DNA of 64,000 nucleotides from an uncultured archaeon. Its GTDB lineage: Archaea > Asgardarchaeota > Thorarchaeia > Thorarchaeales > Thorarchaeaceae. Under the pieces are notes generated by a model, which saw nothing but the letters and a program-made list of their open reading frames with translations, was not told the origin of the DNA and did no database searches. Positions 1 through 64,000 of this stretch are shown one piece after another. Made by a program: the position numbers and the translations under genes. Each line of letters begins with the position of its first letter. The stretch's first letter is position 1. The stretch spans positions 139,442 to 203,441 of the forward strand of contig CAZLEV010000004.1 of the NCBI GenBank assembly GCA_964558645.1, written 5' to 3'.

Positions 1-1362
1 GGTGAGAACCTCGTCAGGTTCGCCGCAATAATGAATGACAGAGACAGAGCCTCTGCGAGATCAGGTCTGGGAGCGGTCATGGGCTCCAAGAGAATGAAAG
101 CTGTTTGTGTCCGAGGTACCGGGAAGCTAGAAGTTGCAGAACCGGGGAAGTACTTGGAGACTATGGACAGATTCTATGAACGCATGCTCGCGAATCCCTT
201 CACTCCTGAACGTGCGAAGTATGGTACGACCAACCTCATAGAGATGATGCATAATATCGGCAGACTGCCGAGCTATAACATGAGGGAGGGGGTCTTCGAT
301 GACTATGAAGACATCAGTGGTGAGACCATCACAAGAGAATACCTCGTGAAGCCGCGGGCTGATTGGTCGTGCTTGCAACGCTGCGGTAGGTTCACCAGGG
401 TCAGAGACCTGCCGTACAAGTACATAGGTGGATCTCCCGAGTTCGAGTCTCAGGCCGCCCTAGGATCAAGGTGTGGTAACAGAAATGTCGAATCTGTCCT
501 GTTCAGCCACCATCTAGCAAACCAGTATGGGATGGACACCATCTCACTGGGAGGAACGATATCGTGGGCGATGGAGGCATGGGATGAGGGACTCCTAACT
601 GAGGAAGACACTGGCGGGTTGAATCTTGACTGGGGAAACCATGAGACCGTCGTGAGACTGACCAAGATGATTGCATTCAGAGAGGGCTTCGGGGACATAC
701 TGGCCGAGGGGAGCTATCGAGCTGCAGAGAAGATCGGGAAGGGAAGCGACGAGTTCGTCATGGCAGTCAAAAAGCAGGAGATTGCTGGACAGGAGCCACG
801 CGGACAGAAGTCTATGGGTCTTGCCGCTGCGACTGCAGCAAGGGGAGCAGACCACCTCTATGCCTTTCCCGTGTTAGACGAGGCAGGGTTTGATGATGAG
901 ATAAGGGAGCGCCTTGGAGAGGAGTTTCTCCCAGAGATGGCTGACCGGCTTGATCCCACCTACAAGGGAATCATGGTGAAAGAATGCGAGGACTATATGG
1001 TCATGATAGAGAGCGTCGGCGTCTGTAAGTACGGGACGCAGATCCCTCCCGAGTTATACTATGATGACATATCTGAGGCCCTAAGAGTGCACAACGGAAT
1101 CCTTCTCTCGTCGAAGGAACTACAGGAAATTGGTGAACGCATAGTCAATCTCAACAGGATGTTCAATGTCGACAGAGGTGTGACTCGCCAGGACGACAAT
1201 CTGCCAAGGAGGCTCACTGAGGTACCCTCCCCGCGAGGACCTGCAAAGGGGGAGGTAGTGGAGCTCGAACTAATGCTGGACGAGTACTACAGACAGAGAG
1301 GGTGGGACCCTAAGACAGGGATTCCAACTCAGGAGACTCTGCACCGGCTTGGCCTGAAGTAG
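1..1362 (+). CDS. aor: Tungsten-dependent aldehyde:ferredoxin oxidoreductase family protein (5' part outside window)
   Basis: Frame is open from base 1 (GENLVRFAAIMND...). Motifs RSGLGAVMGSK, GMDTISLG, RGADH and C-terminal YYxxRGWD. Confidence 0.9.
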   Translation, partial: GENLVRFAAIMNDRDRASARSGLGAVMGSKRMKAVCVRGTGKLEVAEPGKYLETMDRFYERMLANPFTPERAKYGTTNLIEMMHNIGRLPSYNMREGVFDDYEDISGETITREYLVKPRADWSCLQRCGRFTRVRDLPYKYIGGSPEFESQAALGSRCGNRNVESVLFSHHLANQYGMDTISLGGTISWAMEAWDEGLLTEEDTGGLNLDWGNHETVVRLTKMIAFREGFGDILAEGSYRAAEKIGKGSDEFVMAVKKQEIAGQEPRGQKSMGLAAATAARGADHLYAFPVLDEAGFDDEIRERLGEEFLPEMADRLDPTYKGIMVKECEDYMVMIESVGVCKYGTQIPPELYYDDISEALRVHNGILLSSKELQEIGERIVNLNRMFNVDRGVTRQDDNLPRRLTEVPSPRGPAKGEVVELELMLDEYYRQRGWDPKTGIPTQETLHRLGLK

Positions 1363-1582
1363 ACCGATCATGCTGTTCATTCGTCGCACTCAATCATCAA
1401 GTGTACGATCAGTGCATCCTTCTCTGACAAGACCAGGACTCCGGATTCAGAATCAAGACTGTTTCTTTCCGAATAGAGAACCACAGTTCAGGTCCCCGCA
1501 ATACCAAGAAGAAGCCGGTCGTTCTCTCCGATTCCGAGCCCACACACTCTGCGACTGTGAATCTTCGACGAGGATGCTCCTT

Positions 1583-1819
1583 CTAGTCACACGTTGCGCA
1601 GACATTTGTCACCGTATCACGAACACCATCTAGATTCCTCAGCTCATCAACCACAAAAGAGCTGAGCTTCTCAGGGGTCTTGAACATTCCCTTGATGAGT
1701 AGGTCATACGCACCATAGATCAAGTATGCCTCATCGACCTCCTCAAACTCTCTGACTTTGGTCAGAATCTCTCGTGCTTTTGCCGACTCAATCTTAGCCA
1801 TTATGAAAGCCATTATCAA
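1583..1819 (-). CDS. Stand-alone Lrp/AsnC ligand-binding domain protein
   Basis: EVDEAYLIYGAYDLLIK...LRNLDGVRDTVT pattern; no HTH. Confidence 0.85.
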   Translation of the reverse strand: MIMAFIMAKIESAKAREILTKVREFEEVDEAYLIYGAYDLLIKGMFKTPEKLSSFVVDELRNLDGVRDTVTNVCATCD

Positions 1820-1850
1820 TGTGATGCCACCTTGCCCATGAGATTACTGG

Positions 1851-1994
1851 AGTTAACTATTCGTCGCTCACAATAAAAGTTGTTGCTTCGCTACTACAAG
1901 ACGAGGGCGACTCCAATCTGACCCTCTCCTGACGGCGAAGACCTGCAGATGTGCATCAATGAGAGAAGTAAGTTAACAAAGTAGAAGTCACAAT
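1851..1994. promoter_or_regulatory. Two copies of AGTTAAC-N10-TCACAAT in the divergent promoter region (candidate operator)
   Basis: Copies at 1851-1874 and 1971-1994, 120 bp apart. TATA-like TTTTAAAA at 2003-2010. Confidence 0.5.
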
Positions 1995-2054
1995 CAGGAA
2001 TGTTTTAAAACCTGTAAGGGAAAGCTCGGAAAACATAGCGGAGGCCAACCTTCT

Positions 2055-2525
2055 TTGACATCGGCGGCAGATACCTCAAGCTCATCAGCAAAAGCAAAGA
2101 GAAAACGAAAGAAGGGCTTTGAGCCTCGAATTCTGTCATTCTGCTGCAACTGGTGTTCTTACGCCGGCGCAGACTTGGCGGGAACTAGCAGGATGCAGAT
2201 GCCGCCCAATGTCAGAATCATCAGGGTTAATTGTACTGGCCGCATAGACCCATCATTCATTCTCGACGCTCTCGGGCAGGGAGCAGATGGCATCCTGATA
2301 TCGGGCTGTCACCCGGGGGACTGCCATTACAGCAGTGGAAACCTGAAGATGGCGGGTCGCTTCGCCCTGTTGACTAGCCTCGTTGAGCAGGCAGGATTTG
2401 ACCCAAGACGCATCCATCTACAGTGGGCAAGCGCTGCAGAGGGTGATGTATTCAGAGATGGCGTCGCTGAGATGGTGGAACGAATCAAAGAACTGGGCCC
2501 GAACCCTGTAAGGGAGGCTGACTAG
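2055..2525 (+). CDS. mvhD: F420-non-reducing hydrogenase iron-sulfur subunit D (Cys form)
   Basis: FCCNWCSYAGADLAG, RVNCTGRID, GCHPGDCHY motifs. TTG start after GGAGG. Confidence 0.95.
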   Translation: MTSAADTSSSSAKAKRKRKKGFEPRILSFCCNWCSYAGADLAGTSRMQMPPNVRIIRVNCTGRIDPSFILDALGQGADGILISGCHPGDCHYSSGNLKMAGRFALLTSLVEQAGFDPRRIHLQWASAAEGDVFRDGVAEMVERIKELGPNPVREAD

Positions 2526-2526
2526 A

Positions 2527-3441
2527 GTGACAAAGCGAGTAGCATTCGCACAGCTCACCTCGTGTTGGGGCTGTGACCAGTCATTAGTGGATCTCCATTT
2601 TCGACTTCTTGACGTACTCCCTGAGCTGGAGATAGTATTCTGGCCAGCAGTCGTTGACTTCAAGCTGAAGGATCTTGAGGGTCTGCCCAACGAGTCGATT
2701 CACCTTGGATTCGTTGAGGGAAGCTGTAGAACCAATGAAGATTTGCATCTACTGAAGACTATGCGCAAGAAGAGCAAGTTCCTGATCGCATGGGGCTCAT
2801 GCTCATGTTTTGGCGGTGTCCAGGGCCTTGGAAACCAGTGGCCTATTGACGAACTGGCAGAGAGGAAGTTCCTGCAGGCGGACTCCGTTACAGATCCAAG
2901 GATTCCAGAGAGCAACATGCCGGGTTTTCTCGGGATAGTCAAGCCAAATCCCGCTCATGTCAAGTTCAACATGGTTCTTCCAGGTTGCCCACCCACTTCG
3001 GACAACACATACAATGTTGTAGAGGCGCTACTCACAGGTAAGCCATTCGACCTCCCGGAGAAGACGGTGTGTGACGAGTGTCCAAAGGAACGAGAAGACA
3101 AGCACATCGAGAGGTTCTACAGGACCCACGAGGGGAAGATAGACCCTGATAGATGCCTTCTTGATCAAGGATATCTCTGTCTGGGTTTTGCAACCATCGG
3201 GCTCTGTGGGGCACAGTGTCCAACAGTGAACACACCATGCAAGGGATGCTTTGGACCCCCTCCGTCCGTTAAAGACCATGGTGCGAAAATCATCTCTGCT
3301 CTGGGTGCTGTAGCAGAAATGAGTCCAGAAGAACTGAAGGAGGCCTTTCCTGATCCAATCGGTTCCTTCTATTTCACTGATTATGCGGCATCCTACCTAT
3401 CAAGCATTACCGCAAAGAAGAGGGAGGAAAAAGGCAAATGA
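2527..3441 (+). CDS. mvhG: F420-non-reducing [NiFe] hydrogenase small subunit
   Basis: CWGC, GSCSCFGG, PGCPP, CDEC, CLLDQGYLCLG, CGAQCP, PCKGCFGP. Confidence 0.95.
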   Translation: MTKRVAFAQLTSCWGCDQSLVDLHFRLLDVLPELEIVFWPAVVDFKLKDLEGLPNESIHLGFVEGSCRTNEDLHLLKTMRKKSKFLIAWGSCSCFGGVQGLGNQWPIDELAERKFLQADSVTDPRIPESNMPGFLGIVKPNPAHVKFNMVLPGCPPTSDNTYNVVEALLTGKPFDLPEKTVCDECPKEREDKHIERFYRTHEGKIDPDRCLLDQGYLCLGFATIGLCGAQCPTVNTPCKGCFGPPPSVKDHGAKIISALGAVAEMSPEELKEAFPDPIGSFYFTDYAASYLSSITAKKREEKGK

Positions 3442-4751
3442 CTGACGAGAAGGTAATACGGATCGAACCGGTGACTCGATTGGAAGGGCACGGTGAGCTG
3501 ACGCTCAAGCTCTCGAAGACGGGCAAGGTGAAAGATGTCCAGTTCAACGTCTCGAGTACACGGTTCTTTGAGAAGTTCCTTGAGGGGCGTTTCGCAGAAG
3601 AGGTGCCAAGAATTGCCGAGCGTATCTGTGGCATCTGCCCTGAGCCGCACCATCTGGCTTCAGTCAAAGCAGTAGAAGCGGCATGGAGAGTGACTCCGCC
3701 ACCAGCAGCAGTTAAGGTAAGACGACTGTTGATCAATGCCAAGCAGTTATCATCACACGCACTCCACTTCTTTGCACTGGCTGCCCCTGACTTCTTAGCT
3801 GGGCCCTTTGCAGAGCCATCCAAGAGAAATGTTGTCGAAGTTATCAAACAACTCCCCGATGTGGGGAAGCTCGCTCTAAGCGTCATGAAGTACGGTCAAG
3901 AGCTTGCCACTGCTATCGGTGGAAAGGCCATCCACCCTGTCACAGCAACTCCCGGCGGGATGTTGAATCCGTTCTCCGAAGAGAAGAGAGACAACTTCCT
4001 TGGCCTCATGGACGGACTCAAGGAGAACATAACAGACACAGTGGAACTGGCGAAGAAAGTCGTTGAGGACTACTGGGACCCGATAACAAAGCTTGGCGTT
4101 GTGCCGACTTACTATCTGGGAACCCATGATAAGGGAAGGCTTGAGATATACGATGGGAACATCCGCGTGATGGACCCAGAGGGCAAGATAGTGGAAGACT
4201 TCAAACCGAAGGACTATCTGGACTACTACGGGGAGTACGTGCCCGACCATTCCTATGCCACACACATCTACTACAAGCCTGCAGGTTATCCAGATGGAAT
4301 CTGGAGAGCGAACTCCCTGGCACGAGTCAACATCGCAGACAAGATGAAAACACCTCTGGCCCAAGAGGCGCTCCAAGAGATGCGCGACAAGCTGGGCAGA
4401 CCAATCCACGCCGTATTTGCCTATCATTGGGCAAGAGTTATAGAGATGGTTCAGGCTATGGAAGAGATGGATGAGCTACTCCAAGACCCTGATATTGTCA
4501 GCACCGATGTCAAACTGACAGATGTTGAGCCACGCAAGGGTAATGGAGTTGGCTGTGTCGAGGCGCCACGTGGGACTCTGGTCCATCATTACTGGACAGA
4601 TGACCGGGGGATTATCACCAAGGTGAACCTTGTTGTTGCAACAAACAACAACATAGCGGGCATTGAGAAGAGCCTAATGCAGGCAGCCAAACAGATATTC
4701 GAGAAGAAAGAGCACGAGAAACTAGACCTACCGGAGCCGATGATGAAGTAG
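3438..4751 (+). CDS. vhuA: F420-non-reducing hydrogenase large subunit, split (VhuA-type, lacks C-terminal DPCxxC)
   Basis: EPVTRLEGH, RICGICPEPH (L1), EAPRGTLVHHY. No L2 motif before the stop. Confidence 0.93.
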   Translation: MTDEKVIRIEPVTRLEGHGELTLKLSKTGKVKDVQFNVSSTRFFEKFLEGRFAEEVPRIAERICGICPEPHHLASVKAVEAAWRVTPPPAAVKVRRLLINAKQLSSHALHFFALAAPDFLAGPFAEPSKRNVVEVIKQLPDVGKLALSVMKYGQELATAIGGKAIHPVTATPGGMLNPFSEEKRDNFLGLMDGLKENITDTVELAKKVVEDYWDPITKLGVVPTYYLGTHDKGRLEIYDGNIRVMDPEGKIVEDFKPKDYLDYYGEYVPDHSYATHIYYKPAGYPDGIWRANSLARVNIADKMKTPLAQEALQEMRDKLGRPIHAVFAYHWARVIEMVQAMEEMDELLQDPDIVSTDVKLTDVEPRKGNGVGCVEAPRGTLVHHYWTDDRGIITKVNLVVATNNNIAGIEKSLMQAAKQIFEKKEHEKLDLPEPMMK

Positions 4752-4759
4752 TGATAAAG

Positions 4760-4912
4760 ATGACAGATGAAATAGATGAAGGGCTGCTGAACCTCCTGGA
4801 AATGGTGGTTCGCTGCTACGACTGCTGACTATCCTGCGGCGCTCATTTCGTCGTTGTGGACGATGAGGGTCGCGAGATAGTTCGGAAGGAGCTAGTGACT
4901 GGCGGCGGATGA
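4760..4912 (+). CDS. vhuU: Selenocysteine-containing hydrogenase subunit VhuU (Sec codon TGA 4826-4828)
   Basis: Manual translation MTDEIDEGLLNLLEMVVRCYDC-U-LSCGAHFVVVDDEGREIVRKELVTGGG*. Supplies the L2 motif missing from the upstream gene; SECIS follows. Confidence 0.93.
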
Positions 4913-4968
4913 AGGCCCGGCGTAAAGATGTGAGCCGGGTTGGACACGCCCCGCAAGGGCGCGCCAGT
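4898..4968 (+). promoter_or_regulatory. Eukaryote-like SECIS element of vhuU
   Basis: A-UGAA core (4909-4913), helix GGCCCGGC/GCCGGGUU, apical loop containing AAA (4924-4926), 3' core GGAC (4942-4945). Closed by GGCG/CGCC or ACUGGCG/CGCCAGU. Confidence 0.85.
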
Positions 4969-5121
4969 TGTACTCCCCCATTGTGTTGTTCTGATAAGAG
5001 AGAACTCTAATGGTTGTACTCATATTTGTGATCTTGTCTTATGCGTGATGGTTGTCAGAGAGACCGTCAGTCCTGTATCCGAGATGCCTGAGAACGCCTT
5101 GAATCTGTGACTTCTTTGAAA

Positions 5122-6876
5122 CTACATTGCATTTTCATCTATTGGAATGGAAGTCTTTCGGTATCTTAGGAAGGCTGCCAATGAAACTGCAGTAACAGCA
5201 GCCAGAATTGCAGTCAGAATCACAACCTCCAAGAGTGGAATCGGAGGGTTGTGATGGGGCGAAGATACTATCACGATTATCGTATGACTGTTCCAATATC
5301 CAAAGGTGTCGTAGACGACAATCGTATAGTTGTAGGTGCCGGCCGCCAGCTCATCAACATTGACTCTTATCGAGGAACCATCCCAGACGCCGGACTCAAT
5401 GAACAGATTATCATGGTAGATCTCGTAGTGTTGAGGATTTGGATCCCATGCGTCCCAAGTGACACTTGTACCGTAGTATTCCACATTCCAGGTGTCGTAT
5501 AGACTGTCAATGAAAGGCGGGGTGGTGTCCATTGGAGCCCACACACATGGATAGCGGTCAGCACTTCCTGCAGACCCCGGTATATCATAGGTGTCATTCC
5601 CCCCATGATCATCCCAGCAGTTCCCCAATGAAGTTCCATCGTCCCAAGAGTTGAGCGTTCCTGAGTCGCGGGCATTAGCGATACGACTATGCCCGAAGCG
5701 ATTCAGAAAGACTGTGTTGTTAGAACTCCCCGAGCTTATCTCAATGGCATAATTCCAGATGCTAGTGGCAGTGTTGTTAGTCAGGACACACGATGTGGAA
5801 TGATATAGGTAGAAGCCGTTCTCTTCGTGACCATTGGCGGTGTTGTTGTTCAGCGTACAACCAATTACTTCGGAAAGGAGGAACCCAGACCACCGGCTGT
5901 TGGTAGCCGTGTTGTTGATCAGGGTGCACCAATCCGAGGACACCAGAATGAACCTATTGGCTGTATTGCTGGTCAGGGAAGACCAATCCGAAAACGATAG
6001 AGTGAACCAACCGCCAGTATTGTCAGTCAGGATACACGAGTGTGAGGACACCAAACGAAATACACCGGCAACATTATCGATCAGAATGCACGATTCCGAA
6101 GAAGACAGCCTGAAGCCTTCCTGCAGATTATCGGTGGCAGTGTTGTTGATGAGGGTCGCCAAGTCCGAGAATCGCAAATTGAATCCAGACCATAAGTTTC
6201 TGGCAGCAATGTTATTGACTAGCGTGCAGTCAGCTGAATCATCAAGCCAGAATCCGAAGCTGTTGCTGTTCGCGGCATTATTAGTCAAGGTAGATGAACC
6301 CGAGAGGTGTAAGTAGAACCCAGACCATGAATTGCTCATAGCAATGTTGTCTGTTAGAATACATGAACCGGAAGACGATAAATAGAACCCATACCGGGTG
6401 TTGTTGATGGCAGTGTTGTTTACCAGGGTGCAATTCACTGAATCCTGCAGAAGAAGGCCGTGATGTTTTCGAGAGATGAATGTGTCGCGGACTGCTCCAT
6501 GAGTAAGGTTGTTGAGCAAGATACCTTCGTTCTTTGATTCTGCAGGCGAACTGATAATGCAGTTCCTGACCTCAAAATAGACTGTAGTTCCTGATATGTT
6601 AAGACACACCTCCGTAGAGGTGATATTTACATTCTCTATCACGTAAGGATTATCGACTGTGCCGTTCCCGGGCCATCCTTGATGCTCGAAATCGAAATCA
6701 GAAGATATGACAATGGGGTTTCTCTCCTCGTAGGAAGTTGTAGGGGGTGTGAACAGTATCTCCTCCACTCCAATCGCTGAACTGCTGAAATGCAGTTCTA
6801 TCGCACCCACAGAACAAGGAGCAAAGACCAAAACCAGTGCCAGAGTACATGAAACATGACACTTTTTGCTATACAG
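5122..6876 (-). CDS. Cell-surface parallel beta-helix (NosD/CASH-like) protein with C-terminal TM anchor
   Basis: Repeated xxLxxNxAxxN...GFxL units, WPGNGTVDNPYVIEN, GNCWDD, hydrophobic C-terminus. Start may be CTG 6876 (ORF track: TTG 6831). Confidence 0.8.
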   Translation of the reverse strand: MYSKKCHVSCTLALVLVFAPCSVGAIELHFSSSAIGVEEILFTPPTTSYEERNPIVISSDFDFEHQGWPGNGTVDNPYVIENVNITSTEVCLNISGTTVYFEVRNCIISSPAESKNEGILLNNLTHGAVRDTFISRKHHGLLLQDSVNCTLVNNTAINNTRYGFYLSSSGSCILTDNIAMSNSWSGFYLHLSGSSTLTNNAANSNSFGFWLDDSADCTLVNNIAARNLWSGFNLRFSDLATLINNTATDNLQEGFRLSSSESCILIDNVAGVFRLVSSHSCILTDNTGGWFTLSFSDWSSLTSNTANRFILVSSDWCTLINNTATNSRWSGFLLSEVIGCTLNNNTANGHEENGFYLYHSTSCVLTNNTATSIWNYAIEISSGSSNNTVFLNRFGHSRIANARDSGTLNSWDDGTSLGNCWDDHGGNDTYDIPGSAGSADRYPCVWAPMDTTPPFIDSLYDTWNVEYYGTSVTWDAWDPNPQHYEIYHDNLFIESGVWDGSSIRVNVDELAAGTYNYTIVVYDTFGYWNSHTIIVIVSSPHHNPPIPLLEVVILTAILAAVTAVSLAAFLRYRKTSIPIDENAM

Positions 6877-7349
6877 AGGAACATCCCCCTAGCGGATGCT
6901 TCTTTCCACTGGTCGACAGCTCTGGCGAGAGCGGTGATAAACCTGTTGTTCTACCGCCAGGCATCCCGGATAAGTGCATTTGAAAGAATGCGATGACTAG
7001 ATTCAGATGGTAGATGAATTGCTCAGAAGCTGTATCTTCTGGAGAGCATCAGAATTATTCAGTTTGAAGCTACCCACATTAAGATCCATTGACTCACAAG
7101 AGAGAATTAGGTCATGATGTTTACATGATAAATTGCATCTAAGTGCTAGGACTAGTTGAAATCCTGACCATGAACAGAACTGCTGTGAGGTAACCGATGG
7201 AGCCGATGCATGATGCGGATTCCGCACGAGCATAAAGAATCATGATGCGTCGGCTGATTGAATTGGATGAGAAGAAACTAACTAAGTCGTTGGTCCTGAT
7301 CCAGAAGCAGTAGGAAGAGGAGTTTCCGGCAATTCGTGTGACGATATGC

Positions 7350-7385
7350 AAAAAAAAGAAGAGTAGTGGGGGAAGGTTTTCCCCA
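7350..7385 (-). terminator. Hairpin plus T-tract downstream of the BON gene
   Basis: TGGGG...CCCCA inverted repeat followed on the - strand by an 8-T run, just after the stop at 7389. Confidence 0.55.
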
Positions 7386-7388
7386 GTC

Positions 7389-8042
7389 TTATTTGACGTA
7401 GAGCTTGTTGTCCACGTCTATGACGCCTGCTGTCAGTTCTGCAGCGTTCTCTGCAGATGCGTATGCTGTGTAGTCCTCAACTGTACCAGTCAAGGTAACA
7501 ATGCCATTCTCCACTGTGACATTGACGTTCTCTTCATCAACTGTGAACCTGCGCTCAAGTGAGTCGACAATGTCTTGGGCAATCGCCTTATCCACATAGT
7601 CGTCGGTGGGTACGACTGCCACTTCGTTCTTGACGTCGATCACACCTGACACATCCATTGCTAGCGTACCTGCCCGAAGCTTCTTCCAGTAGGCATCTAC
7701 TGCCCCTTCGAGCTCTACAACGCCGCCGTCCACAGATACGTCAATCTTCGTGGAGTCGATCGCTGTGTTCCAGAGTAGTTTGCTGTCAATGCTGGAAGCG
7801 ATGTCTTCATCGCTCATGATCTCTATCTCAACTGGATACTTAACATCCAGTTTGTTCACTACATCAGTGACGCCAATGACAGCCCAAGCGTCTTCTGCTG
7901 CTGCGCTTCGTGCGTAGTACGATTCTACTTCGCCGTCTAAGATGGCCTTGCCATCTTTTACAACGACCTCCACTTCGGAGGCGTCTACTCGGTTGTCGAA
8001 GTATAGTTCGTCTACGACTCGTTTCTTGATATCTTCACTCAT
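7389..8042 (-). CDS. Triple BON-domain protein (OsmY-like)
   Basis: Three repeats of V.V..G.V.L.G.V...A..A..V.GV.DV.N.L. Likely start MSEDIKK at 8042. Confidence 0.9.
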   Translation of the reverse strand: MSEDIKKRVVDELYFDNRVDASEVEVVVKDGKAILDGEVESYYARSAAAEDAWAVIGVTDVVNKLDVKYPVEIEIMSDEDIASSIDSKLLWNTAIDSTKIDVSVDGGVVELEGAVDAYWKKLRAGTLAMDVSGVIDVKNEVAVVPTDDYVDKAIAQDIVDSLERRFTVDEENVNVTVENGIVTLTGTVEDYTAYASAENAAELTAGVIDVDNKLYVK

Positions 8043-8176
8043 TGTGAGTATATCTCTCAACTTAACTATAATGCATATGGTTTGAAAAAGGCTGGGGTGT
8101 CGCAAATGACGGTTCCGCCATGCTTACATTGGCGGCAGTAGAGATGTATCTAGCAGTACATGGGATGAAAGGACCA

Positions 8177-8920
8177 ATGAATGCCCTTCTATGGATTATT
8201 GGAAGCACCATAGCCATAAGCCTGATTGCATGGATTGGGCTCATCACTCTCGCAGTTCATGAAGAAACTCTCAAGAAGATCACACTGCCGCTTGTGGCTT
8301 TCGCAGCGGGCGCGTTATTGGGTGGAGCATTCTTACATCTTCTGCCTGAATCGGTCTCTGCTATGAGCTCAAGTATCTTGTTGTTCGAATGGCTTATCAT
8401 AGGTTTCCTGATCTTCTTTGTCTTGGAGCAGTTCTTGAATTGGCATCACTGCCATGTGGCCTCATCGGACAAGAAAGAGCCTGTGACGTATCTAATCTTG
8501 GTGGCGGACGGAGTTCATAATTTCATTGGCGGATTAGCAATTGCAGGGTCATTCATTGCCGGTATACCTATTGGCATGGTAACATGGTTGGCATCCGTCG
8601 CTCACGAGATTCCACAGGAACTCGGAGATTTCGGTATTCTGATCCATGGAGGATGGAGTAGCAGAAAGGCTCTTGTCTTCAACTTCGTATCAGCTCTCAC
8701 TGTTGTTGTAGGGGGACTGCTGGCCTACTTCTTATCTGCGAGTGTCAACACCGACTTTCTGCTTCCCTTTGCAGCAGGGAACTTCATCTATATTGCAGCG
8801 TCCGATCTCATCCCTGAGATCCAACACACAGAGAGTCAGCGAGCACGGATCAGTTATACTCTAGCACTCCTTGCAGGATTGGCACTGGTCTGGACATTCA
8901 GAGTGTTGATTGGTAGATGA
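8177..8920 (+). CDS. ZIP family metal (zinc) transporter
   Basis: AFLHLLPE, HHCH, DGVHNFIGG, HEIPQELGDFG. Confidence 0.92.
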   Translation: MNALLWIIGSTIAISLIAWIGLITLAVHEETLKKITLPLVAFAAGALLGGAFLHLLPESVSAMSSSILLFEWLIIGFLIFFVLEQFLNWHHCHVASSDKKEPVTYLILVADGVHNFIGGLAIAGSFIAGIPIGMVTWLASVAHEIPQELGDFGILIHGGWSSRKALVFNFVSALTVVVGGLLAYFLSASVNTDFLLPFAAGNFIYIAASDLIPEIQHTESQRARISYTLALLAGLALVWTFRVLIGR

Positions 8921-9024
8921 TCTGCACTCCATGCCCTAGTCAAAGAAGAAAGAGGCCTCGTTCACGATGTCATTGACTTGGAGACCATCATGAAAGAAAC
9001 TGCTGGTTTCACACGTGGTCTTGA

Positions 9025-10227
9025 CTAGAGCTCGCCTTTCAGTAGATTCTCTATATGTCGTCGGCTCTGTTCCTCACTCAGCTTGGTCTCTTTATGCTCG
9101 ACGACCCGTCGCTCAAGACGACTCAGAGCCAGTCTATATGCCTCCTCGACACTCCACGCTTCAGCTGAGCTGTAGTATTGAGTATTGGCGGTTCTGAATT
9201 GGAGTCGGCAGTGGATAGGTTGGTCACCCTTTGATACCGGACCGTGTTTCTTCAGATAGACAAACAGCCCGCCTATACCGACAACATCGCGATATCGACC
9301 CACAAAGGAGTCGAACTCTCTGCGCATCGCAGCCATCTCTTCCTCAGACATCCGAATATCAGGCTTGACAGAGAACTGGACACTCATTCTACGCGCCTCC
9401 ATGCCCTGTCGTGCAACGGGTTCTAGCAGGTCGCGTTTTGTCATGATGCCCACGACATGGTCGTCCTCCATTATCACAAGACTGGAGATATCATGCTCCT
9501 TCATCTTCCGGGTTGCATGTTCCAGTGTGTCGTCTGGCCGAGCAGCGATGACGGGAGAGCTCATTGCACTCTTGATGGGCATATGAACCAGATCTGACTT
9601 CTCACCTTTTCTCTCTGCCATTCCACCCTGTCCACGGTCACCGGCGAAGTCGCCCCTCTGACGATCACGCCTGCGGTAGACAACATCAATGATATCTTGG
9701 ATGCTAACGATGCCCACCAGTCTATCGTTCTCGCTCACGGGTGCGTGTGAGAATCCATACGTGTTGAATATCTCAAGTACTTGGGCGATTGTGTCATGGG
9801 GTCGCGCCCGGACAGGATTCTCTGTCATGACCTGGGAAATGACGTTCTGGCCCCAGTCATTATCTGCGGCAGCCCGGATGACATCGTCTCGGGAGATGAA
9901 TCCACGGCGGGTCTCACCGGCAAACACAGCAAGGACTGGAATCTGACTCTCGATCATCAGTCTTGCGGCCTCTGAGATGTCGTCAGTGGTCTGTACAGAT
10001 GGTATGGGGCGGCTCAGCGTTTCCACACTCGTTTCATGCGGGTCCAGCCGGGAACGCTTAATCCACCTTCTTGTTAGTACTCCCGAGTAGTTTCCCTTCC
10101 TGTCCTCAACAACCAATACAGGAGGGTCGATCTCTTTGAGTCTGTCAATCACTTTGGCAATAGGTTCGTCTTCTGTTACGGTCTCGTAACCTTCCTGATA
10201 CGCTTCTTCTACTTTGGTCTCGAACAT
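9025..10227 (-). CDS. 4xCBS-domain protein with C-terminal HPF/RaiA-like domain (ribosome hibernation factor candidate)
   Basis: CBS repeats (VGIVSIQDI, VVGIMTKRDLL). The C-terminal ~100 aa end in SSAEAWSVEEAYRLALSRLERRV, an HPF-like final helix. Confidence 0.75.
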   Translation of the reverse strand: MFETKVEEAYQEGYETVTEDEPIAKVIDRLKEIDPPVLVVEDRKGNYSGVLTRRWIKRSRLDPHETSVETLSRPIPSVQTTDDISEAARLMIESQIPVLAVFAGETRRGFISRDDVIRAAADNDWGQNVISQVMTENPVRARPHDTIAQVLEIFNTYGFSHAPVSENDRLVGIVSIQDIIDVVYRRRDRQRGDFAGDRGQGGMAERKGEKSDLVHMPIKSAMSSPVIAARPDDTLEHATRKMKEHDISSLVIMEDDHVVGIMTKRDLLEPVARQGMEARRMSVQFSVKPDIRMSEEEMAAMRREFDSFVGRYRDVVGIGGLFVYLKKHGPVSKGDQPIHCRLQFRTANTQYYSSAEAWSVEEAYRLALSRLERRVVEHKETKLSEEQSRRHIENLLKGEL

Positions 10228-10401
10228 GGGTTGTTCTTCTCGCTAAGTAACTATAGATAAGGCACCCTTAAGAATCCACTTCCTTCCGAAAAAGCTTGTT
10301 CGCGAGATCAACGTCAAAGCCGTATGTGTCGGGGATATCGACAATCCCCCACGGAGAAAGCAATGAGGATAACAGCGAAATCTCCAGGCGTCCAAGAGAA
10401 C

Positions 10402-10862
10402 ATGGATATTTTCATCCTTCGGAGCATTTGCATCCTTGACCGGAGTTCTTGTTATGCTCGGTCAGCACTCGGCTATGAGGGAACTCAGGGCGATGCCTAT
10501 TCAGTCTTGAACCATTTCACATCCAAACTCGGAGAGATTGGTGTATGTTACCTGAGATGGGTTTTCAACAGAGGCCTAATCGTTGCCGGCTTGCTTTCAT
10601 GACCTTCATGACAGCCTGCCTACTTCTAGGAGGCTTTTCAGCCATGTCGCTCATGGTCATATGAGTGTTCCGTGAAGACCAGCGAACGCCACGCATGGGA
10701 GCATCGGGAGTCTTCTTCCAGCTAGGCTTCATCGTGCGCATTCTCACGTCCGTTGAGCTACTCCTTCATCCGAAGTTCAGAAAGGTATCGACATGTATGG
10801 TATGGCGATTGACCTCTCAAGTCTTGAATTGGCTCTAAACATCGGTGGGCCAATCGCGTAGT
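10402..10862 (+). pseudogene. Decayed DUF998-like membrane protein gene
   Basis: YSVLNHFTSKLGEIG...FNRGLIVAGLL, then a frameshift near 10595, then SLMVI*VFREDQ...GVFFQLG with an internal TGA (10662-10664). Confidence 0.55.
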
Positions 10863-11022
10863 AGCATGCAGTATTCGGTGCGCCGGTCTTCATAGGTTAG
10901 GTTTCATAGAATACATACATAGCCTAAGCAAGAAACAGCGTGGAGAAACCGTCGTTAGCTAGAGGGCACCATTTATTGGATGCCAATGTAACAAGAAACT
11001 TGAAACTCAGAGTGGTCTGCAA

Positions 11023-12042
11023 ATGCTGAAAGAAGCCTTTCTCATCGATCAGGGTATGCTTATCTTCCATTATGCCAAGAATAGAGAAGAGAGCGAATCA
11101 GATGAGGCCATTCTCTCTTCTGGTCTGTTGATGGCCATTAGAGACTTCAGTCACACAACTCGAGCTGATGAAGTCGAGTCCTTCAATACTGAGAAAGAGT
11201 ATTTTCTCTTTGCTGGGATGGCAGAATCAAATGTTGTGTTGGTAGGTGTTTTCGACAAGCGCGCACCAACACAAGTTGCCCATGATGCCCTGATGCGAAT
11301 CCGTGAGTACATCGAAACGGTGAGGTTCCCCGAAGTCGAGGGACAACAGCTTGACTCTTCGAAGAAGGAAGCAATCAGGATTGCAGTCGAGGAGATTGTA
11401 GTCAGTTCCTTCGGCGTCGAAAATGTTGCAGCCTACATGGACGATCTTCTAGGAAGCCGAAATGACATCTCAATCGCATTTGTGGTAAACATAAGTGACA
11501 GAAGGGCTCTGGCTCACTTCGCCCGCCCGGCACCTCTTTATAGTGACGAGCAGGTCAGGCAGTTTCTTTTGGTCCATGATACGCTTTGCAGGACAATTTC
11601 CAAGATATCGCCCAATGGCACATACCGGAGTTTCATAGTTGAAGCAGATGGATACGTGATAGGAGGGTGCTGGAGTGGGAATCGAATCAGCGTGGCAACT
11701 GGAGCCATGCAAACCGGGGCCAATGCTGTCATAGAAGTTGCCGGCCAGCTCTGTAACACAAAGACATCCAGAGCAGTCGTGGCTTCAGTCGACAGTCTGC
11801 ATTTGGTTACAAGAGCGAGGGTCAAGCAGTCAGGCACCCTTGTTGTTGAAGAGGGTGCGAGCCTTCCCGGGATTGCGGGGGTGTTTTTGTCAACCGTCGT
11901 GAACAATCTTGACGCATTTGTTCGCATTGTATCTCACAGGAGGCTCAGTGCTTTCAGAGTTCATTATGGTACGGATCCCGATTATGTGCTGTTCATTCAG
12001 CCACATGGTGATGAAATAGAGATGAACATCTATACACCATAG
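11023..12042 (+). CDS. Longin/roadblock-like domain protein
   Basis: N-terminal AFLIDQGMLIFHY...LSSGLLMAIRDFS...VESF pattern typical of Asgard longin-like domains. Further beta-rich repeats follow. Confidence 0.6.
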   Translation: MLKEAFLIDQGMLIFHYAKNREESESDEAILSSGLLMAIRDFSHTTRADEVESFNTEKEYFLFAGMAESNVVLVGVFDKRAPTQVAHDALMRIREYIETVRFPEVEGQQLDSSKKEAIRIAVEEIVVSSFGVENVAAYMDDLLGSRNDISIAFVVNISDRRALAHFARPAPLYSDEQVRQFLLVHDTLCRTISKISPNGTYRSFIVEADGYVIGGCWSGNRISVATGAMQTGANAVIEVAGQLCNTKTSRAVVASVDSLHLVTRARVKQSGTLVVEEGASLPGIAGVFLSTVVNNLDAFVRIVSHRRLSAFRVHYGTDPDYVLFIQPHGDEIEMNIYTP

Positions 12043-12066
12043 CAGCTATTAGCAAAGAGTATTAGG

Positions 12067-12852
12067 ATGAACTGCATGGGCAGCGTGACAGTATTTGGTG
12101 AACTTCTCGTGATAGAGGCCAAAACCCAACCGAGTGACGAATCAGATGCCCTTCAGGCTGTCTTCGTATACATGGGAATACTCGATGCCTATGAGGCAGT
12201 TGGGGCTGAGCTCATAGGTCCTGATGCATTTGACGAACACGTTCTGCCGAGAATGGTCTACTATATCAATGAATTCTTGCCCGAGTTGTTCTCCGATCAG
12301 GAAGACAGAGAGAATCTCGTGAAAGAGATGAGGGCGTTCTTGGAGGATTTCAAGAGAGAGGTCCATACAGCAATGGAATCGGGTTCTCCAGAGGGGGTCA
12401 CGATGGAAGATATCTGGAAGCTGAGGGCGGCCATCTTCGGGTATGAGAGCGTATTCATCAATATACTCGGGGAGACCGCAATCAAGAACTATGTCTTCGT
12501 GAGGATGGCCGATATTCTGTCGGCATATCTTCCCGCCAGCCTTCTAGACTCATCCGTTCCATTGGAGCAGAAACTACGAGGCTATGCAGATTTCATCAAG
12601 AAGCAGGGCTTTGTCAAGTATGCGAGGGTCACCTTTGATGACGATAGAATCTCTGTTGCGGCCAATAAGTGTGCTTTTGCACGCATCCATGACTCCAGTG
12701 CCTATCGAGACCTACATGTAAGATTTTGCCCATGGGGAATGATTGCATCTGCAATTGTTGCAGCACACGAGCGGCGAGAAACTGTTCTTGAGTCGAGCAT
12801 GTTCACGACGAGCGGAAGCATCAGTAAGATTCGGTCAAAGGAGGAACGATAG
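12067..12852 (+). CDS. V4R/Bet3-like fold protein (hypothetical)
   Basis: C-terminal ISVAANKCAFARIH...FCPWGMIASAIV Cys pattern. Confidence 0.45.
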   Translation: MNCMGSVTVFGELLVIEAKTQPSDESDALQAVFVYMGILDAYEAVGAELIGPDAFDEHVLPRMVYYINEFLPELFSDQEDRENLVKEMRAFLEDFKREVHTAMESGSPEGVTMEDIWKLRAAIFGYESVFINILGETAIKNYVFVRMADILSAYLPASLLDSSVPLEQKLRGYADFIKKQGFVKYARVTFDDDRISVAANKCAFARIHDSSAYRDLHVRFCPWGMIASAIVAAHERRETVLESSMFTTSGSISKIRSKEER

Positions 12853-13299
12853 ATGCTACAATTGACAGACACAGGAATGCAGATTGCGATTCTAGTTATG
12901 TTATTCGAGACGGTGATGATGGCGATCATTTTACTGGGATGGTACTATGGAGCTAGACGTCTCGATCTGAAGCTACATCATCGAGCTGTCTACTCCATGG
13001 TATTTGTCCATCTCGTCGGGGTGACCCTCTGGATGATACCAAGGGCGCTGAGCATTTCTTCAGAAGTCTTTGAAAACCCAGGCACCTACTGGTACCTTAT
13101 TGTTCACAACATCTTAGGTTTCGTCGCATTATCCATGGGCATAGTCCTCTCCCTTCTGTTCATCCTGAAGCCCGATATGCCTCTGTCGCTATTACGGCGA
13201 GCTCGCCCAGCTATGATTCTTGTCCTGATTGTCTGGTCGGTCGCGTTCATTCTCGGTGCATGGGCGTTCCTTACACGAATGACCGGTCTTCTGCCGTAG
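12853..13299 (+). CDS. 4-TM membrane protein (DUF420-like)
   Basis: Four hydrophobic segments with His residues (LHHRAV, LIVHNILG). Confidence 0.6.
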   Translation: MLQLTDTGMQIAILVMLFETVMMAIILLGWYYGARRLDLKLHHRAVYSMVFVHLVGVTLWMIPRALSISSEVFENPGTYWYLIVHNILGFVALSMGIVLSLLFILKPDMPLSLLRRARPAMILVLIVWSVAFILGAWAFLTRMTGLLP

Positions 13300-13345
13300 G
13301 AAACTCATCTAGCAAATTCAAGCGATGCTTCTGTGACAACAGCAG

Positions 13346-14068
13346 TTAGTCATTTGAAGCATTGTACACCTCTCCATTTTCAAGTGCCTCTAGAAACGCA
13401 TCCTGACAAGAATCGGGGACAGAATTCAAGATGCAGCCGAAGTTTGGACATGATGAACAGGCCCAGTGCCGCAGTGTGTAGCCGAATACCATCGCAACGA
13501 GAACTTGGACAAGGGTCCAATCAACTCTGTCCCAGAGGTAGATTATAGGAAAGAGTAGATAGAAGAGTACCCAGACGACGAAGACTGCCTGACCTCCACG
13601 ACTTATCTCTGTAGGAGAGTACTCGAAGACCTTCGGACTTCCCCAGTTGGCCAGGCAGTAGAATCGGTTATCATGTCCATGTCTGCAGCCCGAATACTCA
13701 TAGCAGGGGCAGTGACGGCAGAGTACGTACCATTCAAGTCCTCCGGCGAAGAAGAGCATTGAGAGAAGAATGTAGACCGGAATCAGCAGGACGCTCTCGG
13801 CGAGCACAAGGCTCTCCAATCCCAATATCAGCCCGATGTCAAGACTCCAGCCAAGATAGCTTATGCTTGAACTGAACATCCCCAGACAGCCCACAACCAT
13901 AGGTACGAAACTGATGAACGCAAACCATTTCGCATCACCTGACTCATAATGTGCAACCACTCCGTGAACGCGTTTCCTAGCAAGAGGCTTCATGTTATCC
14001 GCGCCTTTCATTAGATGTTCCTCGATGCTTCGTACTGAGATTCCACTTTTCGTTCCCGTTTCTGACAT
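13346..14068 (-). CDS. Membrane protein with Cys clusters
   Basis: TM segments plus CRHCPCY and CSSCPNFGC motifs. Confidence 0.7.
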   Translation of the reverse strand: MSETGTKSGISVRSIEEHLMKGADNMKPLARKRVHGVVAHYESGDAKWFAFISFVPMVVGCLGMFSSSISYLGWSLDIGLILGLESLVLAESVLLIPVYILLSMLFFAGGLEWYVLCRHCPCYEYSGCRHGHDNRFYCLANWGSPKVFEYSPTEISRGGQAVFVVWVLFYLLFPIIYLWDRVDWTLVQVLVAMVFGYTLRHWACSSCPNFGCILNSVPDSCQDAFLEALENGEVYNASND

Positions 14069-14209
14069 TTAAGCGAGGTGATTTCAATGCGATTCAGAGC
14101 AAGCAGCCCCTATACACAACACGCAGAGTGTATCAGTGATACACATATGTAGCGACTAGAACAAGATTCCTTGTTAACAATAGGGGCTTCTAGCAAGAGG
14201 AATGTGATC

Positions 14210-14425
14210 ATGAGTGAAACTCCCTGTCCCCACTGTGGCAGCACAACCAGAAGAATCATGTACAACAGCATGCATGTCCGAGAGGTCTACTGTGGTGAGT
14301 GCTTCCATTGCCTTAATCAGGAACAGGTCACAGAGAGGACGCGCTTGGCCCAGATGGCTGCAAAGGAGGGGAAACTGAACGAGTTCTGGATGGGAACTTA
14401 CAAACCCAAAGATGACGAAGAATAG
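14210..14425 (+). CDS. Small zinc-ribbon protein
   Basis: CPHC...CGEC. Confidence 0.65.
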   Translation: MSETPCPHCGSTTRRIMYNSMHVREVYCGECFHCLNQEQVTERTRLAQMAAKEGKLNEFWMGTYKPKDDEE

Positions 14426-14531
14426 CGACCCTGTTTCTGAGAGACCATATGAATCTCCGACCAGCAGGTCACTCTAGGAGAGAGATAGTCTCCAGAAAGT
14501 ACGAAACATGCCATGTTATCAGAGTCATGGT

Positions 14532-14756
14532 CTAGTATAGCAACAGAGTATTGCGATGGGAATCATTGTGACGCCGGCACAGACCGTCTTCCGGCCTTGA
14601 TTGTGGACAGTAGGCGATTGCACTTGATTCATCTTTGACATCAGCAGATTCGGTCTTTAGGACATAGTCGAACCATTCGAGCCTCATTTCTTCCTGCGAA
14701 AACTTGTTAGCTGCACTCTCGGCCAATGTCTTAGCCAATGATGAGAGAAAAGACAA
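14532..14756 (-). CDS. Possible small hypothetical protein
   Basis: TTG start with an AT-rich TATA-like stretch just upstream. Amphipathic N-terminal helix; fills an otherwise empty gap. Confidence 0.3.
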   Translation of the reverse strand: MSFLSSLAKTLAESAANKFSQEEMRLEWFDYVLKTESADVKDESSAIAYCPQSRPEDGLCRRHNDSHRNTLLLY

Positions 14757-14817
14757 AGGATTATATGTCTTACTTTACTATAATACCATATACTAACTTG
14801 CGCGCCGCTGCAATAGG

Positions 14818-15495
14818 ATGATGCCCATGAGTCTAAGCGAGTTGAAACCTGGAGATGGCGACTCACAAGAGAGGAGCAGTTACATCGAACGGATCAAGCG
14901 TCGAGCGGGAATCAAGAAAATGTTAGTTGCGGGGACGGGAGCCGTGGGAAAGACGAGTCTCCTGACCGTACTCAAGGAGAGGAGATGCCTCCAGGACCTA
15001 GTGGACAACGACTGTGAATATCATCGCACGCTTTTCTTTGACATGGAGGTAATTCCTGCATCCCATCTGGTTAACGAGAGTCTTACAGGGGTCTTTCAGA
15101 TGGTTGATATTTCTGGTCAGCTAGAACTGCCGATTCATGCAATTCGGGATCTCAGCCGCACGGCTCTTGGTGGAGTCGACTTGGTCATGCTTGTGTTTGC
15201 TAATGACAACCTGCAATCACTGATTGACCTCTCTAAATGGTTGGATCTGCTCGAGTCATACTATGCACAGCAGGACAAGTATTGTGCTCCTAAGTATGTT
15301 CTTGTCAGAAACAAGTGTGACCTGTTCACAACTGTCGATGATGGCCTAATACATGCCATGCTGGAAGGAAATTCGCGTATTGAGACGTTTTTCGAAGTCA
15401 GTTGTTTGACTGGAGAGGGACTCTCTGAGATGCGAACTTGGCTTGCACACCGACTCTTTCGAAGAGAGAGCCAGGAGGTGAACTCGACACAATGA
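14818..15495 (+). CDS. Ras/Rab-like small GTPase
   Basis: G1 GTGAVGKTS, G3 DISGQ, G4 NKCD, G5 VSCLTG. Confidence 0.9.
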   Translation: MMPMSLSELKPGDGDSQERSSYIERIKRRAGIKKMLVAGTGAVGKTSLLTVLKERRCLQDLVDNDCEYHRTLFFDMEVIPASHLVNESLTGVFQMVDISGQLELPIHAIRDLSRTALGGVDLVMLVFANDNLQSLIDLSKWLDLLESYYAQQDKYCAPKYVLVRNKCDLFTTVDDGLIHAMLEGNSRIETFFEVSCLTGEGLSEMRTWLAHRLFRRESQEVNSTQ

Positions 15496-16412
15496 GCCAT
15501 CTCAGACAGGTCACCGAGTTCACTTGCGCTGTATGCAATGAGAAGCTCGAACTCGATCCGAATGATCAAACTACCTTTGATTCCAAGACTAACCATGAGA
15601 AGTTCTTTGGAATGCAGTTGACGACGTATCGAGTGTCGCATGAGACAGGTGAAGAACGCCATGTCAACACCATAATAGTGGATCACGTGGGATTCTTTCG
15701 CGGGCATAAGGACGCATTTACCGAGTCGATTGACAGAGACCTAAAGAGAGCGGAGAGGCCATACTGGGTTGCCGAACAACGCCCCGCTTCGCTCACATCC
15801 CATCAATACTTGGACTTGTTCTTCGTCATAGACACAGAAGACAACTGGGTTCTTGAGATCGTGAATTCGGCTCGAGTTAGGGCTCTAGAACTCGCTAGAC
15901 TCATAGATGAGAGAATCTCCGAAATCAGACGGCTCTATGACGTTATGCCCGATCATTTGTCATTGACACTGGGAGACCAGGACCTGCGATTGTGGATGAA
16001 GGAAACACGCGTGGTTGTGGCAAGTCTGAAAAGCCCAGCGTGCTTTTCGGCCGTTGAGGCATTAGCACAAGAAATCCTAAGAGTATCACACCCAGACACT
16101 CTTCCTGAAAAGAGACTTCTTGTCTTGGCTCTGCAGTCCATAGCCCTTCAGCCAAGAATCGACGTCAATGTTGTGCGACGCCTCGTATCGGACGATCGGC
16201 TATTCACAACAGTGGACTTCCCTTATACTTCACGGATCCAGAGTATTGTTTCTCGCCTAGAGCGTCGATTTCCGCTTGCCAACGATGTTCTGGTCCCACT
16301 GCTCAGTGGTAGAGCGAACGTCATTGACCTTCTAGAAGAGGGGCATATCAATGACATATCGACCATTTTCGAGCTGCTCGACTTTGTGGATAGGAGGGGG
16401 TTACTTGAATGA
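15492..16412 (+). CDS. Hypothetical protein (CxxC/His N-terminus, C-terminal wHTH-like), coupled to the GTPase gene
   Basis: ATGA overlap with the GTPase stop; CAVC...H...H; C-terminal IFELLDFVDRRGLL. Confidence 0.7.
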   Translation: MSHLRQVTEFTCAVCNEKLELDPNDQTTFDSKTNHEKFFGMQLTTYRVSHETGEERHVNTIIVDHVGFFRGHKDAFTESIDRDLKRAERPYWVAEQRPASLTSHQYLDLFFVIDTEDNWVLEIVNSARVRALELARLIDERISEIRRLYDVMPDHLSLTLGDQDLRLWMKETRVVVASLKSPACFSAVEALAQEILRVSHPDTLPEKRLLVLALQSIALQPRIDVNVVRRLVSDDRLFTTVDFPYTSRIQSIVSRLERRFPLANDVLVPLLSGRANVIDLLEEGHINDISTIFELLDFVDRRGLLE

Positions 16413-16429
16413 GGGAGAGTGAGTAAGAA

Positions 16430-17470
16430 GTGCTACGAAAGCTGAAAGCATGGAAAGAACTGATGAAGCTCGGACTGAATGTATCCAAGCTCCGGAAGGA
16501 TATTGACATGTTCTTCCGTGGAAACGTCCTTGATGTACTTCGAAATGAGGGATGGTTTGAGTATCTGAAGAGGCCTCACACCATCATGCAGCTAGCTGCT
16601 GAGTTCAAGTATCAGGACATTGAATTCTTGAACTACCTCCTTGAATTGCTTGTCGAGGATGGTGCCATCACAAAGATAGATGATGAACTCTATCAGGTCA
16701 CTGGGGAGATAGACTTTGGGTGGACCTGTCCCAGCTGTTTTGATGAAGCCATGATAGAACTCTGGGTGGATCATGCAAGGGCAATACCGGGACGATTACG
16801 TGGTGAATACCTTTCGTTCACTGGGGGACTCAATCTCTTCAACTGGGATGATGCCCTCTCGAATAGGCTCTATGAACAGATACGAAGAGCCGCCTTCGTC
16901 TTTGCTGATGCGCTAAGCGAGCCAGTTAGATTCCTGGATGTTGGATGCGGCAATGGTAGAGGCACTGCAGCAATCTGGTCTTACTACTACAAGAACGGGT
17001 ATTTCACTCCCGAGGGACAGATGAAGATTTTCGGCGTCGATCCCAGTGATCAACTCCTTCGAATTGCCAATGAAGAGTTTCCTCAGATGGTTCAGGACTA
17101 CAATGGATATGATGCCACAGTAATGGAAACTGTTGAGAAGTATCCCGTGACATTCAGCAAGGGTTATGCAGAGGATATACCATTTGATGACGAGACCTTT
17201 GATGTGGTGTATGCGTCCCAAGTCCTTCACTGGACCAACCCGAAGAAGGCTGTTCAGGAGATGCTTCGAGTTCTGCGACCGGGCGGGTATCTCTTCGGCA
17301 CCCAAAACTTCTACCCCCATGCTAACAAGTTCAACGAGGCCCACTTCAAGGTGGTTGAGGGGGCACATGGGTTCTTCTACAGAGAAGACTTAGAAGGATG
17401 GGCACGGGAGCTGGGGGCAAGCCTTGTTGAGACTGCTACGCCCGTATCCGTATTCAAAATCACAAAATAG
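16430..17470 (+). CDS. Class I SAM-dependent methyltransferase with N-terminal wHTH
   Basis: FLDVGCGNG, IPFDDETFDVV, EMLRVLRPGG. Confidence 0.9.
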   Translation: MLRKLKAWKELMKLGLNVSKLRKDIDMFFRGNVLDVLRNEGWFEYLKRPHTIMQLAAEFKYQDIEFLNYLLELLVEDGAITKIDDELYQVTGEIDFGWTCPSCFDEAMIELWVDHARAIPGRLRGEYLSFTGGLNLFNWDDALSNRLYEQIRRAAFVFADALSEPVRFLDVGCGNGRGTAAIWSYYYKNGYFTPEGQMKIFGVDPSDQLLRIANEEFPQMVQDYNGYDATVMETVEKYPVTFSKGYAEDIPFDDETFDVVYASQVLHWTNPKKAVQEMLRVLRPGGYLFGTQNFYPHANKFNEAHFKVVEGAHGFFYREDLEGWARELGASLVETATPVSVFKITK

Positions 17471-17486
17471 AGAATCGCTCTTGGGC

Positions 17487-18608
17487 TCAGACCTTGTCGA
17501 GAATCTCATCAACCATGAAAGACCTGTCAGATCTCCAGCTGCCTGTTTCTTCATCGAAAGTTTCAGGCCAGATGTGATACAGGAGTGAATGCTTATAGTC
17601 CAGAATGCTGACTTTCATCTCCAACATCCTATCGAATAGGCCATTCAAGAATGGAGAGATATGTTCTTGGGGTAGGCGAACGAACCAGAAGAATGAGTCT
17701 TCGGTTATTCGAAAGGTTGACTCAAAAGGGATTGGATATCCCTCCAATTTCACGAAGAGATGCTGCAAGTACTCAGGCTTCCCTCTTCCTGTTACCAATA
17801 CGCTATTCAGGATATCAAAGGGTTCTTCGGCAAAGGTCACTCTGAAGCCATCGATGAATTCATCTTTTATGACCTGAAGATGTCTGCTGAATGTCTGAGG
17901 AGTAAAGTCCACATCTCTTTCCTTTAGAGATTCAATGATATCGGTATTCATTCTCCTGGAACCAATCATCATCTCTCGGATGATGTGAAGGTCATCCTGA
18001 GAGAACCATGATGGAAGAGACTCCGATGGTTCAATCTCCTGATGCTTGAACTTCGTCTTTGCTTCTTTGGCATGCCATGCCTCCCAGTCAAATGTCCATG
18101 ATCTTGTTTCATCATCCCATCCGTCCAGAGACATTGACGTATATTGGACATCGGAATCGGTCTTGGTTAGAATCTGATATCTTCGGATGACTTCTCGCTC
18201 TCTCAACTCATCAAAGAACTCTTCCATAAGAGCGCGAGTTCCACGGGGTATCCGAAATTGTACAAGCAACCCATTTGTAGATCCGAAGCATCTGCTCCTA
18301 TATGCAGTATATGGATGCTCTCGAGCAACCTTCTCTACTGTCTTGGCGTGCTTGAGAGAGGCCACTTCAATAAGCACGTCAAATTCCTCTAGACCCAACT
18401 TATGATAGCTCAGCAGGGGTTTGACAACGAAATACCGCTTTGGGGGAGTTTCATCATCCAAGGGCTCCTCGCCTTGAAGCACACGAAGACGCTTGATTGC
18501 TGTTGGTTTGGAAATCCCGGCTATATCAGCCAATTCCTCCATTGTTCCAAAGGGATTTCCCTGTATTGCGATCAACAGAGACAGGTAGTCGTGTATCTTC
18601 TTTGCCAT
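17487..18608 (-). CDS. Duplicated Lrp-like wHTH transcriptional regulator
   Basis: ELADIAGISKPTAIKRL plus a second HTH FTPQTFSRHL; two-repeat architecture. Confidence 0.7.
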   Translation of the reverse strand: MAKKIHDYLSLLIAIQGNPFGTMEELADIAGISKPTAIKRLRVLQGEEPLDDETPPKRYFVVKPLLSYHKLGLEEFDVLIEVASLKHAKTVEKVAREHPYTAYRSRCFGSTNGLLVQFRIPRGTRALMEEFFDELREREVIRRYQILTKTDSDVQYTSMSLDGWDDETRSWTFDWEAWHAKEAKTKFKHQEIEPSESLPSWFSQDDLHIIREMMIGSRRMNTDIIESLKERDVDFTPQTFSRHLQVIKDEFIDGFRVTFAEEPFDILNSVLVTGRGKPEYLQHLFVKLEGYPIPFESTFRITEDSFFWFVRLPQEHISPFLNGLFDRMLEMKVSILDYKHSLLYHIWPETFDEETGSWRSDRSFMVDEILDKV

Positions 18609-18660
18609 TGCCTCACCTTCCGTCGAAGAAGGAAGATGGTTCCTTCAGCGGGAACCAAGT

Positions 18661-19164
18661 CTACGTTCCGGTCACATTTGAGATGATAATTGCTTTTTCC
18701 GTCAAGGGTGGACCGGGGTCTCCACCTTCAGGGGGATCAAAGTCCACTGTGGCGTAGGCGTAGTCAAATGAAGAACCTGTAAAGGCGAATGCAAGCACAT
18801 CGAATCGATACCAGCCAGATTCCGTGGCTATATTGAACCAGTAGATTGAAACTGTGATGGTGTTATACCCACCTTCCACTTCGACAAGGTGATGATACAT
18901 CCGTCCTGACGGAAGTGTCACCGCTGCTCCAATTAGGGTAAAGGATATGTCTTCGCCCCCTGTTGACGCTAGCACTGTGCAGATTGTCAGCACATCGTCG
19001 GCCCGATTATCTGCATCGAGGTCCAGGTAGTTGGCATAGTCAATTGTGGCATCGATTTCCACATCTTCTCGTGGATTGAAACTAAAGCATTCCGCCGAAG
19101 ATGGGAGAGCAAAGGCAATGCACACCAGAATAAACACGAGGATGAATCGCTTCTTCGAAGGCAT
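18661..19164 (-). CDS. Secreted/exported hypothetical protein
   Basis: Signal-peptide-like N-terminus MPSKKRFILVFILVCIAFA; acidic DLDADNRADD loop. Confidence 0.65.
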   Translation of the reverse strand: MPSKKRFILVFILVCIAFALPSSAECFSFNPREDVEIDATIDYANYLDLDADNRADDVLTICTVLASTGGEDISFTLIGAAVTLPSGRMYHHLVEVEGGYNTITVSIYWFNIATESGWYRFDVLAFAFTGSSFDYAYATVDFDPPEGGDPGPPLTEKAIIISNVTGT

Positions 19165-19379
19165 TGTCGAACCTCAATGATATACTGGTAAAGTTACATA
19201 TATGTGTTTTTCCTTTTATATCATACTGGGGCTTCGGACGGTTGACTAGGAGCCAGATAGACATGGAAAGAGCTCAGACATCCCACGGAGGACACTAGAC
19301 AGGAACTCCTAGAATCTCGTATGAAGATGCTAAACCTATTCCGAATTGACAGGGACTCTGAAGGCATACCCAGGTTCGC

Positions 19380-22304
19380 CTACTTCAAGAACAAAGAGGG
19401 GCGGCCGGGAAGTGCGAATCGTGCCTTATTCTCTGGGTCATAGTCTGGAGCATCGGCTGAGTGGACAGACACATCCATCCCCAATTCATTCGACATGTAG
19501 TCGGCAGACTCCTGAAGAGCCTCCAATTCCTCATCAGAACTTGATGAGTACTCCCACAGACCGTTTTCTTTCATAATCCGGTCCACGATAGACTTGACAT
19601 CTTGACCATGCTTTCTCATTGCAGGGTCAGACATCAGGTATTTCATCAGGTCACTCACAACAAAGGACACATCAGAGTCTCTTATCATATCTAGCGCCTC
19701 GAACATCCACTGCTCAGCAACGTAGACATGTACGGCTTCTTTCTTCTGGCCCTTCAAGAGTTTCTGGATCTCACGAATGTCGCGAATTGTCGCGTCTACC
19801 ACACGATGAGACCGCTCAATAGACTGGTCAATGAGTTGTTCATCGGCCTCAGGCCACGGTGCGAAGGATACAAACCCGTCGTGTCCCATCTGCGACCAGA
19901 ACTCCTCGCAAATGTGCGGGGCAATCGGAGCAAAAAAGCGAACCCAGATATCACAGATGTAGGCCAGTGTGCCCTCCCGTTCCTTCTCAGGCACTCCGGG
20001 TCGGGAGAGGTAGTCATTCACCATCCCGATCATCTCTGAGGTAGCCATTATGGCATAGTCCCTCAGCCTGAAACGCTCAACATAGTCCGTTGCATCTCGG
20101 ACGATGGAGTTTACCCGTGATAGCGCCCATCTTGTGATAGTCTTGGACTTGTCCTTCTTGTGATAGACCTCTGGCGTGTGCTTAGAATACTTGCTCATAA
20201 TGTCGGCAAACTGGCGTAGTCGGTTCCTGACTGCAGGTACATCCTTCTCTCGCCAGTCCATCAGACTTCCGGGCTCTGCGGCAGATATTGCATAGGTGCG
20301 ATAGATATCTGCGCCATACTTCTGAGGTATCTCAACCAACGGGATGACATTACCCTTACTCTTTGACATCTTGCCGCCCTCCATGTTCACGTGCTCATTC
20401 AGACTGATGCATTGCAGCCAATGCTTCTTTGGAAATATAGCTACATGATGAAAGATGGCAAAGCTCAGGTGGTTCGATATATGAGAGGGGGCGGTGTGAC
20501 GCTGGTCGTTGGGATACCAGTATAGGAACTCTTCTCGCATTGATTCGAGCAGTTCTTCGTCAATCCCTGTCTCGCCAGCCAAATCCTTAGGCTTACCCTT
20601 ACCCAAGAAGACATAGTCGAAGAAGCTTAGACTCAGCTGGTCGGGCAGAATCTTGTTAGACGTGATTTTGTGAACGATGGTGTAGAAGGCCATATAGATG
20701 GTGGAGTCGGACAATGACTCGATTATCCATTCCTTGTCAAATGGCAGACGGGTGCCAATACCTCGCTTTCTCGCACAGGGACGCTGGGTCAACCAGTCGA
20801 AGGTTGCCTCAAACAGGTTCCTGAAGGTATGAGGGACAATCTCCATCTCGTCAAGTGCCTCTCGGGCCTTCTCTTTCCATCCTGGCGACTGATAATCGAG
20901 GAACCACTGTCCTGCAAACACACCCACTTGAACATCAGTGCCGCACTTGCAGATGACGGGTCGCTGGTCTGGTTCGTAGAACACATCGCATCGGTTATTG
21001 CTCTTCAGCCATCTGACAACACCTTGCTTCACATCCTTGATGGGGCGGCCGGAGAACTGCATGCAATTGTCCTTCATAACACCATCATAGAACTCGGCCT
21101 TGTAGACCTCCTGTGTTGCCTCTTCGAGAGCGATATCTTCATCCTGCGACTTGATATCTCGTTTCTCAACAGCCTCTTTTGCGGGGTAATCGCCGTAACC
21201 CTCGATATCGATCATGCCTATGATCTCGATAGCACGGACCTCTTCTGCAGAGATGCCGTACTTCTCCAGACCAGATGGATTGTCCCACAGGTCTCGCAGA
21301 GCAATGTAGTCAAAGGGTGCATGACCGGGGACCGAGTAGACCACACCAGTCGCGTTCTTCGGATTCACGAAGTCAGCAGGAAGGATGAGAATCTCGTGGT
21401 CATCATGGATGGCCTTGAAGCGTTCACCTATGATTTGCTTGCCCCTGAACTCGTCGACAATCTCGATCTCCTTGGCCTGAAGATCCAGCTTCTCCGCCGC
21501 CTCTTTCGAGATAACCCATTTCTCATTGTCAACCCTTGCCCAGACATAGGTGGCTTCAGGATTTATCCACATGTTTGTGATTCCGAAGATGGTCTCAGGC
21601 CGCAGGGTAGCAGCCACCAAGAAACCATCCTTGAAGGGAAACTTGATTGCAGTGAACTCTTTGATCTTGGCGGTCTCGCCCTCCAGGAGGTCGTCTTCAC
21701 CAACAGGATTGCCGCAGTTGGGACAGTACAGCAACGGATAGTCCCCCTGCTTGATGTACCCCTTGTCCATAAACTTGTGATATTGCCACTCAATGAACTT
21801 GTTGTATATCTTGTCCCCTGTTGTGAACTTCCGCCTCCAGTCGATACTATAGCCCAGTGCCTTAAAATCTGATGAGATTGCATCGGCAAAGAACTTGGCA
21901 GTGGTCCAAGGATCAGTGAATCTCTCCAGTTGCTCTTCCACTTCCTCCTCAGTGTCCAGATATAGCCGGAGGTCACGCTTGTATTGCTCCACCGCCTCTT
22001 CATCTCCAGCCTTGATCCGCTCCACCATTCCGAGAATCGGAGTGCCAGTCATGTGAGAGGCCATCGGAAACAGCACATTGTAACCCTGCATTCGTCTGTA
22101 GCGTGCAATCATGTCACCTATTGTATAGGTTCGTCCGTGCCCAATGTGCAGAGCTCCGTTCGTGTACGGATAAGGAACGGTCAGGAAGAAGTCTTCTCTA
22201 TTGGGGTCAGGATCAGCCTCGAATGCTTCAGCCTCTGCCCATCTTTCTTGCCACTTCTTCTCTATGTCTTGGAAGTCGATATCAGTCACTGTGTTTGGCC
22301 TCAA
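19380..22304 (-). CDS. leuS: Leucine--tRNA ligase (archaeal type)
   Basis: PYPYTNGALHIGH (HIGH), AATLRPET, IESLSDSTIY, KMSKSKGN. Confidence 0.97.
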   Translation of the reverse strand: MRPNTVTDIDFQDIEKKWQERWAEAEAFEADPDPNREDFFLTVPYPYTNGALHIGHGRTYTIGDMIARYRRMQGYNVLFPMASHMTGTPILGMVERIKAGDEEAVEQYKRDLRLYLDTEEEVEEQLERFTDPWTTAKFFADAISSDFKALGYSIDWRRKFTTGDKIYNKFIEWQYHKFMDKGYIKQGDYPLLYCPNCGNPVGEDDLLEGETAKIKEFTAIKFPFKDGFLVAATLRPETIFGITNMWINPEATYVWARVDNEKWVISKEAAEKLDLQAKEIEIVDEFRGKQIIGERFKAIHDDHEILILPADFVNPKNATGVVYSVPGHAPFDYIALRDLWDNPSGLEKYGISAEEVRAIEIIGMIDIEGYGDYPAKEAVEKRDIKSQDEDIALEEATQEVYKAEFYDGVMKDNCMQFSGRPIKDVKQGVVRWLKSNNRCDVFYEPDQRPVICKCGTDVQVGVFAGQWFLDYQSPGWKEKAREALDEMEIVPHTFRNLFEATFDWLTQRPCARKRGIGTRLPFDKEWIIESLSDSTIYMAFYTIVHKITSNKILPDQLSLSFFDYVFLGKGKPKDLAGETGIDEELLESMREEFLYWYPNDQRHTAPSHISNHLSFAIFHHVAIFPKKHWLQCISLNEHVNMEGGKMSKSKGNVIPLVEIPQKYGADIYRTYAISAAEPGSLMDWREKDVPAVRNRLRQFADIMSKYSKHTPEVYHKKDKSKTITRWALSRVNSIVRDATDYVERFRLRDYAIMATSEMIGMVNDYLSRPGVPEKEREGTLAYICDIWVRFFAPIAPHICEEFWSQMGHDGFVSFAPWPEADEQLIDQSIERSHRVVDATIRDIREIQKLLKGQKKEAVHVYVAEQWMFEALDMIRDSDVSFVVSDLMKYLMSDPAMRKHGQDVKSIVDRIMKENGLWEYSSSSDEELEALQESADYMSNELGMDVSVHSADAPDYDPENKARFALPGRPSLFLK

Positions 22305-22537
22305 CTGGTCTGATGTTGATTGAAGAGCGAGATGGAGAGTCCGCTATAAAGGACTCGAAAAAGGAGTTATCGCAGGTTACTGAGAACGCAATCCATCCTG
22401 GCTCACTCTGTTCTTGTTGATGCCAACAGGGCCTTATTAGGAATATGGTCAAAACCAGTTGGCCAACATGCATACTATGGTCCCCAGAAAATGTGCGCTA
22501 AAGATAAAGTGAAAAGGAGAACCCACGGGAACCGCCT

Positions 22538-23173
22538 ATGCTCCCAGACTGGATGATCACAGGCGACGAATTCGTAGACATTCACGCAGAACTTCACGAC
22601 TACAGTCAAGTAGTCCAACTTCTTCGAACAATAGAAGAAGAGGAGAGCCTGAAGCGGTACCTCAACGGACACAACTCGGGAGCGAGATGGTTCTTCCAAG
22701 TCTACAGTAAAGAGTTTGTGGAAGAGCTTGCAGATATCATCAACGGCATTGTCCGGTCGTCAGGACGAGTGGGTCCCGTTCTTGAGGTGATGAGTGGGGA
22801 TGGTCGACTGCGTGACTTTCTTGAGCCGATGGTCGAAAGAACTCTGATTGCCACCGATGTACGCACAGGAAGATACAACATCGCCTACCCGAAAGAAGTG
22901 GTCAAGATTGACGCACTTGCTGCAGTCGATACATACAATCCAGCAGTCGTGATCTGTTCCTGGGAACCCTATCTCTCCATGACAGGGATTGAGATAGCGA
23001 ATCTTGGAGTGCCGTTCATCTGGATAGGAGACTCGGAGATGTGTGGGCATCCAGACCTTCTGAGTCTTGATCACATCTCAGTGGACAGCAGGTACGCCCT
23101 CGGCAAACATGACTCCATTAAGGAGAAGGAGTTCAGAACTGAGATTCTGATCTACAACTGCAGTCCGTCTTGA
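22538..23173 (+). CDS. Hypothetical methyltransferase-like protein
   Basis: VLEVMSGDG...IATD motif-I/II-like pattern. Confidence 0.55.
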   Translation: MLPDWMITGDEFVDIHAELHDYSQVVQLLRTIEEEESLKRYLNGHNSGARWFFQVYSKEFVEELADIINGIVRSSGRVGPVLEVMSGDGRLRDFLEPMVERTLIATDVRTGRYNIAYPKEVVKIDALAAVDTYNPAVVICSWEPYLSMTGIEIANLGVPFIWIGDSEMCGHPDLLSLDHISVDSRYALGKHDSIKEKEFRTEILIYNCSPS

Positions 23174-23253
23174 GTGCAGCAAGAAGCAAGTGATACATCG
23201 TTTCATATTGATAATCATAGTACTTCACATACAAGACAGGAGAAGGTCAACCC

Positions 23254-24195
23254 ATGGTGAAGCCAGCAGTTGATGCAGTGGACATCGATCTCAAGACAGG
23301 AAGCACTCTAGGTTTCTATACATTCGGAGAGGACCGACCCAATTTACTCATCGTTTCCGCCATGAATGGGCTTTCTGCCACGGATGTCTACACAAGCTTT
23401 CTCGTGATGAAACACCTCAAGCCCCTCAGCCGGATAGACGGCTCTGTGACCGTCTTGCCAGTTGCCAATCCTCTAACATTCAGACTGGGTATGGAGGTCT
23501 CACCTCTTGATTCTAGGGCGCTTGACTCCGCATTCCCTGGAGATGAGAGAGGCACTGTCACACAGCGAACTGCATGGGAGATATGGAGAAAGGCATCCCA
23601 AGCAGACTACGTCATCCACCTCCGCAGCAGCTGGCAGTCCTGTGTGAGCCATATTGTGGCTTTACACCGAGACTACATCCATGTGAGAAACATGGCGTCA
23701 CAGATTTCTCTTCCTCTTGTTGTGCAGAGTACTGGAGAGAGAGGAGCCCTCTCAACGGAGGCAGCCCATGACGGCATTCCTGTGGTCTCGATCGAGATGC
23801 GCGGGAATAGAGGACAGGTGGAGACCCAAGCAGCAGTAGAAGTCAGAGAGGCTATCGTCAACTTCCTAAGAATCAAGGGCATGATTCCGGGAGACCCCTT
23901 AGAGGCTTCAAACACCTTGACAGGAACAATGCATCATGTCAACGTGGACACGGAGGGTTTCTTCATCCCCACCGTGAGTCTTGGCGAGGTCGTAGGTGCC
24001 GAGGACGTAATTGGGAGGGTGGAAGATAAGAAGGACATTCGTTCACCCTATGATGGAGCCATAGTCTCCATGAACCCGATGAGTTATGTCTTCGAGGGGG
24101 ACAGTATAGGAAGAATCGCTGCGCCACTTGTTGATCAATGGACAGGTCGTCAACAGGAGGAAGAGAGGGACAAACCAGTTCGAAGGAAATGGTAG
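23254..24195 (+). CDS. Succinylglutamate desuccinylase/aspartoacylase family protein, metal ligands degenerate
   Basis: Family framework (LPVANP, FPGD..GT, C-terminal biotinyl-like IRSPYDG). HGxE is replaced by NGLS and DLH by HLR. Confidence 0.75.
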   Translation: MVKPAVDAVDIDLKTGSTLGFYTFGEDRPNLLIVSAMNGLSATDVYTSFLVMKHLKPLSRIDGSVTVLPVANPLTFRLGMEVSPLDSRALDSAFPGDERGTVTQRTAWEIWRKASQADYVIHLRSSWQSCVSHIVALHRDYIHVRNMASQISLPLVVQSTGERGALSTEAAHDGIPVVSIEMRGNRGQVETQAAVEVREAIVNFLRIKGMIPGDPLEASNTLTGTMHHVNVDTEGFFIPTVSLGEVVGAEDVIGRVEDKKDIRSPYDGAIVSMNPMSYVFEGDSIGRIAAPLVDQWTGRQQEEERDKPVRRKW

Positions 24196-24196
24196 T

Positions 24197-24667
24197 ATGA
24201 GCAATGACGACATCGAGTACTTGATGCGGATCAATGTTGGCGACAACAGAATGCGCGAAAAGGGCCGCATTCTCTTGATTGGAAGCTGCATGAGAAGTAG
24301 ATATCCTGAGATTGTTGAAGAGTTCAGAGCAATGGATGGTGGGCAGGCAGTACTTGAGGTATGTCTTGAGGAAACACATGTCAACCAGGCAGGCTTCAAG
24401 ATTGGTTCGATTGTGCGATACTCCGATATCAAGAAGTTGATTGCCTTAACCGTCGATGGAAGCCCACATTGCGTCCAGCTTCACTATGTGATAGAGGATG
24501 TCAAGCGTCACTTCACACCAGAGGTAGAACTGGATCATCACGTTGTGGAGCGAGGAGAGGTTCATGAAATATCCTCAGAGGCAGTGAAGAGGTCCAGACA
24601 TCTGTCTAAGATACAGAAGATGCTCAACAAGGGAAGTACCTCATCCTTATCGTCTCAGTCGGGGTAA
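24197..24667 (+). CDS. Conserved Cys-motif (putative Fe-S-binding) protein
   Basis: LLIGSC, VCLEE, TVDGSPHCVQLH. Confidence 0.65.
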   Translation: MSNDDIEYLMRINVGDNRMREKGRILLIGSCMRSRYPEIVEEFRAMDGGQAVLEVCLEETHVNQAGFKIGSIVRYSDIKKLIALTVDGSPHCVQLHYVIEDVKRHFTPEVELDHHVVERGEVHEISSEAVKRSRHLSKIQKMLNKGSTSSLSSQSG

Positions 24668-25231
24668 CAGAAATCCCGCCTGTTCTTTGTATTTCTCGTA
24701 CTCCTCATCATAGTGGATGATGAGCTTTCTCTCCTCTAAGACTGCACCTATGATGGTATACGTAGACATGGCAATAGAGAAGAGAATGACACGGGGGAAG
24801 GGATAGATAAAAGCCAGACCTGAGAAGATGGCAACTGTTGCCAAGTAGAGAGGATGCCTGATTCGTGAGTATATTCCGTGAGTGACCAGCTCAGGCTGGC
24901 GATCTGTACGCATGTCGGCAACTGTAGTCACAGAGATGATCTGAGACGCAGCTGTGGCCACTACAAGTCCAAAGCCTATCAGTATAGCACCGAAGGACAC
25001 TGAGAGCCAATTCACCGAGGCGACATCGAGGAAATAGAACCAGTCCCAGAACCACATTGATAGAAACGCTACACTCAGAGCTATTACACTTGTGGCCTCG
25101 AAGATGATAGCATAACCATTCTTCCCCCATCTATCGATTATCCGCTGCTTCACAGGAAGGTGAGAAAGTCCGCTGTGCTGCAGCCCAAACAGTGTCACTC
25201 CAAGTATAATCCACATGTACTCTAGCATCAT
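24647..25231 (-). CDS. Isoprenylcysteine carboxyl methyltransferase/PEMT family membrane protein
   Basis: LVTHGIYSRIRHPLY, EERKL...YEKYK. Confidence 0.85.
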   Translation of the reverse strand: MMLEYMWIILGVTLFGLQHSGLSHLPVKQRIIDRWGKNGYAIIFEATSVIALSVAFLSMWFWDWFYFLDVASVNWLSVSFGAILIGFGLVVATAASQIISVTTVADMRTDRQPELVTHGIYSRIRHPLYLATVAIFSGLAFIYPFPRVILFSIAMSTYTIIGAVLEERKLIIHYDEEYEKYKEQAGFLLPRLRR

Positions 25232-25300
25232 GCACTCTCCAATCGCTCGATCCTCATTCAGTTGACATCATTCGCAATGCTTAAAAGCTCAGCCTCGTAC

Positions 25301-25328
25301 ATTAAACATAGTTAATTAAACATTGTTA
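25301..25328. promoter_or_regulatory. Tandem 14-bp repeat, candidate operator
   Basis: ATTAAACATAGTTA / ATTAAACATTGTTA between divergent genes. Confidence 0.5.
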
Positions 25329-25333
25329 ATACG

Positions 25334-25915
25334 GTGATAATCATGGTTGATACAAAAAACCCCTTTACACCAATGGAGATATGGGAAGACACTCGCGTGG
25401 CTCTACGCGAGGATGACGAAGAAAAGAAGGTCGACGCAAAGCACTACCATGTGCGCTACATGGTCGGTGAGAGCGAGGACAAGCGATTTGTTGACGGAGG
25501 AGACGAAGATGTTTCCTCACTGTCTGACAAGAGTGTATACATGGTTCCTTCGATCCATCGAATCATGGACGAGCCATTCCACTACAACGTTTCTGCAGTC
25601 CATCAGGTAAGTGGGAGAGGAAACATCGAGGGCAGGATCAGACACCTCAAGCGAGCAGGTCAGTGTGAGAACCACGACATGGTAGAGGTTGCATTTCAAA
25701 GCGCGGGTGTTGAGTGCTGTGCAATGTCCAAAGAAGAGGCAGATAAGCAGCGTGCGCCGCTGAAGTACCTCGCGGGCTACCTGTTGGGGAGGAACGATGG
25801 CCTCTTGAAGATCGCACTCTCAAAGACTGAACTCGACTCTGGCGATACTTACTACGAGAGCATCCATATCATTCCCGAGGCGGTTGTGAAGGAATGGTCT
25901 TGCCTTGAGGCCTAG
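25334..25915 (+). CDS. Hypothetical protein
   Basis: 193-aa ORF with protein-like composition; no family recognised. Confidence 0.65.
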   Translation: MIIMVDTKNPFTPMEIWEDTRVALREDDEEKKVDAKHYHVRYMVGESEDKRFVDGGDEDVSSLSDKSVYMVPSIHRIMDEPFHYNVSAVHQVSGRGNIEGRIRHLKRAGQCENHDMVEVAFQSAGVECCAMSKEEADKQRAPLKYLAGYLLGRNDGLLKIALSKTELDSGDTYYESIHIIPEAVVKEWSCLEA

Positions 25916-25949
25916 ATCATATTCAAACCAATGCATATGAAGAATTGAT

Positions 25950-26020
25950 GGCGGGCGCCCCGAAACAGAGGCGATAATGGTCGTTTCTCAAGGTGTGGCT
26001 CGCCGCTCCCTCTTTTTTCT
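25950..26020 (+). terminator. GC-rich hairpin plus T-tract
   Basis: GGCGGGC/GCTCGCC and GAAAC/GTTTC stems followed by TCTTTTTTCT. Confidence 0.45.
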
Positions 26021-26206
26021 TGTTCAGAAACAACTCCATGTAGCTGAATTCGTGCTGTGATACACTTGCATTCAAATGCTTAGACTTAAATATTCAAAAT
26101 GTGGCCGCCAACTTCGCAACTCCTCTCGGAATGCAGTTTTATCCACTGTTTCTGGTCCGATGCTGAGGACCAACCCTGATGAGGACCCTCCAAAGGTGAA
26201 GAAGAA

Positions 26207-27151
26207 ATGGCAAAGCCACTCCGTTCCATGACTGACAAGAAACAAGGAACCACGATTTGTTCTATCTGCGGCGGTGACGACTTCTACGAGGACCATTCAC
26301 GGGGCGAAACCATTTGCACATCATGCGGTTGTGTCATCACCGAGCGGATAATGGATACCGGGCCTGAGTGGAGAGCATTCACCACAGAAGAGAGAAACTC
26401 AAGGGCTCGTACGGGCGCCCCCATGACACTCACCATGGCGGATAAGGGTCTAGCCACAACCATCTCATGGAGTGATAGGGACGCCAACGGGCGTTCAATC
26501 AAGGCTAGCAATCGAGCCGCAATCTACCGAATGCGAAAGTGGCAGATCAGAACCCTTGTTCACAGCTCCCAGCACAGGAATCTCAGCATAGCCATGAGTG
26601 AGATGGATAGACTCAGTTCTCAGCTTGGTGTACCACGCGAGACAAAGGAGACAGGTGCACTTGTCTATCGTAAGGCTCTGGCGAAGAGACTTGTCAGAGG
26701 CCGCAGTATCGAAGGAATGGTGGCAGCATCCGTCTATCTCTCATGCAGAATCCACAAGATTCCTCGACAACTCGACGAGATAGTTGACGAGGCCAGAGTG
26801 AATAGAAAGGAGCTTGGACAGTGTGTCCGTCTGATACTGCGCTACGTTGATGTCAAGGTACCCATTCCATCTGCAAACGACCTTATGCCGCGAATCTCAG
26901 CCGATCTCGAGCTTGATGGCCAGACCGTACAAACAGCTATGAACATAATCAATGAGGCCAGGCAAAAAGGAATCACAGCAGGCAAAGACCCTGGCGGGCT
27001 TGCAGCAGCGGCGCTCTACATCGCAGGTATCATAACTGATGACCGACGCACTCAGCGAGAGATTGCAGAGGCCTCCAATGTGACCGAAGTCACCGTGAGG
27101 AACAGATACAAGGACCTCGCGACAAGCCTGAAGATAACAATACGTCCATAG
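26207..27151 (+). CDS. tfb: Transcription initiation factor IIB (paralog 1)
   Basis: Zn ribbon CSIC...CTSC, GPEWRAF, GKDPGG, TQREIA...TEVTVRNRY. Confidence 0.96.
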   Translation: MAKPLRSMTDKKQGTTICSICGGDDFYEDHSRGETICTSCGCVITERIMDTGPEWRAFTTEERNSRARTGAPMTLTMADKGLATTISWSDRDANGRSIKASNRAAIYRMRKWQIRTLVHSSQHRNLSIAMSEMDRLSSQLGVPRETKETGALVYRKALAKRLVRGRSIEGMVAASVYLSCRIHKIPRQLDEIVDEARVNRKELGQCVRLILRYVDVKVPIPSANDLMPRISADLELDGQTVQTAMNIINEARQKGITAGKDPGGLAAAALYIAGIITDDRRTQREIAEASNVTEVTVRNRYKDLATSLKITIRP

Positions 27152-27361
27152 ACTCCGAGGAATCCAAAGAAGGCATATCAATTCTTCTTGATTTGGTTAC
27201 AGCATCTATCTGTGTTGCCGTTACCGAAACCTTTCGCTTATATATGGAAAGTTCCAATGTATGCATGGTGCCGAAGACAAGCACCACTCCGAGATAGTAT
27301 TCCATCCATAGGGTATGTCAGAAGTAATTCCTCTCGGAGTACTAGGATAGTGAAACAACTA

Positions 27362-28318
27362 ATGAACCGATCCACGAGATATAATTCGGAGAAAGAATCA
27401 TCGCAGAACACATGTCCGGTCTGCGGAGGCAACGACTTCCACGAAGATGAAGCCCGGGGAGAGAAGACCTGCACTGCATGCGGATGTGTTGTTTCCTCAC
27501 ACATCATAGACCACGGTCCTGAATGGAGAGCATTCACTGCCGAAGAGAGAAATGCTAGAGCTAGGACCGGAGCTCCGATGAGGCTCTCGATTCCAGATAA
27601 AGGTCTGTCTACCAGTATCAGCTGGAGTAACAAAGACGCTAGAGGACGTTCAATCAAAGGTAAGAGACGTGCAGCCATCTACAGGATGCGAAAGTGGCAG
27701 ATACGGAGCATTGCCCATCAATCACAACACAGGAATCTTCGGATAGCAATGAGAGAGCTCGATAGGCTCTCCTCACAGATGGGTATCCCGAGAAAGGCCG
27801 GGGAAACCGCTGCTCTGATCTACAGGAAAGCATTGAATAAACGACTCATCATGGGCCGAAGAATAGAGTCTATGGTTGCAGCATCGCTGTATCTATCATG
27901 CCGTATCCATAGAATCCCTCGCCAGCTGGACGAGGTTGTAGACGAGACTTCCATCGACAGGAAAGCACTATCGAAATGCGTCCGTAGAATCATCCAGAAC
28001 GTTGATGTACATATACCCCTTCCTTCAGCAAGGAATCTGCTTCCAAGAATATCTGCAGACCTTGAGATGGAGGGCAAGACTGTTCAGAGGGCCTCTGACA
28101 TCATCAAGCAGGCAGAGAAGAAAGGCATAACTGCGGGCAAGGACCCTGGCGGTATCACGGCAGCCTCTCTGTACATTGCTGGCATCATTGAGAATGATAG
28201 GCGTACTCAGAGAGAGATAGCCGATGCATCAAATGTCACTGAAGTAACAATCCGCAACCGATACAAAGAGATTGTGAGAGAACTGGGCATAACCGCGAAC
28301 CCCAGACAGTACGAGTAA
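27362..28318 (+). CDS. tfb: Transcription initiation factor IIB (paralog 2)
   Basis: CPVC...CTAC, GPEWRAF, TEVTIRNRY. Own TATA-like TTATATAT at 27238-27245. Confidence 0.95.
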   Translation: MNRSTRYNSEKESSQNTCPVCGGNDFHEDEARGEKTCTACGCVVSSHIIDHGPEWRAFTAEERNARARTGAPMRLSIPDKGLSTSISWSNKDARGRSIKGKRRAAIYRMRKWQIRSIAHQSQHRNLRIAMRELDRLSSQMGIPRKAGETAALIYRKALNKRLIMGRRIESMVAASLYLSCRIHRIPRQLDEVVDETSIDRKALSKCVRRIIQNVDVHIPLPSARNLLPRISADLEMEGKTVQRASDIIKQAEKKGITAGKDPGGITAASLYIAGIIENDRRTQREIADASNVTEVTIRNRYKEIVRELGITANPRQYE

Positions 28319-28385
28319 TCTGTCGAGCAAGTGACGAGTTGGCAACCAAATCCTTGATTTAGGATGTGTTCCAAGAGAGGGTTCC

Positions 28386-29135
28386 ATGGAACAGTTCCTC
28401 ATCGCCCTTTGTGGACTGCCGGCATCAGGCAAGACAAGCCTAGTTCAGGCAATCGAAGGATTACTTGCGTCACAAAGCGTCAGAGTGGTCAGTACTGACA
28501 GATGGCGTGATGAGGAGTACTACGAGAACTTCAGACCATCAAGAGAGAGACTCGTTAGAAGACGAGCACTGAAGGAGACCGAGCTACTACTGAGTCGTGG
28601 CATCAGTATCATTCATGATGATACGAATTACTATGCGAGCATGCGCCACGAGCTGTTTGATATGGCTGTGAAACATGAAACATCTTTCGGAATCATCCAT
28701 GTCAAGACACCGGTAGATATAGCTGTGAAATGGAATGAAGAGCGAGATACATTCATTCCAGAAAGAGTCATTCGGCGCATAGCAGAGAGAATGGATACTC
28801 CTGGGGAGAGATACAGCTGGGACAGACCCGCTCTTAGCGTTGATCTCAGTGCCACGGATGTTGCTTCAGCTGCTCAACAGGCTGTTGAAGCATTGGAAAC
28901 ACTTGCGCCTGCAGAGCAGGAAGCCTATGATGAAGAAGCGGAAAGACAGAATAATCTCATCGACTCGTTGACCAGAAACACCGTGACTCAATTCTTGGAG
29001 ACCCATAAGAACCTTAGAGGGGACGCAAGGGTGAGTTCGATCAGAAGGTCTGTGGCAAGAAGCGCCATGGACTCTGAGATTCCTATGGAAGATATACAGC
29101 GAGTACTCTTAGGACGTCTCAGACGCCTTCTGTGA
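28386..29135 (+). CDS. pstK: L-seryl-tRNA(Sec) kinase
   Basis: GLPASGKT, DDTNYYASMR, WNEER, PGERYSWDRP. Adjacent to tRNA-Sec. Confidence 0.9.
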   Translation: MEQFLIALCGLPASGKTSLVQAIEGLLASQSVRVVSTDRWRDEEYYENFRPSRERLVRRRALKETELLLSRGISIIHDDTNYYASMRHELFDMAVKHETSFGIIHVKTPVDIAVKWNEERDTFIPERVIRRIAERMDTPGERYSWDRPALSVDLSATDVASAAQQAVEALETLAPAEQEAYDEEAERQNNLIDSLTRNTVTQFLETHKNLRGDARVSSIRRSVARSAMDSEIPMEDIQRVLLGRLRRLL

Positions 29136-29193
29136 CTATCTTCTAGTTCCCTGACTAGTTGGACTGGGCCTCATGCTCTTAAGCGGAGACCAA

Positions 29194-29427
29194 TCAATGC
29201 GTTTCTTGTTCTCTCCTACCAAGCTCCAATTTCAGATATATTGCGAAGAGAATCAGCGCAATCGCACCTAGTTGCAGGCTTGAAACTGGAAGCAGCAAAA
29301 ACCCCGATCCGAGAAGTGCAAGAGCGAGGAGCAGGCCGCTGGCGCTCTTCAGTACAGCCCGAATCCACCACTGATTATATTGTGAGCCCGAATCATCGGG
29401 GGTTGTCAACGTCGTTTGAACCACCAT
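29194..29427 (-). CDS. Small two-TM membrane protein downstream of tRNA-Sec
   Basis: ATG 29427; two hydrophobic segments. Confidence 0.5.
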   Translation of the reverse strand: MVVQTTLTTPDDSGSQYNQWWIRAVLKSASGLLLALALLGSGFLLLPVSSLQLGAIALILFAIYLKLELGRREQETH

Positions 29428-29534
29428 ATACCATTCGGCGGTAAATGTGATTAGACTTTCGGATAGCGTATCTGCATGATTGCAACCACCATTTATGGTG
29501 CCAGAACGAGCTTGGAGTTGTCCTTGCATGAAAA

Positions 29535-29625
29535 TGGCGGCCCCCTAGCAGAATCGAACTGCTATCGCTTGCACGATCATGGGTTTGAAGCCCACGGAAC
29601 CCGACCACGGGCTCTGTAGGGGGCC
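29535..29625 (-). tRNA. selC: tRNA-Sec (anticodon UCA)
   Basis: GGCCCCCUA/UAGGGGGCC 9-bp acceptor stem, 7-bp D stem GAGCCCG/CGGGUUC, anticodon loop CU-UCA-AA, long variable arm, 4-bp T stem GCAG-UUCGAUU-CUGC, G73 and encoded CCA. Confidence 0.97.
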
Positions 29626-29780
29626 AGAAACTCGCCGCTAGAAAGACATATGCAGGTCTTAAAGGTCACGTATCAGTGCATTATTTGATAAGCCTTAAAG
29701 CGTATTGAAAGGTGCCACGATACTGTCAGAGAGGAGTCGCCCGGCCTTCGAAGCCTCTATGACACAACTCCAAAAGGTGC

Positions 29781-31322
29781 ATGAACTTGGTCATTGGCAT
29801 AGACGGCGATAGCCTGACTATCGAAGATGTCGTGAGAGTGGCACGACATGGAGAAGAAGTCGCTATTGCAGAGCAGGCAGTCCGGAAGATAAGAAGAAGT
29901 CGCGAGGTCGTCGAGCGCGCGATAAGCGAGAACAAGGTTGTCTACGGAATAAATACAGGCTTTGGGGAACTGGCGAATGTCAGAATTGGCTCGAAGGACC
30001 TAGCACAACTGCAGACCAATCTCATCCGTAGCCACAGCGCTGGAGTTGGCCAGCCTTTCGAAGAAGAGACGGTTAGGGGGATGATGCTGCTCCGAGCAAA
30101 CGCCCTATCCAAGGGATTCTCAGGAATACGCTTGACGGTCATTGAGACCCTCATTGAATTGCTCAATAAGGGAGTGACTCCTGTCGTCCCTCAGCAGGGG
30201 TCTGTTGGAGCCAGTGGAGATCTGGCACCGCTTGCACACATGACCCTGGTTCTCTTGGGGGAGGGAGAGGCCTTCTACGGTGGAGAGAGAATGTCAGGCC
30301 TTGATGTTCTCAACAAGGCAGGAATCAAACCAGTAAGTCTACAGGCAAAAGAAGGGGTGGCACTGATCAACGGAACACAGCCCATGAGTGCAGTAGGGGT
30401 ACTGGCCGTCTATGATGCAATGGAGCTGCTCAAGGATGCCACTGTTGCTGCCGCAATGAGCCTGGAGGCCCTCCGGGGAACAAGAAGCGCATATGACAAA
30501 CGCCTCCATGCAACCAGGCCCCACCAAGGCCAGATGGATGTCGCAGCAGCACTGCGGAGACTTCTTCCGCCCAGTGAGATAGGCGATTCGCATATCGATT
30601 GCGCTAAAGTGCAAGACGCGTATTCCATTCGCTGTGCACCTCAGGTCATTGGGGCCTCTCTGGACACAATCCGTTATGTGGCACAACTGCTTGAGGTAGA
30701 GATCAATTCTGCCACGGATAATCCACTCGTCTTCTATGAGAGCGAAGAGATTGTTTCCGGAGGTAACTTTCACGGCCAACCTGTGGCCTTGGCCATGGAT
30801 TTTCTTGGTATAGCCCTGGCGGAGCTTGCCAACATTGCAGAACGACGTATCAACCGTCTAGTCAATCCAAAACTGAGTGGACTCCCCTCGTTCCTGACTG
30901 AAGAGAGCGGATTGGAGTCCGGAATGATGCTTGCCCAGTACACTGCCGCTGCTCTGGTCTCGGAAAACAAGATATTGGCCCATCCAGCCAGTGTTGACTC
31001 AATTCCAACAAGTGCTGACCAGGAAGACCATGTCAGTATGGGAACTATCGCAGCACGCAAGTGCCGTACTATCCTCGAAAATGTGCGAAACGTCATCGCA
31101 ATTGAGTACATGTGTGCAGCACAAGGCTTGGACCTATTAGCACCACTCCAGGCCTCTGAACCCCTTGTTCATGCCAAAAAGACGATACGGACAAAAGTGG
31201 AGAAACTTGAAGATGACCGACAGCTCAGTGGAGATATCCTAGCTGTTTCCGAACTTGTGAGGACCAGGCAGATCTGCAGGGCTGTGGAAGAGATCACAGG
31301 CAGTCTCTACAGCGACAGCTGA
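29781..31322 (+). CDS. hutH: Histidine ammonia-lyase
   Basis: VYGINTGFG, GSVGASGDLAPL (MIO), QDAYSIRC, SGGNFHG, QEDHVSMG. Confidence 0.97.
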   Translation: MNLVIGIDGDSLTIEDVVRVARHGEEVAIAEQAVRKIRRSREVVERAISENKVVYGINTGFGELANVRIGSKDLAQLQTNLIRSHSAGVGQPFEEETVRGMMLLRANALSKGFSGIRLTVIETLIELLNKGVTPVVPQQGSVGASGDLAPLAHMTLVLLGEGEAFYGGERMSGLDVLNKAGIKPVSLQAKEGVALINGTQPMSAVGVLAVYDAMELLKDATVAAAMSLEALRGTRSAYDKRLHATRPHQGQMDVAAALRRLLPPSEIGDSHIDCAKVQDAYSIRCAPQVIGASLDTIRYVAQLLEVEINSATDNPLVFYESEEIVSGGNFHGQPVALAMDFLGIALAELANIAERRINRLVNPKLSGLPSFLTEESGLESGMMLAQYTAAALVSENKILAHPASVDSIPTSADQEDHVSMGTIAARKCRTILENVRNVIAIEYMCAAQGLDLLAPLQASEPLVHAKKTIRTKVEKLEDDRQLSGDILAVSELVRTRQICRAVEEITGSLYSDS

Positions 31323-31328
31323 GAGTTT

Positions 31329-32594
31329 CTACGGGCCCAACCGCGTATGCACTACTTCGCCATCTGCAATCACCGTATGCACAAGATTGATGCCGAACCG
31401 ATAAGCGATGAAGTCAGGATTGGGGCAGTCGAGTATGATGATGTTAGCACGCTTGCCGGCTTCAATACTTCCAACTTCCTGACCCCTATCTACGGCATGA
31501 GCTGCGTTTATGGTGGATGCGGAGATAGCCTCTTCGGGGTACATCTTCATCTTGTAGCAGGCCAGTGCGATGGTGAAAAACATCGACTCGTTTGCACAGT
31601 TTGGGTTAAAGTCCGTTGCAAGGGCCACAGGAAGCCCCATCTCTATCATAGAGCGTGCATCTGCATAATCACTATCCAGACTGAATGCCGTTGCAGGGAG
31701 GAGGGTAGCGATGGTCCCAGCACGTCGCATCTTCTCCAGGTCATCTACCGAGGCTTGAAGAAGGTGATCGGCCGAGACTGCACCAACTTCGGCGGCCAAT
31801 CCAGCCCCACCCAGCTGTACAATCTCATCCGCATGCACTTTCAGTCTCATGCCGGCCTTCTTCGCAGCAAGCAATATCCTCCTAGACTGCTCAATATCAA
31901 ACACTCCTTTCTCACAAAACACATCACAGAACTCTGCCAGATGCTCATCTGTGACTGCGGGAATCATCTCGTCCACTACGAGATCCACATAGTCGTCCGT
32001 CCGTCCCTTGTACTCAGGAGGGATTGCGTGAGCCCCGAGAAAGGTGGAGATGATCTCAGTGGGCAACATCTCGCAGAGAGCCCCTGCAGCTCTGAGCATC
32101 TTCAGTTCGTTCTCTGTATCAAGACCGTATCCGCTCTTTGCCTCGATGGTTGTTGTTCCTCGGGCTAACATGCCATCAGCAAACGAGAATGCATTACTTC
32201 GAAGCTCGCTGAGTGTTGCAGAACGTGTTGCTCGGAGAGTATTCAGTATCCCTCCTCCCGACTCGAGTATCTCCATGTACGACTTGCCGGCGAGCTTCAT
32301 AGCGAAATCATGTTCCCGTGAGCCACCAAAGACAAGGTGGGTATGACTATCTACAAACCCCGGCAGGGCAAACATGTCGGGAAACTCAATGGGTGGAATG
32401 GCAGGTTCTTCGTCTACTGCAGAGAGCACACTCGGTGTTGTTCCAGCAGCAATAATCCGGCCCCCCTTGATTGCAACTGCCCCGTTCTCAATCATCGATA
32501 GCTCTCTCATCTCGCTCCCTACCTTGGGTGCTTCACTATGCCCTGCAAGAGTCGCTAGTCTACCAATATTAGTCAGTAAGAGATCGGGCTTCAT
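31329..32594 (-). CDS. hutI: Imidazolonepropionase
   Basis: PGFVDSHTH, EAKSGYGL, DVFCEKG, HADE, ATDFNP. Confidence 0.96.
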   Translation of the reverse strand: MKPDLLLTNIGRLATLAGHSEAPKVGSEMRELSMIENGAVAIKGGRIIAAGTTPSVLSAVDEEPAIPPIEFPDMFALPGFVDSHTHLVFGGSREHDFAMKLAGKSYMEILESGGGILNTLRATRSATLSELRSNAFSFADGMLARGTTTIEAKSGYGLDTENELKMLRAAGALCEMLPTEIISTFLGAHAIPPEYKGRTDDYVDLVVDEMIPAVTDEHLAEFCDVFCEKGVFDIEQSRRILLAAKKAGMRLKVHADEIVQLGGAGLAAEVGAVSADHLLQASVDDLEKMRRAGTIATLLPATAFSLDSDYADARSMIEMGLPVALATDFNPNCANESMFFTIALACYKMKMYPEEAISASTINAAHAVDRGQEVGSIEAGKRANIIILDCPNPDFIAYRFGINLVHTVIADGEVVHTRLGP

Positions 32595-32710
32595 ACTCTG
32601 TCCTCATATGAGTTCTCAAGACAGGTCCCTGATTTAGGTTGTGTTTGCTTTGGAAAAGCCATAACTAATTAAGCCGGTCGCCGTCGCGTTGAACCAACCA
32701 CAGAAAGGGA

Positions 32711-33298
32711 TTGCTGATGAAGTATCTGATCCTGAGCTGGCAGGATGTATACAATCTCACCTTGCAGCTGTCTGAGAGGGTTGTCGATAGTGGATTCAAG
32801 CCAGATGTCATTGTAGGGATAGCACGCGGGGGATGGATACCGGCACGCATTCTGTCAGACGTCCTCTATGTAAGCCCCATGTGGAACGTCCGCATAGAGT
32901 ACTACTCTGCCCTTGGAGTCAGCGGAAAGGAGCCAAAGATCACACAACCCTTGTCAGTACCTCTAGAGGATAGCAGCGTCCTGCTGGTTGATGAGGTTGC
33001 TGATACAGGAGACAGTCTAGCACATGCAATAGAACACGTCAAGTCACATGATGTTGCAGAGCTGAAGACAGCCGTACTCCACCTCAAGAGTGGATGCTGT
33101 GTTATGCCAGACTACTACATGCAGCTGGTTGATGCATGGACTGTCTACCCTTGGGAGATGCGAGAATCAATCATTGACCTCGTGAGGGTCTTCAAGAACG
33201 AGAATCCAGAGAGCGAGATGAACGAGATTCGTGACAGGCTTGTGTTCGAAGTAGGTTTCGAGCCTACTGTGGCCGACTACTTCATCAAGCGACTCTAG
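32711..33298 (+). CDS. Purine phosphoribosyltransferase family protein
   Basis: GIARGGW, VLLVDEVADTGDSL, VYPWE. Confidence 0.9.
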   Translation: MLMKYLILSWQDVYNLTLQLSERVVDSGFKPDVIVGIARGGWIPARILSDVLYVSPMWNVRIEYYSALGVSGKEPKITQPLSVPLEDSSVLLVDEVADTGDSLAHAIEHVKSHDVAELKTAVLHLKSGCCVMPDYYMQLVDAWTVYPWEMRESIIDLVRVFKNENPESEMNEIRDRLVFEVGFEPTVADYFIKRL

Positions 33299-33315
33299 CA
33301 GAATCCCAAGGTGAA

Positions 33316-33903
33316 ATGAGCATGAGGATTGAAGATCTCACGAGCAACACAGACGAGGTGTTCGCCGGCATAGCAGAATTGCAGAATGAGAACCACCTAG
33401 CTCCAGATGACCTCATCAAGATTGCGATAGAGATGGCAAAGGATGCACTCGCCATACAGTTTCTCAACCCTCACCACATTGCAGGCGAGCTGCACCTTCT
33501 TGCCGCTGCCCAGAATGCATGGAATGCTTGGTCTGGAAGCTATTCAATTGCTCGATCCCTTGATGTGGAGATCATACTCTACGCTTCTGCACAGAGACAG
33601 ATCAAGAATGCATTCTCAGCCTTGGGACTTGAGGTAGGGCTCGGCAGTGTGGCAGTAGTCGTTATCGCAGAGAGTGAAGACTCGGTGAAGGATGTTTTGA
33701 GGAGAATGGAGCAGAGGGTGGGAGCAAGTCTTGATGAGCCATTCATCGCGGATCGAGAACGTCTGGAAAGAATTCAGCTGTTCTTTGACATCCCAGACAT
33801 TGAATTAGATGCAATATCCGAGTCGAGGGCGCTGGAGGACAGATGGGAGGCGCTCGTACGATGTGTGGTGAGCCGCGTCTCGCTCGTTGCAACCGAAGCG
33901 TGA
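33316..33903 (+). CDS. cgi121: KEOPS complex subunit Cgi121
   Basis: ARSLDVEIILYASAQRQIKNAF. Confidence 0.88.
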   Translation: MSMRIEDLTSNTDEVFAGIAELQNENHLAPDDLIKIAIEMAKDALAIQFLNPHHIAGELHLLAAAQNAWNAWSGSYSIARSLDVEIILYASAQRQIKNAFSALGLEVGLGSVAVVVIAESEDSVKDVLRRMEQRVGASLDEPFIADRERLERIQLFFDIPDIELDAISESRALEDRWEALVRCVVSRVSLVATEA

Positions 33904-33908
33904 AGTCC

Positions 33909-34457
33909 TTACTCGGTATCATCGATTAGCTGCTTGATGGAGAGAATATCGTCCTCTGACTGAAGAATCGAAAGCCCCGTCCATTTTCCCACAACCTCAA
34001 TCCAGATGATCTTATCAGGTTGTTCAAGGTCAACAGGACTGGACACAAGCTCAGCAACGGCATCGATGATATCCATGGTGTCAAGTTCTGTATATCTGCT
34101 CCGCACAGTCACTCTGAACTTCTCTTCAGGCCCGATTCTACCTACAAGCGTTTCTGCTGCATCAACAATCTCAGAGATTTCCGATTTCACACAACGTTCG
34201 ATAGGCGTGAACTTGATTGCATATCTGAACTGGTATGGGTTCTCTTCAGCCAGTTCCTTCAGTTGTTCAACAACCTTGAAAGGATCCTTAGACGTCTTCA
34301 CAGCCAATAGACCAGAAATCGGAGTGATATTTGTGTCAAGATTGTCATCGCCGATAAGGTCCCCGATGAAATAGACAACCTCTGAGCGAGCAGCACTCTC
34401 TCGGTCGCGTGGCGTACTTACGATTAGATTCCAGTCGTGCAGTCGGTGTTCCCTCAC
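33909..34457 (-). CDS. THUMP domain protein (Tan1-like)
   Basis: KFRVTVRSR...VDLEQPDKIIWIEVVG. Confidence 0.88.
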   Translation of the reverse strand: MREHRLHDWNLIVSTPRDRESAARSEVVYFIGDLIGDDNLDTNITPISGLLAVKTSKDPFKVVEQLKELAEENPYQFRYAIKFTPIERCVKSEISEIVDAAETLVGRIGPEEKFRVTVRSRYTELDTMDIIDAVAELVSSPVDLEQPDKIIWIEVVGKWTGLSILQSEDDILSIKQLIDDTE

Positions 34458-35185
34458 TTATCAGCATACACTATTCTGCTCGTCCAAAACTCAAGTGCAC
34501 CCTCGGAAACTCTGAGGCTCTCGGTCAGACGTTCCATGGAGATTTCACCCTCACGGTAGACTTTGATATTTGCCGGGGTCCCTGATTCAACCATAACGAT
34601 TGTTGAACTTTTCGATGCCTCAGAGGGCCCAGCATCGATGTACAGGTCCACTTCATCACCAAGTTGTTCTTGTGCAATGGAAACACTGAATGGGGTCTGG
34701 CCTCCGTGACGGTTTGCACTTGTACCAACTATCGGACCTTCAATCTTAGCCGCGATGCCGCGAGGGATTATATGATCCGGTACACGAATAGCAATCGAGT
34801 CCCGTCGTCCTGTGACATTGGGTGATACATCCGGTTTGGCATCAACAACGAGAGTGAGTGCTCCGGGCCAGAAGAGCTTGGCAAGAATGCTCTCAAGGTC
34901 ACTGAAATCGTGATACAACTCGCACTGAGAATAGTCAGAAAAGAGGAGCGGAAGGCCTAGGTCAGGATCCCGTCGCTTTACCTGAAGTAGCCGGTCCACA
35001 GCGGTTTCAATCCTCGGGTCACAGGCAATCCCGTAGCTGGTGTCCGTTGGGTAGACAATCACCCCACCAGAGAGCAAGATGTCTGCAGCCCTGCTAACGA
35101 TGTCTTCTGGTGATGCATCCGTTCGATATTCAAGAGTTTCCGCAGTCAATTGGCCACTCCCATCTATCCAGCAACAAACACCCAT
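34454..35185 (-). CDS. sua5: L-threonylcarbamoyladenylate synthase (YrdC/Sua5)
   Basis: YPTDTSYG, FWPGALT, IRVPDH, GTSAN. True start is probably TTG 35149. Confidence 0.92.
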   Translation of the reverse strand: MGVCCWIDGSGQLTAETLEYRTDASPEDIVSRAADILLSGGVIVYPTDTSYGIACDPRIETAVDRLLQVKRRDPDLGLPLLFSDYSQCELYHDFSDLESILAKLFWPGALTLVVDAKPDVSPNVTGRRDSIAIRVPDHIIPRGIAAKIEGPIVGTSANRHGGQTPFSVSIAQEQLGDEVDLYIDAGPSEASKSSTIVMVESGTPANIKVYREGEISMERLTESLRVSEGALEFWTSRIVYADK

Positions 35186-35265
35186 ATGGGCGTTACGCTT
35201 TGCCCGATGAGTGATTGCCTACGCCAAAAATAGATATGCCTCTCGCCTTACTTGTAGAGTGAGGG

Positions 35266-36291
35266 ATGAACATCTACGCCATAGTTCTGGCTGCAGGAAA
35301 AGGAGACCGTCTTCTCCCGTTAACAGCAGAATATCACAAATCACTCTTCCCGGTTCTAGGAGAGAGCATTCTGCACAGGCTCCTCTCCGCCCTCATCCGC
35401 TCCGGAATTGAAGACATCACAGTCGGAGTTGGATGGCTTGCTGAACAGATTGAAACCCATCTCAAGGACTTTAGGTTTGAGAAGAAAATACATGTGGCAC
35501 ACGTAGAGAACTACGAGATCGGCCCCTTGAGAACTTTCGCTACTACTCTCCAGAGATGTTCTGCTTCAAGGCTTCTTGTATGCCCCGGGGACCTGCTAGC
35601 TGATGCAGAAGTCATCACGAGCTTCTTGGAGAGTGAGAAAAAGGCGAGAGCGCTAGTTAACATTGCAATTGATACTGCAGCCAGTAGGGGAACCAAGATC
35701 TATGGTGATGACGATGGAAAGGTGGTGAGTTTCACATCAAGTGATGCAGGGAGATACTTGGGCCGTTCTGCTATGCTCCTAGGCGTAGACATGGAGTTCC
35801 TTGATTATGTACTCGACTGTCTTCAGAGAGGGCACACCACTGTGGTTCATGCAATCGAACACGCAATTTCTCAGGGAGAGGAGGTCCAAGGTGTTCCCAT
35901 ACAGGGCGATTGGTTTGATATCGACGGGCCCACACCGTTGCTGAGATGCATGAAGCATCTGCTTGATATCACGAAGACTGCTGAGAGGGCAGACATATTC
36001 CTGACACGTGGCGATGTATTCGAAGTGGGGCAACACATAGAGTTTCCATCGGGCACCGTTATCGAGAAGGATGTTACTCTCAAAGGTCCGCTATATATTG
36101 GCAAGAGGTGTCATATATCCACAGGCTCACGCATCGGCCCATATGTTGACCTTGAAGACGATACTAGACTGGGCTCTGACGTCAGACTGACAGAGTGCCT
36201 TGCCTTCAACAATGCAGATGTTGGTGACGGCACTCATCGAGAGCAAGCAATAATATGTGGAAAGGAAGCAATCAGAGATAGGGGAAACTGA
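35266..36291 (+). CDS. Sugar-phosphate nucleotidyltransferase family protein
   Basis: LAAGKGDRLLPLT...K, WFDID, C-terminal hexapeptide repeats. Confidence 0.88.
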   Translation: MNIYAIVLAAGKGDRLLPLTAEYHKSLFPVLGESILHRLLSALIRSGIEDITVGVGWLAEQIETHLKDFRFEKKIHVAHVENYEIGPLRTFATTLQRCSASRLLVCPGDLLADAEVITSFLESEKKARALVNIAIDTAASRGTKIYGDDDGKVVSFTSSDAGRYLGRSAMLLGVDMEFLDYVLDCLQRGHTTVVHAIEHAISQGEEVQGVPIQGDWFDIDGPTPLLRCMKHLLDITKTAERADIFLTRGDVFEVGQHIEFPSGTVIEKDVTLKGPLYIGKRCHISTGSRIGPYVDLEDDTRLGSDVRLTECLAFNNADVGDGTHREQAIICGKEAIRDRGN

Positions 36292-36905
36292 TGTCGCCCA
36301 GCAGGTTCAGACTGAGAAGAGTATTCAAGCGGCCAATAGCAAGACTGGCGGCCCCAATGGCAGCAAGGGGAGTCAAACCGAACACCGTGACCTATCTCTC
36401 ACTCCTGATTGCTATCCTATCATTTCTCCTTCTGCACCTCCTTAAATCAGAACCTCTCTACGGAATTGCTATATTCATCATGGGAGTGTTAGACGGTCTC
36501 GACGGCGCCATAGCTCGTCTATCAGGTAAGAGTTCAGATGTAGGTGCCTTTCTTGACTCGGTCATCGACAAGGTCTCCGAGGGAGTCATCCTCCTTGCTG
36601 TTGCATTCCATCTTGAGGGCCAGACAATGCTTGACCTGCGGGCGGAAGTCTGGGTTGCCCTCTGCATCTTAGGTTGGCTCCTCACCAGCTATACTAGGGC
36701 AAGAGCGGACAATCTTCGTGTCGCAGACCTAGATGTGGGACTTGGAGCAAGGTCTGAACGCATCTTCACTCTCTTTCTGTTCAGTCTGGTGTCTTGGCTC
36801 AGATGGGGCATAGTTCTTGTGGCGATGATGGGGCTTCTTACAGCGGGTTACCGCTACTATCACTACACAAGAGAGATCGAAGAACGTGAGAAACAGAGGG
36901 AATAA
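36291..36905 (+). CDS. CDP-alcohol phosphatidyltransferase (archaetidylinositol-phosphate synthase-like)
   Basis: DGLDGAIAR...GAFLDSVIDK, SYTRARA, RSER. Confidence 0.92.
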   Translation: MSPSRFRLRRVFKRPIARLAAPMAARGVKPNTVTYLSLLIAILSFLLLHLLKSEPLYGIAIFIMGVLDGLDGAIARLSGKSSDVGAFLDSVIDKVSEGVILLAVAFHLEGQTMLDLRAEVWVALCILGWLLTSYTRARADNLRVADLDVGLGARSERIFTLFLFSLVSWLRWGIVLVAMMGLLTAGYRYYHYTREIEEREKQRE

Positions 36906-36981
36906 AGAGAGGGAAACACCATCATACTTAAGAGCAGCCCGAGCTAGGCCGCTCAAGAGCAATTTCGGGAGAACCGAGACT

Positions 36982-37404
36982 ATGGCCATATTCAGGGCAG
37001 ATCACTATCTTATTGCAGAATTTGATAATATCCAAGACGCAAGGGCAGACGGCGAGAAAATCCTCAAGGCCCTCAAGGAACTAGATGCATTGAAAGACCT
37101 AGCAATTGTGTCGAAGCGCATGGAAGGAAAGCAGTGGTCGGAGATTGTCGGGCGTATAGACATCCCGGAGGGCTCTAAGGCTTTCTGGGCCATGATCAAG
37201 AAAGAGGTCAATGATAGAGAGCCCTATAATCTCTTCATCCGAATTGATGTGAATGCAGAGGCGAATGACATCGAAGAGGCTCGTGAAAAGGTCAGCAAAT
37301 GGGTCGAGAGGGAGTGGGTTCCCAAGATTGAGGATAACATCTCCGTTAAGACCATCAAAGTTCTCAGACCCGAAGAGATCTACATGCCCAAACTGGACAA
37401 CTAG
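36982..37404 (+). CDS. Hypothetical protein
   Basis: ORF with typical codon usage; ATG 36982 after GGAG. Confidence 0.7.
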   Translation: MAIFRADHYLIAEFDNIQDARADGEKILKALKELDALKDLAIVSKRMEGKQWSEIVGRIDIPEGSKAFWAMIKKEVNDREPYNLFIRIDVNAEANDIEEAREKVSKWVEREWVPKIEDNISVKTIKVLRPEEIYMPKLDN

Positions 37405-37509
37405 CTGGTCAGTGTGGTAGGCATCTCAGTGATACTCAGACGTGGTCAGACTACTACTCAAGAGGCGGAAAGAAGCTGTACGAATCTACGCCGTGCAAGA
37501 CTGTATAGT

Positions 37510-38523
37510 CTATGATGAAAGATTCACAGCAATGATATGCAAGTTGTTTCCAACAGCCTGTACAATCTCCATCTTCTTGTCACCGTTCAAATCACCAAAT
37601 GCAATGAGGGATTCAACAGCAGACTTCTCCGTCTTCAGAGCAGTATTAGGAACCAATTGGCGACCGTCGAGACTCAAGAGGCCAATACTCGAGTCCGCAT
37701 GAGTGACAAGTATTTGGCCGGGGGAAGAAGTATCATCGCTCACATGACCCATCTTTATTCCTGTCACGGGACTGGGACCTCTGAGGTTGTCAAACTGCTC
37801 AATCCGTCCCTGAACAATCCCATAGAGAGTGAGGTTATTCTCGCATATAGTTACTATTTCATCATAACGGTCGCCGCTCACGCTCCCAGCACAGACAAGA
37901 CTCACCTTGCCTTTCGTTCCTGTTCGAATGGACTCATGAAGACGATCATCAGCGTATCTGTAGATGTAGAGCTGTTCACTATCATCGCCAAAGACGATTC
38001 GCGAATACGGAACACCTTTGCCACCTAGCTGACGAATGGAGAACACGGGATAATCGATGACTTTGTGAGCGAGCTTGTCTAGAGCCGAGTCGTACCAGCC
38101 AAAACAGCGTAGTGCCTTATCATTGGTTGATACAATGACCTCTGCATTGTTGCTCCCCATGACATTTGTAGCGCAGAGTGCAGTCGGAAGTGTACCGAGG
38201 GGGCTGCATGCCACTTCGTTCAGGCAACCATCGTCATAGTGGATTATCCTAAGGGTGTTGTCTAGGCCTCCGACAACAACATCTGGAATGCCATCCCCTG
38301 TGACATCACCTACGTCCATTGAGGACACAGGGGGGATATTCTCTATGCGGCATTCTTCCGTTAAGGAGGAAAAGGACTCGGATGATAGCTGCATCACTCT
38401 GACATCACCGTTCATGGTTGTGACAACGAGACTGTCAACCCCTTCATTCGTGAGGTCGACGAAATCAACTGAGGTGATGGCTTCCTTGAATGGAATGTCA
38501 GCAACCACTTCGAGCTCAGTCAT
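37510..38523 (-). CDS. Cytoplasmic FG-GAP-type beta-propeller protein
   Basis: VGDVTGDGIPDVVVG, FGDLNGDKKMEIV repeats; no signal peptide. Confidence 0.75.
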   Translation of the reverse strand: MTELEVVADIPFKEAITSVDFVDLTNEGVDSLVVTTMNGDVRVMQLSSESFSSLTEECRIENIPPVSSMDVGDVTGDGIPDVVVGGLDNTLRIIHYDDGCLNEVACSPLGTLPTALCATNVMGSNNAEVIVSTNDKALRCFGWYDSALDKLAHKVIDYPVFSIRQLGGKGVPYSRIVFGDDSEQLYIYRYADDRLHESIRTGTKGKVSLVCAGSVSGDRYDEIVTICENNLTLYGIVQGRIEQFDNLRGPSPVTGIKMGHVSDDTSSPGQILVTHADSSIGLLSLDGRQLVPNTALKTEKSAVESLIAFGDLNGDKKMEIVQAVGNNLHIIAVNLSS

Positions 38524-38680
38524 AAGAGAGAAACCTCATGTCGGACAGAAGTCCCTTGCAGTGAGTGATTGCGAGAACAATTTAAGAGTTATTCCAATAT
38601 GGTGGAGAACCAAGAGTGCCATCACTCTGTGAATAGAGACGCGCTTAAGTTTCGCCCGTATGACATAGAGGAGACAATAG

Positions 38681-39226
38681 ATGACCTCACCGGATGACGA
38701 ATCGATGCTCAATCGGGACTATTGGAATGTTACTCCCGATGAACTGGCTGAGGAGATTAGAGCATTCACTAGCGAGTTCGGTTCATTTTCCCCAGAATGG
38801 TTTGTCGAGGTCAAGTTCCATCTCCTCAAGAGCCACGGGCTAGTGAAGGAAACCAGAAACGAGCTCTGTAGTGTTGCAATTGACAGAGGACTGTGTCCAC
38901 ACTGTGATCACCTTTACATCGCCAAGAAATGTCTTCTATGGTACGACCTCTACAAGCTGGTGAGCTGGAATATTGTCAGAAGGGCTCCCCCCTGCATTCG
39001 CATAGCTCTTACGAGAAAGAACATCAAGACCGTTGTCAACTTCCTCACGAATGCCAATCTGCTCGACCCCCCGTACTATACATCGAGGGGAGCTCCGACC
39101 TGTGCGAGTATGGAGCGGTGGGGCCTCTGCAGTCCTGATGAGTACTGCAAAGCTATGGAGTCAGGACGAACGCTGGAATATGTCAAAGTGAGAGAGAGAA
39201 TGAAACGCTCCAGGCCAACCAGATGA
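38681..39226 (+). CDS. Stand-alone primase large-subunit C-terminal (4Fe-4S)-like domain protein
   Basis: PPCI...PTC...GLCSPDEYC, the four-Cys spacing of the PriL C-terminal domain. Confidence 0.65.
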   Translation: MTSPDDESMLNRDYWNVTPDELAEEIRAFTSEFGSFSPEWFVEVKFHLLKSHGLVKETRNELCSVAIDRGLCPHCDHLYIAKKCLLWYDLYKLVSWNIVRRAPPCIRIALTRKNIKTVVNFLTNANLLDPPYYTSRGAPTCASMERWGLCSPDEYCKAMESGRTLEYVKVRERMKRSRPTR

Positions 39227-39436
39227 GCATTGATGTCTTGTGACTCCTTAAATATCGGTTTCACCTTTCGCAGTGTTGAGTCGTGACCAATGCTCCCCAG
39301 AAGGACCCACCAAGGTACACCGGAGCCCGGTGAAACGAAAGAGGCTGCACTCGGAGACCTCGATATTGAAACCGTGAATCTGATCAGGAAGACTGGCATA
39401 AGGGAGAACAGCATTGCAGGGGGAGGGCGCGATGGG

Positions 39437-40849
39437 ATGAATCAGCGGATTCTCAGGATGATAGCCGAGCATGAGAGAGTTCTGTCTCTCAGTGAGAAAC
39501 ACACCCGTCAGAAAGCAGTCCAAGACCCCGTTCATGGTGCCATACTCCTGGAACCATGGGAGCTCGATGTCGTCTCTACATGGGCCATGTTACGACTCCG
39601 CTATGTCATGCAACTTGGTCCTGCGCACTTGGTATACCCAGGTGCAACCCATACGCGCTTCCAACACTGTCTCGGAACTAACTTTCTTGCTCAGAAGTGC
39701 ATTCGAGTTGTCAACTATTGTGAGGAGATTGAGACTGCCTGCTTCAGGCCCCTATCAGATCTATTGAGTGACTATCAGCAGAAGATATTCAGAGCTGTGG
39801 CGATGCTACATGATGTTGGACACCCACCGACCTCGCACACAATAGAGTTTGCACTAAATTGCTGGGCAGGAATCTCGCACGTTGACCTAGGCGAGTACCT
39901 CATTCTGAACAGCGAACTCACCGACACTCTTGAACAGAATGACATACAGCCACAGGATGTCGTTTCAGTGCTGAGAGGGAGAACCAAAGACCCAATCCTC
40001 GAGCTGCTGTCCGACTTCGTGGACTCTCCACTTGACATTGACAAGACAGACTACCTTATTCGAGACGCACACTTCAGTGGTGTGCAGCTTGGGCTCTTTC
40101 CAGCGGAGCGCGTGCTTCTGACGAATCGTGTCGTCAAGAACAACGAAGGAAAATACATCAGAGCGTTCATGTTGAAAGCATTGCACTCGCTTGAGGCTCT
40201 CATCCTGTCACGGAACTGGATGTTCTCAGACCTCTATCTCCATCACGCGGTGAGAGTGGCAGAGGCTCTGACCAGTAAGGCGACCTACTTCAGGATAAAA
40301 GAGCTTGACCTCTCAAAGAACGAGATTGTGGGCCTCTTCACTCGCATGACAGATGGTGACCTCTATAGATGGCTTGAGGACGCACAGACTGATTTCGTCA
40401 GGGAGTATGCACTCAGAATCAGACTTCGCAGATTGCTCAAGGTAGTCCTGACAAGACCGCTGTCGTCATTTGATCCCTCCATACGCTCGAAGTTCATTCA
40501 GATGCTGCATGATATCGACCTGCTGACTAAGACAGAAGAGGAACTCGGAGATGATGTGGGCAGTGTGATTCTAGATGTCGTTGACCCAGAACTTGGAGAG
40601 CAAACACTCGGGAAGATTCCACTCCTGGTGGGCGGTGAGAGCACTGGCATGGACATTGTGAGCATCGAAAATGCCGATCAGGGCAGACCCATCATGCATG
40701 CCCTTCGTCAGCAAAAGAGAATACTTCCCACTGTCAGGGTCTACGCCGATCCGAGAGTTGCCCGAGGAGTGAGAAAGCAGTTCGAGAAGTTATTCCCTTC
40801 GCGCGAAGACGGTCATGTCGAGGATGAATACGATATGACGGATGTTTGA
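39437..40849 (+). CDS. HD-domain phosphohydrolase (SAMHD1/dNTPase-like)
   Basis: DPVHG, QLG...YPGATHTRF.H, LHDVGH, DIDKTDYLIRD. Confidence 0.9.
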   Translation: MNQRILRMIAEHERVLSLSEKHTRQKAVQDPVHGAILLEPWELDVVSTWAMLRLRYVMQLGPAHLVYPGATHTRFQHCLGTNFLAQKCIRVVNYCEEIETACFRPLSDLLSDYQQKIFRAVAMLHDVGHPPTSHTIEFALNCWAGISHVDLGEYLILNSELTDTLEQNDIQPQDVVSVLRGRTKDPILELLSDFVDSPLDIDKTDYLIRDAHFSGVQLGLFPAERVLLTNRVVKNNEGKYIRAFMLKALHSLEALILSRNWMFSDLYLHHAVRVAEALTSKATYFRIKELDLSKNEIVGLFTRMTDGDLYRWLEDAQTDFVREYALRIRLRRLLKVVLTRPLSSFDPSIRSKFIQMLHDIDLLTKTEEELGDDVGSVILDVVDPELGEQTLGKIPLLVGGESTGMDIVSIENADQGRPIMHALRQQKRILPTVRVYADPRVARGVRKQFEKLFPSREDGHVEDEYDMTDV

Positions 40850-40930
40850 GATGCTCTGCTTGAGGTGGTGGTCAATCCAGCCGGGCAAGGGCGGTCTTTC
40901 AAGGGGTGATTTAGAATCGCTGCTTAGAGA

Positions 40931-41614
40931 TCAGAGTAGATTCAGAAGATGAACGGCCTTTTCCTTCACAGACGAGAATCCATATCGAACATAGACTATG
41001 CCATAGATTGCTTCTACAAGTGTTCCTTTGATGTGTTGCATCTCCGACTTGGTCTCTGCGTGAGGATCGAAATGAATACGATAGCTGTATAGATTCCAAT
41101 GATCGCAGAGCGTTGCCATGTTCTCGTTACTGACAACTGCCGCTCTCCTCTGAGTGAGCAAGCCAACCTCCTTCACGCTCGGACGCCACAGATGGTCCAA
41201 GACTGCCATCGAGATGGCAGCATCTCCTAGCAATGCGAGCACTTTGGCCATCTCCGGAACCATGCAAAGCTCCTCTAGACTCTCCAAGTCAACTGTGGAG
41301 GTTTCGTCTCTCACAAAGTGAGCCTCGATTTCAAGGAACAAGTTCTTGGTACTGGGCTGGAACATCACAATCTTGAGAAGCTCATCCTCTGTGAACTTGA
41401 CATTCAATGTCTGTTCCAGAGTGCTTCCTAGTTCAAGCTCTATCTTTTCCATCATCTGAAGGATGTGCACTAATTGACTCTCCCAGCGGTCCAGTTTGTC
41501 GAGAGTGCGTGTGTTCAGCCGGGGAGTAAGATTCCGAGTATGACGAACCGTTTCAACAAGACCTGCAACCTTCGCCTGTAAGTCAATCGCAGACCACGCA
41601 GGGCTCTCTTTCAC
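40931..41614 (-). CDS. Ribonuclease III-domain protein without dsRBD (Mini-III-like)
   Basis: LALLGDAAI, R...VSNENMA, GTLVEAIYG. Confidence 0.8.
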   Translation of the reverse strand: MKESPAWSAIDLQAKVAGLVETVRHTRNLTPRLNTRTLDKLDRWESQLVHILQMMEKIELELGSTLEQTLNVKFTEDELLKIVMFQPSTKNLFLEIEAHFVRDETSTVDLESLEELCMVPEMAKVLALLGDAAISMAVLDHLWRPSVKEVGLLTQRRAAVVSNENMATLCDHWNLYSYRIHFDPHAETKSEMQHIKGTLVEAIYGIVYVRYGFSSVKEKAVHLLNLL

Positions 41615-42402
41615 ATCAAACCCTCTCCAGGGATGTAATGAGTGACAGTCGTCTTCCGATCGATGTCACGTTGCTGAAACATCGCCTGAACACCGTAATC
41701 ATTGGATAAGAGACAGAATGCAATACCAATGATGGGAGGTGCGAAAGAGAGATCAAAGACCACATTGTTCTCAGTGATCTCTTCAAGTAGGATCTTTTCA
41801 ACATGGGCGTAGGTTGACATGAGGTCGCCCGACTTTCCGCCTTCGTAGTAGCCCACCACACTCTCAGGCAGTTCGTGCCAGACCTTCTCCCACCGTTTCG
41901 TAACTCCGTCGGGAACATAACGTTCGAGGCCCTTGGATACGCCCTTACCGAATCTGGCTTTTTCTACAACCAACACAAGGCGATTGTAATGAAACTCGGC
42001 ATCCATAGCAAACCATCTCACCAAGGGGCGTGCGTCGTCAGGTCGTGAGATAGAGGTCACGACCGCTGTTGGAAGAGTGACATTGAGCACACGCCGGACA
42101 GGCTGGATTGCTCGAGGATGCAACCGATAGATTCTCTCTTGTGATTCCTTCCTGCTGGTGATTATCCCCAAGGTCTCTAGATGTTTTGTGTTGTAGTAGA
42201 GTTTCGGATCGGTAACGACAACCTCCTCAGGATCAATCTCCTTTCCTTTCTCTTCTGCTGCAGCAATCATAGCATCCCTGATCTTGTCGCGCAGGTGATT
42301 TCCATTCTTAGAACCGGTCTCGAGCTCTTCCAGAATCACTCTCCTGGCCCGGACATTCTGAATCTCTCGACGAATAACGTCATCTGCTGATTCCCAGTAC
42401 AT
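41611..42402 (-). CDS. wHTH transcriptional regulator with C-terminal CARF-like Rossmann domain
   Basis: N-terminal wHTH (KLYYNTKHLETLGII...IYRL). C-terminal DLMSTY...VVFDLSFAPPIIGIAFCLLS...GVQAMF. Confidence 0.6.
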   Translation of the reverse strand: MYWESADDVIRREIQNVRARRVILEELETGSKNGNHLRDKIRDAMIAAAEEKGKEIDPEEVVVTDPKLYYNTKHLETLGIITSRKESQERIYRLHPRAIQPVRRVLNVTLPTAVVTSISRPDDARPLVRWFAMDAEFHYNRLVLVVEKARFGKGVSKGLERYVPDGVTKRWEKVWHELPESVVGYYEGGKSGDLMSTYAHVEKILLEEITENNVVFDLSFAPPIIGIAFCLLSNDYGVQAMFQQRDIDRKTTVTHYIPGEGLM

Positions 42403-42754
42403 CTTCGGACAACTCCAACAATATAGAAAACCTACATATTTCATATAGATATTATCCCTATCGACTGTTCTGGGTGTTACATGACTATTGTCCAGATATT
42501 ACCCTCATAGTTCATGTTCGTAAGTCGGCCCCTAGAGGCTGTCTGAAGGCATTTTAGCTGTTGTATTTCAGTACAAAGGCTATGATATATATATATGTAA
42601 GATAGTTTTTGCATAGAAACGTCGAAAAATCGAGGGAAATCCCGACAATCCTTAAATACGTCAGACCGTAACTTCCTGCCAGCACAGAGTTCTGAATCTT
42701 CGGGTGAAGAATCGAAATACTATCTTTGCACAAACAAGTGAGGACCGAAATAAA

Positions 42755-43894
42755 ATGGCTGAAGACGAGTTCCTAGGAGCTAAGCCCGTAGTCATTGATA
42801 ATGGCACGGGATTGAGCAAGAACGGGTACGCCGGGGAAGATCAGCCGAGGAGCGTCTGGCCGACGCTTATTGGTTATCCCCGGTACGAGAGTATCATGAC
42901 GGACGTAGACCACTACACCAGAGACTACTACATTGGTGAGGAGGCAATCAACCTCCGAGGTGTCTTACGCCTGGTCTATCCCATCACTCATGGGGTGATT
43001 GACGACTGGGATGCAATCGAGAAGATATGGTCGTACACATTCTACAACGACCTCAAGGTTGACCCCAGTGAGAATCCAGTGCTTCTGACCGAGGCACCAT
43101 TCAACCCACGAGAGAACAGGGAGCGCATGGCAAGCGTCATGTTTGACAACTTTGGAGCGCCAGCAGTATATGTGGCCACTCAGGCAGTGCTGTCACTGTA
43201 CGCATCTGGTAGAACCACAGGTCTGGTCATCGACTCTGGCGACGGTGTGACACACATAGTCCCAATCTATGAGGGCTTTGCAATCACTCACGCCATCAGA
43301 AGAATCGACCTAGCTGGAAGAGACATTACAGAGTACTTGCGCAGGTTGCTCAGGCAGAGGGGTTACTCCTTTGTGAGCGGCGCAGAGAAAGAGATTGTGA
43401 GAGACGTAAAGGAGAAACTCTGTTACGTTGCCCTTGATCCTGAGAAGGAGAGGACCGTGGCAGACAAGGCAGGAGTCGACAAGCCCTACATGCTACCTGA
43501 TGGCGAAGTCATCACTGTGGGGGCAGAGAGATTCCAGGGTCCAGAGCTGTTCTTCAATCCAAGCGCCATTGGTCTCGACACCATGCCTCTCGACGAACAC
43601 ATCGTCGAATCAATCAAGGCGTGTGACGTTGACTTGCGACGTGACCTGTACGCAAACATTGTACTCTCGGGTGGTTCAACCATGTTCCCAGGCCTGAAGG
43701 AGAGGCTCCACAAGGAGATCACCGAACTCGTACCTGAGAACATCGAAGTACGAATCATCGCTCCACCTGAGCGCCAATACTCAGTCTGGATTGGAGGCAG
43801 CATTCTAGCCAGCCTCAAGACCTTCCAGAAGATGTGGGTGACTCGCAAGGAGTTTGAGGAAGCGGGACCAGAAGTCATCCATCGCTGTATCTAG
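42755..43894 (+). CDS. Asgard actin (lokiactin-type)
   Basis: [52 protein letters not shown]. Confidence 0.96.
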
Positions 43895-43911
43895 TTCAAA
43901 CAACAAACTAA

Positions 43912-43952
43912 GAAGGTAGGGCCGCGAGCCCTCCTTCCTTCTCGTTTTTCTT
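43912..43952 (+). terminator. Hairpin terminator after actin
   Basis: GAAGG-T-AGGGC/GCCCT-CCTTC followed by CTTCTCGTTTTTCTT. Confidence 0.6.
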
Positions 43953-43986
43953 GGAAATGTCTTGGTATATCACATTCAACCGCATT

Positions 43987-45255
43987 CTACCCAGGACAAT
44001 AGATGCTTCTTGGCGAGGGCTCTTCACAAATGTTTCCTCCATTAGGAACGGGCATGAATGCAATTAGCAGTGCAATGACAATGGAGAAAAGGCCGGTACC
44101 CAAGAGGAGTAGAGGATAACCTGTCATCTGAGCAATGGCTGTGAAGATAAGGGGCCCTGTTGTTCTGCCCAAGAAAGTGGCACTGTTTCTGATGCTGAGG
44201 GCCTCACCGCGATTTTCCTTGGCCACACAGTTGGTTATTCTTGAATCAATAGCAGGGACCGAGAAGCCCACACCCGTCCCGAAAATGACTGCACCCACAA
44301 CTGTTAGAAACAGGGAGGGAGCAAACCATGCTATCATAAGTCCAATTCCATGAAGGAGAAAACCGAGAGCAATCAGGCGGCTATTGGAGAGGTAGCGTGC
44401 AAAGTATCCATTACGAACTGAGAACGGGATTGAAGAAATGCTCGTCAGGGAGACCACTAGCCCGATTGTTACAGGATCGAGGCTATATGCCTTGGTCAAG
44501 AAGAAGGGAAGTGATGTCAGTATTGCTCCAAAGAAGAGCACCTCAAGGAGGACGGAGGTAGAATAGGGGACAATCATTGCACGCTGATAGAGAGCCGCAA
44601 TTGTCTCTCGAATGCTAGTCGTACTGCCGTGGTAAGCACCATCTGGTTCTTGAATGAACTTCAAGGCAATGAGACCGAGAGGGACTGCCGCGAGATACGC
44701 TAGGAATGGAGTGTTCCATGAGAATGCAACGAGGGCACCACCTAAAATCGGGAAGCCGGCTGCTCCAAGGGCTAAGACTGCATTGTTCATTCCCAGTACA
44801 TTGTTCCGTTGAACGCCTTCGAAATTGTCACTGATCAACGTGACTGTCGTGATGAAGAGACCCGCTGCTGCCGTACCCTGTATGACTCTGATGCCAAGAA
44901 TGACCCAGAAGCTCGGAGCGAAGAAGAGCATTGCACCTGATAGCCCGAAGATGAGGAGAGAAACGCCGAGAGTTGGTCGTCTTCCAAATCTGTCAACCAC
45001 CATTCCGATGAATGGAGAGAAAGCAATGCCGATGACAAAGTAGGCGCTGATGAGTAGACTAGTTTCAGCCTCGCTCACCAAGAACACGTCTCGGAGCACA
45101 GGAAGTGCGGGACTGAGAAACGGCACACCCAGAGGGGCCAGCAAAGTGCTCAGCAAGACAATCTGAACCAGTGAAGACCGCAGAGGAGTCCCATCGTCAT
45201 TAACATCCAAGTCCTCAAAAGTCCTAGAACCACTTCTTTCTTGAGTCTGCTCCAT
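43987..45255 (-). CDS. MFS transporter
   Basis: GMVVDRFGRR motif A, about 12 TM segments. Confidence 0.92.
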   Translation of the reverse strand: MEQTQERSGSRTFEDLDVNDDGTPLRSSLVQIVLLSTLLAPLGVPFLSPALPVLRDVFLVSEAETSLLISAYFVIGIAFSPFIGMVVDRFGRRPTLGVSLLIFGLSGAMLFFAPSFWVILGIRVIQGTAAAGLFITTVTLISDNFEGVQRNNVLGMNNAVLALGAAGFPILGGALVAFSWNTPFLAYLAAVPLGLIALKFIQEPDGAYHGSTTSIRETIAALYQRAMIVPYSTSVLLEVLFFGAILTSLPFFLTKAYSLDPVTIGLVVSLTSISSIPFSVRNGYFARYLSNSRLIALGFLLHGIGLMIAWFAPSLFLTVVGAVIFGTGVGFSVPAIDSRITNCVAKENRGEALSIRNSATFLGRTTGPLIFTAIAQMTGYPLLLLGTGLFSIVIALLIAFMPVPNGGNICEEPSPRSIYCPG

Positions 45256-45350
45256 CGGGTAGCCTCGAGCTAATTTACTATGGTTAAATTATAAGGCCTC
45301 GGGTTCTGCCAAATCGGGCCTTGGATGATTCGATCCACAATGAACCTTCT

Positions 45351-45968
45351 CTATTCAAGCGCGGAGAGAAACTCTTCCGTTTCTTGTCCCTCTTCAATCA
45401 ACTCAATGTCTTGAACACCAACGCGTTCAGCATCGTAGCTCCGAGCGATGATTGTTGCATCAAACCTCTCTCTTGCTGTGGCCTCTCTTCCTCTCCAGAT
45501 ATAGATGTCATCCCATGTATCGAGGATGAAGACATCATCACTCTTCAGGGACTCTCGAGAGAGTGGAACCTCTGCATAATAGGTCTCATCATTCCTTCGG
45601 TGTACTCTCCAAAGCCTGTAGTCGTGCTTCTCAACGTGAACTTTCCTGAGGATTCCCTCAGTGTCTTGTTCAGTAATCTCAAAACTTGGGAACAACGACT
45701 TGAACTCCTCAGGTTCATCGCCACCGTCGATATGGTCGATGTCAGCATGTCCCCTTCTTGCTGTATCTCTCATAACGGCCTCAGCAGCAGCAAGAAATTT
45801 CTCGTCCACGGATGAATCAGGCCCTATCCAGAGATATATCTTGGGACCTGTGTCAACAAGATAGCAGTCCCCACGACCGAATGACCCAGGTTGGGGAACG
45901 ATGACCAAATTCCCTTTTTGAATGTGATAGACTGTAAGTTCGGGCATAAAGGACTTAGAGATGGACAT
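45351..45968 (-). CDS. Two-domain gelsolin (Asgard 2DGel-like)
   Basis: GDCYLVD...IYLWIG.DSSVDE and SDDVFILD...IYIWRG..A...E. Start may be 45947. Confidence 0.9.
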   Translation of the reverse strand: MSISKSFMPELTVYHIQKGNLVIVPQPGSFGRGDCYLVDTGPKIYLWIGPDSSVDEKFLAAAEAVMRDTARRGHADIDHIDGGDEPEEFKSLFPSFEITEQDTEGILRKVHVEKHDYRLWRVHRRNDETYYAEVPLSRESLKSDDVFILDTWDDIYIWRGREATARERFDATIIARSYDAERVGVQDIELIEEGQETEEFLSALE

Positions 45969-46056
45969 AGTCTTAAGTCATGTTAGTATGGCGTTTCGAC
46001 GAAATCATCTGAGACCGTCTGAGAACTCCCGCTCGATTCCTTGGGAGGTATAAGGG

Positions 46057-46794
46057 CTAATCGTCGGGAAACAAGAGGCTGCGTGTGCGGTCCAAGATCT
46101 CGGTGTATTCTGGCTGGCCAGTTGCGTATACCCAAAGGAGCCAGTCGAAAATCTCTATTTCCTTCGGATCAGTGATGTCGGCCCGCACGAGCTTCTCGAT
46201 CTTCCCCGCCCATCTGAGGCGCATGACCTCAGTGTCCAAGAGCATATCTATGAGCTGCTTCATCTCATCCTCCGAGAGGGGCAGATCAAATACTGGAAGA
46301 GCATTTCGGACTTCCTCTCGTACCGCACTCTTGAACTCCGCAGGATCGTAGTGTAAGCCAAAAGTCACAAAGTTCTCTGCTGTCCTGCGATAGTAGTCAG
46401 TTGTGCGCTTCCCTGTTCGCACTATGCCATATTTGACAACAAACCCCCCATCTATCAATCTTGGCAGATGATGATAGACTTGGTTCTTTGTGAGAGGGGT
46501 ATACTCCTCCTTTTCTTTGGCGAGCCGAAGAATCTCATATACGGATAGCTCATTTCTGTGGACAATTCGTTCGCGTATTATCCGTTCACCTGAATCCTCA
46601 TCATGAAACTCTTTGACCATCTTGTCTTCGATTCCGTCGCGTAGCATCTGCAGTATCTGCAATCTGACAGGGTCACGAAGAACTGCTGCCCTACCCTCAT
46701 CACTGACAAAATCAACACGACGCATCGGCTTCTTTCCAGCATCTGTTAGTTCAATACCTTCGATGCCATCAGGAACTGCGACCAATGCATTCAC
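46057..46794 (-). CDS. ArsR-like wHTH regulator
   Basis: DPVRLQIL...VYHHLPRLIDGGFV...YYRRTA. Confidence 0.8.
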   Translation of the reverse strand: MNALVAVPDGIEGIELTDAGKKPMRRVDFVSDEGRAAVLRDPVRLQILQMLRDGIEDKMVKEFHDEDSGERIIRERIVHRNELSVYEILRLAKEKEEYTPLTKNQVYHHLPRLIDGGFVVKYGIVRTGKRTTDYYRRTAENFVTFGLHYDPAEFKSAVREEVRNALPVFDLPLSEDEMKQLIDMLLDTEVMRLRWAGKIEKLVRADITDPKEIEIFDWLLWVYATGQPEYTEILDRTRSLLFPDD

Positions 46795-46977
46795 TCACTG
46801 AGCCGTCGGAGGAACGCCAACTTATTAACGTTCCTTGGTACAAGCTTTACTCCCCCAACATGGTTTTTTATAGCAATTTACTTTGACTCAATGGTGTCCA
46901 AACACAAACCTTTTATCGATTTCGTGAGGCAGACTGGTACAAGAGGTAAGGGCGCGTTCTGGTAGGAGGAGACTGAA

Positions 46978-48042
46978 GTGTGTCGGATATCAAAGGACAT
47001 GAGTTGTATGCAGAGAAGAGAGGACCACCTTCCACGATTGCTCATAGATACGCTTCCAAACCCGGTGTGCATAGTAGACAGGAAGAATCGTATTCGTTCT
47101 GTGAACAGAAGAGCCCTAGAACTGCTAGGCAGTACATCTGATGATGCCTTTATCGGCCACTCGCTGCTCGAATTTCTGGCACCCGAACATCGAAAACGAG
47201 CCGAAAGAGACCTTCAGAGATGCAATGACTTCATGCCTGGTAGCCCACACGAATATCATATAGTGAACAGTAGTGGAAGGAGAATCCCAATTGTTGCTAC
47301 ATCTGCGATTGTGCCGTGCGGCAATGACACAGAATGTATCGTATGCGTGGGAACACCCGCCGAAACGGAGAATAGTCTTCAGATAGGAAACAATCCTGCA
47401 TCTTCGAGAGCCATGCTCTATCTCGATATTCTGAGAAACGATGTTAGCAACCAGCTGCAGATCATCCTGTCGTCCGTGGAGCTGTTCATGCAAGACGGTC
47501 TGAAAGAGAACAAGAAACGCGAGCTCCTAGCGAATGCACTGCAAGCAGTCGACTGCTGTCAAGAGAGTATTAGGTATGCAGAGGAGATAGAACGACTGTT
47601 GGTTGAACCTCTTCGTCCTCGACGGCTTGATCTTGCAATAACTAACGCCATACTTGACATCTACAAGAACCGAGAAGACATCGATCTGACGGCAAGTTTC
47701 GGGGTAGAAGAGGGGATAGTCATGGCGGACGACTCTCTCGAGACTTTGATACGAGGATTAATCGACGAAGTATGTCGATGCAATCCAAGAGGAGATAAGT
47801 TGGTATCAATCGATGTACAGGAAACAGAGTCAGAGTATTTGATTGCCATTGCCGACAACGGACTTGGCAGATACAGATTAGAGAACAGTGTCTTCAACGG
47901 AAACCGGAAAGGACGTCTTCCAGGGATTCACGTATGTAGAACAATAGTCCAGAAGTACGGCGGCAGTCTCACTATTCTGGACAGGGTGATCAACAGTCCA
48001 CACGAGGGAGTCAGAGTAAGAATCACACTTCCTCGTTGCTAG
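46978..48042 (+). CDS. PAS-domain sensor histidine-kinase-like protein, catalytic motifs degenerate
   Basis: PAS (VNRRALELLG), H-box ILRNDVSN (His to Asn), G1 IADNGLG. Confidence 0.75.
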   Translation: MCRISKDMSCMQRREDHLPRLLIDTLPNPVCIVDRKNRIRSVNRRALELLGSTSDDAFIGHSLLEFLAPEHRKRAERDLQRCNDFMPGSPHEYHIVNSSGRRIPIVATSAIVPCGNDTECIVCVGTPAETENSLQIGNNPASSRAMLYLDILRNDVSNQLQIILSSVELFMQDGLKENKKRELLANALQAVDCCQESIRYAEEIERLLVEPLRPRRLDLAITNAILDIYKNREDIDLTASFGVEEGIVMADDSLETLIRGLIDEVCRCNPRGDKLVSIDVQETESEYLIAIADNGLGRYRLENSVFNGNRKGRLPGIHVCRTIVQKYGGSLTILDRVINSPHEGVRVRITLPRC

Positions 48043-48469
48043 TCACTACAGAGGAGATTTCGTTTCTCTGTAGGACTCTCCAACAAGAGGGCCACCCCCA
48101 ATGTAGAACGGCAATCCCAGTACCGTTTTGTTCAGAGTGCCTAGGCTCGGCGTGGACCTCATCGTAAGCCTAGACAACCAGAAAAGCGCAACTCCGTCAG
48201 AGCCCCATAGTTCATGGCAATCTCAACCTCTTCTGGACTTCCTATTAGGACTGCAGACTTTTTCACATTATGAGCTGAATCGGATGATGTCAGCTGTTAA
48301 TTCCGTCAGTCGCTGTTGAGGCCAGAAGGCTTGCTGAAGGACTGCCTTACTCTTGTATGGAAAACAGTCCATACCACAAAGAGAACTGCACTAATACTTG
48401 AAACGAGAGGGAATTTGTACATCTCAAAACTACTATAAGATAGGCCAGAGACGGTAGCAGTGGAGAAAG

Positions 48470-49813
48470 TTGCAAGTGTCTGAGATACCAAAAGACGCAC
48501 AGATTGCCATATTCTGGGACATCGAGAATGTCCATGATGATTTCAGAACGCATGAGAATATGATGAAAGAGTTTCGAGAGACGGGACGAGTGGTTCGTTC
48601 ATACGCGTTCGCCGATTGGGATAGCAGAAGAAGGATGGGTGAGCAACTAATGAAGATAGGTTTCGATCTCATCCACGTCCCCAGCGATATGCAAAATGCT
48701 AGCGATTTCAAGATGGGGGAGTACATTGTAGAGCATATGACCCGCTATCCCGATACCAACTGCTATGCGCTCATCACAGGAGATGGGGACTTCCTCGTTC
48801 TGACAGGTATACTGAAGTTCCGAGGTTACCATATCTGGCTAGTCAGCAATCCGCTATACACTTCGGCTGAACTCTCAGCTCTTGCTGACAGATACAGTGA
48901 TATGAAGTCGTTCCGCGGTCTTGCCTTTGAAGAACAAAGACATGTCGAGGAACCAGGCAAGCCTCTGGAGAGCCGAGCTGATAGGCGAGCCAGAGCCGCA
49001 GCAAGACTTCAGGAAACAATAAGCAAGATTCTGGAGGCCGAGAACAAGCCGGGAATCGGATGGGTCAAACATGTGATGGTATCTTTGAACCCTGATTTTG
49101 ACGAGAGAGAATTGGGATTCGAAACCTGGAAGGAATTCGTTGACTGGGCCGAGAAAAAGGGCTATGTGATCCAAGAGGGAGAGATGCCGGGCACGATACT
49201 GCGATTACCGCCCACGCCCTCTGTTGAGTCCTCTCGCTATTCTGATGAAACCAGCAGAGCATTCCAGAAACTAGTCGATATCCTGGAGAACTGCCTGAAT
49301 CATGGCAAAGACACTAATCTTGTTACACTGGGCCAGGAGGTCAAGTCCGAAGGTATTGACTATCACTCGCTCGGATACAGCAGACTGACCGATTTTGTGT
49401 CATCAGCAGAGAAGCGTGACTTCGTGAGAGTTATTCCTACCGAGGAAGAAAGCGGGCCCATAGTCCTGCCGAACTATCGAGTAGAGGATCTCAAACCTTG
49501 GTTCAAAGAGAATGTCACTAAGTACTTCGGCAAGAAGGCCAAAGTCCCTAAGGATATCTTCATCGAGAGGATAGGTCAGCTTCTGCTGGACAGCAGGATA
49601 ACACTGAAACAGCTAGAGAAGTACCTAGGAAGCAGGAAGCTTACACGAGAGTACGAGGCTATTCTAGAGGCGAGCGGTGTTCCGTTTCTACCTCCTTATC
49701 AGAAATCAATGTTGTATGTGTTTCTCGGAGAAGGTATGGATTGTGAGGAGGCAATAAAGGAGGTCAATGTCGAGTTGAAGCCTGTGAGCATTGCCCTCAG
49801 CTGTCCCGACTAG
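48470..49813 (+). CDS. NYN-domain RNase with two OST-HTH/LOTUS domains (paralog 1)
   Basis: FWDIENV, NASD, ITGDGDF; FDERELGF..W.EF; YHSLGYSRLTDF. Confidence 0.85.
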   Translation: MQVSEIPKDAQIAIFWDIENVHDDFRTHENMMKEFRETGRVVRSYAFADWDSRRRMGEQLMKIGFDLIHVPSDMQNASDFKMGEYIVEHMTRYPDTNCYALITGDGDFLVLTGILKFRGYHIWLVSNPLYTSAELSALADRYSDMKSFRGLAFEEQRHVEEPGKPLESRADRRARAAARLQETISKILEAENKPGIGWVKHVMVSLNPDFDERELGFETWKEFVDWAEKKGYVIQEGEMPGTILRLPPTPSVESSRYSDETSRAFQKLVDILENCLNHGKDTNLVTLGQEVKSEGIDYHSLGYSRLTDFVSSAEKRDFVRVIPTEEESGPIVLPNYRVEDLKPWFKENVTKYFGKKAKVPKDIFIERIGQLLLDSRITLKQLEKYLGSRKLTREYEAILEASGVPFLPPYQKSMLYVFLGEGMDCEEAIKEVNVELKPVSIALSCPD

Positions 49814-49970
49814 TCGCCATACTGGTTAAGCGATATGCGGCGATATGATGAGTTTAGAGAGGATGACACTGGTTACATCAGAAGACAAGTTGTTCGGGGC
49901 TTGACGTCACATAATCTTGTTCTCTTGTTCGATGCTCTTATTTCGGACCCATGGTTGCTAACTATGCGGT

Positions 49971-50945
49971 ATGCAACTCACGATTGAACGCGCTCACAAC
50001 ATTGACGAATATCTCGAAGCATGGAGGCATCAGATACGTGACTACGAGTGGGCACGTGAATCGATTCCATTTCATTATGCCGTCGAAGAAGAGAGGCAAG
50101 AGATTCAAGAAGACTTTGAGAAGGAGCATCACTGGTTTCTCGTCGCCTATGACAAGACAGGTCGCCCGGTGGGAGTTCTGGGCATGAGACTGAACGGAGA
50201 AACCTGTGTGTTGCGAAACTGGGAGCCTGCCACCCAATCTAATCAAGCTGCGTGTATCGCACATCAGCTCTTGGACACAGGGTTCGAAACGACAAGAAAG
50301 GAAGGTGCTGTCATTGCGTTCGCACGGCTCAAGTACACCTTGCCGCTCAGAAGCAAGGCAGCCAACCTAAAGGAGAGATTGCTTGATTTTGGATTCTCCG
50401 AGAAGAGACGGGGAATCACATCAATCTGCGACCTGAACCACACTCGGTCATTGGAAGGCAAGATGCTGTTTCGTGATAGGGATGCATTCACTCTTGACGA
50501 GTTGACGGACATGACGGTGAAATCGTTTGCCTATGAAGAGGAAGACAGGAGCATCCATGGAGAATATCAGTCGGTCTCAGACCGAGAAGCCAACCGGCGC
50601 ATCATGGAGCTGATTGAGAAGGGGGTCTTTGGAAACTCACCACCTGAGCTTTGGCAGATTGCATTGGTTGATGACAGGCCGGCAGGTCTGGTGATCGGTT
50701 TCATCCCGGAATCTGAGTATCGCCCTCCGCATGGCGTAGTTGGACAGCTCTGTGTGCTCCCGGGTTTCCGCAGAAGAGGGGTGGCTACAGCATTGCTGAG
50801 GAGAATTCATCAGGAGTTCCAGTCTAAGGGATGCGAGTATGCGTTTGTGGGAACGCCTCGATCAAATCGAAGAGCGCTCAACCTCTATGAGAGAGAGGAA
50901 TATCGTAGAAGATTCGGTCAGGATGAGTTCGAGATGCGTCTATAG
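49971..50945 (+). CDS. Tandem GNAT acetyltransferase
   Basis: VLPGFRRRGVATAL, N.RALNLY. Confidence 0.85.
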   Translation: MQLTIERAHNIDEYLEAWRHQIRDYEWARESIPFHYAVEEERQEIQEDFEKEHHWFLVAYDKTGRPVGVLGMRLNGETCVLRNWEPATQSNQAACIAHQLLDTGFETTRKEGAVIAFARLKYTLPLRSKAANLKERLLDFGFSEKRRGITSICDLNHTRSLEGKMLFRDRDAFTLDELTDMTVKSFAYEEEDRSIHGEYQSVSDREANRRIMELIEKGVFGNSPPELWQIALVDDRPAGLVIGFIPESEYRPPHGVVGQLCVLPGFRRRGVATALLRRIHQEFQSKGCEYAFVGTPRSNRRALNLYEREEYRRRFGQDEFEMRL

Positions 50946-51051
50946 AAGAGGGCGTCCTCACAATGTATTCAGTTCCATGTACTGCTCCAATCCCACATCC
51001 TGAGCATAATCTTATAGTGACAGATGACCCAATTGCAGATTGGCGAACAAG

Positions 51052-52389
51052 ATGTCTGACTCAGAGATGCGACCCGGCCTCACTGTCTTCTGGGATGTCG
51101 AGAACGTTCATGATATACTCGACACCCACGTGAGAATGACAGAAACTATCCGCAAATCAGGCAGGGTCATCAAGGCCTTTGCATTTGCCGATTGGGACAC
51201 CAGAAGGCGAATGGCAGAGAACCTCCATCAACTGGGCTATGACTTGATCCATATCCCAGATTCCAAAGACAATGCAGCAGATTACAAGATGGCATCATAT
51301 ATCATGGACCATGTTGTCCACTATCCCGAGACCCAGCAATACGTCATGATCACTGGAGATGGGGACTTCAACCTCATCGCCGGAGCCTTAAGAGAGCGAG
51401 GTCTCGGGCTATGGGTGATCAGTAATCCCATCATCACCTCATCTGCGCTATCGGAGCTAGCGACCAAATACGATGACATCTACTCCTTCAGACCGGTTCA
51501 CATGGATTGCTCAAGACCCGAGGACTGTGATGTGACCTCCGGAAAACTCTCCGACTATAGACGGAGAGCAGGTATGTATCTACGAGAAGCAATACAGAAG
51601 ATCACAGATGCTGGACATAAGCCGGGTCTCGGCCATGTGAAGCATGTTATGAACTCCCTCAACCCGCAGTTCGATGAGAAGGTACTGGGCTTCTCTACAT
51701 GGACTGAGTTCATTGAATGGGCAGAGTCAGAAAAATACGTTGAGAGAACAGGGGAGCCCCCCATTACTGTCTTGGCTATTCCTCCAGATGATATTCCTAG
51801 GATGTCTCAGTTGTCGCTCGAACTACAGAGCGCATTCGACTTGCTCGAAGCCGTCGTGGAGGCTAGGCTGGAAAGAGGAGAACCGACGTCTCTGGCAGAA
51901 GTCAACAATGACCTCAAGATGCAAGGATTTGAGCATGAGAGTGTAGGCTATATGCGCTTCAATGACCTGGTCTTGTCGGCAGAGAAGCGCGGGAAAATCA
52001 GAGTGGTCGCATCAGGTGAAGACACAGATGGTATCATGCTCTTTCCACAATGCACAATTGATAGAGTCAAGGAGTGGTTTGAAGAGCATGTCACAGATCT
52101 CTTTGGAAAATCTGTCAAGATTCCCAGGGCGGTCTTTCTGGAGAAGATATCCCAGATGCTACTCGAGAACCGTACAACTCTGAGGCATCTCGAGAAGTAT
52201 CTGAGAGATAACGATCTGAGGAGGACCTATCAGGACATTCTCGACGCCAGCGGGGTTCCGTTCCTGCCGCCATATCAGATGAGCATGGCATTTGTAATGC
52301 TGGGCAGAGGTAAGAGTGTCGAGGAAACTGTAGAGAGTGTCAGCGAGGAGCTTGAACCCCTGGGAATAACTCTGAAGATACCGGAGTAG
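51052..52389 (+). CDS. NYN-domain RNase with two OST-HTH/LOTUS domains (paralog 2)
   Basis: FWDVENV, NAAD, ITGDGDF; FDEKVLGF..W.EF. Collinear with paralog 1. Confidence 0.85.
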   Translation: MSDSEMRPGLTVFWDVENVHDILDTHVRMTETIRKSGRVIKAFAFADWDTRRRMAENLHQLGYDLIHIPDSKDNAADYKMASYIMDHVVHYPETQQYVMITGDGDFNLIAGALRERGLGLWVISNPIITSSALSELATKYDDIYSFRPVHMDCSRPEDCDVTSGKLSDYRRRAGMYLREAIQKITDAGHKPGLGHVKHVMNSLNPQFDEKVLGFSTWTEFIEWAESEKYVERTGEPPITVLAIPPDDIPRMSQLSLELQSAFDLLEAVVEARLERGEPTSLAEVNNDLKMQGFEHESVGYMRFNDLVLSAEKRGKIRVVASGEDTDGIMLFPQCTIDRVKEWFEEHVTDLFGKSVKIPRAVFLEKISQMLLENRTTLRHLEKYLRDNDLRRTYQDILDASGVPFLPPYQMSMAFVMLGRGKSVEETVESVSEELEPLGITLKIPE

Positions 52390-52448
52390 GTATCCTGTAT
52401 AGAATCCATGTCATGGAAGGACATCAGCATGCTAGAAGGGACCCGTGA

Positions 52449-53423
52449 ATGACAAGCGATGCAAGGGATGAAACGAAGCAGGATGAAGAAGTAGAGAAGC
52501 GTAGGTATATCCCTCATCTTGCTGAGTTCTACTTCAAGCCCACTCATGATTGGAGCATCGCAGAGGCTAAGAGGCTATACCATTCAGCCGAGAATGACTG
52601 CGGCAACATGAGTCTGGACTCTGTTCATTTCAAAGACTGTATATCAGGGATGAAAGAGATGCCGAGGGAGTGTGTCGACCTAGTCATCGCGGATCCTCCG
52701 TTCGGGATAGATTTTGACGGCAAGAGTGGGGCATATAATCGAGATGAGAGTCTGGTTGTCAGTGGGTACGAGGAGATTGATGAGGATTACATTGCCTTCA
52801 GCGAGTCGTGGATTGGCGAGGCAGCTCGAATTCTAAACGATAGTGGGTCCATGTATATTTTCAGCGGCTGGAATAATCTCGAATATGTCTTGAGAGGCGC
52901 AAGATTGGCGGGGCTACATCTGCTCAACCATCTTATCTGGCAGTATCAGTTTGGTGTGTTCACCAAGAGGAGATTCGTTAGCAGTCACTACCACATTCTT
53001 CTCTTGGTCAAGAACAAGGACAACTACTTCTTCAACAAGCTGGAGAACTATCCCCAAGATGTCTGGAAAATAAAGCGGAGCTATCGTACCGGAAAGTCGA
53101 AGAATAGCACAAAACTGCCACTGAGAGTGGTCCAGAAGTGCATCGACTACTCTTCAGCTCCAGGGGAGATAGTACTGGACCCGTTCGTAGGCAATGGGAC
53201 CACGGCCGTCGCTGCCAAGGGAGCGCTACGACACTTCATTGGCTACGAGATAAACTCCCAACTGGAGAAAATCATTGCATCGAACCTGGCTGCCGTTGAG
53301 CCCGGTCAATTCTACATTTCGTACTCTGATAGACTTCCCTCCATTGAGGAGCTGGCCAAGAAGTATCCGAGAGCCTATCGCGAATATGTGAAGAGGGAAA
53401 ACCAAGAGAGCGGCGGAGAATAG
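52449..53423 (+). CDS. N4/N6 DNA methyltransferase (beta class)
   Basis: ADPPF precedes LDPFVGNGTT; IGYEIN. Confidence 0.9.
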   Translation: MTSDARDETKQDEEVEKRRYIPHLAEFYFKPTHDWSIAEAKRLYHSAENDCGNMSLDSVHFKDCISGMKEMPRECVDLVIADPPFGIDFDGKSGAYNRDESLVVSGYEEIDEDYIAFSESWIGEAARILNDSGSMYIFSGWNNLEYVLRGARLAGLHLLNHLIWQYQFGVFTKRRFVSSHYHILLLVKNKDNYFFNKLENYPQDVWKIKRSYRTGKSKNSTKLPLRVVQKCIDYSSAPGEIVLDPFVGNGTTAVAAKGALRHFIGYEINSQLEKIIASNLAAVEPGQFYISYSDRLPSIEELAKKYPRAYREYVKRENQESGGE

Positions 53424-53432
53424 ACAGATTGA

Positions 53433-54890
53433 ATGAGAGGATTGGTTGCTGTGCCATATGACGAACTCTTCGAAAAGTACGGAGCAGACCGCGATCGGTT
53501 AGGCGATGTGGTTTCTCCAAGTGATGTCTTCACCCGCGAGTATGGCTCGGAGTTAACAGAATGGGAACGTGGCTTGCATCGTGATTTCAGAACACATGAA
53601 CATGGAAGAAGATACATCCACAGGGGTTTTGTGCACTATACGCGTTACATGGACCTCATTCTCTTGACTCCTAGCCCTTGGCTTGTAGAAGGCGTCTTCG
53701 TCTACCTAACCTCTGATCAAGAACCTCCAGATGAAGGAGCGTATGTCCAAGTAAGCGGAAAGAGTATAGCCTTGCCCCGACTCCTTCAGAAGGGCAATGA
53801 CATTGTTCAGGCGTTTACTGCAGAAGATATTCAAGAACTGAAAATTGACCTAATAGACCAGATTCGGCCGCCTCTATCTCTTAAGGACATCTCGGAGTTG
53901 TTGTTCGAACATGTGGGTATGGCTGAGGCAAGCAAACGAGTTTTTGCACGGTTGTTCGTATCCAGTCCACCGTTTCAGCAATCCGTCGGAGGGCTAACCA
54001 CAGGGATTCAAGCGATAGCATCCAAGACTCAGGTTCGTCGCCTCCTCTCTTTCACTCGGAGTGTCATACCTCCTACACTCAGAGGGACAAGAGGGAGGCA
54101 TCATAATGTAAGAGGATTCAGAATCTCAACTCCTAGGACTTGGAGATTGGATGCTGGAATGGTCAGCTCAACAAATCTCCGAACACTATGCATAGAGAGG
54201 CAAGACCCCCGGGGGTTCAGAGAGGTCTCCGTTGGGACACTGACCGAGAAGAGCACTGCAGTCTTGCCCGACGTTCCTCTTGCCTTGACATCAGAAGACT
54301 TCTGGGTCGAAACAAAGAGCTCAAAGCATCTTAGACTTCCCATACTGAAGTCTGTCATCACATTCCAGATGATGAACCCGAAGATATCCGTACGTTCGGT
54401 TGATGCAGCAACAAAACACGTTCTCGAACGGATGGAGAGGGTAAAGGAAAGTTTTGGGCTGGAGGAGAGTGCCTTGGCACGGGGTCACATTCTGGATGCT
54501 GATGCATTAGGAAGGCCCCTCAGCACGATTAGACTGGCCAGATCTACTGCACGAGCGTCATGGCAAGACAAAGTGAAGGCATCTGACCTTAAGCAGTCAT
54601 GGAACCAGATTCTCGAACCCGCACTGAAGGAATTCCTTGAACTGGTAGAACTAGAGTCAAGGGCTAAGGAAGACTGGGGAGAAGGGGCCCGTCTTGAGAA
54701 GTTCAACACCAAAGTTCATCGAGCAATACGACAGCTAGATAGCGGGAAGACGGGATCACTTGGGCCAAGTCTCGAAGAGATAGCTGAAGAGGCCGGAGTA
54801 GAAGTGCATGTTGCAGCCGAGAACCTAGAGAGAATGAAGAGAAACGGTGTCGTCTATGAGCCACGAACAGGGCACTACCGCCTGGTATAG
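53433..54890 (+). CDS. Degenerate MCM-like protein with C-terminal winged helix
   Basis: RPLSTIRLARSTARA (MCM sensor-2-like), GVVYEPRTGHYRLV (MCM WH-like), no intact Walker A. Confidence 0.55.
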   Translation: MRGLVAVPYDELFEKYGADRDRLGDVVSPSDVFTREYGSELTEWERGLHRDFRTHEHGRRYIHRGFVHYTRYMDLILLTPSPWLVEGVFVYLTSDQEPPDEGAYVQVSGKSIALPRLLQKGNDIVQAFTAEDIQELKIDLIDQIRPPLSLKDISELLFEHVGMAEASKRVFARLFVSSPPFQQSVGGLTTGIQAIASKTQVRRLLSFTRSVIPPTLRGTRGRHHNVRGFRISTPRTWRLDAGMVSSTNLRTLCIERQDPRGFREVSVGTLTEKSTAVLPDVPLALTSEDFWVETKSSKHLRLPILKSVITFQMMNPKISVRSVDAATKHVLERMERVKESFGLEESALARGHILDADALGRPLSTIRLARSTARASWQDKVKASDLKQSWNQILEPALKEFLELVELESRAKEDWGEGARLEKFNTKVHRAIRQLDSGKTGSLGPSLEEIAEEAGVEVHVAAENLERMKRNGVVYEPRTGHYRLV

Positions 54891-54911
54891 AGGACGGGAG
54901 AGGAGACCATC

Positions 54912-55718
54912 TTGCCAGAACTGCCTGAGCTCGAAGCCATTGCGATGAAACTGTGGGAAAGGTTCAACGGTAAGGAGGTCGAATCAGTTCGGGTGTATGA
55001 GGCTCTTGTCATTCATGCCATCACACCAGATGATTTCGTCGAAAGAATAACCAATTCGGTCTTGTCTTCCTGTGTCGCCGATGGCAAGTTCATAATCCTC
55101 AGTCTCACTGGAAACAAGAAGATTGTAGTCAATCCGATGCTGGCAGGAAGATTCAGAATCGTACAGAGAGGGCGAAGATCTCTGAAGAGAAACATCTTCG
55201 CTCTTGAATTCGGGAGCGAGAGTCTTCTGTACACTGATACTAAGAGAATGAGCAGAGTCTATCTGGTTCTTGACGACGATTTCACCGTTGTCAAGGGTTT
55301 CGCGGGACGGGGACCACAAGCGCTTGGACACGATCTTACGGAACATGCATTCCTAGACAGAATCAAGAGGTTCAGAGGACATATCAAGAATGTTCTGACG
55401 AACCAACGATTCATCACAGGCATTGGCAACGCATATGCAGACGAGGTCCTTCTCTACGCAGGAATCATGCCGTTCAGAAGAAGAGCAAGTCTGAGTACCA
55501 ACGAGATTGTCAGCCTTTACAGGGCGATGAGAGACGTCTTGTCGCGCTATCGGGACATGATGATGAAGAGGAATCTGTCGGAACTAGCCACGGAGAAACG
55601 AGACTTCCTGATGATTCATGGAAGAGGAGGGGAAAAGTGTCCGCTCTGTGGGGGGAGAATATCAGAAGTAACAGCCAATCGCTTCAAGACGAACTACTGT
55701 CAGACCTGCCAGAAATGA
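54912..55718 (+). CDS. mutM: Fpg/Nei family DNA glycosylase
   Basis: PELPE N-terminus, GIGNAYADE, CPLC...CQTCQ zinc finger. Confidence 0.93.
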   Translation: MPELPELEAIAMKLWERFNGKEVESVRVYEALVIHAITPDDFVERITNSVLSSCVADGKFIILSLTGNKKIVVNPMLAGRFRIVQRGRRSLKRNIFALEFGSESLLYTDTKRMSRVYLVLDDDFTVVKGFAGRGPQALGHDLTEHAFLDRIKRFRGHIKNVLTNQRFITGIGNAYADEVLLYAGIMPFRRRASLSTNEIVSLYRAMRDVLSRYRDMMMKRNLSELATEKRDFLMIHGRGGEKCPLCGGRISEVTANRFKTNYCQTCQK

Positions 55719-55774
55719 AGCACAAGACACTAATCTCTGACCATTCATAGTAAGCATGAAGACCTCAGTACAGG

Positions 55775-56962
55775 GTGATGAGTGTGGATGATTGGGAATT
55801 AGAATTCTTGAGAGATCTTGTAGAACTGGACACAAACAGCGAGCAGAAGAAGAACTACACCGAGTGTGCTGCTGTTGTGGTGGAGAGATGCAAAGAGGCG
55901 GGCCTTGCGGTTGAAGTCTTCGACTCGAAGCATGAGGGGGTGGCTCAGCCAAATGTGGTTGCCGAACTGAATGCTGACAGCGACCGAACAGTCCTCCTTG
56001 CGACCCACTATGATGTTGTCCCAGCAGGAGATGAAGACAAGTGGACCCGACCACCGTTCGAGCTGGTGGTTGAGAAAGACCGAGTATATGGGAGAGGTAC
56101 AACCGACAACAAAGGGAACATTGTGGCATCCGTCAGCGCTGCAAGGGCTCTATTGGAGCAAGGCTCAGCAAACGTCAACTGGAAAATACTCATCTCGCCT
56201 AATGAAGAGATTGGAGGAGAATGGGGGATCGACTATCTGATAAACGGACCCCCTAAAATACGAGGAGACTTCGGCATCGTAGTAGATTCTAGCCCTAACT
56301 ACATCAGTATGGGTGCAAGCGGCATCGTGGCGGGTACTGTGACCATAACGGGTACGCAGGGTCATGCAGGTATGCCCTTTGCCTTCACAAACGCGATACA
56401 CATCAGCATCCCGGTCATGAATGCGCTACTCCGCTTCGCAGACCTCAGAAGGAAAGTGACCTCTCAATATCCAGCTCCTCCTGAGAGCCCGTTTCAGAAT
56501 CTCTGGGGGCGGTTCTCTATGACCGTGTACAAAGCCGGCACTAAGACTAACGTAATCCCAGGCAAGGCCGAGATCTCGTTTGACTGCAGGATAATTCCTG
56601 AAGAGAATCCGGATGAAGTTGCCAATCAGATATCCAAGTTCTTGGAGAAGACACGGGAAGAAACCGGGATTCAGGTAGACGTGTCTTTCATCACAAAGGC
56701 AGACAGCTGGGTCTCGGACACAGATAACCCCTATGCACAGGCATTTCACGAATCGGTCAACTCAACCGTGGGCACATTCGTACCTATGGCTGTTGACCTG
56801 GGTGGCAATGATGGGTCCTTTTTTGTGAATGCAGGAATCCCTGCAGTATGCTATGGTACGATTGCTAAGGACAACAACTTCCACGGCATCGACGAGTTCA
56901 TGAGGCTGGATGATTTCGACAAGGTGAAAAGAGCCCTGATTCACTTTGCAGAGTCGTGTTAG
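55775..56962 (+). CDS. M20 family metallopeptidase (ArgE/DapE-like)
   Basis: HYDVVP, YGRGTTDNKG, EEIGG, FHGIDE. Confidence 0.92.
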   Translation: MMSVDDWELEFLRDLVELDTNSEQKKNYTECAAVVVERCKEAGLAVEVFDSKHEGVAQPNVVAELNADSDRTVLLATHYDVVPAGDEDKWTRPPFELVVEKDRVYGRGTTDNKGNIVASVSAARALLEQGSANVNWKILISPNEEIGGEWGIDYLINGPPKIRGDFGIVVDSSPNYISMGASGIVAGTVTITGTQGHAGMPFAFTNAIHISIPVMNALLRFADLRRKVTSQYPAPPESPFQNLWGRFSMTVYKAGTKTNVIPGKAEISFDCRIIPEENPDEVANQISKFLEKTREETGIQVDVSFITKADSWVSDTDNPYAQAFHESVNSTVGTFVPMAVDLGGNDGSFFVNAGIPAVCYGTIAKDNNFHGIDEFMRLDDFDKVKRALIHFAESC

Positions 56963-56965
56963 TCC

Positions 56966-58090
56966 ATGGTCGATGTTCATGATCTTCAGATAGGTGCTCC
57001 GGGTCCCTTCTTGCCCCCTTGGGACCGTGTCAAGAAGAATGCAGAATTGATTGATTCATTGGGATATGACAGCATGGCATTTCCCGACCATTTTGCAGGC
57101 TTCGTTCCTGAGAGTATATGGACACCAGATATTACACCGCTTGCCCTCATACAACAGTCTCCTCATACATTCTTTGAGCTCAGTTCCATCATGGCAGCCT
57201 CAGCTGTGGTCACTAAGCACGTTGATATCATATCAGCTGTAACAGAGCCAATCCGAAGGCACCCAGTTCTTCTCGCCCAGACGTTCATGACACTTGATCA
57301 CATCAGTGAGGGAAGAGCCATCCTTGGAATCGGAGCAGGTGAGGCTGAAAACATAGAACCCTATGGCCTCAGCTACTCAGGACAAGTCGGCAAACTACGG
57401 GAGGCATTGGAGATCATCACGAGAATATGGCAAACACACGAGCCATTCAACTACGAGGGGCGATTCTGGAAACTGAAAGATGGCGTGATGTCTCTGAGAC
57501 CAAGCAGGTCTGACAGGCCGCCCAGAATATGGATTGCTGCTCATGGACCAAAAATGCTGAACATCACAGCGGAGTTCGGTGATGGCTGGATTCCAACACT
57601 CTTAGACCCGACCGATTACGGTCATCGCCTGGATCAGATAATGAAAGCCAGAAAACGATTGAAGAAGGAGAATGAGTTCACCGCCGCTCTCTGGCAATGG
57701 TTCATTCTTGATGACGAGCCGGAGGAATGCAGGAGGATGATGCAGACTCCACTAGCAAAGGCCTTTGCCCTTCTCTATCCCGCAGAACTATGGACGAAAC
57801 TCGGATATGAACACCCTCTCGGCAGTGACTTCTACTCTCTGCGAGACTACATACCTATGCGGTATGGGAGAGAAACCATGCTGGAGGCCATCGATAGAGT
57901 GCCACAGGAGATCTTGGAGAGTTTCTACATTACAGGAGATGCCGACTCAGTACTGGATATACTGGAAGAGTACATGAAACACGGATTGGAGCACATCATC
58001 ATGTGGAATGTGACAGGAATGTTCGATCTTGAGAGAACGCGATCATCCTATCGAGTCATGAAGGAGATACTAGAATATGTCAAGGGGTAG
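56966..58090 (+). CDS. LLM-class (F420/flavin-dependent) oxidoreductase
   Basis: PDHF, TLDHISEGRAILGIGAGE, AAHGPKML...GDGW. Confidence 0.9.
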   Translation: MVDVHDLQIGAPGPFLPPWDRVKKNAELIDSLGYDSMAFPDHFAGFVPESIWTPDITPLALIQQSPHTFFELSSIMAASAVVTKHVDIISAVTEPIRRHPVLLAQTFMTLDHISEGRAILGIGAGEAENIEPYGLSYSGQVGKLREALEIITRIWQTHEPFNYEGRFWKLKDGVMSLRPSRSDRPPRIWIAAHGPKMLNITAEFGDGWIPTLLDPTDYGHRLDQIMKARKRLKKENEFTAALWQWFILDDEPEECRRMMQTPLAKAFALLYPAELWTKLGYEHPLGSDFYSLRDYIPMRYGRETMLEAIDRVPQEILESFYITGDADSVLDILEEYMKHGLEHIIMWNVTGMFDLERTRSSYRVMKEILEYVKG

Positions 58091-58649
58091 ACTGACCCTG
58101 ATCACCACCAACGAGCATAAACTAGCTGAGCTACGCCCGCTCTTTGCAGAATATGGGGTTGACTTCGAAACCATGAATGTTGAGAAGATCGAGATAAGGG
58201 ACGATTCGGTGGAGATCGTGGCAAGGGAGGCTGCAAGACACGCGTTCGAGACTGTTCAGAAACCAGTAGTTGTCGATGATACAGGCCTCTACATCGACAC
58301 TCTAGCAGGTTTTCCAAGGGCGTATCCAGCTTTCGTACTCGAAACTATAGGCAGACAGGGAATACTCAAACTCCTTGAAGGGAAGACAGACCGCAGTGCG
58401 CGCTTTGTAACCAGTGTGGGGTATTCTGATGGACAGAACTTGTACACTTTCACAGGAGAGATGCGAGGGAAGATATCACTGGAAGAGCGTGGATCAGAGG
58501 GGTTTGGTTATGACCCCATCTTCATTCCTGAAGGCTTCGACCAAACCTACGCCGAACTCTCCTTTCAGGAAAAGACAGCCATCTCGCATAGAACTCGAGC
58601 TTTCAGTTCATTTCTCAAATGGTATCGAAACGAGTTCAACAAGTCTTAA
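58077..58649 (+). CDS. rdgB: XTP/dITP diphosphatase (HAM1 family)
   Basis: TTNEHK, DDTGL, GFGYDPIF, SHR. Confidence 0.93.
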   Translation: MSRGRLTLITTNEHKLAELRPLFAEYGVDFETMNVEKIEIRDDSVEIVAREAARHAFETVQKPVVVDDTGLYIDTLAGFPRAYPAFVLETIGRQGILKLLEGKTDRSARFVTSVGYSDGQNLYTFTGEMRGKISLEERGSEGFGYDPIFIPEGFDQTYAELSFQEKTAISHRTRAFSSFLKWYRNEFNKS

Positions 58650-58688
58650 GACCGTCCTGAGGCCTGTTTGATGCTGCTGGTGTGATTC

Positions 58689-59444
58689 ATGAAGATAAGC
58701 GAGAACGCCCTGAAGGCCCTGAGAGAACTAGGCCTCACAGAGTACGAAACTTCAGCGTATCTGGCTCTTGTTGATGGCGGCAAGATGGCGGCCTCGGATA
58801 TCAGCTCAGAATCAGGTGTGCCCTATAGCAGAATCTACGACGTTCTGGGTAGGCTCGAAGAGAAAGGTTTCATCCAGATTCAGAGGGGAAGACCAACCCT
58901 GTACATCGCCAAGGCACCTACGGAGGTTGTTCGTCTTGTGAGGCTTAACCTAGAAGAGAAACTTGACCGCTCTAGCAAGCTGGTTGTCGACGAACTACAG
59001 CCGCTGTATGAAGAAGACCAACAAGTAACGAGCAGGGATGTCTTTGTGATACATGGCCGCTCAGCCATTCTTGCCAAGGCAATAGAGATGGTCAATACCG
59101 CTCGCGAACAGATCAAGCTCTCAGTTCCCAGTCTTGACTTGGAAACCGAAGACATTGATGCAATAATTGATCGAGTTCTTGATGTGAGAACCAAGAATGT
59201 CAGTGTTCTAACGTCTGATGTGCCCGAGTCTATGAGGAATATGATTCCTAACGGGTTCCACATCCGCACTCGGGAGAGGGTATTTGGCGCAGGTCTGGTT
59301 GTTGATGAGCGGCAGACTCTTATCATGCTAGCTGGTGGAGAGAAGCAGCAGTACCTTGGAGTCTATTCTAATCACGCTGTTTTTGCAGCGATGGCATCTG
59401 CATACTTTGATTCCCTCTGGCAAGAATCCAAGCCGTTAAGCTAG
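58689..59444 (+). CDS. TrmB family transcriptional regulator
   Basis: LGLTEYE..AY.AL, SGVPYSRIYDVL..LEEKG. Confidence 0.92.
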   Translation: MKISENALKALRELGLTEYETSAYLALVDGGKMAASDISSESGVPYSRIYDVLGRLEEKGFIQIQRGRPTLYIAKAPTEVVRLVRLNLEEKLDRSSKLVVDELQPLYEEDQQVTSRDVFVIHGRSAILAKAIEMVNTAREQIKLSVPSLDLETEDIDAIIDRVLDVRTKNVSVLTSDVPESMRNMIPNGFHIRTRERVFGAGLVVDERQTLIMLAGGEKQQYLGVYSNHAVFAAMASAYFDSLWQESKPLS

Positions 59445-59583
59445 GAGGAGGTTAAATGGGGGGCACAGGACAAAAGAGATGGTAGTCTCTGCCAACAAGA
59501 CCGTCTAGGGGAGATAGAAGAAACCTACGAAGGAAGTAGGCACTCCAGACACCTCAATAGCATCTCCTGAGGAGACAACAATC

Positions 59584-60936
59584 ATGCCTGAATTCAAGAT
59601 ATCAGCGTCTGCTGACGCGCTGCTTCGCGTACTTCAAATGATAGAGAAGGGGTCATCTATCGACCTATTCAGTGACGGACCAGATGTCGAACAAGTCAGA
59701 AGAATGGTAGAAACTTATCGAGGTGGGCTTCACGATGATCTTGTGGAGCGTTTGGAGAGAGTAGCCGACTTAGGGGGACCTTCACTGGCAACACAGCGAG
59801 ACCTCTTTTCGCTCGTTACTCAACTCTGGGAGGAGAATATCTCCAGACTCAACAAGACCGAGTTGCTTGTGCTGCAGAGAGCTGTTGAGGCTCCTGGTGA
59901 GAGTATTAGTAGACTCTCTAAGCAGGTCAGAATAAGCTACTCTCGTGCGAGAAGAGGGTACCGCAAGCTAGAGCAGGCGGGAGTCTTGCATGTTGAGGGG
60001 ATGCTCAATTCTCAGTCAATCGGGCTTGAACGGATCATGGTCATTCTTGAAAATCCGAGCTTGGTTCTGGCAGGCCCCTACATTGAGAAGAGTCTCTATG
60101 TTGATGGTGCGATTCCACGATGTCACCTGGTTTTGACATGCCCCCGCGACAGAACGCGGGACTTGCTAGTATTGTTCAGGTCATTGAGGGCTACCTCGGA
60201 CAATATCTCAGCATTCCGAATCTCTGTGGGTAAGCCAAGGTTTTCGTTCCTCTATTTTGACTATGCAAGCTCTTCTTGGTTCCCTGACCTGCTCCATCAG
60301 CGATTACTCGTGCGGCAAGGGGGAGAGCCCATAACTCTCGCAGAGTCATCTAACAAGATAGAACAATATCCCGACCTCAAGAGCAATGACTTGAAGGTCA
60401 TTGACGTACTTCGAAAGAACTATCACAGCCCTATCGAGGATATCGTAAGAAAAGCAGCAATCTCTGAGAGCACCGCCTTCAAGAAGAGAAAGGCAATACA
60501 GCAAGCAGAAGCACCAGTTCTGTTGCCGCGAACACGTGTAAACATTCCCATGCTAGGCGAGAGGATAATGGTCATAGCCTCTCCCGAAACAGCAGGAGAT
60601 ATACTTCCTGCCTGGAGGGAGTTACCGCAGACCTACGTGTCACGCATAGCGAACCTGGAAGATGAGAGAGACAATAGGATCATGCTTCTTGCGGCGCTCC
60701 CTGCTGGAAGCGGAAGGAAGATTCTACAGATCTTGGAAGAGGAGATAAGCCGTGTCAACAACTATTCTGCACACACTATCTCTGCAGGGACAGAAACAAG
60801 AATGTCGATGTCCACGATGTTCGATAATAAGAGTTCGTCTTGGAAGTGGGATCACGGTGCCTTCTTCGAACCGGTCGCTTACGGTGTTGCCAGACGCGAT
60901 GCGGGTAGCGAGAACATTCCCGTTGACCTAGCATGA
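59584..60936 (+). CDS. Duplicated Lrp-like wHTH protein
   Basis: Two HTH segments (ISRLSKQVRISYSRARR; IEDIVRKAAISESTAFKK). Confidence 0.6.
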   Translation: MPEFKISASADALLRVLQMIEKGSSIDLFSDGPDVEQVRRMVETYRGGLHDDLVERLERVADLGGPSLATQRDLFSLVTQLWEENISRLNKTELLVLQRAVEAPGESISRLSKQVRISYSRARRGYRKLEQAGVLHVEGMLNSQSIGLERIMVILENPSLVLAGPYIEKSLYVDGAIPRCHLVLTCPRDRTRDLLVLFRSLRATSDNISAFRISVGKPRFSFLYFDYASSSWFPDLLHQRLLVRQGGEPITLAESSNKIEQYPDLKSNDLKVIDVLRKNYHSPIEDIVRKAAISESTAFKKRKAIQQAEAPVLLPRTRVNIPMLGERIMVIASPETAGDILPAWRELPQTYVSRIANLEDERDNRIMLLAALPAGSGRKILQILEEEISRVNNYSAHTISAGTETRMSMSTMFDNKSSSWKWDHGAFFEPVAYGVARRDAGSENIPVDLA

Positions 60937-61069
60937 TACTCACATGATCAGTCCAAGTTTCACTACTGTTTCGGCTTGTGCCTGCAGTTTTCTGTGGCCT
61001 GTGGACCGTTGTGTATCTTCACAAGTATTATGTGGCTCTATCCTAGGATTTCTTCTTGTGGATTCATCT

Positions 61070-62005
61070 ATGTTTGATGTGACCTTTCTTGGTACGGGTG
61101 GTTCAATCCCCACAGAAGGACGCAATCTGCCCGCAATCGCAGTTCAACACGAAGGGTGGGTCCTGCTTTTGGATGCTGGGGAGGATGTTCAGCGTCAGCT
61201 AGAGAGAGCGAACATCGGTCTTAACAAGCCAATGCGTGTCTTCATCAGCCATATCCATGCAGACCATCTAATCGGACTGCCAGGCCTATTGCTGCGTTTC
61301 TCCCTGTTAGGAAGGGAAAAGCCTCTCGAGATTTTTGGTCCTCCTGACTTGGTTGAATACATCAAAGTGAACCAGAAGACGATACACCTAGGAACAACCT
61401 TTGAGACCACCGTCTATGGTGTGGAGAGCGGAGTCCTCTTTGAAGATGATGGGTTGTCTGTGAGAGCATTTGAGGTGAGTCACCGTGGAAAGGCATTTGG
61501 ATTCGAGGTCACATACCAGCGAATGACGGGAACATTCTTACCAGACCGGGCCAGAGAACTTGGAGTCCCAGAGGGCCCACTGTGGAAATCGCTCTCTGAC
61601 GGAATGACCATAGAACTCGATGACGGAATGACAGTCAGTCCTGAACAGGTGACGGAAGCGAAACCGCCCCCTATCAAGATAGTCTACTCTGGAGATACAC
61701 GACCTTGCGACAGTCTTACAGAGGCCGCTCAGAATGCGAATCTGCTGATATGTGAGGCCATGTATGCAGAAGAACACAGAGATCTAGCGGTTGAGAGAGG
61801 TCATACCACAGCAGTCCAGGCCGCGGAGATTGCTCGAGATGCAAATGTGCGGCTTCTCGCACTAACCCACTATAGTCCCAGATATGAAGCTGAAGGGGGA
61901 GAGCAGATTCTACGAGAAGCGAGAGAAGTATTCAGCAACAGTATTCTTGCACGAGACTTGATGCAGATCAGTGTCGGCCAGGACGAAACAAGAGTGAAGG
62001 ACTGA
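61070..62005 (+). CDS. rnz: Ribonuclease Z
   Basis: FLGTGG, SHIHADH, GVPEGP exosite, YSGDT, HTT, THYSPRY. Confidence 0.95.
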   Translation: MFDVTFLGTGGSIPTEGRNLPAIAVQHEGWVLLLDAGEDVQRQLERANIGLNKPMRVFISHIHADHLIGLPGLLLRFSLLGREKPLEIFGPPDLVEYIKVNQKTIHLGTTFETTVYGVESGVLFEDDGLSVRAFEVSHRGKAFGFEVTYQRMTGTFLPDRARELGVPEGPLWKSLSDGMTIELDDGMTVSPEQVTEAKPPPIKIVYSGDTRPCDSLTEAAQNANLLICEAMYAEEHRDLAVERGHTTAVQAAEIARDANVRLLALTHYSPRYEAEGGEQILREAREVFSNSILARDLMQISVGQDETRVKD

Positions 62006-62012
62006 AGACCTG

Positions 62013-63221
62013 CTATATGTTCAGTCCTAGGCGAACAGCCTTGAGAGGGTGGCGTGTGAGGAGGCGTTTGGCAATTGACACTCGCATCTTCTTGTATGGT
62101 CGGGACCCTGTAACAAGATCCATCATCAGTTCTCTCAAGATTGCATCCTCTGCCGCCATCTCGAAAACAAGCTCAGATGTTCTCTCTGACTTGAAGAGTA
62201 AGTCGGCAATGAGATCTGCTGTTTGAAGCTCAGGCAGGAGTTTCCTCTGAAGCTGTATGTCGTACTCCTTGATGTGAAGCGGGGATTTCCGTTTAGCGGC
62301 CTCTTCGATGATGTCAGCTGCAATCTTGGCGGAATACATGGCGTAATAGATTCCCTCACCTGTTATCGGAGAGGCCAGCCCTGCAGCATCGCCCACCAAC
62401 AAAGTTCTCCGCCCTGTAAATCGCGAACCTGTTCTACCTACAGGTACCCGGAATGAAGCCTTTCTGATAAAGTCCAGATGGATACCTTTCTCTTTTCTGA
62501 CCTTCTCAGTGAAGATTCCCCACTCACTCCGAATGTCCCCCATGAGATCCATTCGGCATCCTATTCCAATGCTGAGTTCGTTGCGTTTGGGAAAGACCCA
62601 CCCATAACCTCTATGTTGGATGCCGAAGTAGAGGTCCATGGCAGGTTCGCCAGCATCATCTCGAACTGCCATGATTCGCTCTACCTCCTCAGAATCCATC
62701 CGCACATCACCTGAGATGCAAAAGGCGATCTTCTCGGGAGGCCATTCCCAGCGAATACCAATCTCTCGGGCAACGATGCCGTCGACCCCGTCTGCGCCCA
62801 CCAAGAGCTTCCCTTTGAAGGAATCCCCCGGACATAACACTCTGACGCCGCCGCGCATCTTCTCAACTGCAACAGCACGCATATTCTCAGCCACGTCAAC
62901 ACCTGCATCACGTGCTTGTTCAACTAGAAACCTATCAAAATCGGCCCGTTTCACCATCTGGCCGACGAGGTCATCTCTGCGACACACAACTCTCCGACCC
63001 GAGGGCGAGTGGATGACGGCTGTGCGTAGCACACGATCCACAACGGGAGAAGCATCGAAGTCTATGAGATCCAGAACGCGGGGGCTCAATGCTCCGCCGC
63101 AGGGTTTGCTACGTGGATGAGTATGCTTCTCAAGCATCACGACGTCAAGTCCGACCTGTGCAAGACGCCGCGCGCAAGTTGCGCCTGCGGGTCCGCTGCC
63201 AACAACAATAACGTCATACAT
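62013..63221 (-). CDS. Geranylgeranyl reductase family flavoprotein
   Basis: GSGPAG, KPCGG, GYGWVFPK, GDAAG..SPITGEGI. Confidence 0.92.
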   Translation of the reverse strand: MYDVIVVGSGPAGATCARRLAQVGLDVVMLEKHTHPRSKPCGGALSPRVLDLIDFDASPVVDRVLRTAVIHSPSGRRVVCRRDDLVGQMVKRADFDRFLVEQARDAGVDVAENMRAVAVEKMRGGVRVLCPGDSFKGKLLVGADGVDGIVAREIGIRWEWPPEKIAFCISGDVRMDSEEVERIMAVRDDAGEPAMDLYFGIQHRGYGWVFPKRNELSIGIGCRMDLMGDIRSEWGIFTEKVRKEKGIHLDFIRKASFRVPVGRTGSRFTGRRTLLVGDAAGLASPITGEGIYYAMYSAKIAADIIEEAAKRKSPLHIKEYDIQLQRKLLPELQTADLIADLLFKSERTSELVFEMAAEDAILRELMMDLVTGSRPYKKMRVSIAKRLLTRHPLKAVRLGLNI

Positions 63222-63296
63222 TGAGTCTCACCCAGTGATAGAAACTAATCACAATATCAATAAATCCTGCCATCTTAGGCTCGTACGGGTGCTATC

Positions 63297-64000
63297 ATGT
63301 CAGAAGAGGCCGAAGTATGTCTGATAACCACAGGGGGCACCATAGCGAGTGTCTATGACCCCGAAACACAGGGGCTAAGGCCAAGACTCTCAGTCAATGC
63401 ACTTCTTGAGAGTCTACCACGACGATCGGGCAGGGTGAAAGTGGTGAAGAGAGAATTACTTCAGCTCGATTCTGCCAATGCACAACCGCACCACTGGCAG
63501 GAGATTGCGGGTGCAATCAAGACTGTTCACGACGAGATGCCTGACATTGATGGCGTTGTCATCACTCATGGAACAGACACTATGGTGTATTCTGCGTCTG
63601 CCGTTAGCCTCATGATCCAAGACTTCGGTAAGCCGATAGTCTTCACCGGGTCTCAGATTCCAGCTGGAGTACCTTGGAGTGATGGTCCAAGGAACATGGT
63701 AGATGCATTTCGAGTCGCAGCTTTCGGGGACATTGGAGAAACATGTATTGTATTCAATGGTGAGATACATCGGCCAACGAGAACCAAGAAAGTAAGATCG
63801 AATGCATACGATGCCTTTGATTCCATGGACCCATCACCCCTTGGTGTGCTGGCACGGGACATTGTCTTATACGAAGGGCGAAAAAGACGCCATAACCTAG
63901 TGCCGAGGTTTGATACTCGAATCGATGAACGCGTGTTTCTACTCAAGGTCTTCCCAGGAATGCCTCCAAGTATTCTCTCCAAGATTGTTGATATGGGATA
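63297..64000 (+). CDS. Type I L-asparaginase family protein (runs off window end; not in ORF track)
   Basis: MSEEAEVCLITTGGTIAS..., DSAN, THGTDT, VFTGSQ. Confidence 0.9.
   Translation, partial: MSEEAEVCLITTGGTIASVYDPETQGLRPRLSVNALLESLPRRSGRVKVVKRELLQLDSANAQPHHWQEIAGAIKTVHDEMPDIDGVVITHGTDTMVYSASAVSLMIQDFGKPIVFTGSQIPAGVPWSDGPRNMVDAFRVAAFGDIGETCIVFNGEIHRPTRTKKVRSNAYDAFDSMDPSPLGVLARDIVLYEGRKRRHNLVPRFDTRIDERVFLLKVFPGMPPSILSKIVDMG

Follow-up and report, generated by a model that had tools for sequence, protein, structure and literature searches.

A convergent pair of pstK and tRNA-Sec genes in a Thorarchaeia genome

Genes at the locus and structure of the tRNA-Sec

The genome to which the window (the whole 64-kb stretch of DNA analyzed here) belongs is a MAG with a completeness of 92.8% and a contamination of 6.3%. 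The nearest named relatives of this genome are Candidatus Thorarchaeota MAGs. In the window, the gene for tRNA-Sec and the kinase gene pstK lie in convergent orientation with one small ORF between them, and the coordinates confirm this arrangement as it was originally predicted. The following features were found in this region:

26207-27151, plus strand: second, tandem tfb paralogue (Pfam domains TFIIB and Zn_Ribbon_TF)
27362-28318, plus strand: tfb, gene for a transcription factor of the TFIIB family (Pfam domains TFIIB and Zn_Ribbon_TF; start codon uncertain)
28386-29135, plus strand: pstK, 249 aa, convergent with tRNA-Sec (matches to TIGR03574, PF08433, and PDB entries)
29194-29427, minus strand: small ORF, 77 aa, two transmembrane helices (frame conservation, dN/dS)
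29531-29534, minus strand: TTTT run immediately after the encoded CCA, possible tRNA terminator
29535-29625, minus strand: tRNA-Sec (UCA), 91 nt, intronless (ARAGORN, Rfam RF01852, covariation in 24 orthologues)
29658-29663, minus strand: TATA-like TTTAAG box, putative tRNA promoter, 33-38 nt before the mature 5' end of the tRNA

The tRNA-Sec gene is accepted by two different models; a rejection of the fold by Sec models, named beforehand as an outcome that would count against the prediction, was not observed. ARAGORN reports it as tRNA-SeC with the anticodon tca, being the sole tRNA of the window. With Rfam RF01852, a score of 59.8 bits (gathering score 47; E 1.3e-9) was obtained for positions 29539-29625, covering model positions 1-91. 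A search of the 3.63-Mb assembly with the same model resulted in a single match above the gathering score, namely the tRNA-Sec of the window.

The original prediction described a complete tRNA-Sec with a 9/4 fold, and all the features listed there were recovered. The acceptor stem consists of 9 bp (GGCCCCCUA/UAGGGGGCC) and is followed by a CA linker. The D arm is formed by a 7-bp stem (GAGCCCG/CGGGUUC) with a UGGU loop of 4 nt, and the anticodon arm by a 6-bp stem (CGUGGG/CCCAUG) with the loop CUUCAAA. The variable arm, AUCGU-GCAA-GCGAU, contains a 5-bp stem and a GCAA loop. Together with the acceptor stem, the 4-bp T stem (GCAG/CUGC, with the loop UUCGAUU) provides 13 bp. At the 3' end, the G73 discriminator (G at position 88) precedes an encoded CCA.

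This fold was compared with the tRNA-Sec genes of 23 other genomes of the class, giving an alignment of 24 sequences without a single indel. For the 9/4 cloverleaf, 98.5% of the cells of this alignment are paired, versus 28-52% after shifting the 3' partners by 1-3 columns; within the acceptor and T stems, 97-100% of the cells are paired. Changes on both sides were found for 16 of the 31 base pairs, including acceptor pairs 4-9 (6/9), five of the seven pairs in the D stem, and two of the four in the T stem. Covariation is present in every helix, and its score was matched by none of 500 shuffles. The pairs G1:C72, G2:C71, and C3:G70, the UGGU D loop, G73, and CCA do not vary among the 24 orthologues. 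G2:C71 and C3:G70, the presence of which had also been predicted, are the PSTK identity pairs described by Sherrer et al. (2008; PMC2330242). The score, the UCA anticodon, G73, the long variable arm, the 9/4 fold, and the D arm all agree with a tRNA-Sec of the archaeal type, for which a D stem of 7 bp, versus 6 bp in eukaryotes, has been reported (PMC3035459).

The TTTAAG box may serve as the promoter of the tRNA-Sec gene; YTAAG-like motifs are located upstream of the orthologous genes at a comparable distance. A conserved oligo-T terminator after the tRNA was also considered and is not supported. TTTT was found only in G000 and G074, and is absent from G073 and from most other genera. Since the run is not conserved, its reading as a terminator is weak.

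The kinase gene and the selenocysteine pathway

The product of pstK contains the P-loop GLPASGKT (residues 10-17), the motif DDTNYY (residues 78-83), and a C-terminal D-loop-binding helix with D193 and R197. Its score with NCBIfam TIGR03574 (selen_PSTK) is 140.5 bits over profile positions 1-240 of 249, which is below the curated cut-off of 290.5 bits, and the protein would not be automatically named PSTK by that model. We judge that this score reflects divergence from the known members of Methanococcales and Methanopyrus, not non-membership. Because of the sub-cut-off score, the choice between PSTK and Kti12 was tested directly.

Kti12, an Elongator-associated tRNA-dependent ATPase (PDB 6QP0), shares the Pfam family PF08433 and the P-loop fold class with PSTK. 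The protein encoded in the window could accordingly be an Elongator cofactor of the Kti12 type or a generic P-loop kinase, its adjacency to tRNA-Sec being coincidental; such a reading draws on the Pfam assignment (PF08433 'KTI12', 118.9 bits) as well as on the low TIGR03574 score. Nonetheless, a single-sequence search of all PDB entries returned the PSTK of M. jannaschii (MjPSTK) as the sole match (E 4e-26). A profile built from 12 Thorarchaeal orthologues matched MjPSTK over its full length (positions 4-243) with 158.4 bits and an E-value of 2e-45, whereas the next-best match, Kti12 6QP0, reached 28.4 bits over approximately 70 residues. Kti12 is thereby level with unrelated P-loop kinases of the Pnkp and APS types, which scored at most 27 bits. 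The D-loop-binding residues are also retained. D193, R197, V200, and L204 align to D195, R199, V202, and I206 of MjPSTK, residues that contact the D loop or base triplet in the complex with tRNA-Sec (PMC3035459), and all four are unvarying in the 12 Thorarchaeal PSTKs. The same is true for G10, P12, S14, G15, K16, and D78-Y83, and these motifs are aligned in MjPSTK as well. Moreover, pstK is the only KTI12-family gene in the genome, it tracks the presence of tRNA-Sec in the class, abutting it in 64 of 67 genomes, and a tRNA-Sec above the gathering score is never found where pstK is missing. The profile scores, the aligned D-loop residues, and this linkage led to rejection of a Kti12 identity, which is already largely refuted and, together with coincidental adjacency, exceedingly improbable. 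The grouping with Kti12, named beforehand as the outcome that would count against the prediction, was therefore not the one observed.

The protein is nearer to PSTK than to Kti12, has an N-terminal P-loop domain and C-terminal D-loop readers, and co-occurs with the Sec genes. It can be aligned over its full length with MjPSTK (MJ1538; PDB 3ADB, 3A4L, and 3AM1), sharing its two-domain organization, P-loop, and DDTNYY motif, although the TIGR03574 score of 140.5 bits, against a cut-off of 290.5, marks it as divergent from the enzyme of Methanococcales. The tRNA-Sec of the window resembles that of Methanococcales in having G2:C71, C3:G70, C5:G68, and the 7-bp D stem.

Genes for the rest of the Sec pathway were found in the same genome, outside the window: SepSecS with 471.8 bits (curated cut-off 224.85), SelB/EFSec with 291.3 bits (curated cut-off 242.25), and SelD with 404.8 bits (curated cut-off 125). 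A target of the pathway and its recoding signal are located within the window:

4760-4912, plus strand: vhuU-like selenoprotein gene, 50 codons (translation with TGA read as U; Pfam matches of the neighbouring genes)
4908-4946, plus strand: eukaryote-like SECIS (predicted fold, loop motif)

The vhuU gene has an in-frame UGA (Sec) at codon 23 within the motif DCULSCGAH and is located downstream of the genes for FlpD and for the small and large subunits of a hydrogenase. In the predicted SECIS, the AUGA core overlaps the stop codon of vhuU, the upper stem has 8 bp (GGCCCGGC/GCCGGGUU), and the apical loop starts with GUAAA. An apical loop of the GUAAA type is a signature of the Thorarchaeal frhA and vhuU SECIS (PMC11227280). 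The distance from vhuU to pstK, with vhuU upstream, is 23.5 kb, close to the 24 kb predicted earlier, and the tRNA, the kinase, the target, and the recoding signal that the window was said to hold have all been identified. Because this genome recodes UGA as selenocysteine, genes called as ending at a UGA need to be checked, vhuU of the window being an example.

The route from tRNA-Sec through SerRS and PSTK to SepSecS, SelD, and SelB is an established pathway. The locus very probably encodes the substrate-enzyme pair of this archaeal/eukaryotic selenocysteine pathway in a Thorarchaeia genome, while expression, processing, and kinase activity are predicted from the sequence. In the proposed scheme, a TATA-type promoter of its own would drive transcription of tRNA-Sec, and SerRS would charge the tRNA with serine. 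PSTK, the gene of which lies 400 nt away on the opposite strand, would then phosphorylate Ser-tRNA-Sec in a predicted ATP-dependent reaction. For this step, the acceptor stem of 9 bp, with its pairs G2:C71 and C3:G70, would be read by the N-terminal P-loop kinase domain of PSTK, and the compact D arm, with a 7-bp stem and a loop of 4 nt, by D193 and R197 of its C-terminal helical domain. SepSecS, SelD, and SelB, encoded on other contigs, would produce Sec-tRNA-Sec for delivery to UGA codons with a eukaryote-like SECIS, such as that of vhuU.

Conservation of the pair in Thorarchaeia

The distribution of both genes was analyzed in 87 Thorarchaeial species genomes. Of these genomes, 72 have pstK and 67 have a tRNA-Sec that exceeds the gathering score, and pstK is present in each of the 67. 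In 64 of the 67 genomes, the two genes are located on one contig, being convergent every time, and in 62 they are at most about 410 nt apart. The gap between the pstK stop codon and the tRNA CCA, measured at 25 loci, is 0-2 nt in 5 of them, no longer than 30 nt in 14, and no longer than 85 nt in 18. Gaps of about 260-400 nt were found at 7 of the 25 loci, including those of the window's genus. In two genomes of one genus, the gap is 1.6-1.7 kb long and holds a methyltransferase-like ORF and a membrane-protein ORF, as read from their translations.

In Thorarchaeia, the tail-to-tail pair forms the conserved core of a larger gene cluster, in which tfb and pstK converge on tRNA-Sec, orf217, SepSecS, and selB. 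tfb was found upstream of pstK at 27 of 29 Thorarchaeal loci and orf217 upstream of tRNA-Sec at 21 of 29. In the window, tfb precedes pstK by 67 nt on the same strand, and the position upstream of tRNA-Sec is occupied by hutH. The selB, SepSecS, and orf217 genes of this genome are located together on another contig. The cluster has therefore been split in the window's genus, with tRNA-Sec remaining beside pstK. In Thorarchaeia, tRNA-Sec can be found directly downstream of pstK, and pstK after tfb, which provides a clean diagnostic marker.

The synteny of pstK and tRNA-Sec, proposed as something to check across Asgard genomes, holds across Thorarchaeia and was not seen elsewhere. At 20 pstK loci from 9 other Asgard families, neither ARAGORN nor Rfam detected a tRNA within 3 kb on either side. 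A pattern for the anticodon arm had no match near these 20 loci; this pattern also misses the Loki-type tRNA-Sec that was found. In one Loki-type genome, tRNA-Sec and pstK are on different contigs. With its length of 113 nt, the match to this tRNA-Sec points to a probable intron in the gene, and because intron-bearing tRNA-Sec genes may escape the scans, the pairing outside Thorarchaeia is to be read as not seen rather than as absent.

Sec machinery was previously described in Lokiarchaeota (Mariotti et al., 2016; PMC4989117), and a survey of hundreds of genomes across Asgard reported the Sec trait in 77.4% of Thorarchaeia (ISME J, 2024; PMC11227280), to be set beside the presence of pstK in 72 of the 87 class genomes analyzed here. 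The system found in this study agrees with the published ones in its set of components (tRNA-Sec, PSTK, SepSecS or SecS, EFSec/SelB, and SelD), in its archaeal-type tRNA (UCA, G73, 9/4 fold, 7-bp D stem, and 4-nt D loop), and in its targets, selenoproteins with eukaryote-like SECIS such as VhuU. It differs from the Lokiarchaeal one in two respects. The T loop of the Loki tRNA-Sec is interrupted by a 31-nt intron, whereas the tRNA-Sec of the window is intronless. Furthermore, the pstk and tRNAsec genes of Loki were reported to occupy distinct contigs, EFsec being located about 6 kb away from the tRNA (PMC4989117), whereas in the window the two genes are tail-to-tail neighbours. An Asgard-only hypothetical protein has been described near secS, efSec, and pstk (PMC11227280). 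The pairing of pstK with tRNA-Sec is not spelled out in either of the two papers (PMC4989117; PMC11227280). Thus, the Sec system at the locus is already known, and what is new is a minor detail of gene order: a class-wide tail-to-tail pair of pstK and tRNA-Sec, preceded by tfb, that has outlasted the break-up of the cluster in the window's genus.

The gap between pstK and tRNA-Sec and its small ORF

The conserved 3'-to-3' abutment might be functional, if read-through from pstK or from the tRNA produced antisense RNA that couples the levels of the kinase and its substrate. The gap of 0-30 nt at 14 of 25 loci would favour such coupling, since with short gaps the terminator of each gene must sit inside or beyond the other gene, as would the survival of the pairing in the window's genus after the remaining cluster had moved away. 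On the other hand, several lineages tolerate gaps of about 260-400 nt, or of 1.6-1.7 kb with inserted genes, no adjacency was seen at the 20 other Asgard pstK loci, the Lokiarchaeota genes were reported on distinct contigs (PMC4989117), and simple inheritance from an ancestral cluster is enough to account for the pattern. A functional abutment is therefore unlikely. The stricter proposal, that a near-zero gap forces overlapping convergent transcription with feedback between kinase and tRNA and that insertions of small ORFs represent relaxed coupling, is quite unlikely. If coupling did exist, a pstK mRNA with an anti-tRNA-Sec tail or a tRNA transcript running antisense into pstK would be expected, and the recurrent insertion of different membrane ORFs at the junction in several lineages would represent relaxations of that coupling. 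The abutment could have a regulatory role, for which no support was found.

The small ORF in the gap of the window starts with the ATG at 29427, i.e., 108 nt downstream of the tRNA 3' end and on the same strand, as originally noted, and ends with the stop codon at 29194-29196. A longer reading of 111 aa from the ATG at 29529 was rejected; its first 34 codons are broken by stops in both sister species. The 77-aa frame is free of indels in all three species of the genus, and 40 of the 76 differences between the two most distant ones are at third codon positions. The dN/dS ratio is 0.10-0.22 versus 0.8-2.5 in the two other frames. By these substitution patterns, the small ORF is a real gene under purifying selection. 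In the predicted protein, the N-terminus is acidic, the tail is basic, and there are two hydrophobic helices as well as a conserved N-x-W-W-[IV]-R-x-x-L-K motif. Neither Pfam nor NCBIfam gave a match, and a search against 5.8 billion proteins returned only the protein itself and one copy from a sister species.

More distant relatives were detectable only with a profile. Of the four other Thorarchaeal genera with relatives (g4, g9, g13, and g14), two have clear ones (117-128 bits once included) and two have weaker ones. All of these are encoded at other loci, at a distance of about 12 kb from pstK in g14 and on another contig otherwise; in the gap between pstK and tRNA-Sec, the small ORF was found only in the window's genus (three genomes). 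In a phylum sample of 301 Asgard genomes, the family was found in 12 of the 77 from Thorarchaeia and in none of the 224 others, while PSTK is present in 157 of the 301. Most of the Sec-using Asgard genomes searched do not have the small ORF.

This distribution bears on the hint that the small ORF might be part of the Sec gene set. The ORF could be a Sec accessory factor, e.g., for selenium uptake or handling, co-transcribed with tRNA-Sec as a tRNA-mRNA dicistron, given its place on the tRNA-Sec strand 108 nt downstream of the tRNA, its purifying selection, and the small two-helix ORFs that also lie in the gap of other Thorarchaeal lineages. However, it occupies the gap in one genus only, with family members located elsewhere in four genera, and the family was found in none of the 224 non-Thorarchaeal Asgard genomes searched, many of them with PSTK. 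The ORFs in the gaps of other genera are on the opposite strand and have no evident similarity to it, as compared by eye. The TTTT directly after CCA in the window's genome also argues, mildly, against co-transcription. Since the family does not track the Sec trait, the small ORF was rejected as a Sec-trait gene; a role as a co-transcribed accessory factor is very unlikely, and the suggested association with the Sec genes is not supported. Judged by its distribution, the small ORF is a genus-specific insertion, from a family restricted to Thorarchaeia and unrelated to selenocysteine. It should not be annotated as a Sec factor, and its recognition as a real gene that is not Sec-related is a small addition to what is known. 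In the other long-gap lineages, the gap holds different small two-helix ORFs, located on the pstK strand.

Distribution of the Sec genes in the window's genome

In the genome of the window (G000), three genes of the usual Thorarchaeal Sec cluster are located on a contig other than that of the window (loci L061 and L065).

G000:C13:2083-7751: selB (462 aa), SepSecS (440 aa) and a homologue of the Asgard-only gene orf217, contiguous

The start of SepSecS overlaps the stop of selB, and the next gene, at the place where tRNA-Sec would stand, is a 218-aa ORF. Thus, the ancestral Sec cluster is broken between orf217 and tRNA-Sec in the window's genus. On the promoter side of the window's tRNA-Sec, the position taken by orf217-SepSecS in other genera, histidine-utilisation-type genes (29781-32594) were found.

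29781-31322 (+): aromatic amino acid/histidine ammonia-lyase
31329-32594 (-): amidohydrolase, possibly imidazolonepropionase

A SelD match was also found in this genome.

G000:C12:110681-111607 (L062): SelD match

This match is contained in a 749-aa open frame without an in-frame stop; SelD is therefore fused to another domain and carries Cys rather than Sec at this copy.

Genes between and upstream of pstK and tRNA-Sec

Small ORFs other than that of the window were found between pstK and tRNA-Sec in five species of the Thorarchaeal genus g12 and in one species of g13, where the gap is 260-300 nt.

Gap from the pstK stop to tRNA-Sec in L012, L019, L027, L034, L068 and L069 (pstK strand): 70-95-aa two-helix ORF

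Their N-terminus is acidic and their C-terminus basic. Compared by eye, the g12 copies appear similar to each other, and the g12 and g13 ORFs look different from the small ORF of the window. Since these are further two-helix ORFs in the same gap, small membrane ORFs are recurrent at the pstK/tRNA-Sec junction. In genus g15, 1.6-1.7 kb lie between pstK and tRNA-Sec (L072, G077:C141; L073, G079:C34). Among the translations of the intervening ORFs, one product resembles a SAM-methyltransferase and another a membrane protein of the TauE/SafE type; each of the two regions appears to be split into short frames in G079.

The other side of pstK is occupied by genes of the TFIIB family.

26207-28318 (+): two tandem tfb genes, directly 5' of pstK

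Of the 29 Thorarchaeal loci (L009-L037), 27 have a tfb gene upstream of pstK in the same orientation. The two genes are about 70-90 nt apart where the distance was read, in the window and in L014. The pstK-proximal TFB is 99.3-99.7% identical between species, whereas the PSTKs of those species share only 67-91% identity.

Structure of the tRNA-Sec genes

A 113-nt tRNA-Sec match was found in a non-Thorarchaeal Asgard genome (L058, G207:C2:189906-190018). This span fits the T-loop intron described for the tRNA-Sec of Lokiarchaeota (PMC4989117). Unlike the latter, the Thorarchaeal tRNA-Sec genes are 91 nt long and contain no intron.
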